Shown one piece after another: positions 1 through 64,000 of a DNA stretch of 64,000 bases. The notes beneath the pieces are model-generated. The model worked only from the letters and a program-made list of their open reading frames with translations, had not been told where the DNA came from and searched no databases. How positions within the stretch are numbered: position 1 is the stretch's first letter; each line of letters begins with the position of its first letter. A program made the translations under genes and the position numbers. This stretch comes from Bacteroidales bacterium (GTDB taxonomy: Bacteria; Bacteroidota; Bacteroidia; Bacteroidales; CAIWKO01), in assembly GCA_035389045.1 (NCBI GenBank), contig DAOORA010000003.1:62001-126000 (forward strand). The letters run 5' to 3'.

Positions 1-156
1 TTTTTGTTGAGGGGGCTGCAATTTAAATTCTTCAAAAAAACTATTCAGAATGCCGTTTTTGCCAAGATATTTTATGCGGAATTGCTCGAGTTCATCGGGA
101 TTTGTCGTGATAAATACACTAATCTCGTCAAGATGACGCTTAATATTGTTTTCCAT
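1..156 (-). CDS. pheS: Phenylalanine--tRNA ligase alpha subunit, N-terminal part (runs off the window edge)
   Basis: Not in the ORF track. Manual translation from ATG at 156 gives MENNIKRHLDEISVFITTNPDELEQFRIKYLGKNGILNSFFEEFKLQPPQQK, matching the PheS N-terminal coiled-coil motif (LE.FRIKYLGK.G.L). Confidence 0.85.
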   Translation of the reverse strand, partial: MENNIKRHLDEISVFITTNPDELEQFRIKYLGKNGILNSFFEEFKLQPPQQK

Positions 157-214
157 TGTATTGAACAGTTAATTTTTGAAAAGCCGGCCAGAAATGTACT
201 TATAATTGAAGTAC

Positions 215-856
215 TTACTTCAATTCAATGATTTCCATTTTAACGTCTTCTACCGGTTTATCGCCGGGCTGTGTTTTTACGGCGGCAATTTTGTGTATTA
301 CATCAAAGCCATCGGTAACTTCACCGAAAACAGTATAATTTCCATCCAGATGAGGCGTGCCGCCTTTGGTTTTGTAAGTTTCACGCTCTGTTGCGGTAAA
401 CTTTTTATTCATGCGCTGTTCAAAGGAATTAAGTTCCTCATCGGTATATACTTTTCCCTGAACAATGTAAAATTGTGAGCCCGATGATGCTTTTAGCGGG
501 TTGACCTGATCGCCCATGCGTGCTGCGGCCAGGGCGCCGAATTTATGAAAATACTTAGGCGTAATTTCGGCAGGTATGGTATAGCCCACATCTTCACCAC
601 CGGCCTTGGCGCCCCCGCCTTGGATCATGAAATGATTGATGACGCGGTGAAAAACCGATCCGTTATAAAAACCCTCCTTGACGAGTTTTGCAAAATTGTC
701 GCGGTGCTGCGGGGTTTCATTATATAGCTTCAGCGTAATGTCGCCATAGCTGGTTTTAAGCAAAAACTTAAGTTCAGTCCCGGATTGTTCGTTTTGACCA
801 AAACCTGCTGCATTGATTAGAAACAGGCCTAAAAAGAAGACAATAATTTTTTTCAT
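215..856 (-). CDS. Cyclophilin-type peptidyl-prolyl cis-trans isomerase with signal peptide
   Basis: Motifs FHRVINHFMIQGG, SSGSQFYIV, HLDGNYTVFGEV; hydrophobic N-terminus. Confidence 0.93.
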   Translation of the reverse strand: MKKIIVFFLGLFLINAAGFGQNEQSGTELKFLLKTSYGDITLKLYNETPQHRDNFAKLVKEGFYNGSVFHRVINHFMIQGGGAKAGGEDVGYTIPAEITPKYFHKFGALAAARMGDQVNPLKASSGSQFYIVQGKVYTDEELNSFEQRMNKKFTATERETYKTKGGTPHLDGNYTVFGEVTDGFDVIHKIAAVKTQPGDKPVEDVKMEIIELK

Positions 857-951
857 AACGATATTTTTTTTAAATTTGTCTATATTTTAAAACAAAATGA
901 TTTAATTTGCGTATAAAATTGTTCAGAACAAAATTAAATAAAAAAATAACA

Positions 952-1317
952 ATGAAAATAGTTCTACCGAAAAATGTATTTGCGATACTTATGGTTGCAG
1001 GCTTGTTTTTTCTTGTTTTTTATGGCTGTAAAAAAGAAAGCACTGACTGTACGGCAATAATCACCGCGAAACAATTGAATGACACCAATGTGGTCGTTTC
1101 TTATGCAGATATTATTATTGCTCCTCAGTATCAAGATGTTAGAGTTGAAGGAAAAACAGATATCGCAGGTATTTTTCAACATGTTTTCAAGTATGAAGGC
1201 ATTCTTGATGTAATTGTTTTTAAACCCATAACAGGAACTACAGATTCATTGATCGGCAGGGGTGTTATCCGGTTAAAACCGGGAGAAACCACCCTGAAAA
1301 CAATTTTTGTAAAGTAA
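952..1317 (+). CDS. Hypothetical lipoprotein
   Basis: Signal peptide with lipobox-like FYG-C followed by KKE; ATG at 952 after an A-rich stretch (ORF track starts at 907). Confidence 0.7.
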   Translation: MKIVLPKNVFAILMVAGLFFLVFYGCKKESTDCTAIITAKQLNDTNVVVSYADIIIAPQYQDVRVEGKTDIAGIFQHVFKYEGILDVIVFKPITGTTDSLIGRGVIRLKPGETTLKTIFVK

Positions 1318-1905
1318 TCATTCGCTGGCAGGGGGTTTCATAACCTCATTATAACAATTTCTGCACAAAGGTTCATAAGTATCTGTTTCTCCAAGCAAGA
1401 CTAGTTTATTATTTTCGACCATACGATGTGATACGTGTGCCAGGCTGCCGCAACGCACACAGATAGCATGTACCTTGGTAACGTACTCTGCAGAGGCCAT
1501 CAGCGCCGGCATAGGCCCAAAAGGTTTTCCGAGATAATCCATGTCGAGGCCGGCAACAATGACCCGTATTCCGCGATCGGCCAGCATATTGCAAACATTG
1601 ATGATCTCTGCATCAAAAAACTGAGCCTCATCAATACCCACAACATCCACATCCGTAGAGAGCAGCAGGATTTCTGAAGAAGAATCTACGGGTGTGGATT
1701 TAATCGAGTTTTCATCATGGGATACCACATTTTCTAAATCGTAACGGGTGTCCACAGCAGGTTTGAAAATCTCAACACGTTGTTTTGCATATTTGGCTCG
1801 TTTCAACAAACGTATCAATTCTTCGGTTTTGCCGGAAAACATCGATCCGCAAATGACTTCGATATATCCTTTTCTGCACGTTTCATGGGTTTTTTCTGTA
1901 AACAT
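1318..1905 (-). CDS. tdk: Thymidine kinase
   Basis: [12 protein letters not shown]-loop, IDEAQFF, Zn-binding CVRC and CRNC. Confidence 0.96.
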
Positions 1906-1983
1906 TGCCGGGAGTATTAAAATTTTATAATTTTATGCCTGTAAAATATCGCAAATTTAATATTAACCTTTAAGTTTTCAAAT

Positions 1984-2913
1984 ATGGCAATCAATCTTGT
2001 TAAAGGAGAAATTAAAATTATCCTGGAAACTTTAACCGAACAGCTCAGTACCATCAGCCAGTACCAGGAAAAAATCCCCCAGATAGAAATCGACATTATC
2101 ATGGCAAACATACGAAGATTGTATGAAAGATTCAACGATCTGGATTATCTTAATAAAAAACCAGTATTAATAAAAACAGATAGTAATCAGTCCGTCCAGG
2201 ATAAACAGGAAGAACCCCGCATTAATCCCATCGAAATTAAAGCTGTTGTAACAGAACTAAAAGATTCAACAGAGGAAATCAAAAAAGAACCGGAACCCCA
2301 CCTTAAAGATGATCTGTTTGATGAAAAAGAGGCGATTCTGAACGAACCCGCTCAGGACATCCCTTATACAGATAAAGAAATAAAACCTGATAAAATAAAA
2401 CAGCCGGATACTCCCAAAGAAGTTGCCCCGCCCCATATCGTAAATGAAGTGACAGAAGACCTGTTTAAAGCTGCTCCTGAGAAAAAAAAGGATGAAATGC
2501 CCCAGCAGACAGAACCTCCGCAAAAACCTAAGAAAGAAAAGCCAAAATCAGCCGATCTGTTTTCGCTGAATGAAAAAGAAACGATTGCCGACAAGTATAA
2601 AGAGACGCCCAAATCAGTTCATGAAAAAATTTCAGCAGAGAAAAACGATAAAACAGTCGCCCAAAAGATCGGAAAAACATCAGTACCCAATCTGAAAAGC
2701 GCCATAGGGATCAATGATAAATTTCTTTTCATCAACCAGTTATTTAAGGGTGATCTTCAGGAATATAACAAAACCATTGACCGGCTGAATGCCTGTACCA
2801 ATATCGACCTGGCCACCAATGCACTTGAAGACCTGAGGGCTGCCCACAACTGGGACAACGGCGATGAGGCCTATCAGAAACTCCAGGATCTTGTAATCGG
2901 AAAGCTGCTGTGA
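1984..2913 (+). CDS. Hypothetical protein with low-complexity E/K/P linker and helical C-terminal domain
   Basis: 309-aa ORF; the C-terminal LKSAIGINDKFLFINQLFKGD segment resembles a Bacteroidota hypothetical family. Confidence 0.75.
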   Translation: MAINLVKGEIKIILETLTEQLSTISQYQEKIPQIEIDIIMANIRRLYERFNDLDYLNKKPVLIKTDSNQSVQDKQEEPRINPIEIKAVVTELKDSTEEIKKEPEPHLKDDLFDEKEAILNEPAQDIPYTDKEIKPDKIKQPDTPKEVAPPHIVNEVTEDLFKAAPEKKKDEMPQQTEPPQKPKKEKPKSADLFSLNEKETIADKYKETPKSVHEKISAEKNDKTVAQKIGKTSVPNLKSAIGINDKFLFINQLFKGDLQEYNKTIDRLNACTNIDLATNALEDLRAAHNWDNGDEAYQKLQDLVIGKLL

Positions 2914-4172
2914 TCTTGAAAAAAACAATACTGCTCACGGCAATATTTTTCCTGCTGACTGTTCATGCATATTCACAACACCCCGAATATGCCAGAAGCA
3001 TGATTGACACACTTACTATGCCTGATTTTTACGGCAGGGGATATGTGAACGCGGGAGAGAAAAAAGCGGCAGATTTTATTGCCGGACAACTGAAAAAACT
3101 AAACGTTAAACCTTTTCAGGACAGCTATTTTCAGCCGTTTACCCTATCTATAAATACCCTGCCCGGGGATGTCGACCTGAAAATCAACGGAAAACCACTG
3201 TCGCCGGCAACAGACTTCCTTGTCAGCCCCGATGCTCCCTCAGCCGAAATGATGTGCACACACGTTACCCTGTTGAATGAAAAAACACTGAAAACGGACC
3301 GGAACATTAAGAAATTTAAGTCGGGTAACTACAGCAACCGGGTTCTGGTGATAGATACGGGTTTTAAAAAACCGGATGAGCCCGAACTTAGTAACGCGCC
3401 GCTAATTTTGAAAATCAACGATAAAAACTTATCGTGGCGCGTTTCACATGCACAGCAACAAAAAAATCAGGTGCGGGTTGATATTAAGAGGGAAGCCATG
3501 CCTCAGAAAATCAAGAAGATAGAATTAAAAATTGATGCCCGGCTCGAAGAGAATTATCCTACACAAAATGTGGTGGCTTATATGCCCGGAAAGGTGTATC
3601 CCGACACCTTCGTTGTGGTGGGCGCGCATTACGATCATCTGGGGATGATGGGCAATAAGACCTGCTTCCCCGGGGCTAACGACAATGCCAGCGGAACCGC
3701 TATGGTACTCGACCTGGCACGTTATTTTTCCGATACGGCCCATATGGGAAAATACTCCATTGCCTTTATCTTTTTCACTGCAGAGGAAGCCGGACTGCTC
3801 GGATCGGAATATTATACCGAACATCCTTTATTTCCGCTGAAAAACATTAAATTCATGCTGAACCTCGATATGGTAGGCACAGGAAGCGATGGTATAAAAG
3901 TGGTTAACGGAAGCATTTTAACCAAAGAATTTGAGCTGCTGAAATCGATCAATGAACAATATAACTATCTGAAAACGGTCAGCGCAAGAGGCGAAGCGGC
4001 CAACAGCGATCATTATTTTTTTTATAAGAACGGGGTGAAAAGTTTTTTTATTTACACCCTGGGAGATGAATATAAGGAATATCATACCACCACAGATAAA
4101 GCCGCAGGACTTCCGCTGACAAAATATCCGGAACTTTTTAAATTGGTCGTTGGTTTTATTCAATCTTTATAA
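2910..4172 (+). CDS. M28-family metallo-aminopeptidase, exported
   Basis: GAHYDHLG, GANDNASG, AEEAGLLGS, NLDMVG, SDH and YH motifs; signal peptide. Confidence 0.92.
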   Translation: MILKKTILLTAIFFLLTVHAYSQHPEYARSMIDTLTMPDFYGRGYVNAGEKKAADFIAGQLKKLNVKPFQDSYFQPFTLSINTLPGDVDLKINGKPLSPATDFLVSPDAPSAEMMCTHVTLLNEKTLKTDRNIKKFKSGNYSNRVLVIDTGFKKPDEPELSNAPLILKINDKNLSWRVSHAQQQKNQVRVDIKREAMPQKIKKIELKIDARLEENYPTQNVVAYMPGKVYPDTFVVVGAHYDHLGMMGNKTCFPGANDNASGTAMVLDLARYFSDTAHMGKYSIAFIFFTAEEAGLLGSEYYTEHPLFPLKNIKFMLNLDMVGTGSDGIKVVNGSILTKEFELLKSINEQYNYLKTVSARGEAANSDHYFFYKNGVKSFFIYTLGDEYKEYHTTTDKAAGLPLTKYPELFKLVVGFIQSL

Positions 4173-4295
4173 TTTTTTTTTAATTCAGGCAACCATTTAC
4201 TTTTCATTTGTGTCTATTATCATGTTAAACCCCAAAGTGCGAGAGGTTTTTGTCATTACCCTTCAAAGCCTGAGCGCACAGTAAAGTTCCGAGAT

Positions 4296-4321
4296 GAACA
4301 GCCCCGCACCCGGGGCTGTTC
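4296..4321 (+). terminator. GC-rich hairpin (terminator-like)
   Basis: gaacagccccg-cacc-cggggctgttc, 11-bp perfect stem; U-tract is weak. Confidence 0.6.
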
Positions 4322-4366
4322 GCATTATTGAAGTTGCCTGATGTTTCTCTGAACGGATAATCGTTC

Positions 4367-4374
4367 TATCTTTG
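4367..4374 (+). promoter_or_regulatory. Bacteroidota -7 promoter element for the USP gene
   Basis: TATCTTTG matches TAnnTTTG, 14 nt before the ATG at 4389. Confidence 0.65.
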
Positions 4375-4388
4375 CAAATTATTTCAAT

Positions 4389-5255
4389 ATGGAAGAAAAA
4401 ACACCCAAACAACAGGTGCTGGTGCCTTATGATTTTTCTAAAGCCTCCGAAAATGCACTATTATGTGCTGTGGAACTGGCGTCGTTGTTTCAATGTGAGA
4501 TCAGTCTTATTCATGCCCTGACACGAAAAAACATTAAACTATACAGCAACCTTTCTGAAGCAGAAACCCTCGTCAAAAAGAAACTGGTTGCATTTGCCAG
4601 GGATATCATCGAAATGGACCATGTTCAGGTCAATGTATATGTTTTCAGGGATGAAGTGGATAAGGTCATTAATAAGATTTACGAGCGCATTAATGCAATA
4701 GCGGTTATTGCGGGCTTAAATTCAAAAAAAGGTGTTTATGATTTTTTCAGTTCGGGCACTATAGTCACTGATTACAGAGAGTTACGCATCCCGGTTATAG
4801 TAGTTCACGATGTGTTATGTCGCCGGAGTTTTTTCAGCGGAATGGTGCTTCCTCTTGATTTTAACAGGGAGTCCAAAGAAAAATCAGCTTGGGTGGGGCA
4901 TATAAGCACGCTGAACAAAACAAAAGTTACCATATTGGCACGACAGTACAAAGATGCTTATTTTGCCGCTTCTTTGCGCAGCAACCTGGCTCTGGTAAAA
5001 AAATTATACAAAAATCTTAATGTGGAGTACCAGATTGTAAATGAGCCCGCTGTTAAAAGCGATATTGATAAATATGCTGTTGACTATGCCTGGTACAACA
5101 AGGGCGATATGGTAGTGATAATGGCCACCAAAGAAATTGCAGTAGACGACCTTATTTTCGGACTAAAAGAGAAGAAGATCATTGACAATAAGTATAAGCT
5201 GCCGATAATGTTTATCAATCCGCGCGACGACCTTTACCTGCCCTGTGGTTGCTGA
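4389..5255 (+). CDS. Universal stress protein (tandem USP domains)
   Basis: VLVPYDFSKASENAL N-terminal USP motif, second VLPLDF motif, terminal LPIMFINP. Confidence 0.85.
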   Translation: MEEKTPKQQVLVPYDFSKASENALLCAVELASLFQCEISLIHALTRKNIKLYSNLSEAETLVKKKLVAFARDIIEMDHVQVNVYVFRDEVDKVINKIYERINAIAVIAGLNSKKGVYDFFSSGTIVTDYRELRIPVIVVHDVLCRRSFFSGMVLPLDFNRESKEKSAWVGHISTLNKTKVTILARQYKDAYFAASLRSNLALVKKLYKNLNVEYQIVNEPAVKSDIDKYAVDYAWYNKGDMVVIMATKEIAVDDLIFGLKEKKIIDNKYKLPIMFINPRDDLYLPCGC

Positions 5256-5923
5256 ATGTCCGTTTCATGCTCTTCTGGGGTCCCCGAAGCACTCAGTAAA
5301 GGTTTAAAGAGTCTTTTCTGGAAAATAAGAAGGATAAAAACAGCTACGGTGATGGTGGCGTCGGCAATATTAAACACGGGTTCAAAAAAAGTAAACGGTT
5401 GCCCGCCCCAAAACGGAAACCACGAGGGAAGTTGTATTGTAAATAAAGGGAAATAAAACATATCCACCACTTTACCGTGCAAAAATGTGGAATATCCGCC
5501 TTCTTCAGGGAAAATAACCGCCTTGTCGAAAAGTGAGCTTTCGCCAAAAAACAATCCATAAAAGGCGCTGTCGATGATGTTTCCGAAAGCCCCGGCCAGT
5601 ATAAGCGAAATCGTAATTATTAAAAAAACTCCGGCTTTCTTTTTGATGAGATAAGCGATGTACCAGCCGATAGCACAAACGGCCAGGATACGGAAGATGC
5701 TCAGTATGATCTTCCCATAATTTCCTGCAAACTCCATCCCGAAAGCCATCCCGTAGTTTTCAATGAAATGTAACTGAAACCAGTTCCATCCAAAAACAGG
5801 GTATGATTCGCCCAGATAAAAATGCGTTTTTACCCAGATTTTTAATAGCTGGTCACAGAGTAGAACAAAAAAAATTACGGATGCTGAGATCAGCACCTTC
5901 TTTTTGGAATCGTTCAGGGTCAC
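5234..5923 (-). CDS. lspA: Lipoprotein signal peptidase (SPase II)
   Basis: ENYGMAFG, GAFGNIID, VVDM and FNIAD motifs; multiple transmembrane segments. Confidence 0.95.
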   Translation of the reverse strand: MTLNDSKKKVLISASVIFFVLLCDQLLKIWVKTHFYLGESYPVFGWNWFQLHFIENYGMAFGMEFAGNYGKIILSIFRILAVCAIGWYIAYLIKKKAGVFLIITISLILAGAFGNIIDSAFYGLFFGESSLFDKAVIFPEEGGYSTFLHGKVVDMFYFPLFTIQLPSWFPFWGGQPFTFFEPVFNIADATITVAVFILLIFQKRLFKPLLSASGTPEEHETDIQQPQGR

Positions 5924-6885
5924 CGAGGTTTGTTTTGCTGAAGCTTGGCTTCCATGCTCAGTGTGGCATGGGGAACTATTTTAAGACGTTCTTTTGAAAT
6001 AAGTTTTCCGGTGACACGGCAGATGCCGTACGATTTGTTTTCAATTCGTATCAGGGCGTTTTCCAGGTTGGAGATGAATTTTACCTGGCGCATGGCCAGC
6101 TGGCTGTTTTCTTCTTTGGAAAGAACCTGAGAGCCTTCTTCCAGGATCTTAAAAGTAGGCGAGGTGTCATTGATATCCTGGCCGGAATTATTTGAATAGG
6201 CTTCTGTCAGAAGTTCAAGGTCGCGGCGTGCTTCTTCAAGTTTTTTCAGAATGATCTCTTTGAATTCCTGAAGTTCTTCATCAGAGTACCTGGTTTTTAA
6301 CGAAATTTCTGCTTTTACTTCCGCAGGCCTGGTTTCGGTAACTTTCTTGGGGTGCACAGGTTTTTTTTCAGGAGTCTTGATGGCTTTTATCTCCTTTTCG
6401 GGCGCCACTTTTTTATCCTTTGCGACAACTTCCTTTTTTACAGGCTTTTGTGTGATTTTTTTAAGAGGCGTTTCTTTTACGGCAACTTTCTTTTGAGGAA
6501 CAGCCGGCACATTCTTTTTCTCAGTCACTATCTTTGCAACAGGCTTACTGACAGTCTTTACTGCCACAGTTTTTTTAATTTCGGCTTTCTTTTTCGGAGC
6601 CACAGCAACCTTTTTTGTCACCGTTTTTTTTGCTGCGACTTTTTTAGTTGTTTTTTGCACAGTTGTTGTTTTTTTTGCAGCCGGTTTCGCTGTTGTTTTT
6701 TTCACGGCCGTCTTCTTTATGGGCGCAGCTTTTGCCGGTTTTACGTTAACTTTCTTTACAACAACCTGTTTTGTTATCTTTTTTGGCGTTGTTTCTTTTT
6801 TCGGAGCCGTTTTTTTTGCTGCCGTTTTCTTTATGGGAACAGCTTTTACATTTTTTTTAACAGCTTTTGTAACCTTCTTTTGCAT
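5920..6885 (-). CDS. DksA/TraR-family protein with long Lys/Ala/Thr/Val-rich N-terminal tail
   Basis: C-terminal LENALIRIENKSYGICRVTGKLISKERLKIVPHATLS; sits in the ileS-dksA-lspA gene order. Confidence 0.88.
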   Translation of the reverse strand: MQKKVTKAVKKNVKAVPIKKTAAKKTAPKKETTPKKITKQVVVKKVNVKPAKAAPIKKTAVKKTTAKPAAKKTTTVQKTTKKVAAKKTVTKKVAVAPKKKAEIKKTVAVKTVSKPVAKIVTEKKNVPAVPQKKVAVKETPLKKITQKPVKKEVVAKDKKVAPEKEIKAIKTPEKKPVHPKKVTETRPAEVKAEISLKTRYSDEELQEFKEIILKKLEEARRDLELLTEAYSNNSGQDINDTSPTFKILEEGSQVLSKEENSQLAMRQVKFISNLENALIRIENKSYGICRVTGKLISKERLKIVPHATLSMEAKLQQNKPR

Positions 6886-6915
6886 GATATTGTTTTTATT
6901 GATTTACTATAACAT

Positions 6916-9900
6916 TTAAGCTTTGTTTAAAGAAACAAACGTGTTTATGTCGTCAGTCAGTTCAAGATAGTGTTTTTCGCCGGCAATGTCTTCAACGAAA
7001 TTAATTGATACGGCTAAAATTTCGGTGCAAATATAAGAAAAATTATTTTCCACAGCTTTTAATAAATCAGGACGCTTTTCAAATTCAACCCTTATTTTGT
7101 CTGTGACCTCCAGTCCAAGCTCTTTCCGGAGATTCTGGACTCTGTTGACCAGTTCTCTTGCCACGCCTTCTTCTTTTAGCTGTTCGGTGAGCGTAATGTC
7201 AAGTGCGACAGTGGTATTATCGGCCACGGCAACAACCCAGCCAGGAATATCTTCGGTAATGATTTCTACATCAGATAGTTCGAGATACAGTACTGTTCTA
7301 TCTACGATGATCTGAATTTTATTATTTTTCTCAAAATCATAGATTTGCTCCTGAGACAATCCGGCCACAGCCGCAGCCACCTGTTTCATCATTTTTCCGA
7401 ATTTCGGACCGCAGGATTTGTAATCCGGCTTGATCTTCTTTACAAGAATATTGGCAGAACCTTCGAGATATTCAATTTCCTTGATATTCACTTCGGACAG
7501 GATGAGATTTTTTACCGCTTCGATCTGTTTTTTCATCTGTGGATCGATGATCGGTATCATGATCTTATTCAGGGGCTGGCGTACCCTGAGGTTGTGCTTT
7601 TTACGAAGCGAAAGAACCATCGAAGATATTTTCTGCGCAAGCTGCATCCGTTCTTCCAGGTCTTTATCCACATAATTCAAATTTGCAGTGGGGAAACTGG
7701 TCAGATGAACAGAACTTGTATTTAATCGTCCAGAAACCGAATTCAGATCCAGAAAGAGTTTTTCGGAGAAAAAAGGAGCGATAGGGGAAGATAAGCGGGC
7801 AAGGGTTTCCAGGCAGGTGTATAACGTCTGATAGGCGGCTATTTTATCTTCGGTGTATTCGCCTTTCCAGAAACGACGCCTGCAAAGACGCACATACCAG
7901 TTGCTCAGGTATTCATCTACAAAGTCCTGGATAAGCCTTCCGGCACGCGTAGGCTCGTATTCCGAAAAACACCGGTCCACCTCCGCCATCAGCGTATTGA
8001 GTTCTGATATGATCCACCGGTCTATTTCCGGCCTTTTACCGACAGGTATTTCTTCCTCCTGATAGGCAAATCCGTCAATATTGGCGTATAAAGCAAAGAA
8101 TGCATAGGTATTGTAAAGGGTTCCGAAGAACTTGCGCTGAACCTCGCCTATACCCTCAGCATCAAATTTCAGGTTGTCCCAGGGCTGCGAATTGGTGATC
8201 ATATACCAGCGGGTGGCGTCGGGGCCGTACTTTGCAATGGTATCAAAAGGATCTGCTGCATTTCCCAGCCGTTTCGACATTTTATTTCCGTTTTTGTCAA
8301 GCACAAGGCCGTTTGAAACGACATTTTTATATGCCACTGAATCAAAAAGCATGACAGCTATGGCATGCAGAGTAAAGAACCATCCACGGGTCTGATCAAC
8401 GCCTTCGGCAATAAAATCGGCAGGAAACTTTGCCCTGAAAACTTCTGAATTTTCAAACGGATAATGTAGCTGTGCATAAGGCATAGATCCCGAATCGAAC
8501 CAGACATCAATGAGGTCGGGCTCGCGGAACATCTTTTTCCCGCTGGCCGAAACAAGAATTATTTCATCAACATAAGGACGGTGAAGATCGATAGTATTAT
8601 AGTTTTCCTTTGTGAAATCTCCGGGAACGAAATCCTTGTATGGGTTAGCAGCCATATATCCTTTTTCAACCGCTTTTTCAATCTCCTTTTTTAATTGTTC
8701 CACCGATCCCATGCAAAGCTGTTCGCTGCGGTCAGGCGTCGACCATATCGGCAGAGGCACCCCCCAGTAACGTGAGCGCGAAAGATTCCAGTCCACAAGG
8801 TTTTCCAGCCAGTTGCCAAAACGCCCCGTACCGGTACTTTCCGGCTTCCAGTTGATGGTTTTGTTCAGTTCTATCATCCGTTCTTTGCAAGCCGTAGTTT
8901 TGATAAACCACGAGTCAAGCGGATAGTAAAGTATAGGCTTGTCGGTACGCCAGCAATGCGGATAAGAATGTTCGTATTTTTCGGATTTGAAAGCCCTGTT
9001 TTCTTTTTTCAGCTTAACAATAATGTCAATATCTACATTGTTGCCCGGTTCTGTGTTCGGGTTGGTGTCGTATTCATTTTTTACGTATCTGCCGGCAAAT
9101 TCACCCATCTCTTTGGTGAATCTTCCCTGTTTGTCAACCAGTATCAGTGAGCCGAGGCCGTGTTGTTTAGCGGTCCGGAAGTCATCAGCGCCAAAACTGG
9201 GCGCAATATGCACGATACCCGTTCCGTCATCGGTGGTGACAAAATCGCCCGCAACCACTTTAAAAGCATCGCCGTCGTCTGGCTGGGCAAAAGGAAGAAG
9301 CTGTTCATAGCGGATCCCGTCAAGCTGTTTTCCTTTGAACTCTGCAACTATGCCATAAGGAATGTTTTTGTCACCGGGCTTATAGCCTTCCATTAGCAAG
9401 GCTGCATTTTTTTCAGGGAAAAAAGTTTCTTTAAGATTTTTCGCAAGTATCACGGTAACAGGCTGATGGGTGTATTGATTAAAGGTGGCTACAGCAACAT
9501 AATCAATATCGGCTCCGACAGCCAGCGCGGTGTTCGACGGAAGTGTCCATGGTGTGGTGGTCCAGGCCAGTATGAATAATTCGCCATGAATGTTTTTCTG
9601 AAGTTCGTTTACCAGGGCGTGTTCATTGCAAATCACCCGGAACTGTGCTACCACTGTATTATCCTTAACATCTTTGTAGCATCCGGGTAAATTCAGCTCG
9701 TGCGAACTCAATCCGGTGCCTGCAGCAGGGGAATAAGGTTGTATGGTATATCCTTTGTAGAGCAGGCCTTTTTCATAAAGCCGGCTGAGCAGGTGCCAAA
9801 CGGTTTCGATGTACTTGTTGTCAAACGTGATATAGGGATTTTCAAGGTCAACCCAATAGCCCATCCTGACGGTAAGGTCGTCCCATTGATCCTTGTATTT

Positions 9901-10281
9901 CATAACTTCTTTGCGGCACTGGGCGTTATATTCTTCAACCGTGATGGATTTTCCTATGTCTTCTTTGGTGATCCCCAGTGTCTTTTCAACAGCTATTTCA
10001 ATGGGCAGTCCGTGGGTGTCCCAGCCGGCCTTACGTTCCACGTAATAACCCTTTAATGTCTTGTAACGGCAAAAAATATCCTTTATGGCACGGGCCATCA
10101 CATGGTGGATGCCGGGCTGGCCGTTGGCCGAAGGAGGACCTTCGTAAAAGACATAGGGGGGATTTCCCTTACGGGTATCAATACTTTGATGAAAAACATC
10201 ATGCTGCTGCCAGTAGTCGTTTATCTCGCTTGCAATGTTTGTCAGGCTCAGTTGCTTGTATTCAGTGTATTTCTGTTTCAT
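6916..10281 (-). CDS. ileS: Isoleucine--tRNA ligase (type 2)
   Basis: GPPSANGQPGIHH, WTTTPWT, GTGIVHIAP, EGVDQTRGWF, KMSKR; likely start MKQKY at 10281. Confidence 0.97.
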   Translation of the reverse strand: MKQKYTEYKQLSLTNIASEINDYWQQHDVFHQSIDTRKGNPPYVFYEGPPSANGQPGIHHVMARAIKDIFCRYKTLKGYYVERKAGWDTHGLPIEIAVEKTLGITKEDIGKSITVEEYNAQCRKEVMKYKDQWDDLTVRMGYWVDLENPYITFDNKYIETVWHLLSRLYEKGLLYKGYTIQPYSPAAGTGLSSHELNLPGCYKDVKDNTVVAQFRVICNEHALVNELQKNIHGELFILAWTTTPWTLPSNTALAVGADIDYVAVATFNQYTHQPVTVILAKNLKETFFPEKNAALLMEGYKPGDKNIPYGIVAEFKGKQLDGIRYEQLLPFAQPDDGDAFKVVAGDFVTTDDGTGIVHIAPSFGADDFRTAKQHGLGSLILVDKQGRFTKEMGEFAGRYVKNEYDTNPNTEPGNNVDIDIIVKLKKENRAFKSEKYEHSYPHCWRTDKPILYYPLDSWFIKTTACKERMIELNKTINWKPESTGTGRFGNWLENLVDWNLSRSRYWGVPLPIWSTPDRSEQLCMGSVEQLKKEIEKAVEKGYMAANPYKDFVPGDFTKENYNTIDLHRPYVDEIILVSASGKKMFREPDLIDVWFDSGSMPYAQLHYPFENSEVFRAKFPADFIAEGVDQTRGWFFTLHAIAVMLFDSVAYKNVVSNGLVLDKNGNKMSKRLGNAADPFDTIAKYGPDATRWYMITNSQPWDNLKFDAEGIGEVQRKFFGTLYNTYAFFALYANIDGFAYQEEEIPVGKRPEIDRWIISELNTLMAEVDRCFSEYEPTRAGRLIQDFVDEYLSNWYVRLCRRRFWKGEYTEDKIAAYQTLYTCLETLARLSSPIAPFFSEKLFLDLNSVSGRLNTSSVHLTSFPTANLNYVDKDLEERMQLAQKISSMVLSLRKKHNLRVRQPLNKIMIPIIDPQMKKQIEAVKNLILSEVNIKEIEYLEGSANILVKKIKPDYKSCGPKFGKMMKQVAAAVAGLSQEQIYDFEKNNKIQIIVDRTVLYLELSDVEIITEDIPGWVVAVADNTTVALDITLTEQLKEEGVARELVNRVQNLRKELGLEVTDKIRVEFEKRPDLLKAVENNFSYICTEILAVSINFVEDIAGEKHYLELTDDINTFVSLNKA

Positions 10282-10314
10282 AGTAGTTATGTCACTCTTT
10301 AGAAAAAAAACGTG

Positions 10315-10322
10315 CAAAGGTA
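10315..10322 (-). promoter_or_regulatory. Bacteroidota -7 promoter element for ileS
   Basis: Reverse complement TACCTTTG about 35 nt upstream of the start. Confidence 0.6.
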
Positions 10323-10414
10323 TAAAAAATTCATAACAGGTGTATTGTCAAATATAGCAATCAGGGTTTTACATCCGGTTACCGGCAACTTTCCGCACCC
10401 TGCGGCAGAACCAT

Positions 10415-10453
10415 GTTATGAAAAAATTAAGCCAGCATTAAGATTGTATTAAG
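10415..10453 (+). promoter_or_regulatory. 11-bp-period direct repeats (OmpR/PhoB-type operator candidate)
   Basis: gttatg(10415), attaag(10426), attaag(10437), attaag(10448), upstream of the porin gene. Confidence 0.5.
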
Positions 10454-10524
10454 TTTTTGAAATACAGGCAGTATTAATGTTTAATGTGTTTTTTTTGTAT
10501 CCGAAAGCATAAAAAAGTTCAAAG

Positions 10525-11514
10525 GTGAAAAAAACAGTGCTGACAATTATTGGTTTTTTTATGTTATCGTCAGGTGCCGGCCTGTTGGCTCAAACAGATA
10601 CTGCAAGCTTGTTGAAAAGGTGGCTGCCCAATATAACAGGCGTTATCAGGGCAAAATACGAACAAAACACCAGCAATGGGAAAGGCCGGTTTGATGTGCG
10701 GAATGCTCGTTTTGGCATGCAGGGAAATGCAGGGAAGCACTTCGGATATAAATTTGAAATAGATTTTTGCGACGAAGGCCAGATAAAAATGCTCGATGTT
10801 TACGCCAGTTTTATTCCAGTAAAAAACCTAACCTTGTCCCTGGGGCAGATGAAAGCGCCCTTCAGCACAGAATATCTGCTGAATCCTGCAAAATTTGAAT
10901 TTGCCAACCGTCCGTTCATTGACAAACGTATTTGCAAGGATCTCAGGGATATAGGCTTCAAAATCACTTACGATTATGACGGAAAGATACCTTATTCGGT
11001 TTCGGGGGTTGTAATGAACGGTACCGGAGTTAACAATCCCGAATGGACAACCCGGTTTGCTGCTGGCGGCAGGGCGGTCGTCGGGCCGTTTTATGGTATT
11101 ACCCTGCAGGCTAATTACGCAAAAGGAATCATCAGCGGCAAAAAAACGGAAATGCAGGATTACGGTATACGTTACGAGCATAAGGGTTTGGTGATAAACA
11201 CAGAGTATGCGCAGAAGACCATCGTGGATACTGCAAGCGCATATACTCAGAATAGTATGTTTGCCTACGTGCTCTATAATTTTCAGTTCAAGAAAGGAAT
11301 GATAAGAACATTGACGCCCGCCGTCCGCTATGATTTTTATTCGGGAAACATTAAATCGGGGATATATGAGCCGCACAGGATCACCGCCGGCCTGACAATG
11401 GGCTTTCACAAGCTCTCTTATGCTTATATACGCTTCAACTACGAAAAATATTTTTATCAGGTATCTGAAGGCCGGGATGACAAATTTACCGTGGAGTTTA
11501 CGGTTCGTTTTTAA
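10525..11514 (+). CDS. Outer-membrane porin, phosphate-selective porin O/P-like
   Basis: Signal peptide, RFDVRNARFG...YKFEIDF...LDVY...GQMKAPFS pattern, amphipathic beta strands, C-terminal Phe. Confidence 0.8.
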   Translation: MKKTVLTIIGFFMLSSGAGLLAQTDTASLLKRWLPNITGVIRAKYEQNTSNGKGRFDVRNARFGMQGNAGKHFGYKFEIDFCDEGQIKMLDVYASFIPVKNLTLSLGQMKAPFSTEYLLNPAKFEFANRPFIDKRICKDLRDIGFKITYDYDGKIPYSVSGVVMNGTGVNNPEWTTRFAAGGRAVVGPFYGITLQANYAKGIISGKKTEMQDYGIRYEHKGLVINTEYAQKTIVDTASAYTQNSMFAYVLYNFQFKKGMIRTLTPAVRYDFYSGNIKSGIYEPHRITAGLTMGFHKLSYAYIRFNYEKYFYQVSEGRDDKFTVEFTVRF

Positions 11515-11656
11515 GAAAAAAATCGCGTAATAATATTATATCCATGGTTTTGACAGAATCAGGAAGGCCTTTTACTTTGCTTAAAGGCAAAACGATATCA
11601 ACAATTGTTAATAAAATGCGTTTATTTCTTGTTAATAACTTTTTTTTAAAAAACAC

Positions 11657-11688
11657 TTGACTTTTGTGGGTTGTTTTTTGTATTTTTG
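11657..11688 (+). promoter_or_regulatory. Bacteroidota housekeeping promoter (-33/-7) with no downstream protein gene
   Basis: TTG(A) at 11657 and TATTTTTG at 11681-11688, 21-nt spacer. Confidence 0.6.
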
Positions 11689-11773
11689 TTTTCTCAGGTG
11701 AGCGATAATGCGCCGGCTTGAAAAAGCAAGTTCTTTTAATGGCTGTATTTTTAAAAGGGAGTTTATTGATGTG

Positions 11774-11948
11774 CGTTTTCCGGGCAGATGGTCTGTATGG
11801 ATCATTTACAGAAAGGAAACATCTTAGCTGATGAGTATATCGTGCTGCCGGAATAGAAATATGATCAATAAAGGTAACCCGAACCGCAAGGAACAGGCGA
11901 ACTAACCGTAATCTGACATGGAACGGCAGTTACGACGGCCGGGAAGTG
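11774..11948 (+). ncRNA. Candidate structured non-coding RNA (~175 nt), family not recognised
   Basis: Closing stem cgttttccgg/ccgggaagtg; hairpin agatggtc/gatcattt; long stem cgtgctgccg/cggcagttacg capped by cc-GCAA-gg; flanked by a promoter and a terminator. Confidence 0.55.
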
Positions 11949-11990
11949 AATGGGGAACAAGCGAACAAGTTTGTTCCCCATTGTGTTTTT
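11949..11990 (+). terminator. Intrinsic terminator
   Basis: aatggggaacaagc-gaacaa-gtttgttccccatt, 14-bp stem, followed by gtgttttt. Confidence 0.75.
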
Positions 11991-12103
11991 ATAAGGGGGA
12001 TAAAAAATAATCATAGATTTAAGGATCAATCGGAAAAGTTGAGGACTTGTTTTTTATCTATAAATTAACCTGCAAGCCAAAGGCGGACGAAAGAACGGTT
12101 TTT

Positions 12104-13003
12104 TTATTCAATCTTTTTTTTGAAACAATCACGGACAGCTTGAATAAAAGCCTTGGTTGCTTCAGTTTGATATTTATCCTTTTTCCATATCATGTACAAC
12201 TTAGTATTAAATGCAGGACCTTTCCACTTTAAACTTTTTAGGGTTCCGTCTGATAGTTCCCTTTCAACAGCAATTCCAGGTAATAAACCAATACCCATAC
12301 ACCCGGTTAGCAACATCTTTTTTAGTGTTTCGGGATTGTTAACTTCTATTGTTCTCCTTAATTTTACATTAGCTTCAATAAGCATTTTCTCAAAAATCAT
12401 ACGGTAACTGCAATCAGATTTTGATAACAACAGTGTTTTATCGTTAAAATCGCTGATGGCAATTGCCTTATTGTTAAATATATCATCATGCGGGTTTGCA
12501 ACAAAAGTCAGTTCCACTTTGGTTAATTCTTCAACATATAAAAGTTTTTCACTGAAATTATCAGAAAAAAGAAACGCCAGATCGATTACCCCTGCATTAA
12601 AAATATCATAGACATTATACCCGACGCATCCGTCAAAGTCGAAACCAATATTGGGAAATTTTAATAGGAATTCATTGATAATTGGAGGTAAATACCAGGT
12701 GGCAACGGAATGTGGTGTTTTTATGATAAGAGTTCCTATTGTTTTATCCAAATATTTAAAACTACTATGGATTTCGTTTTCAAGATTAATTAAACGTTGA
12801 GTATATTTAAGCAACTTCACCCCTGATGGAGTCAGGGAAATTTTATTCCCCGACCTGATAAACAATGTTTCTCCCAAACTGTTTTCCAAAGACTGAATTT
12901 GTGAAGAAACGGTTGATTGTGCATAATTCAAAACATTAGCAGCCTTATTGAAACTTAACAAGTTGGCTACTACCTGGAATGTCTTTAATTCTCTGAACTC
13001 CAT
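12104..13003 (-). CDS. LysR-family transcriptional regulator
   Basis: HTH SFNKAANVLNYAQSTVSSQIQSLENSLGETLFIR; 299 aa. Confidence 0.95.
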   Translation of the reverse strand: MEFRELKTFQVVANLLSFNKAANVLNYAQSTVSSQIQSLENSLGETLFIRSGNKISLTPSGVKLLKYTQRLINLENEIHSSFKYLDKTIGTLIIKTPHSVATWYLPPIINEFLLKFPNIGFDFDGCVGYNVYDIFNAGVIDLAFLFSDNFSEKLLYVEELTKVELTFVANPHDDIFNNKAIAISDFNDKTLLLSKSDCSYRMIFEKMLIEANVKLRRTIEVNNPETLKKMLLTGCMGIGLLPGIAVERELSDGTLKSLKWKGPAFNTKLYMIWKKDKYQTEATKAFIQAVRDCFKKKIE

Positions 13004-13007
13004 TGTT

Positions 13008-13022
13008 ATCTGATTTAACGAT
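13008..13022. promoter_or_regulatory. LysR recognition box (ATC-N9-GAT, T-N11-A type)
   Basis: atc-tgatttaac-gat between the divergent lysR and rhodanese genes; a second atc half-site at 13030. Confidence 0.65.
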
Positions 13023-13141
13023 TTAGACTATCGAAAAATATCGTTTTGATTCAATTTTCCGATTAGCTTACTTTGCAAAAGTAATTAAAATCATATCCTT
13101 TTTGTTTCCCGAAGATTAATAGTCAACTAAAATTGAAAAAA

Positions 13142-13678
13142 ATGAAAAGAATAACTGTTTTCTTGTTTACCTTGCAAATTGCAATGGAATTGTGCTATTC
13201 ACAAAACAATGCGGTTACCGTTCCCGATACAGCACAGGCGCTTATGACCATTCAGCAGCTTATAAAAGATGCTCGTGATGGGGTGGATTTTATAAGTAAC
13301 GAAGATCTGATACAACGCATTGATGCGAATCCGAAACTTATTTTAATTGATGTACGTGGTAAAGAAGAATATGATGCAGGACATTTTAAGGGAGCAACAT
13401 GGTTAGAAAGAGGTATTGTAGAATTTACATTGGCCCGTACTTTACGAGACCCCAATGCAGAAATAATTGTCTATTGTTTAAAGGGAAACCGTTCGGCGTT
13501 AGTAGTTAAAAACCTGAAAAAAATGGGGTACAAAAATGTTAAATCCCATATAGGTCTTGAATATTGGGTTAATGCAGGCCTTCCTGTTTATAATTTTTTA
13601 GGAGAAATAAAAAATCTAAAATTGAGAGCGCTTAATGCAGCTACCAATCCTGTTGAATTTTATTTAGATAAGAAATAA
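13142..13678 (+). CDS. Exported rhodanese-domain protein (sulfurtransferase)
   Basis: LIDVRGKEEYDAGHFKGA, active-site loop YCLKGNRS, signal peptide. Confidence 0.88.
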   Translation: MKRITVFLFTLQIAMELCYSQNNAVTVPDTAQALMTIQQLIKDARDGVDFISNEDLIQRIDANPKLILIDVRGKEEYDAGHFKGATWLERGIVEFTLARTLRDPNAEIIVYCLKGNRSALVVKNLKKMGYKNVKSHIGLEYWVNAGLPVYNFLGEIKNLKLRALNAATNPVEFYLDKK

Positions 13679-14061
13679 AAATGACAATTGCTAACACATA
13701 GAGCGATACCTGAAAAGCCTCTGGCCAAAAAGACCGAAAGAAGCACCACCCTTCGGTTTTTTTCTATTCCGCCAAACCGGCGGTTTCATGCCCCCATCAT
13801 TACTATTTTGAGCGTAGAGAATAACATAGCCGGTTTATTGATAGCCTTTTGTTGCTGAACTATACTGAAAGAAAGCGACATGTTGCTAGTTGTGGTTTTT
13901 TTCACCAATGGATCGGGCATGTTTAACAGAATATTAAAAATTATAATTTTTTTAATAATTTGATAAATAATGTATATATTGCGGGGCGAAAAGCAGCTAA
14001 CGATCGTTCATTGGCAATATGGCTCAAATTAAATAATACGAACCTCCCATAAAAAATCAAG

Positions 14062-15318
14062 ATGAAATACAAATCATTATTACTTGCAATTTCAATTTCG
14101 ATTATTGCAGTGAATTCGATAGCGCAGGTAACCGGTACTTTTACCGATTCCCGTGACGGAAAAGTGTATAAAACAATTACCATTGGCACCCAGACATGGA
14201 TGGCTGAAAACCTTGCCTACAAATCCCCAACAGGGTGTTTGGCTTATGATAACAGTATGGCAAATGTGAATCAGTATGGTTACCTTTACAATTGGGATGT
14301 TGCAAATAAAATGTGCCCGGCAGGCTGGCATCTGCCAGGCAAAGCCGAATGGTTGATATTAATAAATTATTTAGGAGGGACAGCGGCTGCACAGAGCCAA
14401 TTACTGGCACAAAATAGTAACGGGTTTTCTGCAAAAACGGGAGGACAGGCCATGGGGGGCGAGGATTTTATGTATTTGGATAGTAATGGGTATTGGTGGA
14501 GTTCAACAGAAAATGATGATGGCGATTTAGCATTTCGTATTGCAATGGGGGTAAAAATGTTAGAAATTAGCTTGTTTGAGCAAGATAAAGATGATGCGTA
14601 TTCTGTCCGTTGTATTAAAGATAAAAATGATGAGCCTACCGGCTTTCTTAATCAAAATATTGCAGATACAACAAAGCCAACTGTTGTGGAAAAAGTTCAG
14701 CAAAACAATGTCACTGCGGCTGATATTACCGAAAAAACCTTTACTGATATCCGCGACGGCAATGTTTATCACACTGTAAAAATAGGCACACAAGTATGGA
14801 TGACGAATAATTTAATGACCACCAAATATAATGACGGCACCCCTATAACATTAATAACTGATAATTCATCATGGCAAAACGCTACCGGGGGAGCTTATTC
14901 CTGGTATAATAACAAGGAAACCAATAAAGCTACTTATGGCGCATTATACAATTGGTATGCGGTAAACACGAATAAACTCTGCCCAATCGGATGGCATGTG
15001 CCCTCACAAAAAGACATTCATCTTCTTCTTATGGCACTCGGCAGTCAAGGCGGCGATAAACTAAAAGAAGCCGGCAAAAAGCATTGGTTAAGCGAAAACG
15101 CAGGCAACAATAGCAGCGGATTTACTGCCCTTCCCGGAGGTAGTCGCAGCTGGAGTGGAGAATTCTCCAATCTTCAGAAAATTGGCAATTGGTGGAGCTC
15201 TACTGAACAAAAAGAAAAGGTAGCCTATTCGCTGTACTTATATTACTCAAAAAGTGAAGCGGAAAATAGCACAGGTGGTAAAACCGAGGGAATGTCAGTA
15301 CGTTGTATAAAAGATTAA
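14062..15318 (+). CDS. Exported protein with two tandem FISUMP (Fibrobacter succinogenes major paralogous) domains
   Basis: Two copies of FTD.RDG.VY.T..IGTQ.WM..NL / YG.LYNW / CP.GWH.P / WWSSTE / SVRCIKD. Confidence 0.9.
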   Translation: MKYKSLLLAISISIIAVNSIAQVTGTFTDSRDGKVYKTITIGTQTWMAENLAYKSPTGCLAYDNSMANVNQYGYLYNWDVANKMCPAGWHLPGKAEWLILINYLGGTAAAQSQLLAQNSNGFSAKTGGQAMGGEDFMYLDSNGYWWSSTENDDGDLAFRIAMGVKMLEISLFEQDKDDAYSVRCIKDKNDEPTGFLNQNIADTTKPTVVEKVQQNNVTAADITEKTFTDIRDGNVYHTVKIGTQVWMTNNLMTTKYNDGTPITLITDNSSWQNATGGAYSWYNNKETNKATYGALYNWYAVNTNKLCPIGWHVPSQKDIHLLLMALGSQGGDKLKEAGKKHWLSENAGNNSSGFTALPGGSRSWSGEFSNLQKIGNWWSSTEQKEKVAYSLYLYYSKSEAENSTGGKTEGMSVRCIKD

Positions 15319-15435
15319 CCAACAAAACGCTGACTGCGTGAATGCATTATTAAAAAAGCAGCAGCATGCAACCCTTTATGGGTTTGTTTAAAAAAAGAAA
15401 AAACCTGTCGCCGGAGGAGCGGGCAACTTATTTGT

Positions 15436-15720
15436 TTACAATAATTTACCGGCAAAAAAAGCAGACATTAATGGGCTTGTGTGGTGCGGGTTTGCAAAAA
15501 CCTTCTTTATTATTAAGTTATCATTTAAAATAATATGTATAAAATACAAGCCGTCCGGGTGTGCTGTTAAATCAAAAGTGGTGTTTGCAGCGGTGATTTT
15601 ATCTGACAACACGGGCTGTCCCAAAGTGTTATCAATGCACAGGTCTGCATTGGGGATATTGGTAACAGAAAACACCACGCTTGAGGGATTGGGATAAACG
15701 ATGATGTCTTTTTTATCAGG
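15436..15720 (-). pseudogene. Orphan T9SS type-A C-terminal sorting domain remnant
   Basis: Frame reads PDKKDIIVYPNPSSVVFSV...DNTLGQPVL...FDLTAHPDGLYFIHI...IKKV, but has an in-frame stop just upstream and no start codon before YPNP. Confidence 0.6.
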
Positions 15721-16438
15721 ATATCAAATCTCTTATAACCACCGACGCACAGTAGCATCCAAATACCACCGGCATATAAGAAATAGTTCCGGCCATAGAT
15801 TTTTTATTGTTTACCGAATTCAAAAATACCACTGATTCTTTCATGGGAGGTTCGGTTGAAAAAACTGCTTTAAAACCTGTTGTCACACCAAGCCGCCTCA
15901 GCCGCTTCCTGATGTCGAAAGCAAAGGTGCAGGTGTGCGTTTCGGAAATATCGGCGACACATATCTTCGAGGGGTCAAGTTTGGCGCCGGCGCCCATGGC
16001 GCTCACCACTTTTTGGTTGAATTTAAGCGCGTACAGCAGCATATAGGCTTTTGCTGAGAGCGAATCTATGGCATCAATGATATAATTGTAAGGATGGTCT
16101 AAAAGCTCGATCATGGGGTCTTCTTTCAGGTATTTGTCAACCCGCTTCAGTTGAATATCCGGATTGATGTCAAGCAAGCGTGCAGCCAGCGCTTCTGTTT
16201 TTTTAATTCCTTCGGTACTTTGTAAGGCGATGAGCTGGCGGTTGCGGTTCGAGGGCTGAATTACATCCGCATCAGCGATGGTAAGTTTCCCCACCCCCGC
16301 ACGGCAGAGCATTTCGGCAGCCGTGCTGCCCACACCACCGCAGCCCAGTACCAGGACATGTGCCTGTTTGAGTTTTAAAAGTTTTTCTTTGCCAATCAGG
16401 AGTTCGGTGCGGGTCAGCCAGTTTTCCGGTGTCGTCAT
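15716..16438 (-). CDS. tcdA: tRNA threonylcarbamoyladenosine dehydratase (ThiF family)
   Basis: VLGCGGVGS, SNRNRQLIAL, IIDAIDS, SAMGAGAKLDP, GTISYMPVVFG. Confidence 0.9.
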   Translation of the reverse strand: MTTPENWLTRTELLIGKEKLLKLKQAHVLVLGCGGVGSTAAEMLCRAGVGKLTIADADVIQPSNRNRQLIALQSTEGIKKTEALAARLLDINPDIQLKRVDKYLKEDPMIELLDHPYNYIIDAIDSLSAKAYMLLYALKFNQKVVSAMGAGAKLDPSKICVADISETHTCTFAFDIRKRLRRLGVTTGFKAVFSTEPPMKESVVFLNSVNNKKSMAGTISYMPVVFGCYCASVVIRDLIS

Positions 16439-16452
16439 TGGAATGGAATATA

Positions 16453-17976
16453 TTAACCAAGTCTCCTAATGCCGGTTTCGATACGCCGCAGTGTTTCTTC
16501 TTTGCCAATCATTTCGAGTATAATTCCCATATCTGTTCCCATAGCCGCCCCAACAATGATGACACGCAAGGCATTCATGATCTGGCCCGTATTATATTGT
16601 TTTTCAGTAATGTGATTCATTAACTGCTGTTTGATGGCCGATGCATTCCACGAATCACATTCTTTGATCACACAGGTAATTTCTTTCATTTTTTCAGCCG
16701 AATCAGCTTTCCATCTGTCTTTTACCGATTTGGCATCGTATTCGGCCGGTGCCGAAAAAAAATAATAGGACTGCGTCCAGAGTTCATGGATGAAATTAAT
16801 TCTTTCCTTTACCAGTGAACATATCCTTGCTACATGCGAAAGTGCTGCATCAATATTTTTTGCTTTCAGTTCGGGCAGAAACAGCAGGGCAAGTTCTTCA
16901 TTGGTTTTAGTTTGCAGATACTGGTGATTAAACCATTTTGCTTTTTCCGGGCTGAATTTAGAACCCGATTTTCCCACACGTTCTAATGAAAAAGTTGCAA
17001 TAAGTTCGTCCATTGAAAACACTTCCTGTTCGGTGCCGGGGTTCCAGCCCAGCAATGCCAGCATATTTACGACAGCTTCGGGCAGATAACCCGATTCGCG
17101 GTAACCTGATGAAATCTCGCCGGTTTTTGAGTCTGTCCATCGCAGCGGAAAAACAGGAAATCCCAGCCTGTCGCTATCGCGCTTGCTGAGTTTTCCGTTC
17201 CCGTCGGGTTTCAGCAACAGGGGCAAATGAGCAAACAGGGGCATTTCGCTTTCCCAGCCAAGATAACGGTACAGCAACACATGCAAAGGAGCGGATGGCA
17301 ACCATTCTTCTCCGCGTATCACATGCGAAATTTCCATCAGGTGATCGTCCACCACATTGGCAAGATGATAGGTGGGTAACCCATCGGATTTAAAAATCAC
17401 CTTGTCATCAAGAAGGGAAGAATCAAAAATTACTTCTCCGCGGATCAGGTCTTTTATGATAATTTGCTCGTTTTCAGGAATTTTTAAACGTATGGCATAG
17501 GGGGCTCCCGACTCAATAAGCTCTTTTGTCCTTGATTCAGAAAGAGTTAGAGAGTTGTTTAAATGAATGCGGTTTTTCTGATCGTACTGGAACGTCTTTT
17601 TTTCTGCCTCATGACTTTTACGCAGTTTGTCGAGTTCTTCGGCCGAATCAAACGCATAATAGGCAAATCCGTTATCAATTAAATGTTGGGCGTATTGTTT
17701 GTATATATTTTTGCGCTCGGATTGCCGGTATGGAGCATGAGGCCCACCGGCTCCAACGCCTTCATTATATGCTATGCCGCACCATCTCAGCGATTCAATA
17801 ATATACTCTTCAGCGCCATGCACCAGGCGAAGCTGATCGGTATCTTCGATACGGAGTATCATATCTCCATTGTGTCTTTTGGCAAAAAGATAATTATACA
17901 GCGCTGTGCGAACCCCCCCTATATGCAAAGGCCCCGTAGGACTTGGAGCAAAACGCACCCTGACCTTGTTTTTCAT
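16453..17976 (-). CDS. gltX: Glutamate--tRNA ligase
   Basis: [33 protein letters not shown]. Confidence 0.97.
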
Positions 17977-18092
17977 TGTTCTATTTTTTTGCAAAATTAT
18001 TGTATTTTAGTTATGAGGAATTAATTGTTGTCTAATAATGATTAAAAAGCAAATAATTATCATAAATTTGCAGTAATCAACTATAAAACGTT

Positions 18093-20639
18093 ATGAAAAA
18101 AATAGCGGGAATCTTATTATTAACAGGATTTGTTTCTTTTTTTGCATATCAAGGTTATTCGCAGATAAGTCAGGGCGGCAAACCATTGAGCTTCGACCCT
18201 GAATATGCAGCATTTCTGGCCGCCGAAATACCTGTGGCAGTGATGCCGTTTGTTGATGTGGCAGCGCTGCAAAAGGAGGACATAGCCATGGATAAAATAA
18301 AAGATATTCCGTGGCGCTTTGGCCAAAACCTTGATGTCATTTTGAATCCTGCAAACAGCGGGATCAATGAAGTGCTGCCCGACGGTGGCAAACTTTGGCG
18401 GCTTCGTGTCGTATCTGAGGGCGCACAAACCATAAATCTGATGTTCGATCGTTATTTTCTCCCTGCCGGCGCAAAACTTTTTATCTATAATGATGAGCAT
18501 TCTGTGGTATTAGGGGCATTTACTGATTTTAATAACCAGTCCGACAAAGTTTTTGCAACAACACTGGTCCGGGGTGAGGCAGTAACGTTGGAATATTATG
18601 AACCTGCAAATGTTTCATTTTCGGGAGAACTGAATTTGTCTCGGGTTACACATGGGTACAGGGGTTTGAAGGAATTTTTTAAAGATTTTGGCGATGCCGG
18701 AAGTTGTAATTTGAATGTTGCCTGTAGTCAGGCCTCGGGATGGACCAACCAGATACGTTCAGTATGTATGCTGGTTGTCAATGGTTCCGGTTTTTGCACG
18801 GGGGCAATGATCAATAACACCAGTAATGACGGAACCCCGTATGTTCTGACCGCTAATCACTGTTACAGTAATCCTTCATCATGGGTTTTCTGGTTCAACT
18901 ATCAAAGTTCCACATGTACCAATCCCGCTAACGAACCTGTTGCCAATTCCGTGTCAGGTGGCACCCTGAAAGCGAAAAATTCCGCTTCTGACTTTTGCCT
19001 GGTACAGATAAACAGCAACCCGCCTGCTGCCTGCAATGTTTACTATTCGGGATGGAACAGGACGCTGGACAATTCGATAACGGGAACGGCCTATGGGATA
19101 CATCATCCTTCGGGGGACATCAAAAAATTCAGTTATTCCACGACTGGGGCAAGCACCACTACCTATCTGAATAATACGGTTCCCGGCGACGGAAGCCATT
19201 GGAGAATCACCAGCTGGAGCGATGGCACAACCACAGAAGGAGGATCTTCAGGTTCCCCTTTGTATGATAATAATCACAGAATTATCGGCCAATTGCATGG
19301 CGGATATGCAGCCTGTAACAATACCTCGTCGGACTGGTACGGAAAGTTTGGCGTTTCATGGACCGGGGGCGGCTCCAACACCACGCGCCTGAGCAACTGG
19401 CTGGATCCGGGAAACACCGGTGCGACCGTTCTGAATGGTTATGACCCCGGAGTAACAGCAGCCCCGGTGGCAAATTTTACGGCTGATGTAACGAGCAGCT
19501 GTACGGGAACTGTTGTTTTTACAGATCAATCAACAAATACTCCCACAAGCTGGTCATGGATTTTTGGTGATGGCGGAACATCAAACGCTCAAAACCCGGT
19601 ACATCATTATACGGCCAACGGGGTATATTCTGTATCACTCACGGCATCAAATGCTTCAGGAAATAATTCCATAACAAAAACCAATTATATTACTATAAAC
19701 AAACCGTCAGGCCCGTCCGTCACCGGAGCCACGGTCTGTAATCCCTCGTCTGCAACATTGAGCGCCTCAGGCAGCGGAACCATCAAATGGTATAATTCCC
19801 CGGGAAGCAGCACCGTGCTGCATACCGGGAATACCTTTACTACGCCGGTCTTGTCAAATACTACCACGTATTACGCAGAAGATAACATTACCGGCGCTGT
19901 TACGCATGGCGGAAAAGCAGATACCACAGGAGGAGGGGGTATGTTTACCCAGCCATACGTGCACTATAATGTTTTTAATTGTTATATTCCCCTGGTATTA
20001 CAAACCGTTAAAATTTATGCCAATGCCGCACAGACCGGGAAAGTTATTACATTGCAAAATGCTTCGGGCACCATACTGGCCACAGCAACCGTTAATCTTT
20101 CAGCGGGAATAAATACGGTAACACTGAATTTTTCATTACCTGTGGATACAGGACTTAGATTGGTAGGTCCGGCTTCACCGGGCTGGTACAGGAATAGTTC
20201 GGGAGTTGTATATCCGCTGACTACGGCAGGTAAATTTTCAATTATCCGCAGCAGTGCAGGGCCCCCGGCAACCAATCCGTATTATTATTATTTTTATGAT
20301 TGGGTGGTTAAAGAAAACAACTGTATAAGCACCAGAACCCCTGTTACAGCTAATGTCATCAATTGTGCAGCCTTGCCGGAAACAGAAAACCCTGTTGTTG
20401 AAGTTATGCCTAATCCGGTAAACGATATTCTGTACATACATTTCGACCGGATACCGGCTTCCGTTTATCATATTGAAATTTTCAATTTATTAGGCCAAAG
20501 TGTTCATAAACAATCCAATGTTAATTTATCCGGAGATTTTCGTCAGGCTGTTGATGTAAGACACTTGCTGAAAGGAATATATGTTATCAGGATAAAAACC
20601 AACAATCTTAATAAAACGTTCAAATTCAACAAGATCTGA
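18093..20639 (+). CDS. Secreted trypsin-like (lysyl-endopeptidase-type) serine protease with PKD, Ig-like and T9SS type-A CTD
   Basis: LTANHC, SDF, GGSSGSP catalytic triad; PKD WSWIFGDG; C-terminal VMPNP...GIYVIRI...FKFNKI. Confidence 0.9.
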   Translation: MKKIAGILLLTGFVSFFAYQGYSQISQGGKPLSFDPEYAAFLAAEIPVAVMPFVDVAALQKEDIAMDKIKDIPWRFGQNLDVILNPANSGINEVLPDGGKLWRLRVVSEGAQTINLMFDRYFLPAGAKLFIYNDEHSVVLGAFTDFNNQSDKVFATTLVRGEAVTLEYYEPANVSFSGELNLSRVTHGYRGLKEFFKDFGDAGSCNLNVACSQASGWTNQIRSVCMLVVNGSGFCTGAMINNTSNDGTPYVLTANHCYSNPSSWVFWFNYQSSTCTNPANEPVANSVSGGTLKAKNSASDFCLVQINSNPPAACNVYYSGWNRTLDNSITGTAYGIHHPSGDIKKFSYSTTGASTTTYLNNTVPGDGSHWRITSWSDGTTTEGGSSGSPLYDNNHRIIGQLHGGYAACNNTSSDWYGKFGVSWTGGGSNTTRLSNWLDPGNTGATVLNGYDPGVTAAPVANFTADVTSSCTGTVVFTDQSTNTPTSWSWIFGDGGTSNAQNPVHHYTANGVYSVSLTASNASGNNSITKTNYITINKPSGPSVTGATVCNPSSATLSASGSGTIKWYNSPGSSTVLHTGNTFTTPVLSNTTTYYAEDNITGAVTHGGKADTTGGGGMFTQPYVHYNVFNCYIPLVLQTVKIYANAAQTGKVITLQNASGTILATATVNLSAGINTVTLNFSLPVDTGLRLVGPASPGWYRNSSGVVYPLTTAGKFSIIRSSAGPPATNPYYYYFYDWVVKENNCISTRTPVTANVINCAALPETENPVVEVMPNPVNDILYIHFDRIPASVYHIEIFNLLGQSVHKQSNVNLSGDFRQAVDVRHLLKGIYVIRIKTNNLNKTFKFNKI

Positions 20640-20748
20640 TACAAATGATCAGAATTTTTTTCCCGTTTGCTGAGATCATATACATTCCCTGAAATTTTCG
20701 GCAACAACAGTCTGGTTTGTTACTGCAAGTATGAACAACTGCAGTATG

Positions 20749-21022
20749 CCTGTCCGCTGCCCGGCAGACAGGGTTGGTAAATTTTTTTCATTGGACTATT
20801 TCAGATAATGGCAATGGGGATAACTTGCAATAAAGGCATTCATAATCAGTTATATATGCTACCTTCTAAGAAACAATTCGGTTTTTTCCGGAATAGGTTT
20901 GCCGATATCAGGCGCGCAGGTACTTCCTGGCGTGCCTGCCCGACGGTCAGGCGGGCGGGCAGGCGGCGGCGTGAATCAGAAAACATTTGAAAATCTGCAA
21001 ATGCCCCCGCTAACGGCGGGGT
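20749..21022. repeat. Cluster of REP-like GC palindromes
   Basis: cctgtccgctgcccggcagacagg (20749-20772), cctgcccgacggtcaggcgggcgggcagg (20935-20963), and gcccccgctaacggcgggg (~21003), the last a degenerate copy of 35486-35515. Confidence 0.55.
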
Positions 21023-21130
21023 TTCCCGGCCAGCTATGCTGCATCAGGACTTATGTCGTTTTCCTGCTGGCAGACAATAACAATATCGTCTGTGAGGGTA
21101 TCGCTTGTTTATTATGAACTATGGATTCCG

Positions 21131-21192
21131 TTTCAAAAAATGCGTTTAACTTTCAAAAAACGCCCTTTAACATCAAAAAATGAGCCTTTAAC
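21131..21192 (+). repeat. Three ~21-bp direct repeats (regulator binding site candidate)
   Basis: tttcaaaaaatgcgtttaac / tttcaaaaaacgccctttaac / atcaaaaaatgagcctttaac. Confidence 0.7.
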
Positions 21193-21292
21193 TGATTTTG
21201 CTGTTTTTGGAACTGAACGGAAGGTATTTTTACCATAAAACGGAATTTTAAAAGAAAGGATAACCATGTTACCTACACAAAATGTAAAAACA

Positions 21293-21382
21293 ATGAAATC
21301 AGTTAGTTCATATGTGTTATGGCTGATTTTTGCAGTCTGGATGCTTGTTCTTCTTGCTGTTATTGTCCTGTTTGAATATTAG
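21293..21382 (+). CDS. Candidate 29-aa single-pass membrane microprotein (38 aa if started at 21266)
   Basis: MKSVSSYVLWLIFAVWMLVLLAVIVLFEY*; A-rich initiation region; below the ORF-track size cutoff. Confidence 0.45.
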   Translation: MKSVSSYVLWLIFAVWMLVLLAVIVLFEY

Positions 21383-21584
21383 GTGTGAGAATCTATAAAT
21401 GAACAAATTATATATAAGCATTAAGAAAAACAGGATATAGCAATATATTTTTTTGGGCCCGAAAGGTCTTTTGTCGACGTTTAATGGATCAATAATAATT
21501 CTAAAAAGCACCGCAGTTTTGCATAAAGAAAGTACCAAGCTTCTTTTATACAGTCTCTTTTTTTAATTTTGCAAAAACAAAGGC

Positions 21585-22544
21585 ATGACAAAAACAGATT
21601 TGAAAGATGCACTTGAAAAGAATGATGTTGAGCTTTTAGCCGGGATTCCCAAGAGCGATCTGCATAATCATTCCGTGCTGGGAAGCCGCATGGGGATGCT
21701 GGAAAAGTGGTGCGGAAAAAATTTTATAAGGCCATGCCAGAAGATGACTTCTTTTCAGGATTTTGAAAAATTTCTTGATAAAGCTTTTGAGGAAGTTTTG
21801 CTGCAGGAAGGTTTTTTCGGGTATGTCCAGAAGGCTGCTTTTATACAGGCTAAAAATGATGGGGTAAGTGTCCTGCAGATGAGTATTGATTCCCGGTTCT
21901 ATCGGGTTGTTGATTCTGAAGGTGCAGGAATCACCGGGATAGTACAAAAGGCATACAAAGAAACGGCGCCGGAAATTGTGTTTGTTCCCCAGCTCGGGCT
22001 TGATCGCAAACATAAACTTAAACAACTGCTGTATGAGGCGGAATTGCTTCTGGAAACGGGATATTTCAAATCTATAGACCTTTACGGAGATGAGCTGTTT
22101 GGTGATATAAAGAACTTTGTTTCCTTGTATCGGAAAGCCAAAGGGAAGGGACTTGTTCTGACAGCTCATGCCGGGGAATACGGTACTGCAGAATCGGTAA
22201 GGACGGCTGTTGAACTTTTAGGACTTGAACAGGTTCAGCACGGTATTGCGGCCGCACAATCCGTTGAAGTGATGAAATGGCTGGCAGATAACAAAATAAT
22301 TCTTAACATTTGCCCTACGAGCAACGTAATGCTTTGCAGGGCAGAATCTATTGCAAAACATCCTGTCAGAACGCTTTTTGATCATGGTGTTAAAGTAACC
22401 ATCAATACGGACGACCTGATGGTATTCAACCAGTCAGTAAGCGATGAGTACTTAAGTCTTTACAGGGCAAAGGTGTTTAATGATGATGAGCTTAATGAAA
22501 TAAGAATGAATGGCTTACGTGTTTTTGACACGGAAAGACATTAG
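21585..22544 (+). CDS. Adenosine/adenine deaminase-family amidohydrolase
   Basis: PKSDLHNH, TAHAGE, HG, CPTSN, INTDD motifs. Confidence 0.9.
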   Translation: MTKTDLKDALEKNDVELLAGIPKSDLHNHSVLGSRMGMLEKWCGKNFIRPCQKMTSFQDFEKFLDKAFEEVLLQEGFFGYVQKAAFIQAKNDGVSVLQMSIDSRFYRVVDSEGAGITGIVQKAYKETAPEIVFVPQLGLDRKHKLKQLLYEAELLLETGYFKSIDLYGDELFGDIKNFVSLYRKAKGKGLVLTAHAGEYGTAESVRTAVELLGLEQVQHGIAAAQSVEVMKWLADNKIILNICPTSNVMLCRAESIAKHPVRTLFDHGVKVTINTDDLMVFNQSVSDEYLSLYRAKVFNDDELNEIRMNGLRVFDTERH

Positions 22545-22608
22545 TTTTTTTTATCCGGATAAGCAAAATTTAATTAAAGGGTATATCTTTGCTAATAAAA
22601 GGACAAAA

Positions 22609-23304
22609 ATGAAATTTGGAGTTGTAATATTCCCCGGATCAAACTGCGATCACGATCTTTTGTATGTTCTGAAAAAAATTCTGAAACAGGAAGTTGTTGC
22701 GCTGTGGCACAAGGATAAAGATTTACAGGATTGTGATTTTATTTTCCTTCCCGGTGGGTTTTCTTATGGCGATTATCTCCGGTCGGGAGCCATTGCCCGC
22801 TTTTCGCCCATTATGGAAAAAGTAATCGATTATGCTGAAAAAGGCGGTTATCTGATGGGCATTTGCAATGGTTTTCAGATTCTTTGCGAAGCCAAACTGC
22901 TTCCGGGGACACTGCTTCATAATAACAACCAGAAATTTATCTGTAAAAATGTATTTATAAAACCGGTTTCTAAAAAAGCGGCGCCGGTTAAGTATCTTGA
23001 TCCGAAAACAGTGCTGAAAATTCCTGTTGCACATGCCGAAGGAAGGTATTATGCTGATAAGAAAACAATAAAACAACTGTACGAAAATGATCAGATACTA
23101 TTTAAGTATTGTGATGCTTCGGGTAACATCAATGAAGAATCCAACCCAAACGGGACCACAGATAACATTGCCGGAATCTGTAATCTTCGCCGGAATGTTT
23201 TTGGTATGATGCCGCATCCCGAAAGGGCTTGCGACAATGAGCTCGGAAATACCGACGGAAAACAGATTCTGGATTCACTATTGAAGGCTTTATCCAAAAA
23301 GTAA
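22609..23304 (+). CDS. purQ: Phosphoribosylformylglycinamidine synthase glutaminase subunit
   Basis: [37 protein letters not shown]; start at 22609 downstream of TATCTTTG (22584-22591). Confidence 0.96.
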
Positions 23305-23311
23305 TCTGATC

Positions 23312-24391
23312 TTGAAGAAAATATTGTTTATCGTCGCTCATAGGCCCGGCAGGTCGCCGGGACAGCGGTTTCGTTTTGAGCAATATCTTGATTATCTGGT
23401 TGAAAGGGGTTTTTCTTATAGATTCTCTTATCTGCTCAACGAAAAGGACGATAAGACCTTTTACAGCAACGGACATTATTTCAGAAAATTTCTTATTCTT
23501 ATGAAAAGTATTTGGCTGAGATTCAATGATATAAAGAGATCCCGGGAATATGATATTGTTTTTATTTATCGTGAAGCCATTATGCTGGGCAGTGTGTTTT
23601 TCGAAAAAAGGTTTAAAAAAAGCGGGGCAAAGATAATTCTTGATTTTGATGATGCTATCTGGCTGATGGATGTTTCTGAAGGTAATAAAAATCTGAGTTG
23701 GCTGAAACGTCCGTCCAAAACCGCGGATATTCTCCGGCTTTCCGATACTGTTTTTGTTGGAAATAGTTATTTATCCAGGTATGCGGAACAATTCAACACC
23801 AATGTGAATGTTATTCCGACCACGCTGGATACCGAGAAAATCAAAACGAAGACTCACAACACATCCGGGAAAATCTGTATTGGCTGGACAGGTTCATATA
23901 CAACGCTGAAACACTTTGAATTAGCCGTTTCCTTTTTAAAAAAAATACAGGAAAAATACCCTGGGGAAATAAAAATTAAACTTATTTCAAATGTGAATCA
24001 TGTCGAAGGGCTTGATATCTCGTTCTGCCCATGGACAAAAGAAAAGGAAACCGAAGATATCAGCGAGTTTGATATAGGTATTATGCCTTTGCCCGATGAC
24101 GAATGGTCTCGGGGCAAATGCGGATTCAAAGGCCTGCAATATATGGCGCTTGGTATCCCGGCAGTAATGTCGCCGGTTGGGGTAAATACTGAAATTATTA
24201 AAAACGGAGAGAATGGTTTCCTGGCAAACTCTGATGAAGAATGGATCGACAAATTATCCATGCTGATAGAATCCGCGGAGTTAAGGATGAAAATCGGCAA
24301 GAACGGGCGCAAAACCGTCGTGGAAAAATACTCCTTCAATGCCTGGAAAGACAGATATGTGAGTTTTTTTGAAGAACTGATCGCTAAATAA
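23312..24391 (+). CDS. Glycosyltransferase family 4 protein
   Basis: DFDDAIW, IGWTGS, DIGIMPL...[16 protein letters not shown]...NGFLA. Confidence 0.9.
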
Positions 24392-24393
24392 TA

Positions 24394-26880
24394 TTATTCG
24401 TAATAATATATTCGTTTAACGCGGCCCGACACAGAGGTCAGAACTTCGTAAGGGATGGTGTCGAGTTTATCCGCAAGTTCCTTGATGGTATCCGGATCAT
24501 TAAATACATAGACCGTGTCTCCTTCACTGGCATCAATATTCGTGATGTCAATCATACACATATCCATGCATACATTGCCTATTACAGGAGCTTTTATCCC
24601 GTTAACGATCAGGTATCCGTTACCGTTTCCAAGCCTGCGGTTCAGTCCGTCGGCATATCCTATAGGAACAATGGCAATCCTGGTCTTTTTATGTGCGGTC
24701 CATTTTCTGCCGTAGCCCACACTATCCGATTCCGAAATGGTTTTTATCTGCGAAATGATGGTACGCAACGTGCTTACATTCTGAAGATTCTGCTGCTCTT
24801 CTTCATAAAAAGAAATACCGTACAAACCGATCCCGAGTCTTACCATGTCAAAATGAGCGCCGGTAAAACGGGATATTCCAGCGGAGTTTAATACGTGAAC
24901 CATGAAAGGGGTAGTTATTTCCTGCCTGAGTTGTGCACAAACTTTTTCAAGAGTATGTATCTGCTGCCTGGAAAACTCATCTTCATTTTTGTTTTCACTG
25001 GCTGCAAGATGTGTAAAAACCGACCGAACCTCTATGCTGTTGTTTTGTTTAAGCACCCTGATCAGTTCATCGGTTTCTTCGGGTAAAAACCCAAGCCGGT
25101 GCATGCCTGTGTCAATTTTGATGTGAATGGGTAATTTCTGCTGTTCTTTTGTTTCGTAGGCCGTAATGGTTTCAATGAGCAGACGGAGTGTTCTGAAATT
25201 ATATATTTCCGGTTCAAGATCATATTTACTCAGCAGACCATAGCTTTCTTCTTCGGGATTCATCACCATGATGGGCGTGGATATCTGTGCTTTACGCAGT
25301 TCAATGCCTTCATCGGCATAGGCAACAGCAAGATAATCAATATTGTGGTACTGTAACACATTGGCAATTTCATATCCGCCGCTCCCATACGAAAGTGCCT
25401 TGACCATGGCCATTACCTTAGTGCCGTTTTTTATTTTTGACTGATAATAGTTCAGATTATGTACCAAAGCATTCAGGTTTATCTCAAGGACCGTTTCATG
25501 TGATTTTTGCTGCAGCATGCGGCTTATCTGTTCAAAAACAAATATACGGGCGCCTTTTATGAGAATGGTTTCGTTGTGAAAAGCAGAGCCGGGAACTTTT
25601 TCCAAAAAGGCATCCGTATCAATGAAAAAAGATTTTTTTACCGGAAAAAGATTTTCATACCTTGAAATACAGGGGCCGATACCAATAATGCGGCTTACGC
25701 CTTTTGAAACAAGCAAATTGGCTATTTCCGCATATAAAACATCATCGGCTAATGAACTTTGAAGAATATCAGATAAAATCACCGTTTTGTTTTGATGCTG
25801 TTTTTGCTGGTTCATGAAATCAAGGGCGATTACCAGAGAGTTCAGATCCGAACTGTAGGAGTCGTTGATAATGGAGCAGTTGTTTATCCCTGCTTTCAAT
25901 TCAAGTCTCATTGCAACGGGAACAAGGGTCTGCATTCTTTCTGATATCATGGTGTTTTCATATCCGAGATATAACATTAATGACCAGCAGTGAATGGCAT
26001 TTTCAATGGAAGCATCATCCGTAAACGGTATACAAACCGAAATATCGTTTGATTTATAAGCGGCGGTTATGATGCTCTGATTTTGATTTTTATCAATTTT
26101 TAATATCTTAAGATCCGGTTTGTTTTTGTATCCCCAGGAAAAGAAATGATTTTTCCTGAAAATGCCGGATTGAATGATACGATCCTGAATATCATAATTA
26201 TCAGAACAATAGATAAGGGTTTCAGTTTTTGTGAAAAGGTTCAGTTTTTCGCCCACTTTTTGACGGATGTCAATAAAGTTTTTTTCATGGGCAGCACCGA
26301 TATTTGTAAAAATACCGATAGTCGGGTTTATAATGGGCTGAAGGATTTTCATTTCTTCAGGTTCGGAAATGCCCGCTTCAAAAATTGCCAGGTCATTTTC
26401 GGGCTGCATTTCCCATACCGATAAGGGGACACCGATCTGCGAATTGTAACTTTTCGGGCTGCGGACAATATTTTTATCGGGTGCAAGCAACTGAAAAAGC
26501 CATTCTTTAACAATAGTTTTTCCGTTACTTCCTGTGATCCCGATTACCGGCATGTTAAACTGACGACGATGGTGTGCGGCCAGTGCCTGAAGTGCTGCCA
26601 GGGTGTCCTTAACGAGGATAAAAGCGGCTTCAGGATAATTATCGGTGTTTTCAGGAAACGATGACACGACGAAGTTGCGGATACCTTTTTCGTAAAGGTC
26701 GGAAAGATAATTGTGCCCGTTATTTTTTCGTGTCACCAGGGCAAAAAACAGCGAATTTTCAGCGGAAACAATTTTTCTGCTGTCGATGAGCAGGTGCCTG
26801 ACAAGATAGTCGCAGGCATCGTTTTTATTCAGGCTGCCTTTGACAATAGCAGCTATTTCGGAAATAGTATAAGAGGCCAT
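24394..26880 (-). CDS. alr: Bifunctional MurF-like ligase / alanine racemase
   Basis: N-terminal IGITGSNGKT Mur-ligase P-loop; C-terminal AMVKALSYG PLP lysine, HIKIDTGMHRLG, IGYADG, GNVCMDM. Confidence 0.93.
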   Translation of the reverse strand: MASYTISEIAAIVKGSLNKNDACDYLVRHLLIDSRKIVSAENSLFFALVTRKNNGHNYLSDLYEKGIRNFVVSSFPENTDNYPEAAFILVKDTLAALQALAAHHRRQFNMPVIGITGSNGKTIVKEWLFQLLAPDKNIVRSPKSYNSQIGVPLSVWEMQPENDLAIFEAGISEPEEMKILQPIINPTIGIFTNIGAAHEKNFIDIRQKVGEKLNLFTKTETLIYCSDNYDIQDRIIQSGIFRKNHFFSWGYKNKPDLKILKIDKNQNQSIITAAYKSNDISVCIPFTDDASIENAIHCWSLMLYLGYENTMISERMQTLVPVAMRLELKAGINNCSIINDSYSSDLNSLVIALDFMNQQKQHQNKTVILSDILQSSLADDVLYAEIANLLVSKGVSRIIGIGPCISRYENLFPVKKSFFIDTDAFLEKVPGSAFHNETILIKGARIFVFEQISRMLQQKSHETVLEINLNALVHNLNYYQSKIKNGTKVMAMVKALSYGSGGYEIANVLQYHNIDYLAVAYADEGIELRKAQISTPIMVMNPEEESYGLLSKYDLEPEIYNFRTLRLLIETITAYETKEQQKLPIHIKIDTGMHRLGFLPEETDELIRVLKQNNSIEVRSVFTHLAASENKNEDEFSRQQIHTLEKVCAQLRQEITTPFMVHVLNSAGISRFTGAHFDMVRLGIGLYGISFYEEEQQNLQNVSTLRTIISQIKTISESDSVGYGRKWTAHKKTRIAIVPIGYADGLNRRLGNGNGYLIVNGIKAPVIGNVCMDMCMIDITNIDASEGDTVYVFNDPDTIKELADKLDTIPYEVLTSVSGRVKRIYYYE

Positions 26881-26894
26881 GATAATAATCCTGA

Positions 26895-27992
26895 TTAATT
26901 ATCTTTTCCCGTTTCGTCGTCGGAGCGTTTTTGTGCAGAAAATTTGAGGGGGTTGGCAGACAATGTATCAAAACTTTGGCGATGGTGGAAAATATCACAG
27001 GCTAAGAATATTGCATTGCGAAAAGATTCGGGAGATGCCATATTTTTGCCGGCGATGTCATAAGCGGTTCCGTGTGCCGGCGATGTACGGACAATTGGGA
27101 GTCCGGCCGTGTAATTCACGCCATCGTCAAAAGCAATGATCTTAAAGGCGATCATGCCCTGATCGTGATACATGGCAAGCACCCCGTCGAACTGCCGGTA
27201 TTTGAGGGATCCGAAAAAGCCATCGGGCGGATAAGGACCAAAACATAGGATGTTTTCGGATTGTGCTTTTTTCATTGCCGGAATGATCACGGTTTTTTCT
27301 TCGTTTCCGATAAGACCATCATCGCCGGAATGAGGATTCAAACCCAGCAGGGCAATTTTGGGTCTTTGGATGCCAAAATCACGTATCAGCGAGTTGTTCA
27401 TCACGATAAGCTTACGGGTGATAAGATCTTCTGTGATCGTTTCCGAAATATTTTTAACAGGAACATGTCCGCTTACAAAACCCAAACGTAAATCTCTGGC
27501 AACCATCATCATAAGGTAGTTTGAAGCGTTAAAACGCCCGGCAAGATATTCGGTATGGCCATTGAATGTAAAGCTGCCGGATTGAATATTTTTTTTGTTG
27601 ATTGGAGCCGTTACCAACACATCGATATATTTATTTTTCAGGTCACTGGTTGCCATGTCGAGTGCTACAAGTGCGAGTTTTCCTGCAATTTCAGTTGATT
27701 CACCTATGTCAATCTTTACTTCCTGCTCGGTAACATTTACAATATTCTGCCGTTTGGCTCCGGCGAGTTCGGCTTTTTTTACCAGGTTAAAATTAAAGTC
27801 AGTAATATTCAGCGCCTTACGATGATAGGAGGCAATTTTAGAAGATCCATACACCACCGGAGTGCATAATTCGAGTATACGCGGCTCCATAAGTGTTTTA
27901 ATAATTACTTCATAGCTGATGCCGTTGAAATCGCCATGGGTGATACCTACAACAATTTTACGGTCTTTATCGGGTTCTTTCGGATTTGCCAT
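26895..27992 (-). CDS. pdxA: 4-hydroxythreonine-4-phosphate dehydrogenase
   Basis: VTAPINK, GHTEYL, GLNPHSGD, AMYHDQG, RTSPAHGTAYDIAG. Confidence 0.95.
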   Translation of the reverse strand: MANPKEPDKDRKIVVGITHGDFNGISYEVIIKTLMEPRILELCTPVVYGSSKIASYHRKALNITDFNFNLVKKAELAGAKRQNIVNVTEQEVKIDIGESTEIAGKLALVALDMATSDLKNKYIDVLVTAPINKKNIQSGSFTFNGHTEYLAGRFNASNYLMMMVARDLRLGFVSGHVPVKNISETITEDLITRKLIVMNNSLIRDFGIQRPKIALLGLNPHSGDDGLIGNEEKTVIIPAMKKAQSENILCFGPYPPDGFFGSLKYRQFDGVLAMYHDQGMIAFKIIAFDDGVNYTAGLPIVRTSPAHGTAYDIAGKNMASPESFRNAIFLACDIFHHRQSFDTLSANPLKFSAQKRSDDETGKDN

Positions 27993-28092
27993 TTCAATGA
28001 TATTTTTCACAAACTTACATAAAAAATAGTTATAGCCGATGAGAAAAGCAGGCAAGATATATCAAAACGGCGGACCTGATTTCCGGACAGGG

Positions 28093-28932
28093 TTATTCTT
28101 CCCAAAAAATATTTGGGGGGATACTGTCTATTATTTTATTTTTCAGGCCGTAACGAAATAAATAATTGATGGCATCTCTTCCTTTGTCGCCAAGGCTTCT
28201 GGAATATTGGTTCACATATAATTCAATATGTTTATTAATAATATCGTCAGCCATCTCAGAGGAGTGTTCTTTAATAAAACCGTTCGACGATTCCGGATTC
28301 TGTAAGGCATATTCCACGCTGGCTTTCATAATTCTGCCCAGTTTTGATTTCAATTCATCAGGCATATCCCTTCTCACGACAATACCCCCGAGGGGGATCG
28401 GGAAACCGGTTTTCTGTTCCCAGTATTCACCCAGATCACAAAGTTTTATCAGCCCCTTTTCCATATATGTAAAACGGGTTTCATGAATAATTACACCTGC
28501 ATCAACAATCCCTTTTAAGATTTTGTTTTCAATTTTATTAAAAATTATTTCATGGATATCGGATGTCTCGGGATAGGCAAAATTCAGTAAAAAGGCGCCT
28601 GTGGTGTATTTTCCGGGTATGGCGATGGTCAGATTGTTGATTTCTGCATCGGTATAATTTTTTTTACTAATCAGCAATGGCCCGCAACGAGTCCCCATGG
28701 CGCTTCCGGCATCGAGTAGCTGGTATTTGCCTGCAAGATACAAAAATGCGTGAAAGCTTACCTTTGTCATGTCGAGATCCTCGTCAAAAGCCCTTTGGTT
28801 CAAGCGCTCAATATCTTCTGCATCGCAGATGAAATCAATGCCTTCAGTGTCAATTTTATTGTTGATCAGAGCATCAAAAATAAAGGTATCGTTAGGACAA
28901 GGCGAAAATCCCAATTTTATTATATAAGACAT
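28093..28932 (-). CDS. mqnD: 1,4-dihydroxy-6-naphthoate synthase (futalosine pathway)
   Basis: LGFSPCPNDTFIF, IAIPGKYTT, GVIIHETRF, PIPLGG, HIELYVN. Confidence 0.92.
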   Translation of the reverse strand: MSYIIKLGFSPCPNDTFIFDALINNKIDTEGIDFICDAEDIERLNQRAFDEDLDMTKVSFHAFLYLAGKYQLLDAGSAMGTRCGPLLISKKNYTDAEINNLTIAIPGKYTTGAFLLNFAYPETSDIHEIIFNKIENKILKGIVDAGVIIHETRFTYMEKGLIKLCDLGEYWEQKTGFPIPLGGIVVRRDMPDELKSKLGRIMKASVEYALQNPESSNGFIKEHSSEMADDIINKHIELYVNQYSRSLGDKGRDAINYLFRYGLKNKIIDSIPPNIFWEE

Positions 28933-29026
28933 GTTTAAGTCAGATTTTTGAATACAGAAGTCAGAACTATTTTTTGTGCAAAAATATTGCTAAAAAGGAC
29001 AAGAGTTGAACAAGACTGAATTTTTT

Positions 29027-29710
29027 TCAGAACGCGGTAATAATTTCAGGTAACTTTTTGTTAAGCAATGCAATAGCAAGGGGAATGTTCCAGTTGTTGA
29101 GGTTCCTCGGCTCGATATAATTGGAAATGGTGCGCAGTTGAAAATATGGCAGACTCTTTTTCTGGCAGCCGTAGAAAAAAGCAGCGCCTTCCATACTTTC
29201 CACGTCGGGAGCAAAAAGAGCTGTTACTTTTTCAATGCGTTTTTGTTCCCCGCTCACCGTATTCACGGTAATTCCTCTGACTTTTTTCAGGATATTAATG
29301 TGTTGGTTATCCGTTTTTGTATGATTTTGTATTTCACCCTTTGTATTGAAGACGGATTCCGGATCATCTTTTGCAAAATCCAGCCGGTTCAGAGGAATGA
29401 AATTATCCTCATAATCAGCGCCTAACTCTGCAAAACAATCGGAGGTCACATTGACCAGTTCGCCGATAGCTAAATCTTTGCCGAAACTACCGGCAATGCC
29501 GGCGTTAAGAGCCATATCAAAATCGTTTTTATTGATCTCTCCGATATGGTAGGCCATAGCCACCATTCCTATGCCCGTGATCAGTATCGTTATTTCATGG
29601 GATGCAATGCGGGCAGGATAGGCGTTTTTTTGTTTCTCAGCCTTGATGCCGAGGCTGTTCATCAATGGCTGGATTTCGGCGAGGGTGGCGGAAACAATCA
29701 GTATTTTCAT
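29027..29710 (-). CDS. mqnB: Futalosine hydrolase
   Basis: PNP/MTAN fold ITGIG, NAGIAGSF, TVNTVSG, ESMEGAAF, RTISNYIEPR...WNIPLA; adjacent to mqnD. Confidence 0.9.
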   Translation of the reverse strand: MKILIVSATLAEIQPLMNSLGIKAEKQKNAYPARIASHEITILITGIGMVAMAYHIGEINKNDFDMALNAGIAGSFGKDLAIGELVNVTSDCFAELGADYEDNFIPLNRLDFAKDDPESVFNTKGEIQNHTKTDNQHINILKKVRGITVNTVSGEQKRIEKVTALFAPDVESMEGAAFFYGCQKKSLPYFQLRTISNYIEPRNLNNWNIPLAIALLNKKLPEIITAF

Positions 29711-29724
29711 AAGATTTGCAAAAA

Positions 29725-29757
29725 AGAAAGTTGCCCTGAAGGTCAGGGCAACTTTCT
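29725..29757 (-). terminator. Intrinsic terminator of the MFS gene
   Basis: agaaagttgccctga-agg-tcagggcaactttct stem with a T-run on the minus strand. Confidence 0.75.
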
Positions 29758-29775
29758 AATAATTATGCTGAAAAA

Positions 29776-31215
29776 TTATTTTTTGATATTGGGTAATTCC
29801 AATCCGTAACCTTGTTTTTTGTCGACGGATTTCAGCCAGAAACCAAGGACAACGGCTGCAAGGCCCAGTGCGGCAAAAACCAGCATAGGAACAGTATAAT
29901 TGTAGACCGCATTCGGGTCTCCGGCGGCTATTTTTTCTGAAACCCCGGGATTTGCCCAATTGAGAACCATGCCAATAAACCACGGGATAAACCAAAGTCC
30001 GATATTTTGTATGAAAAATACCAGAGCGTAAGCCGACCCCAGGTATTTTTCGGGAATGATTTTAGCTAATGAAGGCCACATGGATGATGGGATCAGAGAA
30101 AAAGCAATTCCCAGCAAGAGTATCGAACAAATAGCCAGGACCAGATTTAACGGAACAAGGGCAAAAATTAAATGGGCTAACATTAATATTAAGGATCCTA
30201 ATATCATGATGGAAGCGCCTTTCCCTTTTCTGTCGAGGAAGCTGCCGAAAATAGGGGTAAGTATGATGGTTCCTACAGGTAATAAACCGCTGATCATCCC
30301 GCCCATCTCAGGGGAAACACCCAGCTTGCTCTGCATCATGGGAACAGCATATTTCAGAAAGGGAAATACACCAGAATAAAATAAAACACACATAAATGAT
30401 ATAGCCCAGAACCCGGGGTTGGTGATAATTTTTTTCAGATCGGAAAGGCGAAATGCTTCTGAAGGGTCAGCATCTGAAGTTCTTCCGGTTTGTTTATCCA
30501 GTTTTCTATCCTGAAAAGTATAAATCAAAAAAGTCAGAAAACCAATGGTCATAAGTGCCAGGCCCAGGATTATCGGATTGATAACATGTCCGGAATAGGT
30601 AACTGTGGTTATGCCGTCAACCATATTTACGTTTTCTTTATATCCTGCAATAAGTGCCGAAAAGAAAAAAGCGCAGGAGGCACCAAGACGGGCTGTAGAA
30701 AGCTGCATACCCATGGCTAAAGCAAGTTCTCTGCCTTTGAACCATTTGACCACTGTCCGGGACACAGTAATACCGCACATTTCGACTCCAACACCAAAAA
30801 TAGCATAACCAACGGCAGCTAATTTAGCCGTGGCTGGCAGTGAAGGCCAGAAAGAATTAAAAAAATCAAAGGCAAATCCGCCATTTTTATAATATTCGGA
30901 TAACGCATAAACCTTTATACTTCCCCCCAAAAGCATAATGCAACACGACAAAAGTCCGGTAAAACGTATTCCCATCTTATCAAGGATAATCCCTGATAAA
31001 ATGAGAAAACCGCATATGTTCAGCATATATTCCGAACCCGAGAAAAATCCGTAATTATCAGGTGTCCACTTATACGATTGCTCAAGAAGCAATTCCAGGG
31101 GAGCAATGGCATCCACAAAATAATAAGCGGCAAGCATGGTAAACGACACAAGAAAGAGCACGGTCCAGCGTGTTGCTTTTGAGTCTGATATTAATTTTTC
31201 AAGTTTTTCAGTCAT
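29776..31215 (-). CDS. Major facilitator superfamily transporter
   Basis: About 12 hydrophobic segments; GIILDKMGIR and GSFLDRKGK loop motifs. Confidence 0.9.
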   Translation of the reverse strand: MTEKLEKLISDSKATRWTVLFLVSFTMLAAYYFVDAIAPLELLLEQSYKWTPDNYGFFSGSEYMLNICGFLILSGIILDKMGIRFTGLLSCCIMLLGGSIKVYALSEYYKNGGFAFDFFNSFWPSLPATAKLAAVGYAIFGVGVEMCGITVSRTVVKWFKGRELALAMGMQLSTARLGASCAFFFSALIAGYKENVNMVDGITTVTYSGHVINPIILGLALMTIGFLTFLIYTFQDRKLDKQTGRTSDADPSEAFRLSDLKKIITNPGFWAISFMCVLFYSGVFPFLKYAVPMMQSKLGVSPEMGGMISGLLPVGTIILTPIFGSFLDRKGKGASIMILGSLILMLAHLIFALVPLNLVLAICSILLLGIAFSLIPSSMWPSLAKIIPEKYLGSAYALVFFIQNIGLWFIPWFIGMVLNWANPGVSEKIAAGDPNAVYNYTVPMLVFAALGLAAVVLGFWLKSVDKKQGYGLELPNIKK

Positions 31216-31330
31216 AATTCTTGTTTTTAAGGCTGCAAATATACGTTTTTGTTAATTGTACTTTAATTAAAAAAATAATTACTATGAAAAATTCTGTATT
31301 TTTGGGAAGATTCACTTTTTTCATGTAATT

Positions 31331-32233
31331 ATGATTACGATACTGGGACCGACAGCATGTGGTAAAACCAGATTTGCAGCGGCTTTGGCCTATGAAACCG
31401 GCGGTGAGATCATCAGCGCCGACTCACGCCAGGTTTATCGCGGCATGACTATCGGAACGGGAAAAGATCTTGAAGATTACATTATTCGCGGAGTCGGGAT
31501 CCCATATCATTTGATCGATATTGCTGCCGCGGGAGAGGAGTATAATCTTTTCAGGTTTATATCGGATTTTAAAATCAAATACACAGAAATTGTCCAAAGG
31601 GAAAAAAATCCCATTTTATGCGGAGGTACAGGCCTGTATATTGAGGCCGTGCTGAAAAATTATGCTGTACCCGATGTCCCTGTAAATGAGGAATTTCGCA
31701 AAACACTTGAAAATAAAACAGATGAGGAGTTGACAGAACTGCTGGAGTCGTATAAAAGCCTTCATAATGATACCGATACGGAAAATCGGCACCGTTTGAT
31801 TCGGGCAATTGAAATTGCACATTTTTCGTCCGAAAAGGGGTTTTCGAAGGGAAAGATATTCAAGGGCCAAAGTTTTGTTTTCGGAGTTCTGATGCCCAGG
31901 GATATTGTGAGAAAAAGAATTACCGAGCGTCTTCATAAAAGGCTGAATGAAGGCATGATAGAAGAAGTTCAGGTCTTGCTTGATTCGGGCGTCACCGCCA
32001 GTCGGCTGATTCGGTATGGCCTCGAATATAAATATATTACACAATATCTGCTGAATGAATATTCATATGATGAAATGGTGCGCCTGCTGAATATCGCTAT
32101 CCATCAGTTTTCGAAACGCCAGATGACGTGGTTCAGAGGCATGGAACGGCGTGGAATAAAAATTAACTGGATTGACGGGATGTTGCCAATGGAAGAAAAG
32201 CTTAAAAAAATCGAAAGTAAATTAAAGGAATAA
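31331..32233 (+). CDS. miaA: tRNA dimethylallyltransferase
   Basis: GPTACGKT, SADSRQVYRGMTIGTGK, GGTGLY, SKRQMTWF. Confidence 0.93.
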   Translation: MITILGPTACGKTRFAAALAYETGGEIISADSRQVYRGMTIGTGKDLEDYIIRGVGIPYHLIDIAAAGEEYNLFRFISDFKIKYTEIVQREKNPILCGGTGLYIEAVLKNYAVPDVPVNEEFRKTLENKTDEELTELLESYKSLHNDTDTENRHRLIRAIEIAHFSSEKGFSKGKIFKGQSFVFGVLMPRDIVRKRITERLHKRLNEGMIEEVQVLLDSGVTASRLIRYGLEYKYITQYLLNEYSYDEMVRLLNIAIHQFSKRQMTWFRGMERRGIKINWIDGMLPMEEKLKKIESKLKE

Positions 32234-32237
32234 AAGC

Positions 32238-32912
32238 CTACCAGCCGCCAAACCCTGCATGGTATCTGTTTTGACTGAACGGGCTATAAGGATTAATGAC
32301 TTGTTGCAATCCTCCGGAATAATTATCATGCGGATACAAAGGGTTATAATTTGTATTTCGGTCAGAAAAATTAAGCTGGGCGCCAATGGTAAGATTCTCG
32401 GTGATTTTATATTCTGCGCCGACCATTATGCCATAATTATTCAATGATCTTTTCTGGCTGTTCAGATCGGAAGTCTGGGGCTGGTTCAGGTCAAAAGTTT
32501 TATAAACCGCCCCGGAGACCAATAATTTATCGCTGACCAAATAATTGCCGCGGGCAAACACCGAAAGACAGGAAGGATTTTTTCCGAAGTAAAACTCGTT
32601 TTTTCCGGAGTTGTTAAAACCCTGGATATAGCTTGCGCCCACATCAAGCCGGAATTTCGGCGATACACTATAGCTCAGAAACGGCGACATATAGGTGTAA
32701 GCCCCCGCTCCGTATTTTGAACCATTAACACCCACGCCCATTTCCATCGAGACACCCAGACGCTTGTATTTCAATAATGATGAACTGTTTCCGAAGTTAT
32801 CAATATTGGATTTGGAAGTAGAATCCGGATGAAAACCTATTTGAGCAAAGCTGCCCACTGATGCAAAAAGCAAAACAAAAGATAAAATTAAAACGGATTT
32901 AATAAATTTCAT
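32238..32912 (-). CDS. Hypothetical exported beta-barrel-like protein
   Basis: Signal peptide; alternating beta-strand pattern (GVSMEMGVG, RLDVGASY, GAEYKITENLTIGAQLNF). Confidence 0.7.
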   Translation of the reverse strand: MKFIKSVLILSFVLLFASVGSFAQIGFHPDSTSKSNIDNFGNSSSLLKYKRLGVSMEMGVGVNGSKYGAGAYTYMSPFLSYSVSPKFRLDVGASYIQGFNNSGKNEFYFGKNPSCLSVFARGNYLVSDKLLVSGAVYKTFDLNQPQTSDLNSQKRSLNNYGIMVGAEYKITENLTIGAQLNFSDRNTNYNPLYPHDNYSGGLQQVINPYSPFSQNRYHAGFGGW

Positions 32913-32991
32913 TTCCGGGCCTTTTGTTTATTGGATAATAACAGTTTTAACGTAACATTATTGCAGCAAAGGTAATAAAAAAACAAAGGAA

Positions 32992-33055
32992 AATGCAAGT
33001 ATCGGGGTGACTGCGCGCTGGCATACGCTTCAGGCAGTCACCCCGATACTGCATT
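32992..33055. repeat. Long GC-rich hairpin
   Basis: agtatcggggtgactgc ... gcagtcaccccgatact (17-bp stem), extended by aatgc/gcatt. Confidence 0.7.
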
Positions 33056-33125
33056 GGTGGCGGTGGTTTCGGCTTCGCTCAACCACCGCTGTTTTTTGCA
33101 GGATAAATTCACGAATTTATCCTGC
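33056..33125. repeat. 70-bp direct repeat, copy 1 (two hairpins)
   Basis: ggtggcggtggtttcggcttcgctcaaccaccgctgttttttgcaggataaattcacgaatttatcctgc, identical to 34500-34569. Confidence 0.95.
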
Positions 33126-33168
33126 TGGAAAAATTGAAAACACAGACCCGAGCCTGATTACATATTTT

Positions 33169-34362
33169 TTAATACAAAAATCCAAACAGCCACAACGGAA
33201 TTTTATTATAGGCACCTATTTCAATGTTGTCAGCCACAACATACGAATCGGGGACGTCCTGAATCTGTTTTTTTGTTTTGTTTTTACCGCCTATTTCAAA
33301 AACATAGGTGTTATCAACAAAGAAATCGCCCTCTTTCGATGATTCAACCAAATGATTGTACCGTAGTTGATTCAGAAAAAAAGTTTCTCTCAGGGTACCT
33401 TTATCAGGCGTATCGCTGGCAAGTAAAAAAGACAGGTTGGTATTGTTGAGGTAAATTTTTTCGGGTTTTTGAAGAATACTTGTACTGGCACCTGATTGAT
33501 ATACTGATTGAATTGTCTGGGCTTTTTCAAGGTAATGCAGATAGGAAAGCAGGGTGTTGCGCGAAATTTTTGTTTTCTCACTTAATTTTAAAATATTGGG
33601 CTTAAAAGGCACATTGACAGATAGAATATAAAGAAGCTGTTTAATTTTTTGAATATTATTGTAATCAAATCCTTGAATAAAATTAAGATCATTTTCTAGA
33701 ATCAACATCAATGTCTGTTCGAGCCGGCGATAAAACAAGGGGGGATTTTCATAAAAGTACGGATAATAGCCGTATTTCAGGTAGTTTTCAAAATGTTGAA
33801 GCGGCTTAATCTTTTTTATTATTTCAGCCGACAGTTCCACATGATTATGAATTAAATTATCAAGCGTAATGGGTTCGGACTTGTATATATCCGCCAATGA
33901 AAGATATTCCCTGAAAGAAAGCCCTGTCAGATAATAAAATATTGCTCTGCGGCTCAGGTCGGAATCCTGCTTGCGAATATCAATTATCGAAGAACCTGTA
34001 AAAACAATATTTAATCCGGGAAGTGTGTCGTAAATATTTTTTATTTCCTGCGACCAGTTTTTGTATTTGTGTACTTCATCGGCAAAAATGTACTTACCAC
34101 CTTTTAGATGAAAATCCTCAGCAAAGTCGTAAAACCTGTTATTGCTGAAATAAAAATCATCCAAACTCACATAAACGGAATCATCATTCAGTCCGTGCTC
34201 ATTTTTCAGCCGTTGCAACAAGAGGGTTGTTTTTCCAGTACCGCGCGCCCCAATTATGCTGTTAAGCCGCCACGACCAGTCAATTTTACCATACAGGTAG
34301 CGGCTAAAATTTGTTATGAGCTGCAAAACCAATTGATTTGATTTGTATTTTAACTGTTCCAT
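33169..34362 (-). CDS. AAA_14-type ATPase with DUF4143-like C-terminus
   Basis: Walker A GARGTGKTT, Walker B YIFADEVH, FTGSS, LSFREY, KIYLNNTNL, C-terminal GDFFVD...FEIGG; AT-rich. Confidence 0.88.
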   Translation of the reverse strand: MEQLKYKSNQLVLQLITNFSRYLYGKIDWSWRLNSIIGARGTGKTTLLLQRLKNEHGLNDDSVYVSLDDFYFSNNRFYDFAEDFHLKGGKYIFADEVHKYKNWSQEIKNIYDTLPGLNIVFTGSSIIDIRKQDSDLSRRAIFYYLTGLSFREYLSLADIYKSEPITLDNLIHNHVELSAEIIKKIKPLQHFENYLKYGYYPYFYENPPLFYRRLEQTLMLILENDLNFIQGFDYNNIQKIKQLLYILSVNVPFKPNILKLSEKTKISRNTLLSYLHYLEKAQTIQSVYQSGASTSILQKPEKIYLNNTNLSFLLASDTPDKGTLRETFFLNQLRYNHLVESSKEGDFFVDNTYVFEIGGKNKTKKQIQDVPDSYVVADNIEIGAYNKIPLWLFGFLY

Positions 34363-34499
34363 GGCGAAAAACTATAAAATGATTAATATAAACAGCAAAA
34401 ATAATAAAAAATGTTCAATTAAAAAAGCAAAAAATTAAAATATTGCTCATTTGAAGAATCAAATTTCAAAACATATGGTCAAATAGAAAATATATCTGC

Positions 34500-34569
34500 G
34501 GTGGCGGTGGTTTCGGCTTCGCTCAACCACCGCTGTTTTTTGCAGGATAAATTCACGAATTTATCCTGC
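34500..34569. repeat. 70-bp direct repeat, copy 2
   Basis: Identical to 33056-33125; here the second hairpin has T6 and A6 flanks, like a bidirectional terminator. Confidence 0.95.
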
Positions 34570-34575
34570 AAAAAA

Positions 34576-35388
34576 TCATGCAAACCCACGCTGCCTCTTT
34601 GCCTCGTAGACCATGATCGCTACCGAATTGGAAACATTCAACGAGTCAATTTGTCCCAGCATCGGGATTTTGATGATTTTATCTGCAGTGGCAATCCATT
34701 TTTCGGTCAGCCCGGTGGCTTCTGTTCCAAAAACCAATGCCGAGGCTCTGGTGAAATCCGATTGATGATAAAATTGTTCGGTTTGCAATGCAGCGGCAAA
34801 AATCGAAATGTTATTTTTTTTGAGCCAGGCTATGGCTTCGTCGGAGTTGCAGGCAATTACTTTTTGAGTAAACACACAGCCGATGCCCGAACGTATGACA
34901 TTGGGATTGTAAATATCCGTTTCGGGGTCGCAAATGATGAGCAGGTCAACGCCGGCAGCATCACAGGTGCGGAGCACAGCCCCCAGGTTGCCGGGCTTTT
35001 CAACATTTTCAAGAATAACAATCAGGGGGTTGGGAGGAATCGCAATGTCATTTAGCTGCAAAAAACTGGTTTTTCCAAGCAGGATAATACCTCCGCTATC
35101 GTCGCGGTAGGCCACCCTGGCAAAAACATCTTTGGTGATAAAAAACAAACTTTCCACAGGACACGCGACCATACATTGTTCAACAAGAGCTTTGTCTGTG
35201 GCGATTTCGTGACAAATATAAACTGAATCCGGGACGACACCCGCGTTTAGGGCCTGGCGAATCTCTTTTTCGCCTTCCACCACCATCAACCCCTGGGCTT
35301 TGCGCTCGGATTGTTTGCGCATCAGCAACGCAATATTTTTGATTCGTTTGTTGCTGAGGCTGGTAATGGTTTCGGGCTCAAGTTTCAT
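34576..35388 (-). CDS. TrmH/SpoU-family RNA 2'-O-methyltransferase
   Basis: EKPGNLGAVLRTCDAAG, VFGTEATGL, IPMLGQIDSLNVS. Confidence 0.93.
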   Translation of the reverse strand: MKLEPETITSLSNKRIKNIALLMRKQSERKAQGLMVVEGEKEIRQALNAGVVPDSVYICHEIATDKALVEQCMVACPVESLFFITKDVFARVAYRDDSGGIILLGKTSFLQLNDIAIPPNPLIVILENVEKPGNLGAVLRTCDAAGVDLLIICDPETDIYNPNVIRSGIGCVFTQKVIACNSDEAIAWLKKNNISIFAAALQTEQFYHQSDFTRASALVFGTEATGLTEKWIATADKIIKIPMLGQIDSLNVSNSVAIMVYEAKRQRGFA

Positions 35389-35450
35389 GGTAGAATATTC
35401 CGGGAAACAAAAATATTTAAAAAATGAATCAGAGAAAATTATTTTTTATA

Positions 35451-35515
35451 AGGGCTGAAGCCCTATTGGGTTTGGTTGTGATTATAATTGCCCCGCCGTT
35501 AACGGCGGGGCAATT
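35451..35515. repeat. REP-like palindrome pair
   Basis: agggctgaagccct (35451-35464) and the perfect 30-bp palindrome aattgccccgccgttaacggcggggcaatt (35486-35515). Confidence 0.7.
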
Positions 35516-35596
35516 TGGGGATTAACCATTTCTGATTTTCGCAGCCGTCTTTCCCCTTCATGTATCGTCCTAAAATAAGTTGACAGGTTGGAGGTC

Positions 35597-35643
35597 GCTG
35601 AAAATCATCCCCCTTTGGGGATGGAGCCATGATGATTTTCAGC
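35597..35643. repeat. Hairpin downstream of the DUF4349 gene
   Basis: gctgaaaatcatc ... gatgattttcagc, 13-bp stem with internal atcccc/ggggat. Confidence 0.6.
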
Positions 35644-35653
35644 CCCTTCCGCT

Positions 35654-36574
35654 TTACTGTTTTTGTTGTTTTGCAGCCCTCTTTTTGCGGGCTTTTCTAA
35701 TAAAATACCTTATCACAAAAAATGTAATCAGACCAACTATCCACAGGGGCCACAGATAAATTATTGCAAGAAAAAAGGTAACCAATCCCTGCCAACCCCA
35801 TGATAAGGCTTTTTTCAACTTATAGCCAAACCCCTCGCTTTGTCCGGGCAGGATGTTTCCCTGTTCATAAAAGGTAAGGTTGATGGTGCTCAATGCTACT
35901 TTGTTGCTGAGGTACTTTAACCGGCCTTCCAGGGATTCTATCTCTTCCTGCAGGGTGCGGATGTATTGCTGTACTTCGAGAATATCGTTTATGGAATAGG
36001 CTTTTTTCAGTATGGTCTCGTACTGAAGCATGGCGTCTTTTTTGGATTTCAGCCGGGCGTTGATGTCCACAAATTCTTCGGTAACATCTTCAGAGTTAAC
36101 TTTTTTATAATCCACAAAAACAGCTTCTTTGAGAAGGTTGTCAACCAGCGCATCAAAATTTTCAGCATCCACCCTGATGATCATCACATTGGTGGTACGG
36201 TAGTCGTTGCCGTTTTGATTTTCGGAGGCAACATAGCCATTATATTTCTTGATAATTGCAAGGATTTCGGTGCGGGCCTTGTCGTATTTATCAACTTTAA
36301 AACTGATGTCGGCGGTTTTGATGATTTTCTGCGGGATTTTCTCCGTAACAGATTGCGGACTGCTTTGTTCCATCCCCGGCATATCGTCTTTTTTGTCGCC
36401 GGCATATGCGCTGGTGGCCTTTTGTCCCGATTCTTCCATGACAAATTCGTCAGTCAGGGATTCCTTGTCCGGTTCGCCAAGAAAGTTCCCGGTAATTTGC
36501 CTTTTTTTTTCGCTGCAACTGCCCAACAGCAGGAGCAAAAAAAACATTGATAAAAAAATGATTTTGGTTTTCAT
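35654..36574 (-). CDS. DUF4349-like lipoprotein with C-terminal membrane anchor
   Basis: Lipobox LGS-C, KIIKTADI, SEDVTEEFVDINARL, IESLEGRLKYL...STINL, C-terminal TM segment. Confidence 0.85.
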   Translation of the reverse strand: MKTKIIFLSMFFLLLLLGSCSEKKRQITGNFLGEPDKESLTDEFVMEESGQKATSAYAGDKKDDMPGMEQSSPQSVTEKIPQKIIKTADISFKVDKYDKARTEILAIIKKYNGYVASENQNGNDYRTTNVMIIRVDAENFDALVDNLLKEAVFVDYKKVNSEDVTEEFVDINARLKSKKDAMLQYETILKKAYSINDILEVQQYIRTLQEEIESLEGRLKYLSNKVALSTINLTFYEQGNILPGQSEGFGYKLKKALSWGWQGLVTFFLAIIYLWPLWIVGLITFFVIRYFIRKARKKRAAKQQKQ

Positions 36575-36690
36575 GATAGTAGTTTTTTGGTTATTGTTTT
36601 CTGAAAAACGACGATTAGATGTTTTTTCTGAAAAATTCCATAATAAAAATAAATAAAAATTTTAGAACGTCATCATCCTCGGACAGTTTC

Positions 36691-36736
36691 TTGTTTTCTG
36701 TCGGATAAATTCATGAATTTATCCGACAGAAAACAA
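36691..36736. repeat. Perfect 46-bp palindrome sharing its core with the 70-bp repeat
   Basis: ttgttttctgtcggataaattca|tgaatttatccgacagaaaacaa; core ggataaattca-Y-gaatttatcc also at ~33101 and ~34545. Confidence 0.85.
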
Positions 36737-36797
36737 CACGACATTAAATTTATATATCTGTATATCAATAGTATAGAACAACAACCAAAAATTTTTC

Positions 36798-36844
36798 TTG
36801 ACTTTTCTTTTTTGCCATATTAACTTTGTGGCGCAAAGTACTTT
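36798..36844 (+). promoter_or_regulatory. Promoter with overlapping inverted-repeat operator
   Basis: TTGA (36798) and TAACTTTG (36821-36828), overlapped by ACTTTG-N5-CAAAGT (36823-36839) and aaagtacttt. Confidence 0.6.
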
Positions 36845-36857
36845 TAAAAACAAAAAT

Positions 36858-37493
36858 ATGGACCAGCAAAAAGAACATCTAAAAAACCTGTCGGAGATAC
36901 GCTCCCTGATGGAATCATCTACAAAATTCCTTTCACTGAGCGGGCTGACAGGGGTTTTTATTGGGGTAATTGCTTTGTGCGGAGCCGTGGTTGCCTATGC
37001 CTATCTGAGCCTGGATGTATTCAGCGACACATATTATTTGCACCTTTCGCGGGGTAAAGTTTTCAATTTTGGAAATGTTGCCTTTTTTATGACGGATGCC
37101 GTCCTTGTTTTGATACTGGCGCTGGCGGCGGGAATAATTTTTACTATCCGCAAGGCGCGGAAGACCGGCCGTGCGATATGGAATGCGGCGGTTAAAAAAT
37201 TTCTTATCAATCTTTTTGTGCCGCTGGTTTCCGGTGGCCTTTTTTGTCTTGTACTTTTATATTACCATCATATAGCTCTTATTGCACCGGCCATGCTGGT
37301 GTTTTATGGCATAGCGCTGGTCAGTGCTTCGGTTTTTACCTTTTCTTTGATAAGATATCTTGGCTACAGTGAAATCATTCTGGGACTAATTTCCTGTCTT
37401 TTTGTCGGTTACGGCTTGATTTTCTGGGCAGTAGGCTTCGGTCTGCTGCATATTATTTATGGAATAGTCATGCGTGTTAAATATGAGCGATGA
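36858..37493 (+). CDS. Multi-pass membrane protein (first gene of the wHTH operon)
   Basis: LSEIRSLMESSTKFLSLSGL...GFGLLHIIYG; about 6 TM segments; start MDQQ at 36858. Confidence 0.85.
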   Translation: MDQQKEHLKNLSEIRSLMESSTKFLSLSGLTGVFIGVIALCGAVVAYAYLSLDVFSDTYYLHLSRGKVFNFGNVAFFMTDAVLVLILALAAGIIFTIRKARKTGRAIWNAAVKKFLINLFVPLVSGGLFCLVLLYYHHIALIAPAMLVFYGIALVSASVFTFSLIRYLGYSEIILGLISCLFVGYGLIFWAVGFGLLHIIYGIVMRVKYER

Positions 37494-37795
37494 GCGAAGA
37501 ATTCGACATAAATAATCTTGATAAGATATTCGAGAGCAGGATACGGCTGGGCGTGATGTCGGTGCTGAGCGTCAACGACGGGGTTGATTTCAATACGCTT
37601 AAAACGCTGCTGAAAGTTACCGACGGCAATCTTGCAAGTCACATCAGCGCATTGGAAAAATGCAATTTTATTTCGGTAAGCAAGACGTTTGTTGGGAAAA
37701 AGCCGCGCACTACCTACAAAATTACCGAAGAGGGCAAGTCTGCGTTTGACAGGCATTTGTCGTTTCTTGAAAAACTAATACACTTAAACAAATAA
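37490..37795 (+). CDS. Winged-helix transcriptional regulator (ArsR/MarR-like)
   Basis: FESRIRLGVMSVL...DFNTLK...TDGNLASHISALE...KPRTTYKITEEG. Confidence 0.9.
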   Translation: MSEEFDINNLDKIFESRIRLGVMSVLSVNDGVDFNTLKTLLKVTDGNLASHISALEKCNFISVSKTFVGKKPRTTYKITEEGKSAFDRHLSFLEKLIHLNK

Positions 37796-37806
37796 AAAAC
37801 AAAACC

Positions 37807-40596
37807 ATGAAAAAAAACGATGTGCTTCTTATCTTATCATTGATATTGTATAGCTGGATGTTTTATCATCAGCTGCCCGGTATCAATATGCTGATATTTT
37901 CTGTTGCCCTGATTATCATGCTTTTGATCCGGAACAAAGCGCTGATTAAAGACACGGCATGGTATGTAGCTGCCAGCGGATCCATAGTTTCCGGCGTTTG
38001 TGTTATGCTTTACGGTACCTGGCTGGCTTTTGCCGCTAATCTGGTTTCGCTGAGCATCCTTTCGGCGCTGAGCATAAGTGTGCGATCTTCGGTGATCATG
38101 GCCGGGATATATTCCGTTTATTCTTATCTGTCTTCTATCGGATTTATGATCGTCGATTTTATCGAACGCAGGATGCAGAAAAGCAATCCGGCCGGAAACA
38201 GGTTCTGGATAAAACTATGTATCGGCACCGGAATCTTTATTGTTATCATAGTGTTCTTTATCCTTTACCGGCAGTCCAATCCCTTGTTCAAAGACCTGAC
38301 CGATAAAATTAACCTTGATTTTATCTCCTGGCCATGGGTAAGGTTTACGTTTGCCGGGTTTCTTCTTTTGTATGGTTTTTTCTACAGTAGAAACTTTCCG
38401 GGGATTTACAGATGGGATATCAATATTCCGAATAATCTCGATAAGGCAAAATCACTGGAAAAAGGCAACACCTTGTTCGGTAAAAAAGTCAATGAAAATG
38501 GCGAACGCCGTTCAGGAGTGATACTTTTAGCGCTGCTGAATGTGATGTTGCTCGTTGTCAATGTGCTGGATGTAATTTATCTGTGGATCACCAAAAAAAT
38601 ACCCGAAGGTATGACCTTGTCGGAATATCTGCATCAGGGAACTACAACGCTTATTATTTCTATAGTTTTAGCCATTTTGATCATATTGTTTTATTTTCGG
38701 GGATATATTAATTTCTCAGAGAAAAACAAGTCTATTAAGTGGCTGGCCTTTATATGGTTGTTGCAAAATGTGCTGATGCTTGTTTCAACCGGATACCGCA
38801 ACTTGTTATACGTCAGTGAATATAATCTTACTTATAAGCGTCTCGGAATATTCATCTGGCTGATACTGACATTGATAGGTTTGATAACCACGATCTATAA
38901 ATTATATGGGAAAAAGACCAACCTGTATTTGTTCAAGGCAAACGGCTGGGCATTTTACTTGTTTTTTGTCCTTTTCGCCTGTTTTAACTGGGATTTGGTC
39001 ATTACCAAATTTAACATCCGGAACTCCGTGAACGTAGATAAGAACTATCTGGTTGAGCTCAGCGCACCGGCAACCCTGCCAGATCTGCTTGTGCTGCCTT
39101 CCGACGACGGGGATTTTCTGAAAGATCAGGGGCCGCAATATGACAGTTATTATGACGACTCTTACAATAAATTTTATTATGATAAATATTTTTACAGGGG
39201 TAATTATACGGCAAAACTTCATAAACGGCTGTTTGATTTTCTGAACAACCGTAACGACGTAGGTTGGCAATCGTGGAACCTGGGTGCATATAACACTGAA
39301 AAAGCAATATATGCCCTGGGTGAAAGCGGGAAAATCCCCAAATTACTGCTGAGCAAACAGGATATCACCCGCATTGATGCGCTGGAAAAACTAAAAAATG
39401 TAGAATACGTTGATGTGTCGGGCAACCAGGTAAAAGATTTTTCCGCATTGGCAACATTCAGTAAACTGGAATACCTGGATGCTTCGGGCAACGGATTGTA
39501 TAATCTTGACAGCTTTCCGGTTGTCATGAACCTGAAAACATTGAACCTGGCCAACAATTATATTTCCGATTTTTCGGTCATTAAAAAATTTCCGGTACTT
39601 GAAACCCTCGATATTTCAGGTAATTCTGAAAGAATAGATGTTTTGCCGCTTTCCGGACTCAAGACGATTACGTCTCTCAATATTTCCCGGAACGAAATCA
39701 AAAACATCCCATCTATATCAGCGCTTAAAAATCTAAGGAAGCTATATCTCGGCGGATTGAAAAATACAAGCGCCATGCAAGACCTGCCCGTATTACCACA
39801 ACTCGAAGAAATAGACCTTTCGAATAATGATTTCAAATTCAGGGACCTCGATCTTTACAATAAGTTCAGGGAATTTAAAAGCCTAAAAACCATTGACCTG
39901 TCGGGGAATAACATCAATAATCTGTATTTGCTTACCTCAGCCAAAAACAAGATGTTTGATTTTATTTTCAATTGGGAAACCGGACAGGAGGTGCAACCGG
40001 TATTCTCAAGCCTTGAAAACCTCATTTTGAAGTCAAACGGCATCATTAACATAGAAGCGCTGGTGTATTATCCGAAACTTAAAAAACTTGATTTGTCCGG
40101 AAATACGCTTTCATCTATAAACACTATTGGTGCAATGAATGAATTAGAATCACTCAACCTCAGCAATACAGGTGTCTCCAATTATGACACACTGAAGAAC
40201 CTTGCACATCTTAATGAATTGAATATTTCGTCAAATAATATTACCGATCTGTCATCTGTTTTGCTGCCGGGTTTAAGAAAGCTGGATATTTCAAATAATC
40301 AGATAAAATCCTTAGAGGTATTAAAAAATAACAGTTTGCTGAAAGAACTCAGGGCTTCGGGAAACCAGATCGGGGATCTGTCGCCCTTATTGAAACTTAC
40401 TAATCTTGAAGTGCTTGATATATCAAATAACCAGGTTAGTGACTATAGCATTTTGTTCAAAATGAAACAATTAAAGGAACTTAAAGTCACCGGGATTTCT
40501 CTCGATAACTATAATGAACTCCGGGTCAACCTTCCGGGAACCAAAATTACAGCAAGTCAGATTTATAAAAAAGGTTCATTATTAAGGACATATTAA
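37807..40596 (+). CDS. DUF4153/DUF4173-like multi-pass membrane protein fused to a C-terminal leucine-rich-repeat domain
   Basis: About 12 TM segments with SEYLHQG and YVSEYNLTYKRLG motifs, then roughly 15 or more LxxLDLSxNxI repeats. Confidence 0.85.
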   Translation: MKKNDVLLILSLILYSWMFYHQLPGINMLIFSVALIIMLLIRNKALIKDTAWYVAASGSIVSGVCVMLYGTWLAFAANLVSLSILSALSISVRSSVIMAGIYSVYSYLSSIGFMIVDFIERRMQKSNPAGNRFWIKLCIGTGIFIVIIVFFILYRQSNPLFKDLTDKINLDFISWPWVRFTFAGFLLLYGFFYSRNFPGIYRWDINIPNNLDKAKSLEKGNTLFGKKVNENGERRSGVILLALLNVMLLVVNVLDVIYLWITKKIPEGMTLSEYLHQGTTTLIISIVLAILIILFYFRGYINFSEKNKSIKWLAFIWLLQNVLMLVSTGYRNLLYVSEYNLTYKRLGIFIWLILTLIGLITTIYKLYGKKTNLYLFKANGWAFYLFFVLFACFNWDLVITKFNIRNSVNVDKNYLVELSAPATLPDLLVLPSDDGDFLKDQGPQYDSYYDDSYNKFYYDKYFYRGNYTAKLHKRLFDFLNNRNDVGWQSWNLGAYNTEKAIYALGESGKIPKLLLSKQDITRIDALEKLKNVEYVDVSGNQVKDFSALATFSKLEYLDASGNGLYNLDSFPVVMNLKTLNLANNYISDFSVIKKFPVLETLDISGNSERIDVLPLSGLKTITSLNISRNEIKNIPSISALKNLRKLYLGGLKNTSAMQDLPVLPQLEEIDLSNNDFKFRDLDLYNKFREFKSLKTIDLSGNNINNLYLLTSAKNKMFDFIFNWETGQEVQPVFSSLENLILKSNGIINIEALVYYPKLKKLDLSGNTLSSINTIGAMNELESLNLSNTGVSNYDTLKNLAHLNELNISSNNITDLSSVLLPGLRKLDISNNQIKSLEVLKNNSLLKELRASGNQIGDLSPLLKLTNLEVLDISNNQVSDYSILFKMKQLKELKVTGISLDNYNELRVNLPGTKITASQIYKKGSLLRTY

Positions 40597-40607
40597 AAAA
40601 TAAAGCC

Positions 40608-41042
40608 ATGAAAATAAATTTATTTAAAGTGATATTATTCACTTTTCTGGTGTCGGCTCTTTGTTCAGTAGCGGCCTATTTTATCCTGGTTTTTATGTTT
40701 AACGATGGCCTTTATATGCTCGAAGATGCGAGCAGGTTTTTCTGGATTTCTTTTGCCGAGATAAGCGGGATTTTTATCTTCAGCATACTATTTATGGTCT
40801 CCTATTTTTTACCGCTGTATCACATTAAGAAAGACCAGATCATGCAAAAAACAGCTCACGAGTTATTTCTGATGTTCATGCCGCTGGTAACCCTTATTGC
40901 AACAATCTTTGCCACGATCGTGCTGCTGATCAGCAACCCGGGCAATGGAATAGAGGGTGAGGGATGGATAAACATTTACCTGTTTTACATATTGTCTTTT
41001 TCGGGGCTGATAGCCTTTCTATATCGCATAAAAAGACAATGA
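40608..41042 (+). CDS. Hypothetical 4-TM membrane protein
   Basis: 144-aa hydrophobic ORF in the same operon. Confidence 0.7.
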   Translation: MKINLFKVILFTFLVSALCSVAAYFILVFMFNDGLYMLEDASRFFWISFAEISGIFIFSILFMVSYFLPLYHIKKDQIMQKTAHELFLMFMPLVTLIATIFATIVLLISNPGNGIEGEGWINIYLFYILSFSGLIAFLYRIKRQ

Positions 41043-41767
41043 AAACAAATAACTATCTGACAAAGATTATTTGGGTAATATTGTTTGCCATCGCCATGGG
41101 CTACCTTGAGAGTGCCGTGGTGGTGTATATCCGTGCGCTTTATTATCCGGAGGGATTCGCCTTCCCTATGAAACTCATCAGTACTCAGATCATGGTCACT
41201 GAATTTTTCCGTGAGGCGGCCACCATGATCATGCTCCTTGGAATTGCTATATTGGCCGGAAGGTCGCGTATAGAACGTTTTGCTTATTTTATCTTCAGTT
41301 TCGGGATATGGGATATCTTCTATTATGTGTTTTTATACCTGATACTTGGCTGGCCGCAAAGTCTGTTAACACGGGATATTCTCTTTTTTATTCCGGTAAC
41401 ATGGGTAGGCCCGGTAATAGCTCCTGTTATTAATTCGCTGACAATGATACTGCTGGCAGTGGTCATCCTTTTTGTTTCAGAAAAGCACAAAACGGTCAAA
41501 AGCGGGAAATATGTGTGGCCTTTACTGATAGTTGGCTCGCTGGTGGTGATTGTTTCTTATACCATGGATTATACCGGTTTTATGCTGAAAGCATTTTCAT
41601 TGCCGGAAATAATGGGCTGGGGCAGTGCTGAAACAGTAATGGCATATGCGGTAAATTATATCCCACAGCACTTTAACTGGTGGGTGTTTGGTACCGGTGT
41701 GCTGATGCATTATATAGCGATTTATACCTTGATCCGGAAAAACAGAACAATACCCGCCGCTCGATAA
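41039..41767 (+). CDS. Hypothetical multi-pass membrane protein
   Basis: FAIAMGYLESAVVVYIR, REAATMIML, WDIFYYVFL, ILFFIPVTWVGPV; start MKTNN overlaps the upstream stop. Confidence 0.8.
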   Translation: MKTNNYLTKIIWVILFAIAMGYLESAVVVYIRALYYPEGFAFPMKLISTQIMVTEFFREAATMIMLLGIAILAGRSRIERFAYFIFSFGIWDIFYYVFLYLILGWPQSLLTRDILFFIPVTWVGPVIAPVINSLTMILLAVVILFVSEKHKTVKSGKYVWPLLIVGSLVVIVSYTMDYTGFMLKAFSLPEIMGWGSAETVMAYAVNYIPQHFNWWVFGTGVLMHYIAIYTLIRKNRTIPAAR

Positions 41768-41927
41768 TCCTGGTAATTGTTAGCATTATAGTTCTCAGAC
41801 ATCCATCGCCCTGATAAACCGATCAGATTTTTATTTGGGAAATGTCATATCGGCTTTGCGGAAAAATAAGTTTGCAAACATGGGATATAATGCTTATATT
41901 CGTACTGATTTTCTGAAAATCCTGAGC

Positions 41928-44900
41928 ATGAAAAAATTTTTTATCCTTATTACTTTGTTATTTTTTGGCAATAATATAGTCAAAGCACAGGTTTTTATAA
42001 ATGAATATTCATGTTCCAATGTCAGTTCGTTTGCCGACAATTTTGGCCAATACGAAGACTGGGTTGAGATTTATAACCCCGGAGGAGTATCTGTGAGCCT
42101 GGACGGATGGTATCTGAGCGATAAAAAAACGAATCCTGCGAAATGGAAGATAACTTCTGCAACCATTCCTTCGCATGGTTTTTTGCGGATTTGGGCATCG
42201 GGACGGGATATAAAGACAGGCACGCTTCATGCAGGTTTTAAACTCACCCAATGTCTGCCCGAAGCCATCGTAATAGCTGATGCGTCGGGAGATATAGTGG
42301 ATTCTGTGACGTTAAAACCCACCCAGGAGGGGCATTCTCGGGGAAGAAGCACCAACGGCGCCGCCACATGGAGCGTTTTTCCGAATCCAACGCCCAATGC
42401 CAGCAACACCAATCCGTATTCTGAATATGCGGCACGCCCGATGATGAGCGTAGCTGCTGGTTTTTATTCCTCAACGCAGAGTGTCACTATTACCTCGCCG
42501 GATCCCAGTATAACAATTCGTTATACCACCAATGGCAGCATGCCAACAGCGGCTTCAGTTGCTTATACCGGGCCGGTGACCATAAGCACAACTACAGTAT
42601 TGCGTGCCAGGGCTTTCAGTTCGTCATCTACCGTACCGGCAAGTTTTGTGGAAAGCAACACCTATTTCATCAACAGCAGCCACACCATTGAAGTGGTCTC
42701 TATTTACGGGGACGCAATTATGGCATTAATGAACGGGACACAAAGCAGTCCATATACCGGGGTGGAATATTATGACCATAACGGACAATTTGTTACCGAG
42801 AGTTACGGCAACTCCAATAAGCACGGTAACGACTCCTGGGCTTATGACCAGCGCGGAATTGATTTTGTAAGCCACGACCAGTATGGTTATAATTATGCGT
42901 TGGAGGGACAGCTGTTTAATTCCAAGCCACGCACCGAGTTTCAGCATATCATATTCAAAGCGGCCGCCAACGATAATTACCCTTTTTCAACAAGCGGCTC
43001 GGCTCATATACGCGACTCTTATGTACATACTCTTTCGCAAAAAGCTCATCTGCACATGGATGAAAGAACGTGGGCGCCTTGCGTGATGTATGTAAACGGA
43101 CAATACTGGGGCGTTTACGATACCCGCGAAAAAGTGGATGATAAGGATTTTATGGAATATTATCACGACACCAAAGAAGATTCTCTTCAAATGCTGAAGA
43201 CATGGGGAGGTACATGGAGCGAATATGGCGGCGCACAGGCACAAACCGACTGGAACAACCTGCGGAATTTTATCACCTCCAATAATATGGCTATACCTGC
43301 AAACTATCATTATGTTGATAGTGTATACAGTATAAAAAGCCTTACCGATTATGTGATATTAAATTCATTCTCTGTCTGTTCCGACTGGCTGAACTGGAAT
43401 ACGATATGGTGGCGGGGGCTAAATGAAAATGCCGATAAAAAGAAATGGCGTTACTGCCTTTGGGATGAAGATGCTACGTTTAACCATTATATCAATTATA
43501 CCGGAATACCCAACACAAATACCAATGCAGACCCCTGCGATCCTAATTCGCTGAGCAACCCCGGCGGTCAGGGACATATTCCGGTTCTGAATGCACTGCT
43601 GCAAAACCCTGATTTTTACCAGTATTACATCATGCGTTACTTTGATCTTCTCAACGGGCCTATGAAATGCAGCCGCATGACAGATCTTTTGGACAGTATG
43701 ATTACAGTAATACAGCCCGAAATGCAGCAGCATATCAACCGCTGGGGCGGCACATACAACGAATGGTGGGCTAATTACCAGACACTGAGAACATTTATTC
43801 AGGACCGCTGTACCCAGGTGGTACAGTTGTTTGATAATTGCTGGCCGGTTACCGGGCCATTTCCAATTGTTGTGGATATTTCGCCTCACGGCTCGGGTAC
43901 GGTTACTTTAAATTCTCTCGACCTGACAAGTTTTGCCTGGTCGGGACAATATCCCGGAAACATGACCATACTGATGACGGCGCATCCCGGGCAGAATTTT
44001 TGTTTTGATCACTGGGAGTTTCAGCACCATACGCCATCTCCGGGTATTAACGATACTGCTGTTTCTTTTCTTTTCACGACGGGAGATACCGTGATTGCCC
44101 ATTTTTCTCCCGGCGGGCCGCCCGGTGTTACTGCGACGCCATCATCGATATGTTCCGGCGACACGACATTGCTTCAGGTGAGTTCGGGGACAGATTTTTC
44201 ATGGAGCCCTGCAACGGGATTGAGTTGTACCGACTGTGCCTCCCCGCTTGCTTCACCCACTGTTACCACGACGTATATGGTTTCCGCATCGGGCGGGTGT
44301 GTTTCCGGCACGGCCGAGGTAACCGTTACCGTAACACCTTATGGGACATTGTTTCCAACTGTGTCTGCTTCGTTTTCTACAATATGTGCGGGCGATACTG
44401 CCGCATTGCATGTCAGCACGGGGAATACGTTCCAATGGACCCCCGCTACAGGATTAAGCTGCACCGATTGTGCCGACCCTCTTGCATCACCGGTCACCAC
44501 TACCACATATACCGTTCAGGTTACCGGCGATTGCGGATCCGGTACGGCAAGTGTCAAGATCACTATTATGCCTCCGCCACAACTCATACTGAGCGGCGAC
44601 ACCTCGGTATGCCTTCATGGACGTGTCCGGCTCGCAGCTTCGGGAGGGTTAACTTATGTATGGATACCTTCAGACGGATTAAGTTGTGATAATTGTGCTG
44701 ATCCGTACGCAACGCCCGTAATGACCACAGCATACAGTGTTGTTGCTTCTAATGGCCCGGGCGAAGGTTGCAGGGATACCGGCATGATTACCGTGACGGT
44801 GACGGATGTTTGTCCGGACCTCTTTATACCAACCGGTTTTTCTCCTAATGGAGATAATAATAATGATGTTTATTATATATTCGGAGATCTGGAACAAATT

Positions 44901-45083
44901 GAACTGGTCATTTATGACAGATGGGGCCATATTGTTTTTGAAACCAACGATCAGTCCATAGGGTGGGATGGCTCCTGTGACGGCAAAGACGTGATGTCGG
45001 GCATTTATGCGTACAAACTAAAATATACCGACCGCCAGGGTATTGTTGCGGAAAAATCAGGAAATATTACATTGGTCCGATGA
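41928..45083 (+). CDS. Secreted CotH-kinase-family protein with lamin-tail and Ig-like repeats and T9SS type-B CTD
   Basis: INEY...DWVEIYN (LTD), YVNGQYWGVY, DWLNWN, WDED (CotH), GLSCTDC repeats, FIPTGFSPNGDNNND...GNITLVR. Confidence 0.88.
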   Translation: MKKFFILITLLFFGNNIVKAQVFINEYSCSNVSSFADNFGQYEDWVEIYNPGGVSVSLDGWYLSDKKTNPAKWKITSATIPSHGFLRIWASGRDIKTGTLHAGFKLTQCLPEAIVIADASGDIVDSVTLKPTQEGHSRGRSTNGAATWSVFPNPTPNASNTNPYSEYAARPMMSVAAGFYSSTQSVTITSPDPSITIRYTTNGSMPTAASVAYTGPVTISTTTVLRARAFSSSSTVPASFVESNTYFINSSHTIEVVSIYGDAIMALMNGTQSSPYTGVEYYDHNGQFVTESYGNSNKHGNDSWAYDQRGIDFVSHDQYGYNYALEGQLFNSKPRTEFQHIIFKAAANDNYPFSTSGSAHIRDSYVHTLSQKAHLHMDERTWAPCVMYVNGQYWGVYDTREKVDDKDFMEYYHDTKEDSLQMLKTWGGTWSEYGGAQAQTDWNNLRNFITSNNMAIPANYHYVDSVYSIKSLTDYVILNSFSVCSDWLNWNTIWWRGLNENADKKKWRYCLWDEDATFNHYINYTGIPNTNTNADPCDPNSLSNPGGQGHIPVLNALLQNPDFYQYYIMRYFDLLNGPMKCSRMTDLLDSMITVIQPEMQQHINRWGGTYNEWWANYQTLRTFIQDRCTQVVQLFDNCWPVTGPFPIVVDISPHGSGTVTLNSLDLTSFAWSGQYPGNMTILMTAHPGQNFCFDHWEFQHHTPSPGINDTAVSFLFTTGDTVIAHFSPGGPPGVTATPSSICSGDTTLLQVSSGTDFSWSPATGLSCTDCASPLASPTVTTTYMVSASGGCVSGTAEVTVTVTPYGTLFPTVSASFSTICAGDTAALHVSTGNTFQWTPATGLSCTDCADPLASPVTTTTYTVQVTGDCGSGTASVKITIMPPPQLILSGDTSVCLHGRVRLAASGGLTYVWIPSDGLSCDNCADPYATPVMTTAYSVVASNGPGEGCRDTGMITVTVTDVCPDLFIPTGFSPNGDNNNDVYYIFGDLEQIELVIYDRWGHIVFETNDQSIGWDGSCDGKDVMSGIYAYKLKYTDRQGIVAEKSGNITLVR

Positions 45084-45097
45084 GATAGGGAGTAGCT

Positions 45098-46138
45098 ATG
45101 AATCAAATGCTTAGAAACATTATTTTTACATTTTGTGTATTGTTTTCCGGATTTTATTCAGAGGCACAGGACATCCATTTCTCTCAGCTGGCGCAGACGC
45201 CATTGTTGATAAATCCCTCATCAACAGGACTTTACGATGGTTTTTACCGGGCAAATCTCAATTATAAAAACCAGTGGACCGCAATGGGAAAACCGTACCG
45301 GACATTTATGGGCTCTTTTGATATGCCCGTCATCATAAGAACAAGGCAAAATACCGCTAATTTAGGCATAGGCGCATTTCTGTTTTATGACAATGCGGGA
45401 GAATCAAATTATAGCACCACTCAGTTTAACGTATGTTTTTCGGGTATTGTACCCACAGGCGAATTTCATAAGCTATCGGTCGGCATCGGCGCAGGAATTG
45501 TTTATAACAGTTTCGACATTTCAGACATCCAATGGCCTAATCAATACAACGGACAAAGTTATGATCCCGCCCTTCCTTCCAATGAGACCGGTTTTTCAAA
45601 ATCCCTGTTCAGCTTTGATCTTGCTGCCGGAGTGCAGTATCACATGATGAAACAGTTAAGAGCCGTCAAAGAAAAAGAAATAGTTTGTTTCAATTTAGGT
45701 GCAGCTATTTTTCATGTGACCAAACCGGTGCAGCATTATTCCGGTTGGTACAGAGAACGTGTTTATCCCCGGATCGTATTCCATTCATCCTTCCGTTACG
45801 ATTTCCGGAATACAGGCGTCGGGATTGTCCCTGCGCTGCTATACATGTGGCAGGGGCCGTCAAAGGAATTTGACGCGGAAATTCTTGTTCGTTTCCGTAC
45901 CGGAAAGAAAACAAATTATACAGGGTTTTTCACCGAATCGGCTGTTTTTGCAGGACTGCATTACCGGCATAAGGATGCTTTAAGCCCGATGGTGCTTTTC
46001 GAGATTTCGGATTTTGGTTTGGGCATCTCCTATGATATTAATATTTCCTCTTTTTCGCGGGCCACCAAAATGAAGGGGGGACTGGAGATATCGGTTTACT
46101 ATGCAAAAATGAAGGGATTGCATTATAAAAATCATTAG
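45098..46138 (+). CDS. PorP/SprF-family T9SS membrane protein
   Basis: QDIHFSQ...PLLINPS, YKNQW, GISYDINIS...GGLEIS; immediately follows a type-B CTD cargo gene. Confidence 0.9.
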   Translation: MNQMLRNIIFTFCVLFSGFYSEAQDIHFSQLAQTPLLINPSSTGLYDGFYRANLNYKNQWTAMGKPYRTFMGSFDMPVIIRTRQNTANLGIGAFLFYDNAGESNYSTTQFNVCFSGIVPTGEFHKLSVGIGAGIVYNSFDISDIQWPNQYNGQSYDPALPSNETGFSKSLFSFDLAAGVQYHMMKQLRAVKEKEIVCFNLGAAIFHVTKPVQHYSGWYRERVYPRIVFHSSFRYDFRNTGVGIVPALLYMWQGPSKEFDAEILVRFRTGKKTNYTGFFTESAVFAGLHYRHKDALSPMVLFEISDFGLGISYDINISSFSRATKMKGGLEISVYYAKMKGLHYKNH

Positions 46139-46218
46139 CAAAGCTCCTTGTTAAACAGCCTTTTATTGGTTAAGGTCGTTTGAAGTTTCAAAAGAAAGGT
46201 ATTTTTGTGAAAAAAAAT

Positions 46219-47058
46219 ATGGTACTGACCAATTATCATACGCATACCTTTTTTTGCGACGGGAACTCCGAGCCGGAAAAATATATCACGGAAGCTATCC
46301 GGCAAGGGTTTGTTGTTCTGGGTTTCAGCGCTCATGCGCCTTTGCCGATTGAAACAGCCTGGAATCTTGCCCAGTCTGATTTGGAGCCGTATTGCGCGGA
46401 AATAACCCGGCTAAAAGAAAAATATAAAGATGAAATTGAAGTTCTTCTTTCGCTTGAAATAGATTATATACCCGGTGTTTCAAAAGATGTATTGTCGTAT
46501 AAAAAACAGTATGGGCTTGATTATACTATAGGCGCTGTTCACTTGGTCAAAAATCCTGATAATAATGAGTTGTGGTTTATTGACGGCCCGGAAAGCAATT
46601 TTGACAGAGGCGTTAAAAATATTTTTAAAAATGATATCCGCCAGGCCGTCGAATGCTATTTTACCGTGTTGAACGAAATGATAAAAACGCAAAAGGCCGA
46701 TATTATTGCTCATTTCGATAAAGTTAAAATGAACAACCGCCAAAGATATTTCCATGAAAAAGATAATTGGTACCAGAACCTTTTGCGGAAAACAATAGAA
46801 ATAATTGCGCAAAGCAAAAGTATAGTGGAGGTGAATACCAGAGGAATATATACAGGAAAATGTGATTCGTTATATCCCGGAACCGACGTGCTGAAACAGT
46901 GCTTTGAAATGGATATTCCACTGACTATTAATTCAGATGCGCATAAACCTGCCGATATCAATTCTTATTTTGCAGAAACAGAACAGATACTTAAAGACAT
47001 TGGATACAAAAGCATAAGAATCTACAAAAACGATTGCTGGACCGATTGGGAAATATAA
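46219..47058 (+). CDS. PHP-family histidinol-phosphatase (HisJ-like)
   Basis: NYHTHTFFCDG, FSAHAP, IGAVH, IAHFD, EVNT, NSDAH. Confidence 0.85.
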   Translation: MVLTNYHTHTFFCDGNSEPEKYITEAIRQGFVVLGFSAHAPLPIETAWNLAQSDLEPYCAEITRLKEKYKDEIEVLLSLEIDYIPGVSKDVLSYKKQYGLDYTIGAVHLVKNPDNNELWFIDGPESNFDRGVKNIFKNDIRQAVECYFTVLNEMIKTQKADIIAHFDKVKMNNRQRYFHEKDNWYQNLLRKTIEIIAQSKSIVEVNTRGIYTGKCDSLYPGTDVLKQCFEMDIPLTINSDAHKPADINSYFAETEQILKDIGYKSIRIYKNDCWTDWEI

Positions 47059-47276
47059 CAACAACTGGCATTTTTGCCTTTTGATAAAACATATTGCTCA
47101 ACCATATGTTTTCTTGCCGGCCGGTATGGATAAATTAAAGAATAAATAAAACTTTTTTGTGATTTATAATGAATTTTTGTAATATTGCATTAGTATTTTT
47201 AATTAACCCTTTAATAAACCGATAATATCCGGCATCTGTTTTGTGGCCATTCGTCTAACATTAAAAAATTGAAACC

Positions 47277-48833
47277 ATGAGAATTAATACATTTTTTTTT
47301 CTTTTGTTATTAACTGTTTCCATCGGATATTCCCAGACGCTCACACGAGAAGTGATATCCACGGGCGGGGATTTTCAGCAAAACAGCACTGGGTCATTAA
47401 GTTTTACCATTGGTGAAACGGTGGTAGAAACGTTCGAAACCACCAATATCGACCTAACACAGGGCTTTCAGCAGAACGATGTTTTAAAGTTTATGATCTA
47501 TGGCAAGGTGAAATATGCCGGCAAAGCCATTCCGGGAAGCCCGGCGCCCAATCCGCCCTCGTACAATCAGGCGATATACAACATCGACAATGTGATCGTG
47601 ATTTTGAAGCTGCAGTCCAACGGTGAGGAGATTGCCCGCGATACCAGCGACAATGCAGGAAATTACCAGCTAAGCAATGTTTCTCCCGGAAATTACCTTC
47701 TGTGTTATGACAAATACACGGCAGACACGATGCAGTCGGGCAATGGCATAGATGCTATTGATGTGACCATGCTGAAATATTACATAGGCATCGACACTAC
47801 GGTAGATCCCTCCCGTAATTTCACGATCCGGTACAAGAAGGCTGCCAATGTGGATAATAATTTGGCGATCAATGCGATAGATATTTCCCGGATCAAGGCC
47901 AAGATCGGATCTCCTTACAGCACGGCGAAGAATTTTCCCAAAGGCAACTGGGTAGCCCTCGATACGGTGGTCAGCGTGGGTGGCAGCGACCTGAACGTGA
48001 CGTTGAAAACGATCTGCTACGGGGATTATAATGCATCCAGCAGTAAATACCGCGACTCGACGGTCAACTGGAGCCAGGCCAAGTCGGTAGACCAAAACAT
48101 CATAAGTGTTACTGACGAATACCTGATGACAACAGATCCCTTGTATTTTGAACTGCCTCTGCGTATCAGTACCGGCATGAATGAATTCTCGGCGCTGGGG
48201 CTTGAACTGAGTTATCCTCATAAAGATTACGAACTGGTGCGTGTTTATATGCCGGGGGCTGGCGATAAAAGCAGCGCCGTAACCATCAATCCGACGCTGG
48301 AAGAGATCATAGCATCGGATGACGATCTGCTGGTCACCGACGAGGAAGGCGTGATCCGGGTGGTGTATGCCACCACCGGCTATTATGATGTCGCTGAGGG
48401 CGCAGAACTTATCCGCCTAGGCTTCCGTGCGAAAAGAGATCCGGGAAAGGGAGCCATAGATTTTGAACTTTCCGGTACGGGTGTGATCGGCAATCGTTAC
48501 GGGGAGGAAGATGAGGATGCATATCTGCTGATGCCGAAAGTTTTTATACAGGGTGATCAGGCAGGGACAGGCTTTGAGTTTATGGGCTATCCCAACCCGT
48601 TTGACGGCGAGGCCACACTGGTATATACCCTTCCTGAAGATGGAATGGTGAAGATCAATGCATACAATGCTATCGGTGAGTTGGTGTCCGTTCTGGTGAA
48701 TGAAACCCGCGCTGCCGGCAAACACACCTTGTTGTTTTCAGCAAACACGCTTCCGGCGGGACTGTATACGTTCAAACTTGAATTTTCGGGTACTCAAAGA
48801 AACGAGCAGACCATTTTGAAAATGATTAAATGA
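47277..48833 (+). CDS. T9SS type-A cargo with N-terminal 'LTQGFQQ' module, dockerin-like and cohesin-like segments
   Basis: Signal peptide; EVISTGG...SLSFTIGE...LTQGFQQ; GIDAIDVTML and ANVDNNLAINAIDISRI; ELPLRI...ALGLELSY; GYPNPF...AGLYTFKL...KMIK. Confidence 0.8.
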   Translation: MRINTFFFLLLLTVSIGYSQTLTREVISTGGDFQQNSTGSLSFTIGETVVETFETTNIDLTQGFQQNDVLKFMIYGKVKYAGKAIPGSPAPNPPSYNQAIYNIDNVIVILKLQSNGEEIARDTSDNAGNYQLSNVSPGNYLLCYDKYTADTMQSGNGIDAIDVTMLKYYIGIDTTVDPSRNFTIRYKKAANVDNNLAINAIDISRIKAKIGSPYSTAKNFPKGNWVALDTVVSVGGSDLNVTLKTICYGDYNASSSKYRDSTVNWSQAKSVDQNIISVTDEYLMTTDPLYFELPLRISTGMNEFSALGLELSYPHKDYELVRVYMPGAGDKSSAVTINPTLEEIIASDDDLLVTDEEGVIRVVYATTGYYDVAEGAELIRLGFRAKRDPGKGAIDFELSGTGVIGNRYGEEDEDAYLLMPKVFIQGDQAGTGFEFMGYPNPFDGEATLVYTLPEDGMVKINAYNAIGELVSVLVNETRAAGKHTLLFSANTLPAGLYTFKLEFSGTQRNEQTILKMIK

Positions 48834-48963
48834 AGATTTGGTTAGATGATCAACTGATGAGGAGATGAACTGATTAGTTGATTTGTTAATTCAACTTAAT
48901 TAATGGGAAAAAGAAATGTGGCCATTGATTTAAGTCTGTACACTAAATTTCCTGTTCCCCAAA

Positions 48964-49051
48964 GTAATATTCCGAATGAAGTGAAACGAAATGAGGAATC
49001 TGCTGCTTTGTTGCGGTTATAATAAATGAATTATAACGGAATGAGGAATCC
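48964..49051. repeat. Degenerate REP-like half elements
   Basis: gtaatattccgaatgaagtgaaacgaaatgaggaatct and a second cggaatgaggaatcc. Confidence 0.35.
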
Positions 49052-49087
49052 AATAAAAGCAAAATTATTAACCAATTGATAAATAAA

Positions 49088-50941
49088 ATGAAGACACACA
49101 TTCTAAAATTTGTAGCAATTTTAATTATCACATTATCTATTCAGCCAATTAACAAATCATCTTATGCACAGGCGCCAGAGAAGTTTAATTACCAGACCGT
49201 GGTCAGGGATAATTCAGGTAATATTTTGGCCAACCACCCGGTTTCTTTCCGGATCAGCCTGTTACAGTATTCCGTTAACGGGAGTGCTGTCTATGTGGAA
49301 AAACATTACGATACCACAAATGCCTATGGATTGTCCTCCTTGAAAATAGGGGGAGGTGTGCCGTTATCGGGAAGTATGGCCGGCATAAACTGGGCAAACG
49401 GCCCTTATTATATCAAACTTGAACTTGACCAGAACGGCGGGTCTTCTTATGTAACCATGGGTACAACGCAGTTGTTAAGCATGCCTTATGCCTTACACTC
49501 CCAAACTGCTGACAGTGTGCTGAACTATCCGTATCAAGTGCTTTCAATAAGTGGTGATACCATTTTTCTTTCCAATGGAGGGTTTGTAAAATTACCTGCA
49601 TGGTCGTCTTCAAACCTGCTGCCTCCCACAGTGAGCGTACAAGCGGCTTCAGGGATAAGCAGCTCCTCTGCTACCCTCAGCGGTATTGTCAATGCCAATG
49701 GATTATTTACCACAGTCAGTTTTGAATGGGGATTAACGGGGATTTACGGGAATACAGTCACTGCAGCACAAAGCCCGGTTACAGGAGCTGACAACACCCC
49801 GGTAAGCGCTGTGCTGTCCGGTCTGCAATACCATACGACCTACCATTTCCGCATTAAAGCCGCTAATGCCGTCAATATCACGTATAGTGACGATATGACA
49901 TTTACAACAGAAATTACCGCGCCAAGCATAACCACCAATGAAGTAACTTCGGTGCTGAGCAGTTCGGCTGTGTGCGGAGGCAATGTTATTAATGATGGAG
50001 GATCCGCTGTAACAGCAAGGGGCGTATGCTGGAGTACTAACCCCGGTCCAACGTTATCAAATTATTACACAACGAATGGTTCCGGAACAGGTTCTTTTAC
50101 TTCAAACCTTACAGGACTTTCGCTCGGCACAACGTATTATGTTCGCGCCTATGCCACCAATGCTTTAACTACCGCTTATGGCAATGAAAGGAGTTTTACT
50201 ACTGTTGTGATACCTACGGTGACCACTTCCGCCTGTTCAGATATCAAAGGGATTTCGGCCCGTGCAGGAGGCAGTATGGCGAGTAACGGAGGCGCTGCTA
50301 TTACCGCATATGGGCTATGCTGGAGCACCAGTCCGAATCCGACGACAGCAAATAGTACAAACACCTCTTTTTCTGATCCCATGACCGGGTTGTCGGCCAA
50401 CACGGTTTATTATGTGAGGGCTTATGCAACAAATGTTGTCGGAACCGGCTACGGCAATCAAATCAGTTTTAATTCAGGGTATGTGATGGGTGCTAATTAT
50501 GCCGGCGGCCTGGTGTTTTATAACGATGGAGCCGGACACGGCCTCGTTTGTGACGATGCATACCACTTTAGCGGGCAATGGGGCTGTGACGGAACCAATA
50601 TTCCCGGTGCTGAAGGAACCGCCATAGGCACAGGGGCTCAAAACACCATTGATATTGAAGCCGGCTGCACGACACCCGGGACTGCAGCCGATGGATGTGC
50701 AAATTGTACATCCGGAGGTTACTCCGACTGGTTTTTACCTTCAAAAGATGAGCTAAACCTGATGTATGTGAATCTGCACACACAGGGGTTGGGAAATTTT
50801 GGGCCTAATACCATATGGAGTTCCAGCGAGTGCTATATCGGTACGCCAAATTTCGCCTGGCTGCAAGATTTCAGTGATGGTGTCCAGTATGGGTGTGTCA
50901 AATACTATTCAAAATCTGTTCGTGCGGTAAGGGCTTTTTGA
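49088..50941 (+). CDS. Exported protein: shared N-terminal module, three Fn3-like repeats, DUF1566 (Lcl/C-type-lectin-fold) tip
   Basis: QAPEKFNYQTVVRD; TTYYVRAYATN...YG repeats; DWFLPSKDELNLMY...WSSSE...VRAVRAF; no T9SS CTD. Confidence 0.85.
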   Translation: MKTHILKFVAILIITLSIQPINKSSYAQAPEKFNYQTVVRDNSGNILANHPVSFRISLLQYSVNGSAVYVEKHYDTTNAYGLSSLKIGGGVPLSGSMAGINWANGPYYIKLELDQNGGSSYVTMGTTQLLSMPYALHSQTADSVLNYPYQVLSISGDTIFLSNGGFVKLPAWSSSNLLPPTVSVQAASGISSSSATLSGIVNANGLFTTVSFEWGLTGIYGNTVTAAQSPVTGADNTPVSAVLSGLQYHTTYHFRIKAANAVNITYSDDMTFTTEITAPSITTNEVTSVLSSSAVCGGNVINDGGSAVTARGVCWSTNPGPTLSNYYTTNGSGTGSFTSNLTGLSLGTTYYVRAYATNALTTAYGNERSFTTVVIPTVTTSACSDIKGISARAGGSMASNGGAAITAYGLCWSTSPNPTTANSTNTSFSDPMTGLSANTVYYVRAYATNVVGTGYGNQISFNSGYVMGANYAGGLVFYNDGAGHGLVCDDAYHFSGQWGCDGTNIPGAEGTAIGTGAQNTIDIEAGCTTPGTAADGCANCTSGGYSDWFLPSKDELNLMYVNLHTQGLGNFGPNTIWSSSECYIGTPNFAWLQDFSDGVQYGCVKYYSKSVRAVRAF

Positions 50942-51302
50942 TTCTCATTTTACGTGAATTATTATTTATTCATTTTTGGCCGAAATGGTTTTTTATCAAA
51001 TATTCTGATAAAACTTTATTCTGAACATTTTTATAATAATTATGAATATATTATAGTCAACCATATGTAATGTGTTTTATGAGTTGACCGGCTTTATAAT
51101 TCTGAGACGGGCATTTAACTCAAATTTTTTTATCGGCTGAAAAAGGTAAGGGCATAAATAAATGGCTCTCATTTGAGTTAAAGCTTATTACAATAAGCGT
51201 TATGTTCTGCCAGTCCGGAGATTAAATGTAGACTTTTTTCGGAACAAAAAGACTTTAATTCTGGCGAAAAAAGTGTTATTTTTGGATACAAAATTCAAAC
51301 AC

Positions 51303-54300
51303 ATGAAAACAACATCACATCCCGGAAAAAGATTTTTCCGCGATCTATATTTATGGCCTCCATTGTTTTTTTTTATGTTATATTCTTTATGTGGTTATGC
51401 GCAGCAGGGTGTATCCATCAATACGAGCGGAGCGCCCGCTGATTCTTCGGCTATGCTCGATGTAAGCAGTGCATCAAAAGGGCTTTTGATACCCCGTGTG
51501 TCATTAGCATCAATAAACGACCTGAGTACCATAACCAATCCTGCAGTTTCATTACTGGTTTATAACACCAATGCAGCCATGGCCGGGGGTGCCATTGGCT
51601 TCTGGTATTTCGATGGGACAGTGTGGGTCCAGGCATTGGGGCCGCAAGGGCCTCCGGGTGCGGATGGAAGTGCTGATGCCTGGTCACTTACAGGCAATGC
51701 CGGTACGTTTCCGTGGGTGAATTTTATTGGAACAACGGATTCTTCGGATCTTTCGGTAAAAACAAACAACATATTACGATCTCGTTTTACCCGGAAAGGG
51801 CAGATTGAGATATTCAACACAGGGGAATCTGTTTTTTTAGGCGAGGAAGCCGGAAAAAGCGATGACCTTACTAATAATCAGAATGTGTTCATTGGGTACA
51901 AGGCGGGAAATAAAAACACCACAGGGCACGAAAATACGGCTATGGGACATCAATCACTTTTTAATAATACCGTAGGGAATTACAACACGGCTGTCGGCTA
52001 TCAGACACTATGGTTCAACAGTGCCGGATCTTTAAACACGGCGATGGGGGAAAATGTACTTTATCACAATACCACTGGGAACAGCAACACTGCGATAGGT
52101 TTTGATGCCTTGTATCAGAATACTTCGGGAAGTGATAATGTTGCCGTTGGTAAAAACGTTTTGTTCTCGAATACTACGGGCGGAAACAATGTGGGTATAG
52201 GCGGGGATGCACTGAGTAGTAATTCAACAGGAAGTTCCAATACGGCTGTCGGCCGGTTTGCCCTTCAGTCCAACACGTCCGGATACAGCAATATGGCCGC
52301 AGGCGATTTTGCATTGAATGCAAACACAACCGGATACAGGAACACAGCCAGCGGAAGCAGCTCGCTCTATTCCAACACCACCGGGCATGAAAACACCGCC
52401 GGAGGATTCTGGTCTTTATACAGCAATACAGAAGGAAATTGGAATACGGCCAACGGGTATGCTTCGCTTTATTGGAATATTGCAGGTTCGTATAATACGG
52501 CCGGTGGTGGAAACGCCTTGAATTATAACACAACCGGAAGTTATAACGTGGCTTATGGCATGCAGGCGCTCATGAATAATGTAGCGGGCAGCAGGGCCAC
52601 AGCCGTTGGCTTTAGCGCCATGCTCAATGCGAACAACACTGCTGATCTTTTTGAAAATCACAGTGTGGCTATGGGGTATGAAGCTTTGCGGGGATCTGCC
52701 AGCGCAGCAGCCAACACAGGGAATAACAATACCGCTGTGGGCTACCAGACACTCCTGTCAAACAGCACAGGGAACAATAATACCGCTCTCGGAGACCAGG
52801 CCTTAAATAGTAATACAACCGCATACAGCAATACCGGGCTTGGCCGCTATGCATTAAAGAATACTTCTACAGGATCGCAAAATACGGCTGTGGGCCAAAG
52901 CGCTATGTTAAGCAACAGTAATGGTTATCTGAATGTTGCTTTAGGCGATGGCAGTTTGTTGTCCAATTCCACCGGGTATTCAAATACCGGTGCGGGAACA
53001 AGTGTATTGTATCATAATTTGTCAGGGAACAACAACACTGCCTTAGGTTTTGAATCCGGCTTTAATTCAACCGGGTCGGGCAATGTTTTTCTTGGTAATC
53101 AGGCCGGCTATAATGAAACCGGTTCTAACAAATTATATATTGCAAACAGTTCTACAAATCCGCCCCTTATATTTGGTGATTTTTCAGTAGGAAAGATCGG
53201 TTTGGGCACCATTAGTCCTGCACAGAGGCTTGATGTTCAGGGGGGCAATATCAACACCTCTGCCAACCTGATGACAGGAGGCACGGCACGGGTTGACGCG
53301 TCAGGCAATCTTATCAATATTGGGAATATCACGGCTACAGGCGCTTCAATATATACTTCCGGGGCAGGAACCCTTCTTGCGTTACACGGAGGGAACAGCA
53401 GCACCGCAGCAGGCGGCGCTGTAGCTATAAGTGCAGGCACAGGCGTTTCGGGGGCTGCTGGTTCAGATGTTTCGGTCAATGCGGCTGATGCCAGCGGCAT
53501 TGCAACGGGCGGAAAGATCACCCTTACGGGTGGAACCGGCGGATATTTCGGTGGCAGCGGGGCGTATGTTTCAATTAACGGTGGGGCACCCAATTACGGG
53601 CCGGGTGGCAACCTTATTCTTAGCGGAGGATTACAGGGACCGGGTAATACCTGGGATCCTAACAGGAATGGTTCTGTAATTTTAGCTATAAACGGCGCCG
53701 AATATATGCGATTGGATGGATACAGGGATGGTTATCAGGGATTTGTGGGTATCGGAACATCCACGCCATCGACAAAACTTGATGTGAATGGCGTTATCAC
53801 GGCGACAGGAGGAAATTCAACCCAGTGGAATAACGCCTTCGGTTGGGGAAACCACGCAGCAGCAGGCTATCTGACAACAGAAACTGACGGTTCGGTCACC
53901 AATGAATTGCAGGTGTTAACTATTAGTAACGACACGATATTTCTTACCAATGGTGGTTATGTTAAATTGCCAGCCGGATTTGACGGGCAATACAGCAGCT
54001 TGACAGGCGTTCCTACCAATGTAAGTACATTCACTAACGACGCGGGCTACCTGACTTCTTTATCTGAAACAGATCCTCAGGTAGGCACGAATACCACAAA
54101 TTATCATTCCAGATGGGATGGTTCCGCTTTGGTTACTTCATCGGTTTATGATAATGGCAATGTGGGTATCGGGACTACGATCACTGATGCACGGCTGCAG
54201 ATAAAACCCACTGCCGAAGCCGGATATACGTTAAGATTGTTAAGCCAGAGTTACGACGACCGCTATGTTTCCATCTGGAGGGGTACCGATGGCGGTGTCA

Positions 54301-55658
54301 TTGATGTTGTCGGTCCGGCAGTCAATCCCCCGGTGCATCTTGGATTCTATATTGCCGGTTCTGAGAAAGTCAGGATAACCAATGCCGGCTATGTGGGTAT
54401 CGGCACCCCGACACCTAATAGTCTTCTGCATGTCAGCAACAGCAGCAACACCCTGTTGCAGGTGGGTGACAGTGCCTTGCTGTCGGGATCAGACAATAAT
54501 ACAGGTGCCGGAAGTGCCGGATCAGTAACCATAACCGGTGGCAGCGATCTGATGGGAACCGGGACATCAGCAGGGTCGCTTACTCTGCGTGCAGGAGCTT
54601 GGGGCGGAACCGACAGGGCAAAGATTGTAATTAAAAGCGTTGGTATCGGCGGTACCGGTGGTGGCATAATGATATCCGGCGGTTATAATACCGCGGGAAC
54701 TATTTCTGTCGGGCGCCGTATCTATAACGGATCACCTGCAGGAGCAGTGGTAATCACAGGCGGAGAGGGTGCCTCAAATGGAAACGGAGGATCAGTGACT
54801 TTGGCTGCCGGTGCAGGCTCAGGTGATGTTTCTTATCGTGGAGGCGATGTTTTTATTAAAGCCGGTGCGGGGATTTCGCCATCACCGCCGGGTAATATCC
54901 TTTTTAAGATAGCGGATGTAAGTGTGGCAAAGATTGACAGTACCGGCAAAATAGGCATAGGAACGACACATCCCGGCGCAAAGCTTGAGGTGAACGGTAC
55001 AGTAAAAATTACCGACGGCACACAGGGCTCCGGAAAAGTACTCACATCCGACGCTGACGGTCTGGCAAGCTGGAACAGTATTACCGGGGCTGAAACCAAA
55101 GTAACGGCAGGAACTAACGTTTCCGTTACCGGAACAGGAACCACCAGCGACCCGTATGTCATAAGCAGTGGCAGCAGCAGCCATTATATCGGCGAAAGCT
55201 ATGGCGGAGGCATTGTTTTTTATGTGTATGACAACGGACAACATGGCCTCATTGCTGCCACATCCGACCAAAGCACTGCAATAAAGTTTGGATATAATGC
55301 TGTTTTTACAATGGCCTTTGCTGATGGATTATATGCAGGCAGATCAAACACCAACCTGGTTATTGCCGGTCAGAGTATTGACGACGGAACTTCTTATGCA
55401 GCAAGGCTTTGCAATGAATATACGGCAACAATGGGCGGGGTTACCTACGGCGATTGGTATCTGCCCTCAAAACACGAACTGAATTTATTATACCAACAGC
55501 GTGTCATCGTTGGTGGGTTTTCAACTAATAATTATTGGGCTTCCAACGAATACGTTACCAATATGCAACACGCATGGTATCAAAACTTTGGCACGGGGAA
55601 TCAGAATATTGATAATAAAGTCGCTACAGCTTGTGTCCGAGCCATCAGAGCGTTCTGA
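51303..55658 (+). CDS. Large exported fibre-like protein with 14-aa beta-roll repeats, GxVGIGT and Gly-rich modules, DUF1566 tip
   Basis: SAMLDVSSASKGLLIPRV head; more than 20 NTTGxxNTAxGxxAL repeats; DWYLPSKHELNLLY...VRAIRAF; no CTD. Confidence 0.85.
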   Translation: MKTTSHPGKRFFRDLYLWPPLFFFMLYSLCGYAQQGVSINTSGAPADSSAMLDVSSASKGLLIPRVSLASINDLSTITNPAVSLLVYNTNAAMAGGAIGFWYFDGTVWVQALGPQGPPGADGSADAWSLTGNAGTFPWVNFIGTTDSSDLSVKTNNILRSRFTRKGQIEIFNTGESVFLGEEAGKSDDLTNNQNVFIGYKAGNKNTTGHENTAMGHQSLFNNTVGNYNTAVGYQTLWFNSAGSLNTAMGENVLYHNTTGNSNTAIGFDALYQNTSGSDNVAVGKNVLFSNTTGGNNVGIGGDALSSNSTGSSNTAVGRFALQSNTSGYSNMAAGDFALNANTTGYRNTASGSSSLYSNTTGHENTAGGFWSLYSNTEGNWNTANGYASLYWNIAGSYNTAGGGNALNYNTTGSYNVAYGMQALMNNVAGSRATAVGFSAMLNANNTADLFENHSVAMGYEALRGSASAAANTGNNNTAVGYQTLLSNSTGNNNTALGDQALNSNTTAYSNTGLGRYALKNTSTGSQNTAVGQSAMLSNSNGYLNVALGDGSLLSNSTGYSNTGAGTSVLYHNLSGNNNTALGFESGFNSTGSGNVFLGNQAGYNETGSNKLYIANSSTNPPLIFGDFSVGKIGLGTISPAQRLDVQGGNINTSANLMTGGTARVDASGNLINIGNITATGASIYTSGAGTLLALHGGNSSTAAGGAVAISAGTGVSGAAGSDVSVNAADASGIATGGKITLTGGTGGYFGGSGAYVSINGGAPNYGPGGNLILSGGLQGPGNTWDPNRNGSVILAINGAEYMRLDGYRDGYQGFVGIGTSTPSTKLDVNGVITATGGNSTQWNNAFGWGNHAAAGYLTTETDGSVTNELQVLTISNDTIFLTNGGYVKLPAGFDGQYSSLTGVPTNVSTFTNDAGYLTSLSETDPQVGTNTTNYHSRWDGSALVTSSVYDNGNVGIGTTITDARLQIKPTAEAGYTLRLLSQSYDDRYVSIWRGTDGGVIDVVGPAVNPPVHLGFYIAGSEKVRITNAGYVGIGTPTPNSLLHVSNSSNTLLQVGDSALLSGSDNNTGAGSAGSVTITGGSDLMGTGTSAGSLTLRAGAWGGTDRAKIVIKSVGIGGTGGGIMISGGYNTAGTISVGRRIYNGSPAGAVVITGGEGASNGNGGSVTLAAGAGSGDVSYRGGDVFIKAGAGISPSPPGNILFKIADVSVAKIDSTGKIGIGTTHPGAKLEVNGTVKITDGTQGSGKVLTSDADGLASWNSITGAETKVTAGTNVSVTGTGTTSDPYVISSGSSSHYIGESYGGGIVFYVYDNGQHGLIAATSDQSTAIKFGYNAVFTMAFADGLYAGRSNTNLVIAGQSIDDGTSYAARLCNEYTATMGGVTYGDWYLPSKHELNLLYQQRVIVGGFSTNNYWASNEYVTNMQHAWYQNFGTGNQNIDNKVATACVRAIRAF

Positions 55659-55856
55659 CATTATTTATGAAAATTGAGAATTAAAATTTCCGACAGAGGA
55701 TCTTCCATTATTTCAATCACAAATCAGAAATAACTTGTTCTGGTATAAGAATTTTTTTGGTGTTCAGGGGATATTAAGGCGATTTATTAAGAAGATGATA
55801 TTCATTTGAAGATAAATGTCTACTTTTAGTTCAGCCTAAAATTAATATCATATACC

Positions 55857-58658
55857 ATGAAAAAGATTGTTTTGTACGTATTCTGTACGTTATTGATAAA
55901 TATTGTGTTGGCCCAGACACCACAAAAGTTTAATTACCAGGCAGTTGTAAGGGATAGCTCGGGAAATATCCTTGCCAACCAGCCGGTTTCATTCCGGATC
56001 AGCCTGTTACTGGATTCCGTTACTGGAAATGCTGTTTATGTTGAAACACAAAAAGATACTACAAATTCATATGGAATTTCAGTGATTAAGATAGGTGATG
56101 GGAATCCACTACTTGGAACCATGACGGGAATAAACTGGGCAGGTGGCCCCTATTATATAAAAGTTGAACTGGATCAAAATGGAGGAACGGCTTTTACTTA
56201 TATGGGGATCACACAGCTTGTCAGCGTACCTTATGCGTTACATTCCCGGACAGCCGACAGCATCAGCGGTATGCTGCCTGAAACGGATCCGGTTTATAAT
56301 ACATCGGTGGCGCATAGCATAACAGCATCGGATACCACCAAATGGGAAACTGCTTATGGCTGGGGAAATCATGCAATTGAAGGTTACCTGACAAGTTTTA
56401 CCGAAACGGATCCGATTTTTGGCACCTCACCAGCAAACGGAATTACAGGTACAGACATCACTCATTGGAACACTTCTTACGGCTGGGGTAATCATGGATT
56501 AGCCGGATACCTGACAAGTTTCACCGAGATGGATACAATGATCTGGAAAAAAAATGCCGGCAATATTTACTATAATTCCGGCAATGTGGGTATTGGTACC
56601 AATTCGCCCGGTAATGCTCTTTCTGTCACTGGCAGTGCAAATTTCTCCACTTCCGTGTTGTCTCCGCTGTATAAGCCGCTGGTGGGTGAGGGTAACAGTT
56701 TATCTATTGTCGCCAACGACAACCCTAACGGCGAAGGAGGGTCCATAATGGTTACTGCTGGTACAGGCCAGGCCCAGGGAGGGCATCAGGGCGGAAACAT
56801 TATACTTCAGTCAGGGAGCCTGATGTCTGAAGGATATGCGACACCCATTAGTTCGACTATCATACTTACCGGAAATCAGACATCCCAGGGCGGACCTGGT
56901 GGCAACATCAACATACAGGGCGGGGCCGGCACTTACAATCGTCCGGGGGGTAGCATCTGGATGGTTGCCGGTAGTGGAAATCCTACTTATGCGAACGGCG
57001 CGGGAGGTAATGTTTATGTAGCAGCAGGCAATGGATCAGGCTCAAACCCAAGCGGTAATACAATTATTAGCGCCGGATCTGGTGGTACCGGCAATGGCTA
57101 TATCGGATTTCAGTTAGGAAGTCTGGAAAAAATGCGTGTAGCAGCTTCCGGCAATGTCGGTATCGGGACTACCGTTCCTCTGGGCCTTCTCCATGTGAGC
57201 AGCAGCGGAAATACACTGCTGAAAGCCGGAAAACATGCATTACTGTCAGGATTAAACAATAATAATACCCTCGATACGGCAGGTTCAGTTACTATAACTG
57301 GTGGCAGTGATGTAGCCGGAATTGGGAAGGGAGCCGGATCTGTTACCATGACGGCAGGGGCATGGGGCGGGACAGACCGTGCAAAAATAATACTTAATAG
57401 TGTTGGAATCGGAGGCACCGGTGGAGGTATCTTAATATCCGGCGGGTTCAACACGGCCGGATCTATTTCTGTGGGACGGCGGATGAACAATGGGGCTCCG
57501 GCCGGTGGCGTTGTGATTTCAGGAGGTGTGGGCGGAGGCAATGGAAACGGAGGATCAGTCACCCTGTCAGCAGGAGCAGGATCAGGTGATGTTTCTTACC
57601 GGGGCGGAGATGTCATTATTAATGGTGGTGCAGGTCTTTTGCCTTCGCCGGCAGGTAACATCCTTTTCAAGATTGCGGAGGTAAATGTGGCAAAAATTGA
57701 CAGTACGGGAAGGATGGGTATAGGAACCATTCGTCCCGGCGCAAAGCTTGAGGTGAACGGAACTGTAAAAATTACCGACGGCACACAGGGCGCAGGCAAA
57801 GTGCTTACTTCTGATGCAAATGGCCTTGCAAGCTGGCAAAATGTTTTGGGAAGCGAATCCGATCCTGTTTTTGGCGCATCTCCCGCTGCTGGTGTTTTCT
57901 CAACGGATATTGCCAATTGGAACACCGCTTATGGATGGGGAGATCACGCTTCTGCCGGCTACCTGACATCGGAAGTTGACGGATCGCTTGCCAATGAATT
58001 ACAAACATTGAGCATCAGCCACGATACCATTGCGTTAAGTAACGGTGGAGGATATGTCAAAATCCCTGAACAAAAAAGCGTCCCCGCATTGATTACTTAT
58101 GACGACTTTGCATGCACAGCACTAAAGAGTTTTTGGTCCTTTACAACTACAGGAGGGGCTACATTATCTTTTGGCTGGAATAATATGCAGGCGGTTGTCT
58201 TATCAACAAATGGTGGTAATACGATAAAATTAAAGTCAAACAGAAAAAAATCTGTTAACGACGGAATACTTGTTTTTACAGCTGTTAGTCATACTTATGA
58301 AGATAATAACCAGGCTTATGGCCCGCTGTCAAGGGGATTGGTTAGTGATTATGACCGGACTAATTACGCCATTGAATTTATTAACATCAGCGGAAGCACC
58401 ATACAGGCAAGAACGGTCTCCGGAGGTACGGCAACAACCACGGATTATGCTGTCGGAGCCACGGTGGCAGATTTGCATAGTTACACTATTATAGCCAGTA
58501 ACACCAAAGTTGAATTTTATTTTAACGGAACCTTAATTGCCACTCATACGACAAATATTCCCACAGTACCTTTAAATATGTATTTTGATGCAAGTACATG
58601 GACAGGTAATGTTCCGCATGCGATAGATGATGCAAAATTTGAAATAATTCCTTATTAA
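55857..58658 (+). CDS. Exported fibre-like protein with ETDP/WGNH repeats, Gly-rich modules and ConA/LamG-like tip
   Basis: QTPQKFNYQAVVRD head; three ETDP...WNTAYGWGNH-type repeats; HSYTIIASNTKVEFYFNGTLIATHTTNIP; no CTD. Confidence 0.85.
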   Translation: MKKIVLYVFCTLLINIVLAQTPQKFNYQAVVRDSSGNILANQPVSFRISLLLDSVTGNAVYVETQKDTTNSYGISVIKIGDGNPLLGTMTGINWAGGPYYIKVELDQNGGTAFTYMGITQLVSVPYALHSRTADSISGMLPETDPVYNTSVAHSITASDTTKWETAYGWGNHAIEGYLTSFTETDPIFGTSPANGITGTDITHWNTSYGWGNHGLAGYLTSFTEMDTMIWKKNAGNIYYNSGNVGIGTNSPGNALSVTGSANFSTSVLSPLYKPLVGEGNSLSIVANDNPNGEGGSIMVTAGTGQAQGGHQGGNIILQSGSLMSEGYATPISSTIILTGNQTSQGGPGGNINIQGGAGTYNRPGGSIWMVAGSGNPTYANGAGGNVYVAAGNGSGSNPSGNTIISAGSGGTGNGYIGFQLGSLEKMRVAASGNVGIGTTVPLGLLHVSSSGNTLLKAGKHALLSGLNNNNTLDTAGSVTITGGSDVAGIGKGAGSVTMTAGAWGGTDRAKIILNSVGIGGTGGGILISGGFNTAGSISVGRRMNNGAPAGGVVISGGVGGGNGNGGSVTLSAGAGSGDVSYRGGDVIINGGAGLLPSPAGNILFKIAEVNVAKIDSTGRMGIGTIRPGAKLEVNGTVKITDGTQGAGKVLTSDANGLASWQNVLGSESDPVFGASPAAGVFSTDIANWNTAYGWGDHASAGYLTSEVDGSLANELQTLSISHDTIALSNGGGYVKIPEQKSVPALITYDDFACTALKSFWSFTTTGGATLSFGWNNMQAVVLSTNGGNTIKLKSNRKKSVNDGILVFTAVSHTYEDNNQAYGPLSRGLVSDYDRTNYAIEFINISGSTIQARTVSGGTATTTDYAVGATVADLHSYTIIASNTKVEFYFNGTLIATHTTNIPTVPLNMYFDASTWTGNVPHAIDDAKFEIIPY

Positions 58659-58989
58659 TCTGAATTATTCACAAAAAGTGAAGCGAATTTGTGAATAGTG
58701 GGTAGAATGTGTGAAGGCATTCAGATTAACCCCGATTTAGAAAAACATATTTTCAATAGAATATATCGGGAAAAGCATTGAAAATATTGGTTTGAGTCTG
58801 TCTCAAAAGCCTCATTTCATTGATATATTTCTCCGTGTCCGCCGCGGCGGACTCTGTGTTGTCTCTGTGAATCTCTGTGTAACAGTAAAATAAAAATTAC
58901 ACAGAGCGACACTGAGGACACACAGACCTGCCTGCCGGCGAGGCAGGGTTACACAGAGGTATTTTGAGGCAACCTCTTAATCGGGTTAA
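58658..58989. repeat. Nested inverted-repeat / REP composite
   Basis: ctctgtg units facing cacagag units; inserted tccgccgcggcgga (58838-58851) and cctgcctgccggcgaggcagg (58927-58947); outer arms ctcaaaagcctc/gaggtattttgag and ttaaccccgatt/aatcgggttaa. Confidence 0.75.
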
Positions 58990-59009
58990 AAATATTCAAA
59001 AAGGATCAA

Positions 59010-59438
59010 TTATTTTTCCAGCACCATCTTATAATGTTCTATTCCTGCTTCGGTAAAAACTTCGCCGGATATGACAAAACCATGGCGCTGGTATAAGCTG
59101 CAGGCCCTGAGCTGAGAATGGAGATAAACCGGCAGCCCGAGTTGAATAACATTTTCCAGCACTTTATTCACCAATATCTTTCCGATGCCATTGTTTCGGT
59201 ATTCCGGTAAAACAGCAAACCGCTCTAATTTAATGCCCTGTGCAGTTTTGCGCCAGCGGGCAGCGCCAACGGGTGTTTCATCATCGTAAAGCAGGTAATG
59301 CGTGGCTTCGGCTTCGTGTTCATCGTATTCGAGTGCTGCCGGCACACCTTGTTCAGCGACAAATACTGCCTGGCGTATGGCAAAAGCCTGTTTAAATAAA
59401 TCCTGGTCAGAAAAGGAAAAAGAAATTATTCGGATCAT
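59010..59438 (-). CDS. GNAT-family N-acetyltransferase (ElaA/YjcF-like)
   Basis: IRQAVFVAEQGV, ERFAVLPEYRNNGIG, FTEAGIEHYKM. Confidence 0.9.
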   Translation of the reverse strand: MIRIISFSFSDQDLFKQAFAIRQAVFVAEQGVPAALEYDEHEAEATHYLLYDDETPVGAARWRKTAQGIKLERFAVLPEYRNNGIGKILVNKVLENVIQLGLPVYLHSQLRACSLYQRHGFVISGEVFTEAGIEHYKMVLEK

Positions 59439-59553
59439 CGGCGTTTTTTTTCAAAGATACAAAATGGAAAAAATTTCAGGAAATAAAACTATATAAAAAT
59501 TACGTATCTTTGTTGAACATCGAAGAAATAAAATTGTATAAAACAACTTTACT

Positions 59554-60456
59554 ATGAAAATGAAGAAACGTTACAATGCAGTTCTAAACGGTGGAATAAA
59601 TCCCGTTGAACAGCTTCTCGAAGGAAAAACAATCGAATCGGCTGAAATCATTCAGGAAAAAGCTGATAATGATTCCGATATCCGCGAATCGGTGAAAGTT
59701 GAATTCCATTCCGAAGGTGAAGCATTTGGCATCAATGCATGGTGTCAGATGTCACACTTGCTTGCATTAGGTATCTTCTCGCAGGATGATAACAAGGATG
59801 TTACCTTCCATCCTGGTGTGATGGTCAAAGGTCGTTACAATCAGCGGAAGACTGTTGAACCCAATAATCTAAATCATATTATTATGTTTGAATTACCGAA
59901 ATTACCTTATGAAGTAAATGCCCTTGAGCCGTTTATTTCTGAAAAGACCATAAGTTTTCATTATGGCAAACATCATCAGGCTTATGTTACCAACGTAAAT
60001 AAATTAATTGTTGGTACCGAATTTGAAAACGCCACCCTCGAAGAGATCATCAAAAAAGCTACCGGTGGTATTTTTAATAATGCCGCACAGGTATGGAACC
60101 ATACGTTTTACTGGAACAGCCTTGCTCCTAAGCCCAAAGTCAATCCTGAGGGGGCGCTGGCAGAAGCGATAAATAATAAGTTTGGTTCGTTTGATGCGTT
60201 CAAAGAGAAATTTTCAACAGCCTGTGTTACGCTTTTTGGCTCTGGCTGGGCATGGCTGGTCAAGACTCCCGATGGCAGCCTTGACATTGTCCAGGAAAGC
60301 AATGCCGGAAACCCGCTTCGCAACGGACTTACACCAATATTAACCTGTGATGTCTGGGAACATGCCTATTATCTTGATTTTCAGAACCGCCGGCCGGACT
60401 ATGTGGCCGAATTCTGGAAATATGTGAACTGGGACGAGGTAGAAAAAAGATTTTAA
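59554..60456 (+). CDS. sodB: Fe-type superoxide dismutase (core from ATG 59884) with a 110-codon in-frame upstream extension
   Basis: [23 protein letters not shown] (Fe-type AAQ), [16 protein letters not shown]. Confidence 0.92.
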
Positions 60457-60579
60457 GTTTTTAAAATCTACGATCCGCCAAAGCGGACAGCGGTAGAAGA
60501 AAAAGGAAAATATTTTCCGCATCATAGATGCCCCTATGGTGTAGATAGTTCGGATATTTGAAAAAAAACAAAGAAAAAT

Positions 60580-61545
60580 ATGGATACTGAATTAAAAAAA
60601 GCAGCCATTATTGCATTGAGAGATTGCATGGGGCTGAAAGCAGAAGAAACCCTTTTGGTAATTACTGATGAATTAAAAAAGGACATCGGTGCGGCCTTGC
60701 ACGAAGCCGGAAAAGAACTTTGCAAAGAATCCCTGCTGGTAGAAATAAAATCGCGCGAAATCAACGGACAGGAACCGCCAAAACAAATTGCCGACCTGAT
60801 GAAAATGGTTGATGTTGTCATATGTCCGACCGACAAATCACTCACACATACCGATGCCCGCCGCGAAGCGTCAAAACTTGGCGTGAGGGTAGGGACGATG
60901 CCCGGAATTACCGTAGATTGCATGGTACGTTGCCTGAACGCCGATATCCAAAAAATACTGGATCTTACTGATTTTGTGGTTCAAAAAATGACCGGAATAA
61001 AACAAATACGCGTCGTTACCGAAAAAGGTACCGACATTACCATGCCTGTTGAAGGAAGGAATGTGCTGCCGAGTAAGGGTGTGATGCGCAACAAGGGCGA
61101 AAGCGGAAACCTGCCTTCGGGAGAAGTGTACCTTGCTCCCTGGGAAGGAAAGTCAAATGGTAAAGTCGTTATTGATGGCTCCATGGCCGGTATCGGGATG
61201 CTGAAAACTCCTATCACTATTGAGGTTGTGGATGGATATGCCGAAAAGATCACCGGAGGGGAAGAGGCTGAAAGATTAGCCGCGATGCTCGATAAAGTTG
61301 GCCGGGATGCCCGCGCGGTAGCCGAATTTGGCATTGGTACCAACTATAAAGCACAACTTACAGGTATGATACTCGAAGATGAAAAAGTTTTCGGAACCAT
61401 ACATATTGCCTTCGGGAACAATATCAGTATGGGAGGAAATGTCGCAGTAAGCAGCCATCTCGACGGGCTTGTCAACGAGCCGGATGTATATTTTGATGAT
61501 GTGCTGATCATGAAAAACGGGAAAATGCTTGGTTTTGTCGTGTAA
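60580..61545 (+). CDS. Aminopeptidase T / M29-like metallopeptidase
   Basis: GQEPP, SLTHT, NLPSGEVYLAP, AEFGIGTN, EDEKVFGTIHIAFG, HLDG. Confidence 0.85.
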   Translation: MDTELKKAAIIALRDCMGLKAEETLLVITDELKKDIGAALHEAGKELCKESLLVEIKSREINGQEPPKQIADLMKMVDVVICPTDKSLTHTDARREASKLGVRVGTMPGITVDCMVRCLNADIQKILDLTDFVVQKMTGIKQIRVVTEKGTDITMPVEGRNVLPSKGVMRNKGESGNLPSGEVYLAPWEGKSNGKVVIDGSMAGIGMLKTPITIEVVDGYAEKITGGEEAERLAAMLDKVGRDARAVAEFGIGTNYKAQLTGMILEDEKVFGTIHIAFGNNISMGGNVAVSSHLDGLVNEPDVYFDDVLIMKNGKMLGFVV

Positions 61546-61651
61546 TCAATCCCTTAAAGACCTATGATTTCAGGAAGGTCGCAGGAAAAATTAATGAAGA
61601 TGTTTTGTAAATTATATGTTCAGTTAATGAAAATAAATAAAAACAGCAACG

Positions 61652-62095
61652 ATGTTAAAAGCAATTATTAAAACGATAAAAGGCGACATGACGGTTACCT
61701 TTTATGAGAAAGATGCTCCCAATACGGTAAAAAACTTTGTTGACCTTGCAAAAAAGGGTTTTTATAATGGATTAACATTTCACCGTGTGATTCCCGATTT
61801 TGTGATACAGGGTGGATGCCCTTACGGTACGGGGGCAGGTGGCCCGGGATATACCATAAAATGTGAAACCATGGGCGGCAATCAGTATCACGACCGCGGT
61901 GTACTTTCGATGGCGCATGCCGGACCTGATACCGGTGGATCCCAGTTTTTTATCTGCCACAGCAGACGGAACACCTCACATCTTGACCGTAAGCATACAT
62001 GTTTCGGAAAAGTAATTGACGGGTTGGACGTTATTGACGCCATCCGCCAGGGTGATGTGATCCATTCTGTGGAAATTAGGGAAGAAAAAGAGTAA
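61652..62095 (+). CDS. Cytoplasmic cyclophilin-type PPIase
   Basis: [41 protein letters not shown]. Confidence 0.95.
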
Positions 62096-63787
62096 TCAGA
62101 ATTTTGCTAATCCCTCCAGAAGCCGCTTTTCTTTTTCTTCCGGGCTGAGGTTGTCATATGCCTGTTTTTCTTTCAGGTATTTTTGGTGTTTTTCCTCTTC
62201 AATACGATGGATTTCAGATAGATATTTGTCGACAACACGGTTCTTCAAAAAGTCACTGGCCACGGCAGGGAATAATTCAAGCAAAAGCTCATCTTTTGGG
62301 TTGTCAGCAAGTTTAACATCGCCATATTCGGGGAAAGTCGGATTGTCCTGCTTTCTGTAATTTCTTGTATCATAAGGCGTTTCTTCCCTTACGCCGGCAA
62401 TTTTATAACGGAATTCGGGATCAATAGGAATAGGAGTATGACCGTACTGTCCTTTGACAAGATTAACAAACTGTATGGACTTGGTTGTATAAAAAGGCTG
62501 TCCTTTGTTTTCATCAATTATACAATTAACGGCCTGAACACCAACGATCTGGCTCGTCGGGGTGACCAGCGGCGGACAACCGGCTGCAAGCCGCACAGTG
62601 GGTATGACTTCAAGAGTGCGTGGCAACAATTTTTCTAATTTCAGGGCTTTCAACTGGGCAAGCATATTCGTGTACATACCTCCCGGGATCTCGGCAAACT
62701 TGACATTCTCGTTAGGTTCGGGAAATTTGAAATAACGTTCAATTTTATGACAGCAATCCAGCAGTTCTTCTTCTTTATTGCTTTTAGCATAAGCAATGGC
62801 CAGTTCAAAAAGATCGTCAATATCGCGGGGCAGCGAATCACGGGTGATGTCAAATTCGCGGGGAAACATTTTATAGCTGTCTACATCAGCCATTTCAACC
62901 CGGATATCACGCAGTATGTTATTAATACTGACGACAGCGTTCTGGTTTACACCTGTTTCAATATCTAATTTATTACAGAAAAGCTGTATGAGCTCATAAG
63001 CCGGAGCAGCGGGGCCACCGGCAAAGGTCATGATAGAAGTATCAAGTATGTCTGCACCATTGATAACAGCCATGAGGGCTGATGCCAATCCGTAACCCGG
63101 TGTGCAGTGCGTATGAAAATCAACAGGAACCTTAAGTTTTTGTTTCAGCAGTTTGATCAGGCGACCCGATCTGATCGGGGGAATAAGTCCTGCCATATCC
63201 TTGATGGTGATCATATCTGCGCCCATGGCTTCCATTTCGAGGGCTTTATTTAAAAAATACTCATCTGTAAAAATATTATTCGGAAGCAGTTTGGCGTGCA
63301 GTAATGCCCTGATCCTGTCCTTTGAACTGAAATGCGGGTCAACAGTATAACACACGGTGGCATCGGCAATACCTCCGTTTTCTTTTACATATTTGATGCT
63401 TGATTTTACATTGTTAACATCGTTTAGTGCATCGAAAATACGCATGATGCCAATCCCTGATTGTATGGAAAAACGGCAAAAACCTTCGATAACTTCTTCA
63501 GGATAAGGATTATATCCAAAAAGGTTTCTTCCCCTTGAAAGAGCCGTCAATTTCGACGAATCACCGATTACTGCCTTAATCTTTTCTAAGCGTTCCCATG
63601 GGTTTTCTCCCAGGTAGCGCATGATGGAGTCTGGAACAGCGCCGCCCCATACTTCCATAGCAAAAAAATTGGCATCTTTATACAAAGGAAGTACTTTATC
63701 AACCTGTGCCTGTGTCATTCGGGTGGCAAACAATGATTGTTGTCCGTCACGTAAAGTCAAGTCCCGGATTAAAAGCTTTCGTTTCAT
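62096..63787 (-). CDS. Pyruvate/oxaloacetate carboxyltransferase (OadA/PycB/transcarboxylase-5S-like), without a biotin carrier domain
   Basis: RDGQQSLFATRM, EVWGGA, RIFDALND, IKDMAG, HTHCT, IPGGMYTN, PPLVTPTSQIVG; no AMKM motif. Confidence 0.9.
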   Translation of the reverse strand: MKRKLLIRDLTLRDGQQSLFATRMTQAQVDKVLPLYKDANFFAMEVWGGAVPDSIMRYLGENPWERLEKIKAVIGDSSKLTALSRGRNLFGYNPYPEEVIEGFCRFSIQSGIGIMRIFDALNDVNNVKSSIKYVKENGGIADATVCYTVDPHFSSKDRIRALLHAKLLPNNIFTDEYFLNKALEMEAMGADMITIKDMAGLIPPIRSGRLIKLLKQKLKVPVDFHTHCTPGYGLASALMAVINGADILDTSIMTFAGGPAAPAYELIQLFCNKLDIETGVNQNAVVSINNILRDIRVEMADVDSYKMFPREFDITRDSLPRDIDDLFELAIAYAKSNKEEELLDCCHKIERYFKFPEPNENVKFAEIPGGMYTNMLAQLKALKLEKLLPRTLEVIPTVRLAAGCPPLVTPTSQIVGVQAVNCIIDENKGQPFYTTKSIQFVNLVKGQYGHTPIPIDPEFRYKIAGVREETPYDTRNYRKQDNPTFPEYGDVKLADNPKDELLLELFPAVASDFLKNRVVDKYLSEIHRIEEEKHQKYLKEKQAYDNLSPEEKEKRLLEGLAKF

Positions 63788-63842
63788 ATGGTGTTGTAAT
63801 ACAGTATTTTAAATAATAGTTGTCAGAGTGAAAAATACGGTG

Positions 63843-63850
63843 CAAAGGTA
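63843..63850 (-). promoter_or_regulatory. Bacteroidota -7 promoter element for the carboxyltransferase gene
   Basis: Reverse complement TACCTTTG about 55 nt upstream of the ATG at 63787. Confidence 0.6.
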
Positions 63851-64000
63851 GGTAAGTTTTTTATTTTGATGGGATATAGAAATAAATAATTTTTTAATAC
63901 AAAATCATTTAATAATAATATATAATTTTTAATAAGGTTATTTAGTGTTAGTAAAGGTGAATTACTTTTGTAAAAAACTTTATATGGAAATCTTTCTTCA

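Follow-up and report, generated by a model that had tools for sequence, protein, structure and literature searches.

A 64,000-nucleotide stretch of a Bacteroidales genome (hereafter the window) contains, between a porin gene and a LysR-type regulator gene, a unit for which a first-pass annotation had proposed an unannotated stand-alone structured RNA, with 6S RNA and tRNA-like Y RNAs as guesses at its identity. The locus raises the questions of whether an RNA is made here in its own right and of what kind it would be. The main inference of that annotation is supported and the two guesses are not. Positions 11693-11990 (+) encode a non-coding RNA of ~300 nt that is highly structured and transcribed on its own; it has its own conserved promoter and terminator, covariation among homologues, changing neighbours, and RNA contigs limited to the unit. 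Within an uncatalogued family of large RNAs, which occurs in Bacteroidota and in some Chlorobiota MAGs, it is one of the short members. Its 5′ end probably lies a few bases past the -7 box and its 3′ end within the U tract after the terminator. The features of the locus are listed in Table 1.

Table 1. Features of the RNA locus and its neighbours (positions in the window).
Feature	Position	Strand	Remarks
Upstream neighbour, porin (Porin_O_P)	10525..11514	+	outside the RNA unit; 3′ end without RNA-library contig
-33-type promoter element CTTGAC (TTG core 11657-11659)	11656..11661	+	CTTGA invariant, 9/9 homologues
-7 promoter box TATTTTTG (TAnnTTTG type of Bacteroidota)	11681..11688	+	TA..TTTG invariant, 9/9 aligned homologues
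RNA gene	11693..11990	+	CM R1 match at 11689-11992 and RNA-library contigs
P1, 5′ strand UCAGGU	11694..11699	+	partner 11911-11916
Conserved internal loop, 5′ strand GAGCGAUAAUG	11700..11710	+	family consensus GAGNGAUAAAAGG
P2, 5′ strand CGCC	11711..11714	+	partner GGCG 11896-11899
Small hairpin GCUU-GAAA-AAGC	11716..11727	+	9/9 paired, one compensatory change
boxA-like motif GUUCUUUUAA	11730..11739	+	core of 11728-11740; pairs with 11871-11878 in the predicted mature fold
Variable central domain, nested helices	11740..11870	+	includes 11784-11809 and CAUC/GAUG hairpin 11820-11833
GCAA (GNRA) tetraloop hairpin	11881..11894	+	stem 11881-11885/11890-11894
Conserved internal loop, 3′ strand AACUAACCGUA	11900..11910	+	family consensus AUAAUAACNGUA
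P1, 3′ strand AUCUGA	11911..11916	+	partner 11694-11699
3′ hairpin, UACG tetraloop	11917..11948	+	outer 11917-11920/11945-11948; inner 11924-11930/11935-11941
Intrinsic terminator	11949..11990	+	14-bp stem 11949-11982 (6 G-C pairs), then U tract GUGUUUUUAU
Downstream neighbour, LysR-type regulator gene	12104..13003	-	convergent; outside the RNA unit

Both ends of the transcription unit are conserved. The -33/-7 promoter recognized earlier is present in both of its boxes and, together with the terminator, is kept in 9/9 aligned homologues, which have an overall identity of 69-75%. Among relatives of the same order, a TTG..TAnnTTTG pair lies directly upstream of the 5′ motif at 18 of the 23 loci checked; a TAnnTTT promoter motif type is described for Segatella and B. 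thetaiotaomicron in the accessible part of a preprint (bioRxiv 10.1101/2024.04.05.588293). The 14-bp terminator of the first-pass annotation was likewise recovered, and the base of its stem (GGGRA..UYCCC) is kept across the family; in 107 aligned sequences, 87.6% of the stem cells are paired, with compensatory changes in 9/11 pairs.

Transcription, for which RNA data had been called for, is supported by metatranscriptome contigs. In three studies, RNA-library contigs cover the RNA unit only (11702-11943, X3; 11703-11942, X4; 11713-11993, X16), and the last of them stops just past the terminator. The flanking genes have no RNA-contig cover, while the DNA run used for comparison (X1), possibly the one from which this assembly was made, covers all 1001 bases continuously. 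In one metatranscriptome, the contig word depths are very high. X3 and X4, which come from two studies, end within one base of each other with no loose ends at points where the DNA run continues, and these near-identical ends hint weakly at a shorter stable form of the RNA; the lack of cover at 11693-11701 and 11944-11990 in the same two contigs proves nothing on transcript ends. A small protein was also considered as the product and rejected: the start ATG of the 39-aa ORF at 11708-11827 is missing in most homologues, which have GAUAAAGC or GAUAAAAC instead.

With regard to structure, the whole transcript forms one fold because its 5′ end pairs with 11911-11916, and the former division into a leader and a 175-nt domain has to be given up. 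P1 encloses the conserved internal loop, P2, and the variable centre, and is followed by a C(UACG)G hairpin and the terminator hairpin; the fold is branched, with 5 branch points. Several helices drawn previously from the window alone are retained, i.e., the leader hairpin (11716-11719/11724-11727, paired in 9/9 sequences with one compensatory change), the 8-bp hairpin of 11786-11807 (seen at a close position, 11784-11794/11799-11809), the catc/gatg hairpin (11820-11823/11830-11833, CAUC/GAUG in the window vs. CACC/GGUG in relatives), and the GCAA-capped hairpin. On the other hand, the 10-bp closing stem (11774-11783/11939-11948) is paired in 72.2% of cells vs. 70.9% in shuffles, with 149/500 shuffles equal to it, and the long arm of 11841-11850/11924-11934 is replaced by the family-wide UACG hairpin, which 11924-11941 forms instead. 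The folding energy of the + strand is -90.5 kcal/mol, compared with -75.6 +/- 5.4 kcal/mol in shuffles (z = -2.77); it cannot by itself tell the strand, since the minus strand has a similar z of -2.42.

Comparison of 107 relatives (222-669 nt), which were gathered from Bacteroidales, Cytophagales, Chitinophagales, and Chlorobiota MAGs, defines a family core of five parts: P1, the internal loop, P2, the C(UACG)G hairpin, and the terminator hairpin with its GGGRA/UYCCC base. The loop is ~11 x 12 nt and near-fixed in sequence (5′ GAGNGAUAAAAGG, 3′ AUAAUAACNGUA; in short, the GAGNGAUAAA / UAACNGUA loop). The 5′ core word CARRUGAGNGAUAAA, which is CAGGUGAGCGAUAAU in the window (11695-11709), comes directly after the TTG/TAnnTTTG promoter, and with up to 4 mismatches it precedes the 3′ domain at 20/23 order-level loci and 75/80 genome-contig loci. 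All elements of the 3′ domain occur in the window (UAACNGUA, P1 3′ strand, UACG-capped hairpin, and GGGRA terminator). TAAC.GTA is invariant in the 107-sequence alignment, of which 73 sequences were gathered by a pattern that demands it. CM R2, built from the 3′ domain of these 107 sequences, matches the window with 76.6 bits (E = 2.9e-14), the window being one of its training rows. CM R1, built on the window group alone, also retrieves long forms, and in CM alignments the ends are conserved with inserts of 0-262 nt between them.

The homologue alignments support P1, P2, the 3′ hairpin, and the terminator stem, in agreement with the covariation expected of a structured RNA; the 14 and the 107 aligned sequences share descent, so that the shuffle controls given here overstate significance. 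In the window group, 91.8% of the cells of the fold are paired vs. 85.7% in shuffles (0/500 reach 91.8%) and 30 pairs have compensatory changes vs. 12.5 expected, the structure having been derived from the same alignment on which pairing was scored; sliding the fold as a control leaves 37-45% paired. P1 (six pairs, 104 distinct family members) is 96.3% paired, compared with 88.8 +/- 0.6% in shuffles, and its pairs are exchanged as A-U 69 / G-C 33, G-C 87 / A-U 12, and C-G 48 / U-A 33 / U-G 19. P2 is paired in 100% of the cells of the window group, with compensatory changes in 3/4 pairs, and its core is 79.6% paired family-wide (71.6 +/- 1.1% in shuffles, 16-44% when slid). For the 3′ domain of the 107 sequences, the corresponding values are 85.9% vs. 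66.5%, with 519 vs. 181 double-change cells. The two loop-closing pairs of the UACG hairpin, 98.6% paired in the same set, are exchanged as A-U 48 / G-C 37 / C-G 11 and C-G 94 / U-A 7 / U-G 6.

Between the two strands of P2, the centre varies freely in both length and sequence and consists of GNRA- and UUCG-capped hairpins; relatives have its counterpart swapped for ~100-550 nt of other tetraloop-rich hairpins, and tetraloop words recur in the cluster centres (CCGCAAGG in 23/79, CCGAAAGG in 22/79, and UCUUCGGA in 22/79). A large RNA with such a density of tetraloop hairpins, a conserved peripheral architecture, and no associated protein gene among the flanking ORFs scanned could be a machine made of RNA alone. 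It might be a ribozyme, or it might assemble with itself into an ornate complex of the ROOL, GOLLD, or OLE kind, its conserved loop and tetraloops then serving for contacts between RNAs and not with protein. Homo-oligomeric complexes of these three RNAs are described in the accessible part of PMC12286853. This explanation is unlikely, as the conserved core amounts to no more than one loop, two short helices, and two hairpins, members go down to 222 nt, and the bulk of the molecule lacks the conservation seen in ribozyme cores and in the extensive contacts of ornate RNAs.

The internal loop invites a different explanation: the RNA would be a base-pairing regulator or sponge, and the conserved single-stranded letters of the loop (GAUAAAAGG / AAUAAC) would recognize a conserved target, be it an mRNA, a tRNA, or an rRNA. 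Its own promoter and terminator and its high representation in metatranscriptome contigs fit such a role, and nowhere in the RNA is conservation higher than in the unpaired conserved stretches. However, a seed kept across orders needs an equally kept target, and none was identified; sRNAs of that type seldom have 200-550 nt of covarying structure, and two conserved strands opposed in one internal loop suggest a folded motif and not a free seed. A base-pairing function is decidedly unlikely.

The family is widespread but patchy. CM R2 matches occur in at least 33 of the 151 sampled genomes of the order, and the RNA is found in at least 5/151 complete genomes sampled across the phylum, both counts being lower bounds because 26 of ~1000 first-look candidates per genome were scored. 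The patchiness implies that the RNA is dispensable or replaced in many lineages. Most genomes have one copy, and cultured carriers include Cecembia lonarensis LW9, Mariniradius saccharolyticus AK6, Algoriphagus algorifonticola, and Pleomorphovibrio marinus. A link to phages was considered and dropped, the viral contig collection having yielded one pattern match, at a contig end.

The genes next to the RNA differ between lineages, and a scan of 60 + 90 flanking ORFs for a conserved partner gene revealed no family shared by the loci. A PF00144 serine hydrolase is the most frequent neighbour: its gene, orthologous between the loci, lies downstream on the same strand at 14 loci in 6 clusters, including a Chitinophaga MAG, and RelA/SpoT and SRAP genes follow the RNA at a few other loci. 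From such loci, it could be argued that the RNA is a cis-acting leader or riboswitch-like element of the downstream gene. The first-pass annotation had excluded a 5′ riboswitch in the window on account of the convergent LysR-type gene, and the relatives bear this out, many of them also having a convergent next gene (DnaG, DHODH, ThiF, or carboxyl transferase). Moreover, a strong conserved terminator closes the unit, the RNA contigs stop there, and the would-be aptamer part is the least conserved. The changing, often convergent neighbours largely refute a cis-acting leader, which is extremely improbable.

Known RNA families were searched in several ways. Rfam models at gathering score have 0 matches on the 64-kb window, and on the loci of 25 relatives (5 + 20) the sole match is an unrelated tRNA. 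At relaxed E-values, 11400-12200 gave 6 weak chance-level matches (E 0.17-2.3), and 20 further diverse members gave one irrelevant match and nothing credible. The novelty claimed for the RNA therefore survives the Rfam check on the window and on the 45 relatives' loci scanned, which include no match to the OLE, ROOL, GOLLD, raiA, and HEARO models. The earlier remark that hallmarks of tRNA, tmRNA, RNase P, and SRP are absent also holds: no such model matches, ARAGORN detected no tRNA, tmRNA, or tRNA-like element in 11500-12100, and RNase P RNA (C12, 271.8 bits), SRP RNA (C9, 51 bits), and tmRNA (C71) are placed elsewhere in the genome. A full-text literature search with the core sequence words returned unrelated papers only, and a topic-level search found no report of such an RNA. 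It is not described in the accessible parts of PMC11109978, PMC8632094, and bioRxiv 10.64898/2026.09.15.751765, or in that of PMC8040213, whose supplementary tables (thousands of unnamed candidates), like the tables of the preprints, could hold it.

The guess at 6S RNA merits separate discussion, since the RNA is abundant and stand-alone and has paired ends around a large symmetric internal loop, as do the Bacteroidota 6S RNAs (Bacteroidales-1, RF01693; 6S-Flavo, RF01685), and a 6S-like or Ms1-like RNA would bind RNA polymerase. Bacteroidales-1 is identified as the Bacteroides 6S in the accessible part of bioRxiv 10.1101/2024.04.05.588293. Across the 151 sampled genomes, the RNA (at least 33) and bona fide Bacteroidales-1 (24 over cut-off) never occur together above cut-off, where ~5 joint occurrences would be expected if they were independent. 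This complementary distribution is suggestive, but lineage alone can explain the mutual exclusion, and the co-occurrence of 6S-Flavo-like candidates with the RNA in four genomes (G000, G098, G144, and G147) contradicts a 6S assignment on that ground; in G098, one locus is matched by both 6S models and 2-3 copies of the RNA lie elsewhere. In addition, RF00013, RF01685, and RF01693 have no match on the window, either at gathering score or with E <= 10, and RF00013 and RF01693 have no match in the whole genome. The sole RF01685 match is on another contig (G000:C4:86630-86768; 42 bits, below the 85-bit cut-off), a separate 6S-Flavo-like candidate with matching ACUCAAC...GGAGUUU ends. The 6S criterion is an unbranched rod of ~110-190 nt with a central bubble, whereas the RNA has a branched variable centre, a conserved loop at the end of the molecule beside the terminal helix and not mid-rod, an intrinsic terminator end, and a length of 222-669 nt, a three-fold range. 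A 6S-like function is quite improbable.

The alternative guess at a Y RNA is not supported either. Like Y RNA/YrlA, the RNA has a stem of its 5′ and 3′ ends around a variable module (a likeness of architecture only), but it is much larger and has no tRNA-like domain and no Rfam match, and the supposed T-arm is the UACG-capped hairpin. TROVE/Ro (PF05731) has 0 matches in the genome, which is 96.3% complete, and the D. radiodurans and B. thetaiotaomicron controls were positive.

Two boxA-like motifs had been noted in the 5′ part, of which the first (11728-11740) is conserved, and the second (11759-11770) is not conserved in the 9 homologues. The former fits both the published boxA consensus (GYTCTTTAANA in the accessible part of PMC5725501; UGCUCUUUAACA and AUGAUCUUUGAAA in that of PMC13753749) and the boxA of the rrn leader of its own genome, GUUCUUUGAA, ~113 nt before the 16S gene, with which 9/10 letters are identical. 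The rrn leaders of three other Bacteroidota genomes (G018, G302, and G279) have the same boxA core, GUUCUUUGA. GTTCTTT is found in 39/107 family members, and the boxA-like pattern in 25/79 clusters vs. ~5 by chance, as reckoned from the GTTCTTT frequency of the own genome; among central 7-mers, GTTCTTT ranks joint seventh, and 5/6 of those ranked higher are tetraloop-hairpin words. Clusters that lack the motif (54/79) include the Cyclobacteriaceae forms. In the helix that the motif forms in the window group, the 5′ strand does not vary, and none of the pairs has a compensatory change.

An abundant RNA with such a motif might serve as a Nus-factor decoy, titrating NusB-S10 via boxA and so tuning rRNA transcription, in keeping with the near-identity to the own rrn boxA and the very high contig word depths in one metatranscriptome. 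Nus factors have non-rRNA targets and are autoregulated through boxA, according to the accessible part of PMC5725501. Titration as the function of the family is nevertheless very improbable: the motif is absent from most clusters while the remaining core is universal, so that it cannot be the main function of the family, and the predicted mature fold has the motif paired.

The best explanation of the whole, to which we assign a probability of roughly 0.45, is that the RNA belongs to a structured-RNA family that acts in trans as the scaffold of a ribonucleoprotein, with a boxA step in its synthesis in the clade of the window and about one third of the family. The boxA-like GUUCUUU[U/R]A near the 5′ end probably loads NusB-S10 on the transcribing polymerase, which, as in rRNA leaders and CRISPR arrays, would protect a long transcript that is not translated against Rho and aid its folding, and transcription would then stop at the strong intrinsic terminator. 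The mature RNA would act as an RNA subunit, its fixed core being a binding platform for a partner encoded elsewhere and its variable centre being structural ballast or a lineage-specific add-on. Judged from its letters, which are invariant, the loop beside P1 can presumably be drawn as a bulged-G motif (S-turn, GUA over GA). The bulged-G S-turn is a common protein-docking shape.

Some observations stand against parts of the scaffold reading. No conserved neighbour gene hints at a partner protein, and the patchy distribution of the family speaks against an indispensable role. As to the boxA step, boxA is bound single-stranded, whereas the motif is base-paired in the predicted mature fold, and more than two thirds of the clusters (54/79) do without it. 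The resemblance to rrn leaders (and to boxA before CRISPR arrays and suhB) lies in GUUCUUU[U/R]A near the 5′ end, past a small hairpin, and in the pairing of the 5′ and 3′ parts, as in the leader-trailer helix of pre-rRNA; unlike in these leaders, boxA is present in ~1/3 of the family and paired in the predicted fold, and the product is not rRNA or crRNA.

Among known systems, the RNA resembles OLE (RF01071), raiA, ROOL, and GOLLD in being large, heavily structured, tetraloop-rich, and stand-alone, as well as abundant in RNA libraries, lineage-restricted, and without known biochemical function. It differs from OLE and the other orphan large RNAs in having no Rfam match, a different phylum, no adjacent partner genes (OLE lies next to oapA/B/C), a small conserved core, a three-fold length range, and no phage link. 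Few large structured RNAs have become known in bacteria in decades, and OLE, raiA, ROOL, GOLLD, and HEARO/omega RNA each opened a new field of study. The present family occurs widely among Bacteroidota of the environment, for example in lineages from wastewater, digesters, and sediment and in Cyclobacteriaceae; it is strong in metatranscriptome assemblies, and its compact, sharply defined core and cultured carriers make it directly testable. It is possible, although doubtful, that the RNA represents an undescribed class, ancient in Bacteroidota-Chlorobiota, that would join RNase P, SRP, tmRNA, and 6S as a fifth "housekeeping-like" RNA, made by rRNA-style boxA/Nus synthesis and docking an unknown, widely conserved machine with its invariant core (S-turn loop, UACG and terminator hairpins). 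Since Bacteroidota reportedly lack classical RNA chaperones, an abundant RNA whose conserved core resembles a protein-docking site could lead to a new system of RNA and protein, and if the boxA link is real, antitermination by Nus factors would reach as far as a stand-alone non-coding RNA.

The RNA unit of the window is a stand-alone gene with a covarying fold. It lies in the spacer between a porin gene and a convergent LysR-type regulator gene, which has few ORFs, and consists of about 300 nt of hairpin-rich sequence between a promoter and a terminator. The folding energy of the plus strand is -90.5 kcal/mol, compared with -75.6 +/- 5.4 in shuffles (z = -2.77); since the minus strand of the same stretch gives a similar value (z = -2.42), the strand is not settled by folding energy alone, and plus was assigned from promoter, terminator and comparative evidence. 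A 39-aa ORF (11708-11827) was rejected as a coding gene, its start codon being lost in most homologues.

By BLAST, the stretch is present at near-full length and 69-75% identity in 10 of 61 related genomes, the window's own among the ten. In a nine-sequence alignment, conservation is highest in the promoter boxes and at the two ends, over ~50 nt at the start and ~110 nt at the finish. RNAalifold places the whole transcript of this window clade in one nested fold of 83 pairs, 30 of them with compensatory changes. On the very alignment from which the structure came, 91.8% of cells are paired, compared with 85.7 +/- 0.6% in shuffles (0 of 500 as high) and 37-45% with slid partners, and the 30 pairs changed on both sides stand against 12.5 expected. 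The promoter, small 5' hairpin, ~8-bp hairpin, catc/gatg hairpin, GCAA tetraloop and terminator described in the first-pass annotation are all real and conserved. The 10-bp stem (11774-11783/11939-11948) said to close a 175-nt domain fell away: it is 72.2% paired, compared with 70.9% in shuffles (149 of 500 equal), and competes with the family-wide UACG hairpin. The supposed leader is no separate unit either: its first bases are the 5' strand of P1, the helix joining the 5' end to the 3' segment. P2 is the next helix inward.

Features of the window RNA gene and its neighbours
Feature	Position	Strand	Remarks
Isoleucyl-tRNA-synthetase-like gene, 1133 aa	6916-10317	-	C-terminal DUF5915; ordinary neighbour
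Porin gene	10525-11514	+	upstream neighbour
Promoter, Bacteroidota-type	11656-11661; 11681-11688	+	CTTGAC; TATTTTTG
P1	11694-11699 with 11911-11916	+	
P2	11711-11714 with 11896-11899	+	
Small 5' hairpin	11716-11727	+	
GUUCUUU helix	11730-11736 with 11871-11878	+	
Central domain			four nested helices
CAUC/GAUG hairpin	11820-11833	+	
GCAA hairpin	11881-11894	+	
UACG-capped hairpin	11917-11948	+	
Terminator	11949-11982	+	14-bp, then GUGUUUUUAU
LysR-type regulator gene	12104-13003	-	downstream neighbour, convergent
Fib_succ_major protein, 418 aa	14062-15318	+	Fibrobacter succinogenes major paralogous domain, E = 6e-68; ordinary neighbour

A covariance model built on the window clade (R1) matched 14 of the 23 GTDB-family genomes, including 9 of the 13 with a completeness of 90% or more, and 23 of 151 genomes in an even sample of the order. 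Distant matches retain both ends; the difference lies in the middle, where the model alignment has inserts of 0-262 nt. Apparently short matches are truncated alignments. In 20 of the 23 order-level loci, 284-637 nt separate the 5' core word from the 3' end, and in 18 of the 23 the promoter pair directly precedes the word. In one genome per prokaryotic species, the 3'-domain pattern was found in at least 120 stretches. Among the matches listed, the 5' core word precedes the 3' domain by 130-569 nt in 75 of 80 loci with DNA; the other five include obvious chance matches (an Alteromonas genome, a Myxococcales MAG). Carriers among the matches listed, by record title, are Bacteroidales MAGs (including Rikenellaceae, Lentimicrobiaceae and Prolixibacteraceae), Cyclobacteriaceae (Algoriphagus, Cecembia lonarensis LW9, Mariniradius saccharolyticus AK6, Pleomorphovibrio marinus, Aquiflexum and Cyclobacterium), Chitinophagaceae and Chitinophaga MAGs, one Flavobacteriales MAG and two Chlorobiota MAGs. 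The 107 full-length members collected measure 222-669 nt and form 79 clusters at 75% identity, and the window RNA, at ~300 nt, is a short form of a family whose spread goes beyond Bacteroidales. By covariance models, the locus between enolase and UbiD genes (L054) belongs to the same family. A model of the 3' domain only (R2) matched 33 of the 151 genomes of the order sample and 5 of 151 complete genomes in a phylum-wide sample dominated by families without the RNA (e.g., 0/31 and 0/22), both counts being lower bounds from strict filters and the best 26 of ~1000 first-look candidates per genome. By R1 and R2, a single copy is usual, and four genomes (G055, G098, G137, G148) have two or more. 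On a single short Bacteroidetes MAG contig (L138), two 3'-domain copies stand in tandem ~450 nt apart (701-754 and 1154-1207, both on the minus strand), so that, together with the multi-copy genomes, the RNA gene is seen to be sometimes duplicated.

The family has a small invariant core and a free centre. P1 has six pairs, 96.3% paired compared with 88.8 +/- 0.6% in shuffles, with exchanges of A-U 69 / G-C 33, G-C 87 / A-U 12 / G-U 5, and C-G 48 / U-A 33 / U-G 19; a fixed A/C mismatch comes next. P2, with three to four pairs, reaches 79.6% (71.6% in shuffles; 16-44% with slid partners). The internal loop between them is almost invariant (5' GAGNGAUAAA(A), 3' A.AAUAACNGUA), and its letters beside P1 (GUA over GA, with an extra G) are compatible with a bulged-G or S-turn motif, which may be present; being invariant, they lie beyond the reach of covariation. 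Across the 107 sequences, the 3' hairpin and terminator are 85.9% paired, compared with 66.5% in shuffles and 40-56% when slid, with 519 double-change cells versus 181; at the UACG tetraloop, the closing pairs are 98.6% paired. No sequence is conserved in the centre, which has many stable capped hairpins, with CCGCAAGG in 23, CCGAAAGG in 22 and UCUUCGGA in 22 of the 79 clusters, whereas no 8-mer exceeds 10 in shuffles. Subgroup alignments have different multi-hairpin centres within the same core.

We favour, with a probability of about 0.45, a trans-acting ribonucleoprotein scaffold, in which the invariant core would dock a protein encoded elsewhere and synthesis, in part of the family, would include a boxA/Nus step. 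That the RNA is an RNA-only assembly or a ribozyme is unlikely, and that it is a base-pairing regulator or sponge is a little more so.

The RNA belongs to no known family. Rfam 15 gave no match at the gathering score in the window, chance-level matches only in 11400-12200 at E <= 10, only an unrelated tRNA in the loci of 25 relatives, and nothing relevant in 20 further diverse members at E <= 0.5. Its description as neither tRNA, tmRNA, RNase P nor SRP RNA also held: the genome has its RNase P RNA on contig C12, SRP RNA on C9 and tmRNA on C71, and no tRNA or tmRNA was found at the locus. The alternative guess of a Y RNA was not supported, with neither a TROVE gene found in the genome nor a tRNA-like element at the locus. 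In the literature as reached by core sequence words, by topic and in the text of discovery papers, no description was found. A phage link was rejected, a viral collection giving one pattern match.

The earlier suggestion of 6S RNA was not borne out either. RF00013 and Bacteroidales-1 have no match anywhere in the genome, and a 6S-Flavo match lies on another contig (G000:C4:86630-86768, minus strand; L058 1501-1639) at 42 bits against a cut-off of 85. Its ends are complementary (ACUCAAC...GGAGUUU), its folding z is -3.1, and it is plausibly the organism's own 6S RNA. In the order sample, Bacteroidales-1 exceeds its cut-off in 24 of 151 genomes (32 at E <= 0.001), and these 24 never coincide with the 33 carrying the new RNA; the only overlaps, G098 and G127, involve sub-cut-off Bacteroidales-1 matches. 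This exclusion could suggest functional replacement, but related genomes are not independent, and the two RNAs may just mark different lineages. 6S-Flavo-like candidates occur in 12 of the 151 genomes, none over the cut-off, and four genomes (G000, G098, G144, G147) have one together with the new RNA; in G098, one locus is matched by both 6S-Flavo and Bacteroidales-1, with the new RNA copies elsewhere. A 6S-like or Ms1-like polymerase binder is an improbable identity for the new RNA.

The RNA is present in RNA libraries. A public-run index returned 20 rows with the whole or part of the stretch, 12 of them recorded as RNA; the 14 studies behind the 20 rows sampled activated sludge, biofilm, digesters and wastewater. 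Contig cover was compared over 11300-12300 in four runs. In the RNA runs, contigs are confined to the RNA unit (X3, 11702-11943; X4, 11703-11942; X16, 11713-11896, 11867-11908 and 11879-11993), with the flanking-gene ends uncovered, whereas DNA run X1, a possible source of the assembly, covers the region completely. X16 is a close variant (three differences and one 1-nt gap); its contig word depths (23,549 and 3,884) are a poor gauge of level and serve only to call the RNA well represented. Contigs give neither transcript ends nor strand, and the near-coincidence of the X3 and X4 ends, at most one base apart in two different studies, is a weak hint of a shorter stable form.

Of the two boxA-like words noted at first, the second (11759-11770) is not conserved in the nine-sequence alignment, whereas the first is the sole recurring non-tetraloop motif of the centre. 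GTTCTTT occurs in 39 of 107 members, and 25 of 79 clusters have the boxA-like pattern, as a rule at a distance of 26-54 nt from the 5' end; 1325 occurrences of the 7-mer on both strands of the window's 4.46-Mb genome imply a chance expectation of ~5 of 79. In a truncated rRNA operon of the same genome (C79; L187), AAAAAGUUCUUUGAAAAU stands ~113 nt before the 16S 5' end and 3' of two TAnnTTTG-type promoter boxes. The same core occurs in other rRNA leaders 102-137 nt before 16S (AGUUCUUUGAGAU in G018; AGUUCUUUGAAUG in G302 and G279), giving AGUUCUUUGA as a working consensus for these Bacteroidota. The leader motifs agree with the published consensus, GYTCTTTAANA in gamma-proteobacteria (PMC5725501); E. 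coli has UGCUCUUUAACA and B. subtilis AUGAUCUUUGAAA, and boxA also occurs upstream of suhB and CRISPR operons (PMC13753749). In the window clade, the GUUCUUU strand is invariant, and its predicted partner drifts only within pairing, with compensatory change in no pair, which is compatible with constraint on the sequence itself. From its recurrence, this constraint and the agreement with rRNA leaders and consensus, the motif is probably a Nus-factor loading site that would help a long untranslated transcript to escape Rho. Against this, two thirds of clusters, Cyclobacteriaceae forms among them, lack the motif, and the predicted mature fold has it in a helix. That the RNA acts as a decoy for Nus factors is quite improbable.

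No neighbour gene is common to the whole family. Flanking genes encode ThiF, dihydroorotate dehydrogenase, DnaG (three loci, convergent), RelA/SpoT (three, same strand), carboxyl transferase (four), SRAP (five; upstream of the RNA in L040), ClpS (three) and many others. The commonest, a PF00144 ('beta-lactamase family') serine-hydrolase gene, lies immediately downstream on the same strand at 14 loci in six clusters (L040, L044, L073, L075, L078, L085, L087, L095, L119, L121, L122, L124, L135, L136). These genes are orthologues with 49-59% identity, one from a Chitinophaga MAG, and we take the adjacency as probable old synteny rather than partnership. A role of the RNA as a cis leader is highly improbable. 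About 35 nt past the RNA terminator, a 33-nt word (12023-12055) was also observed. Its initial 22 letters are found again close to the ends (~55 nt or less) of four other contigs of the assembly, C22, C34, C54 and C107; a 1425-nt contig of run X1, at four-fold higher depth, has the word at both ends in opposite orientation. The word resembles a terminal inverted repeat from a multi-copy mobile element, or else a solo end of such an element.

The probability left over falls to explanations outside those named. For the RNA family, the advances are a ~300-nt short form, a definition of the core, a 222-669-nt size range and a spread beyond Bacteroidales, together with the contrast with 6S RNA, RNA-library support and the link to boxA.
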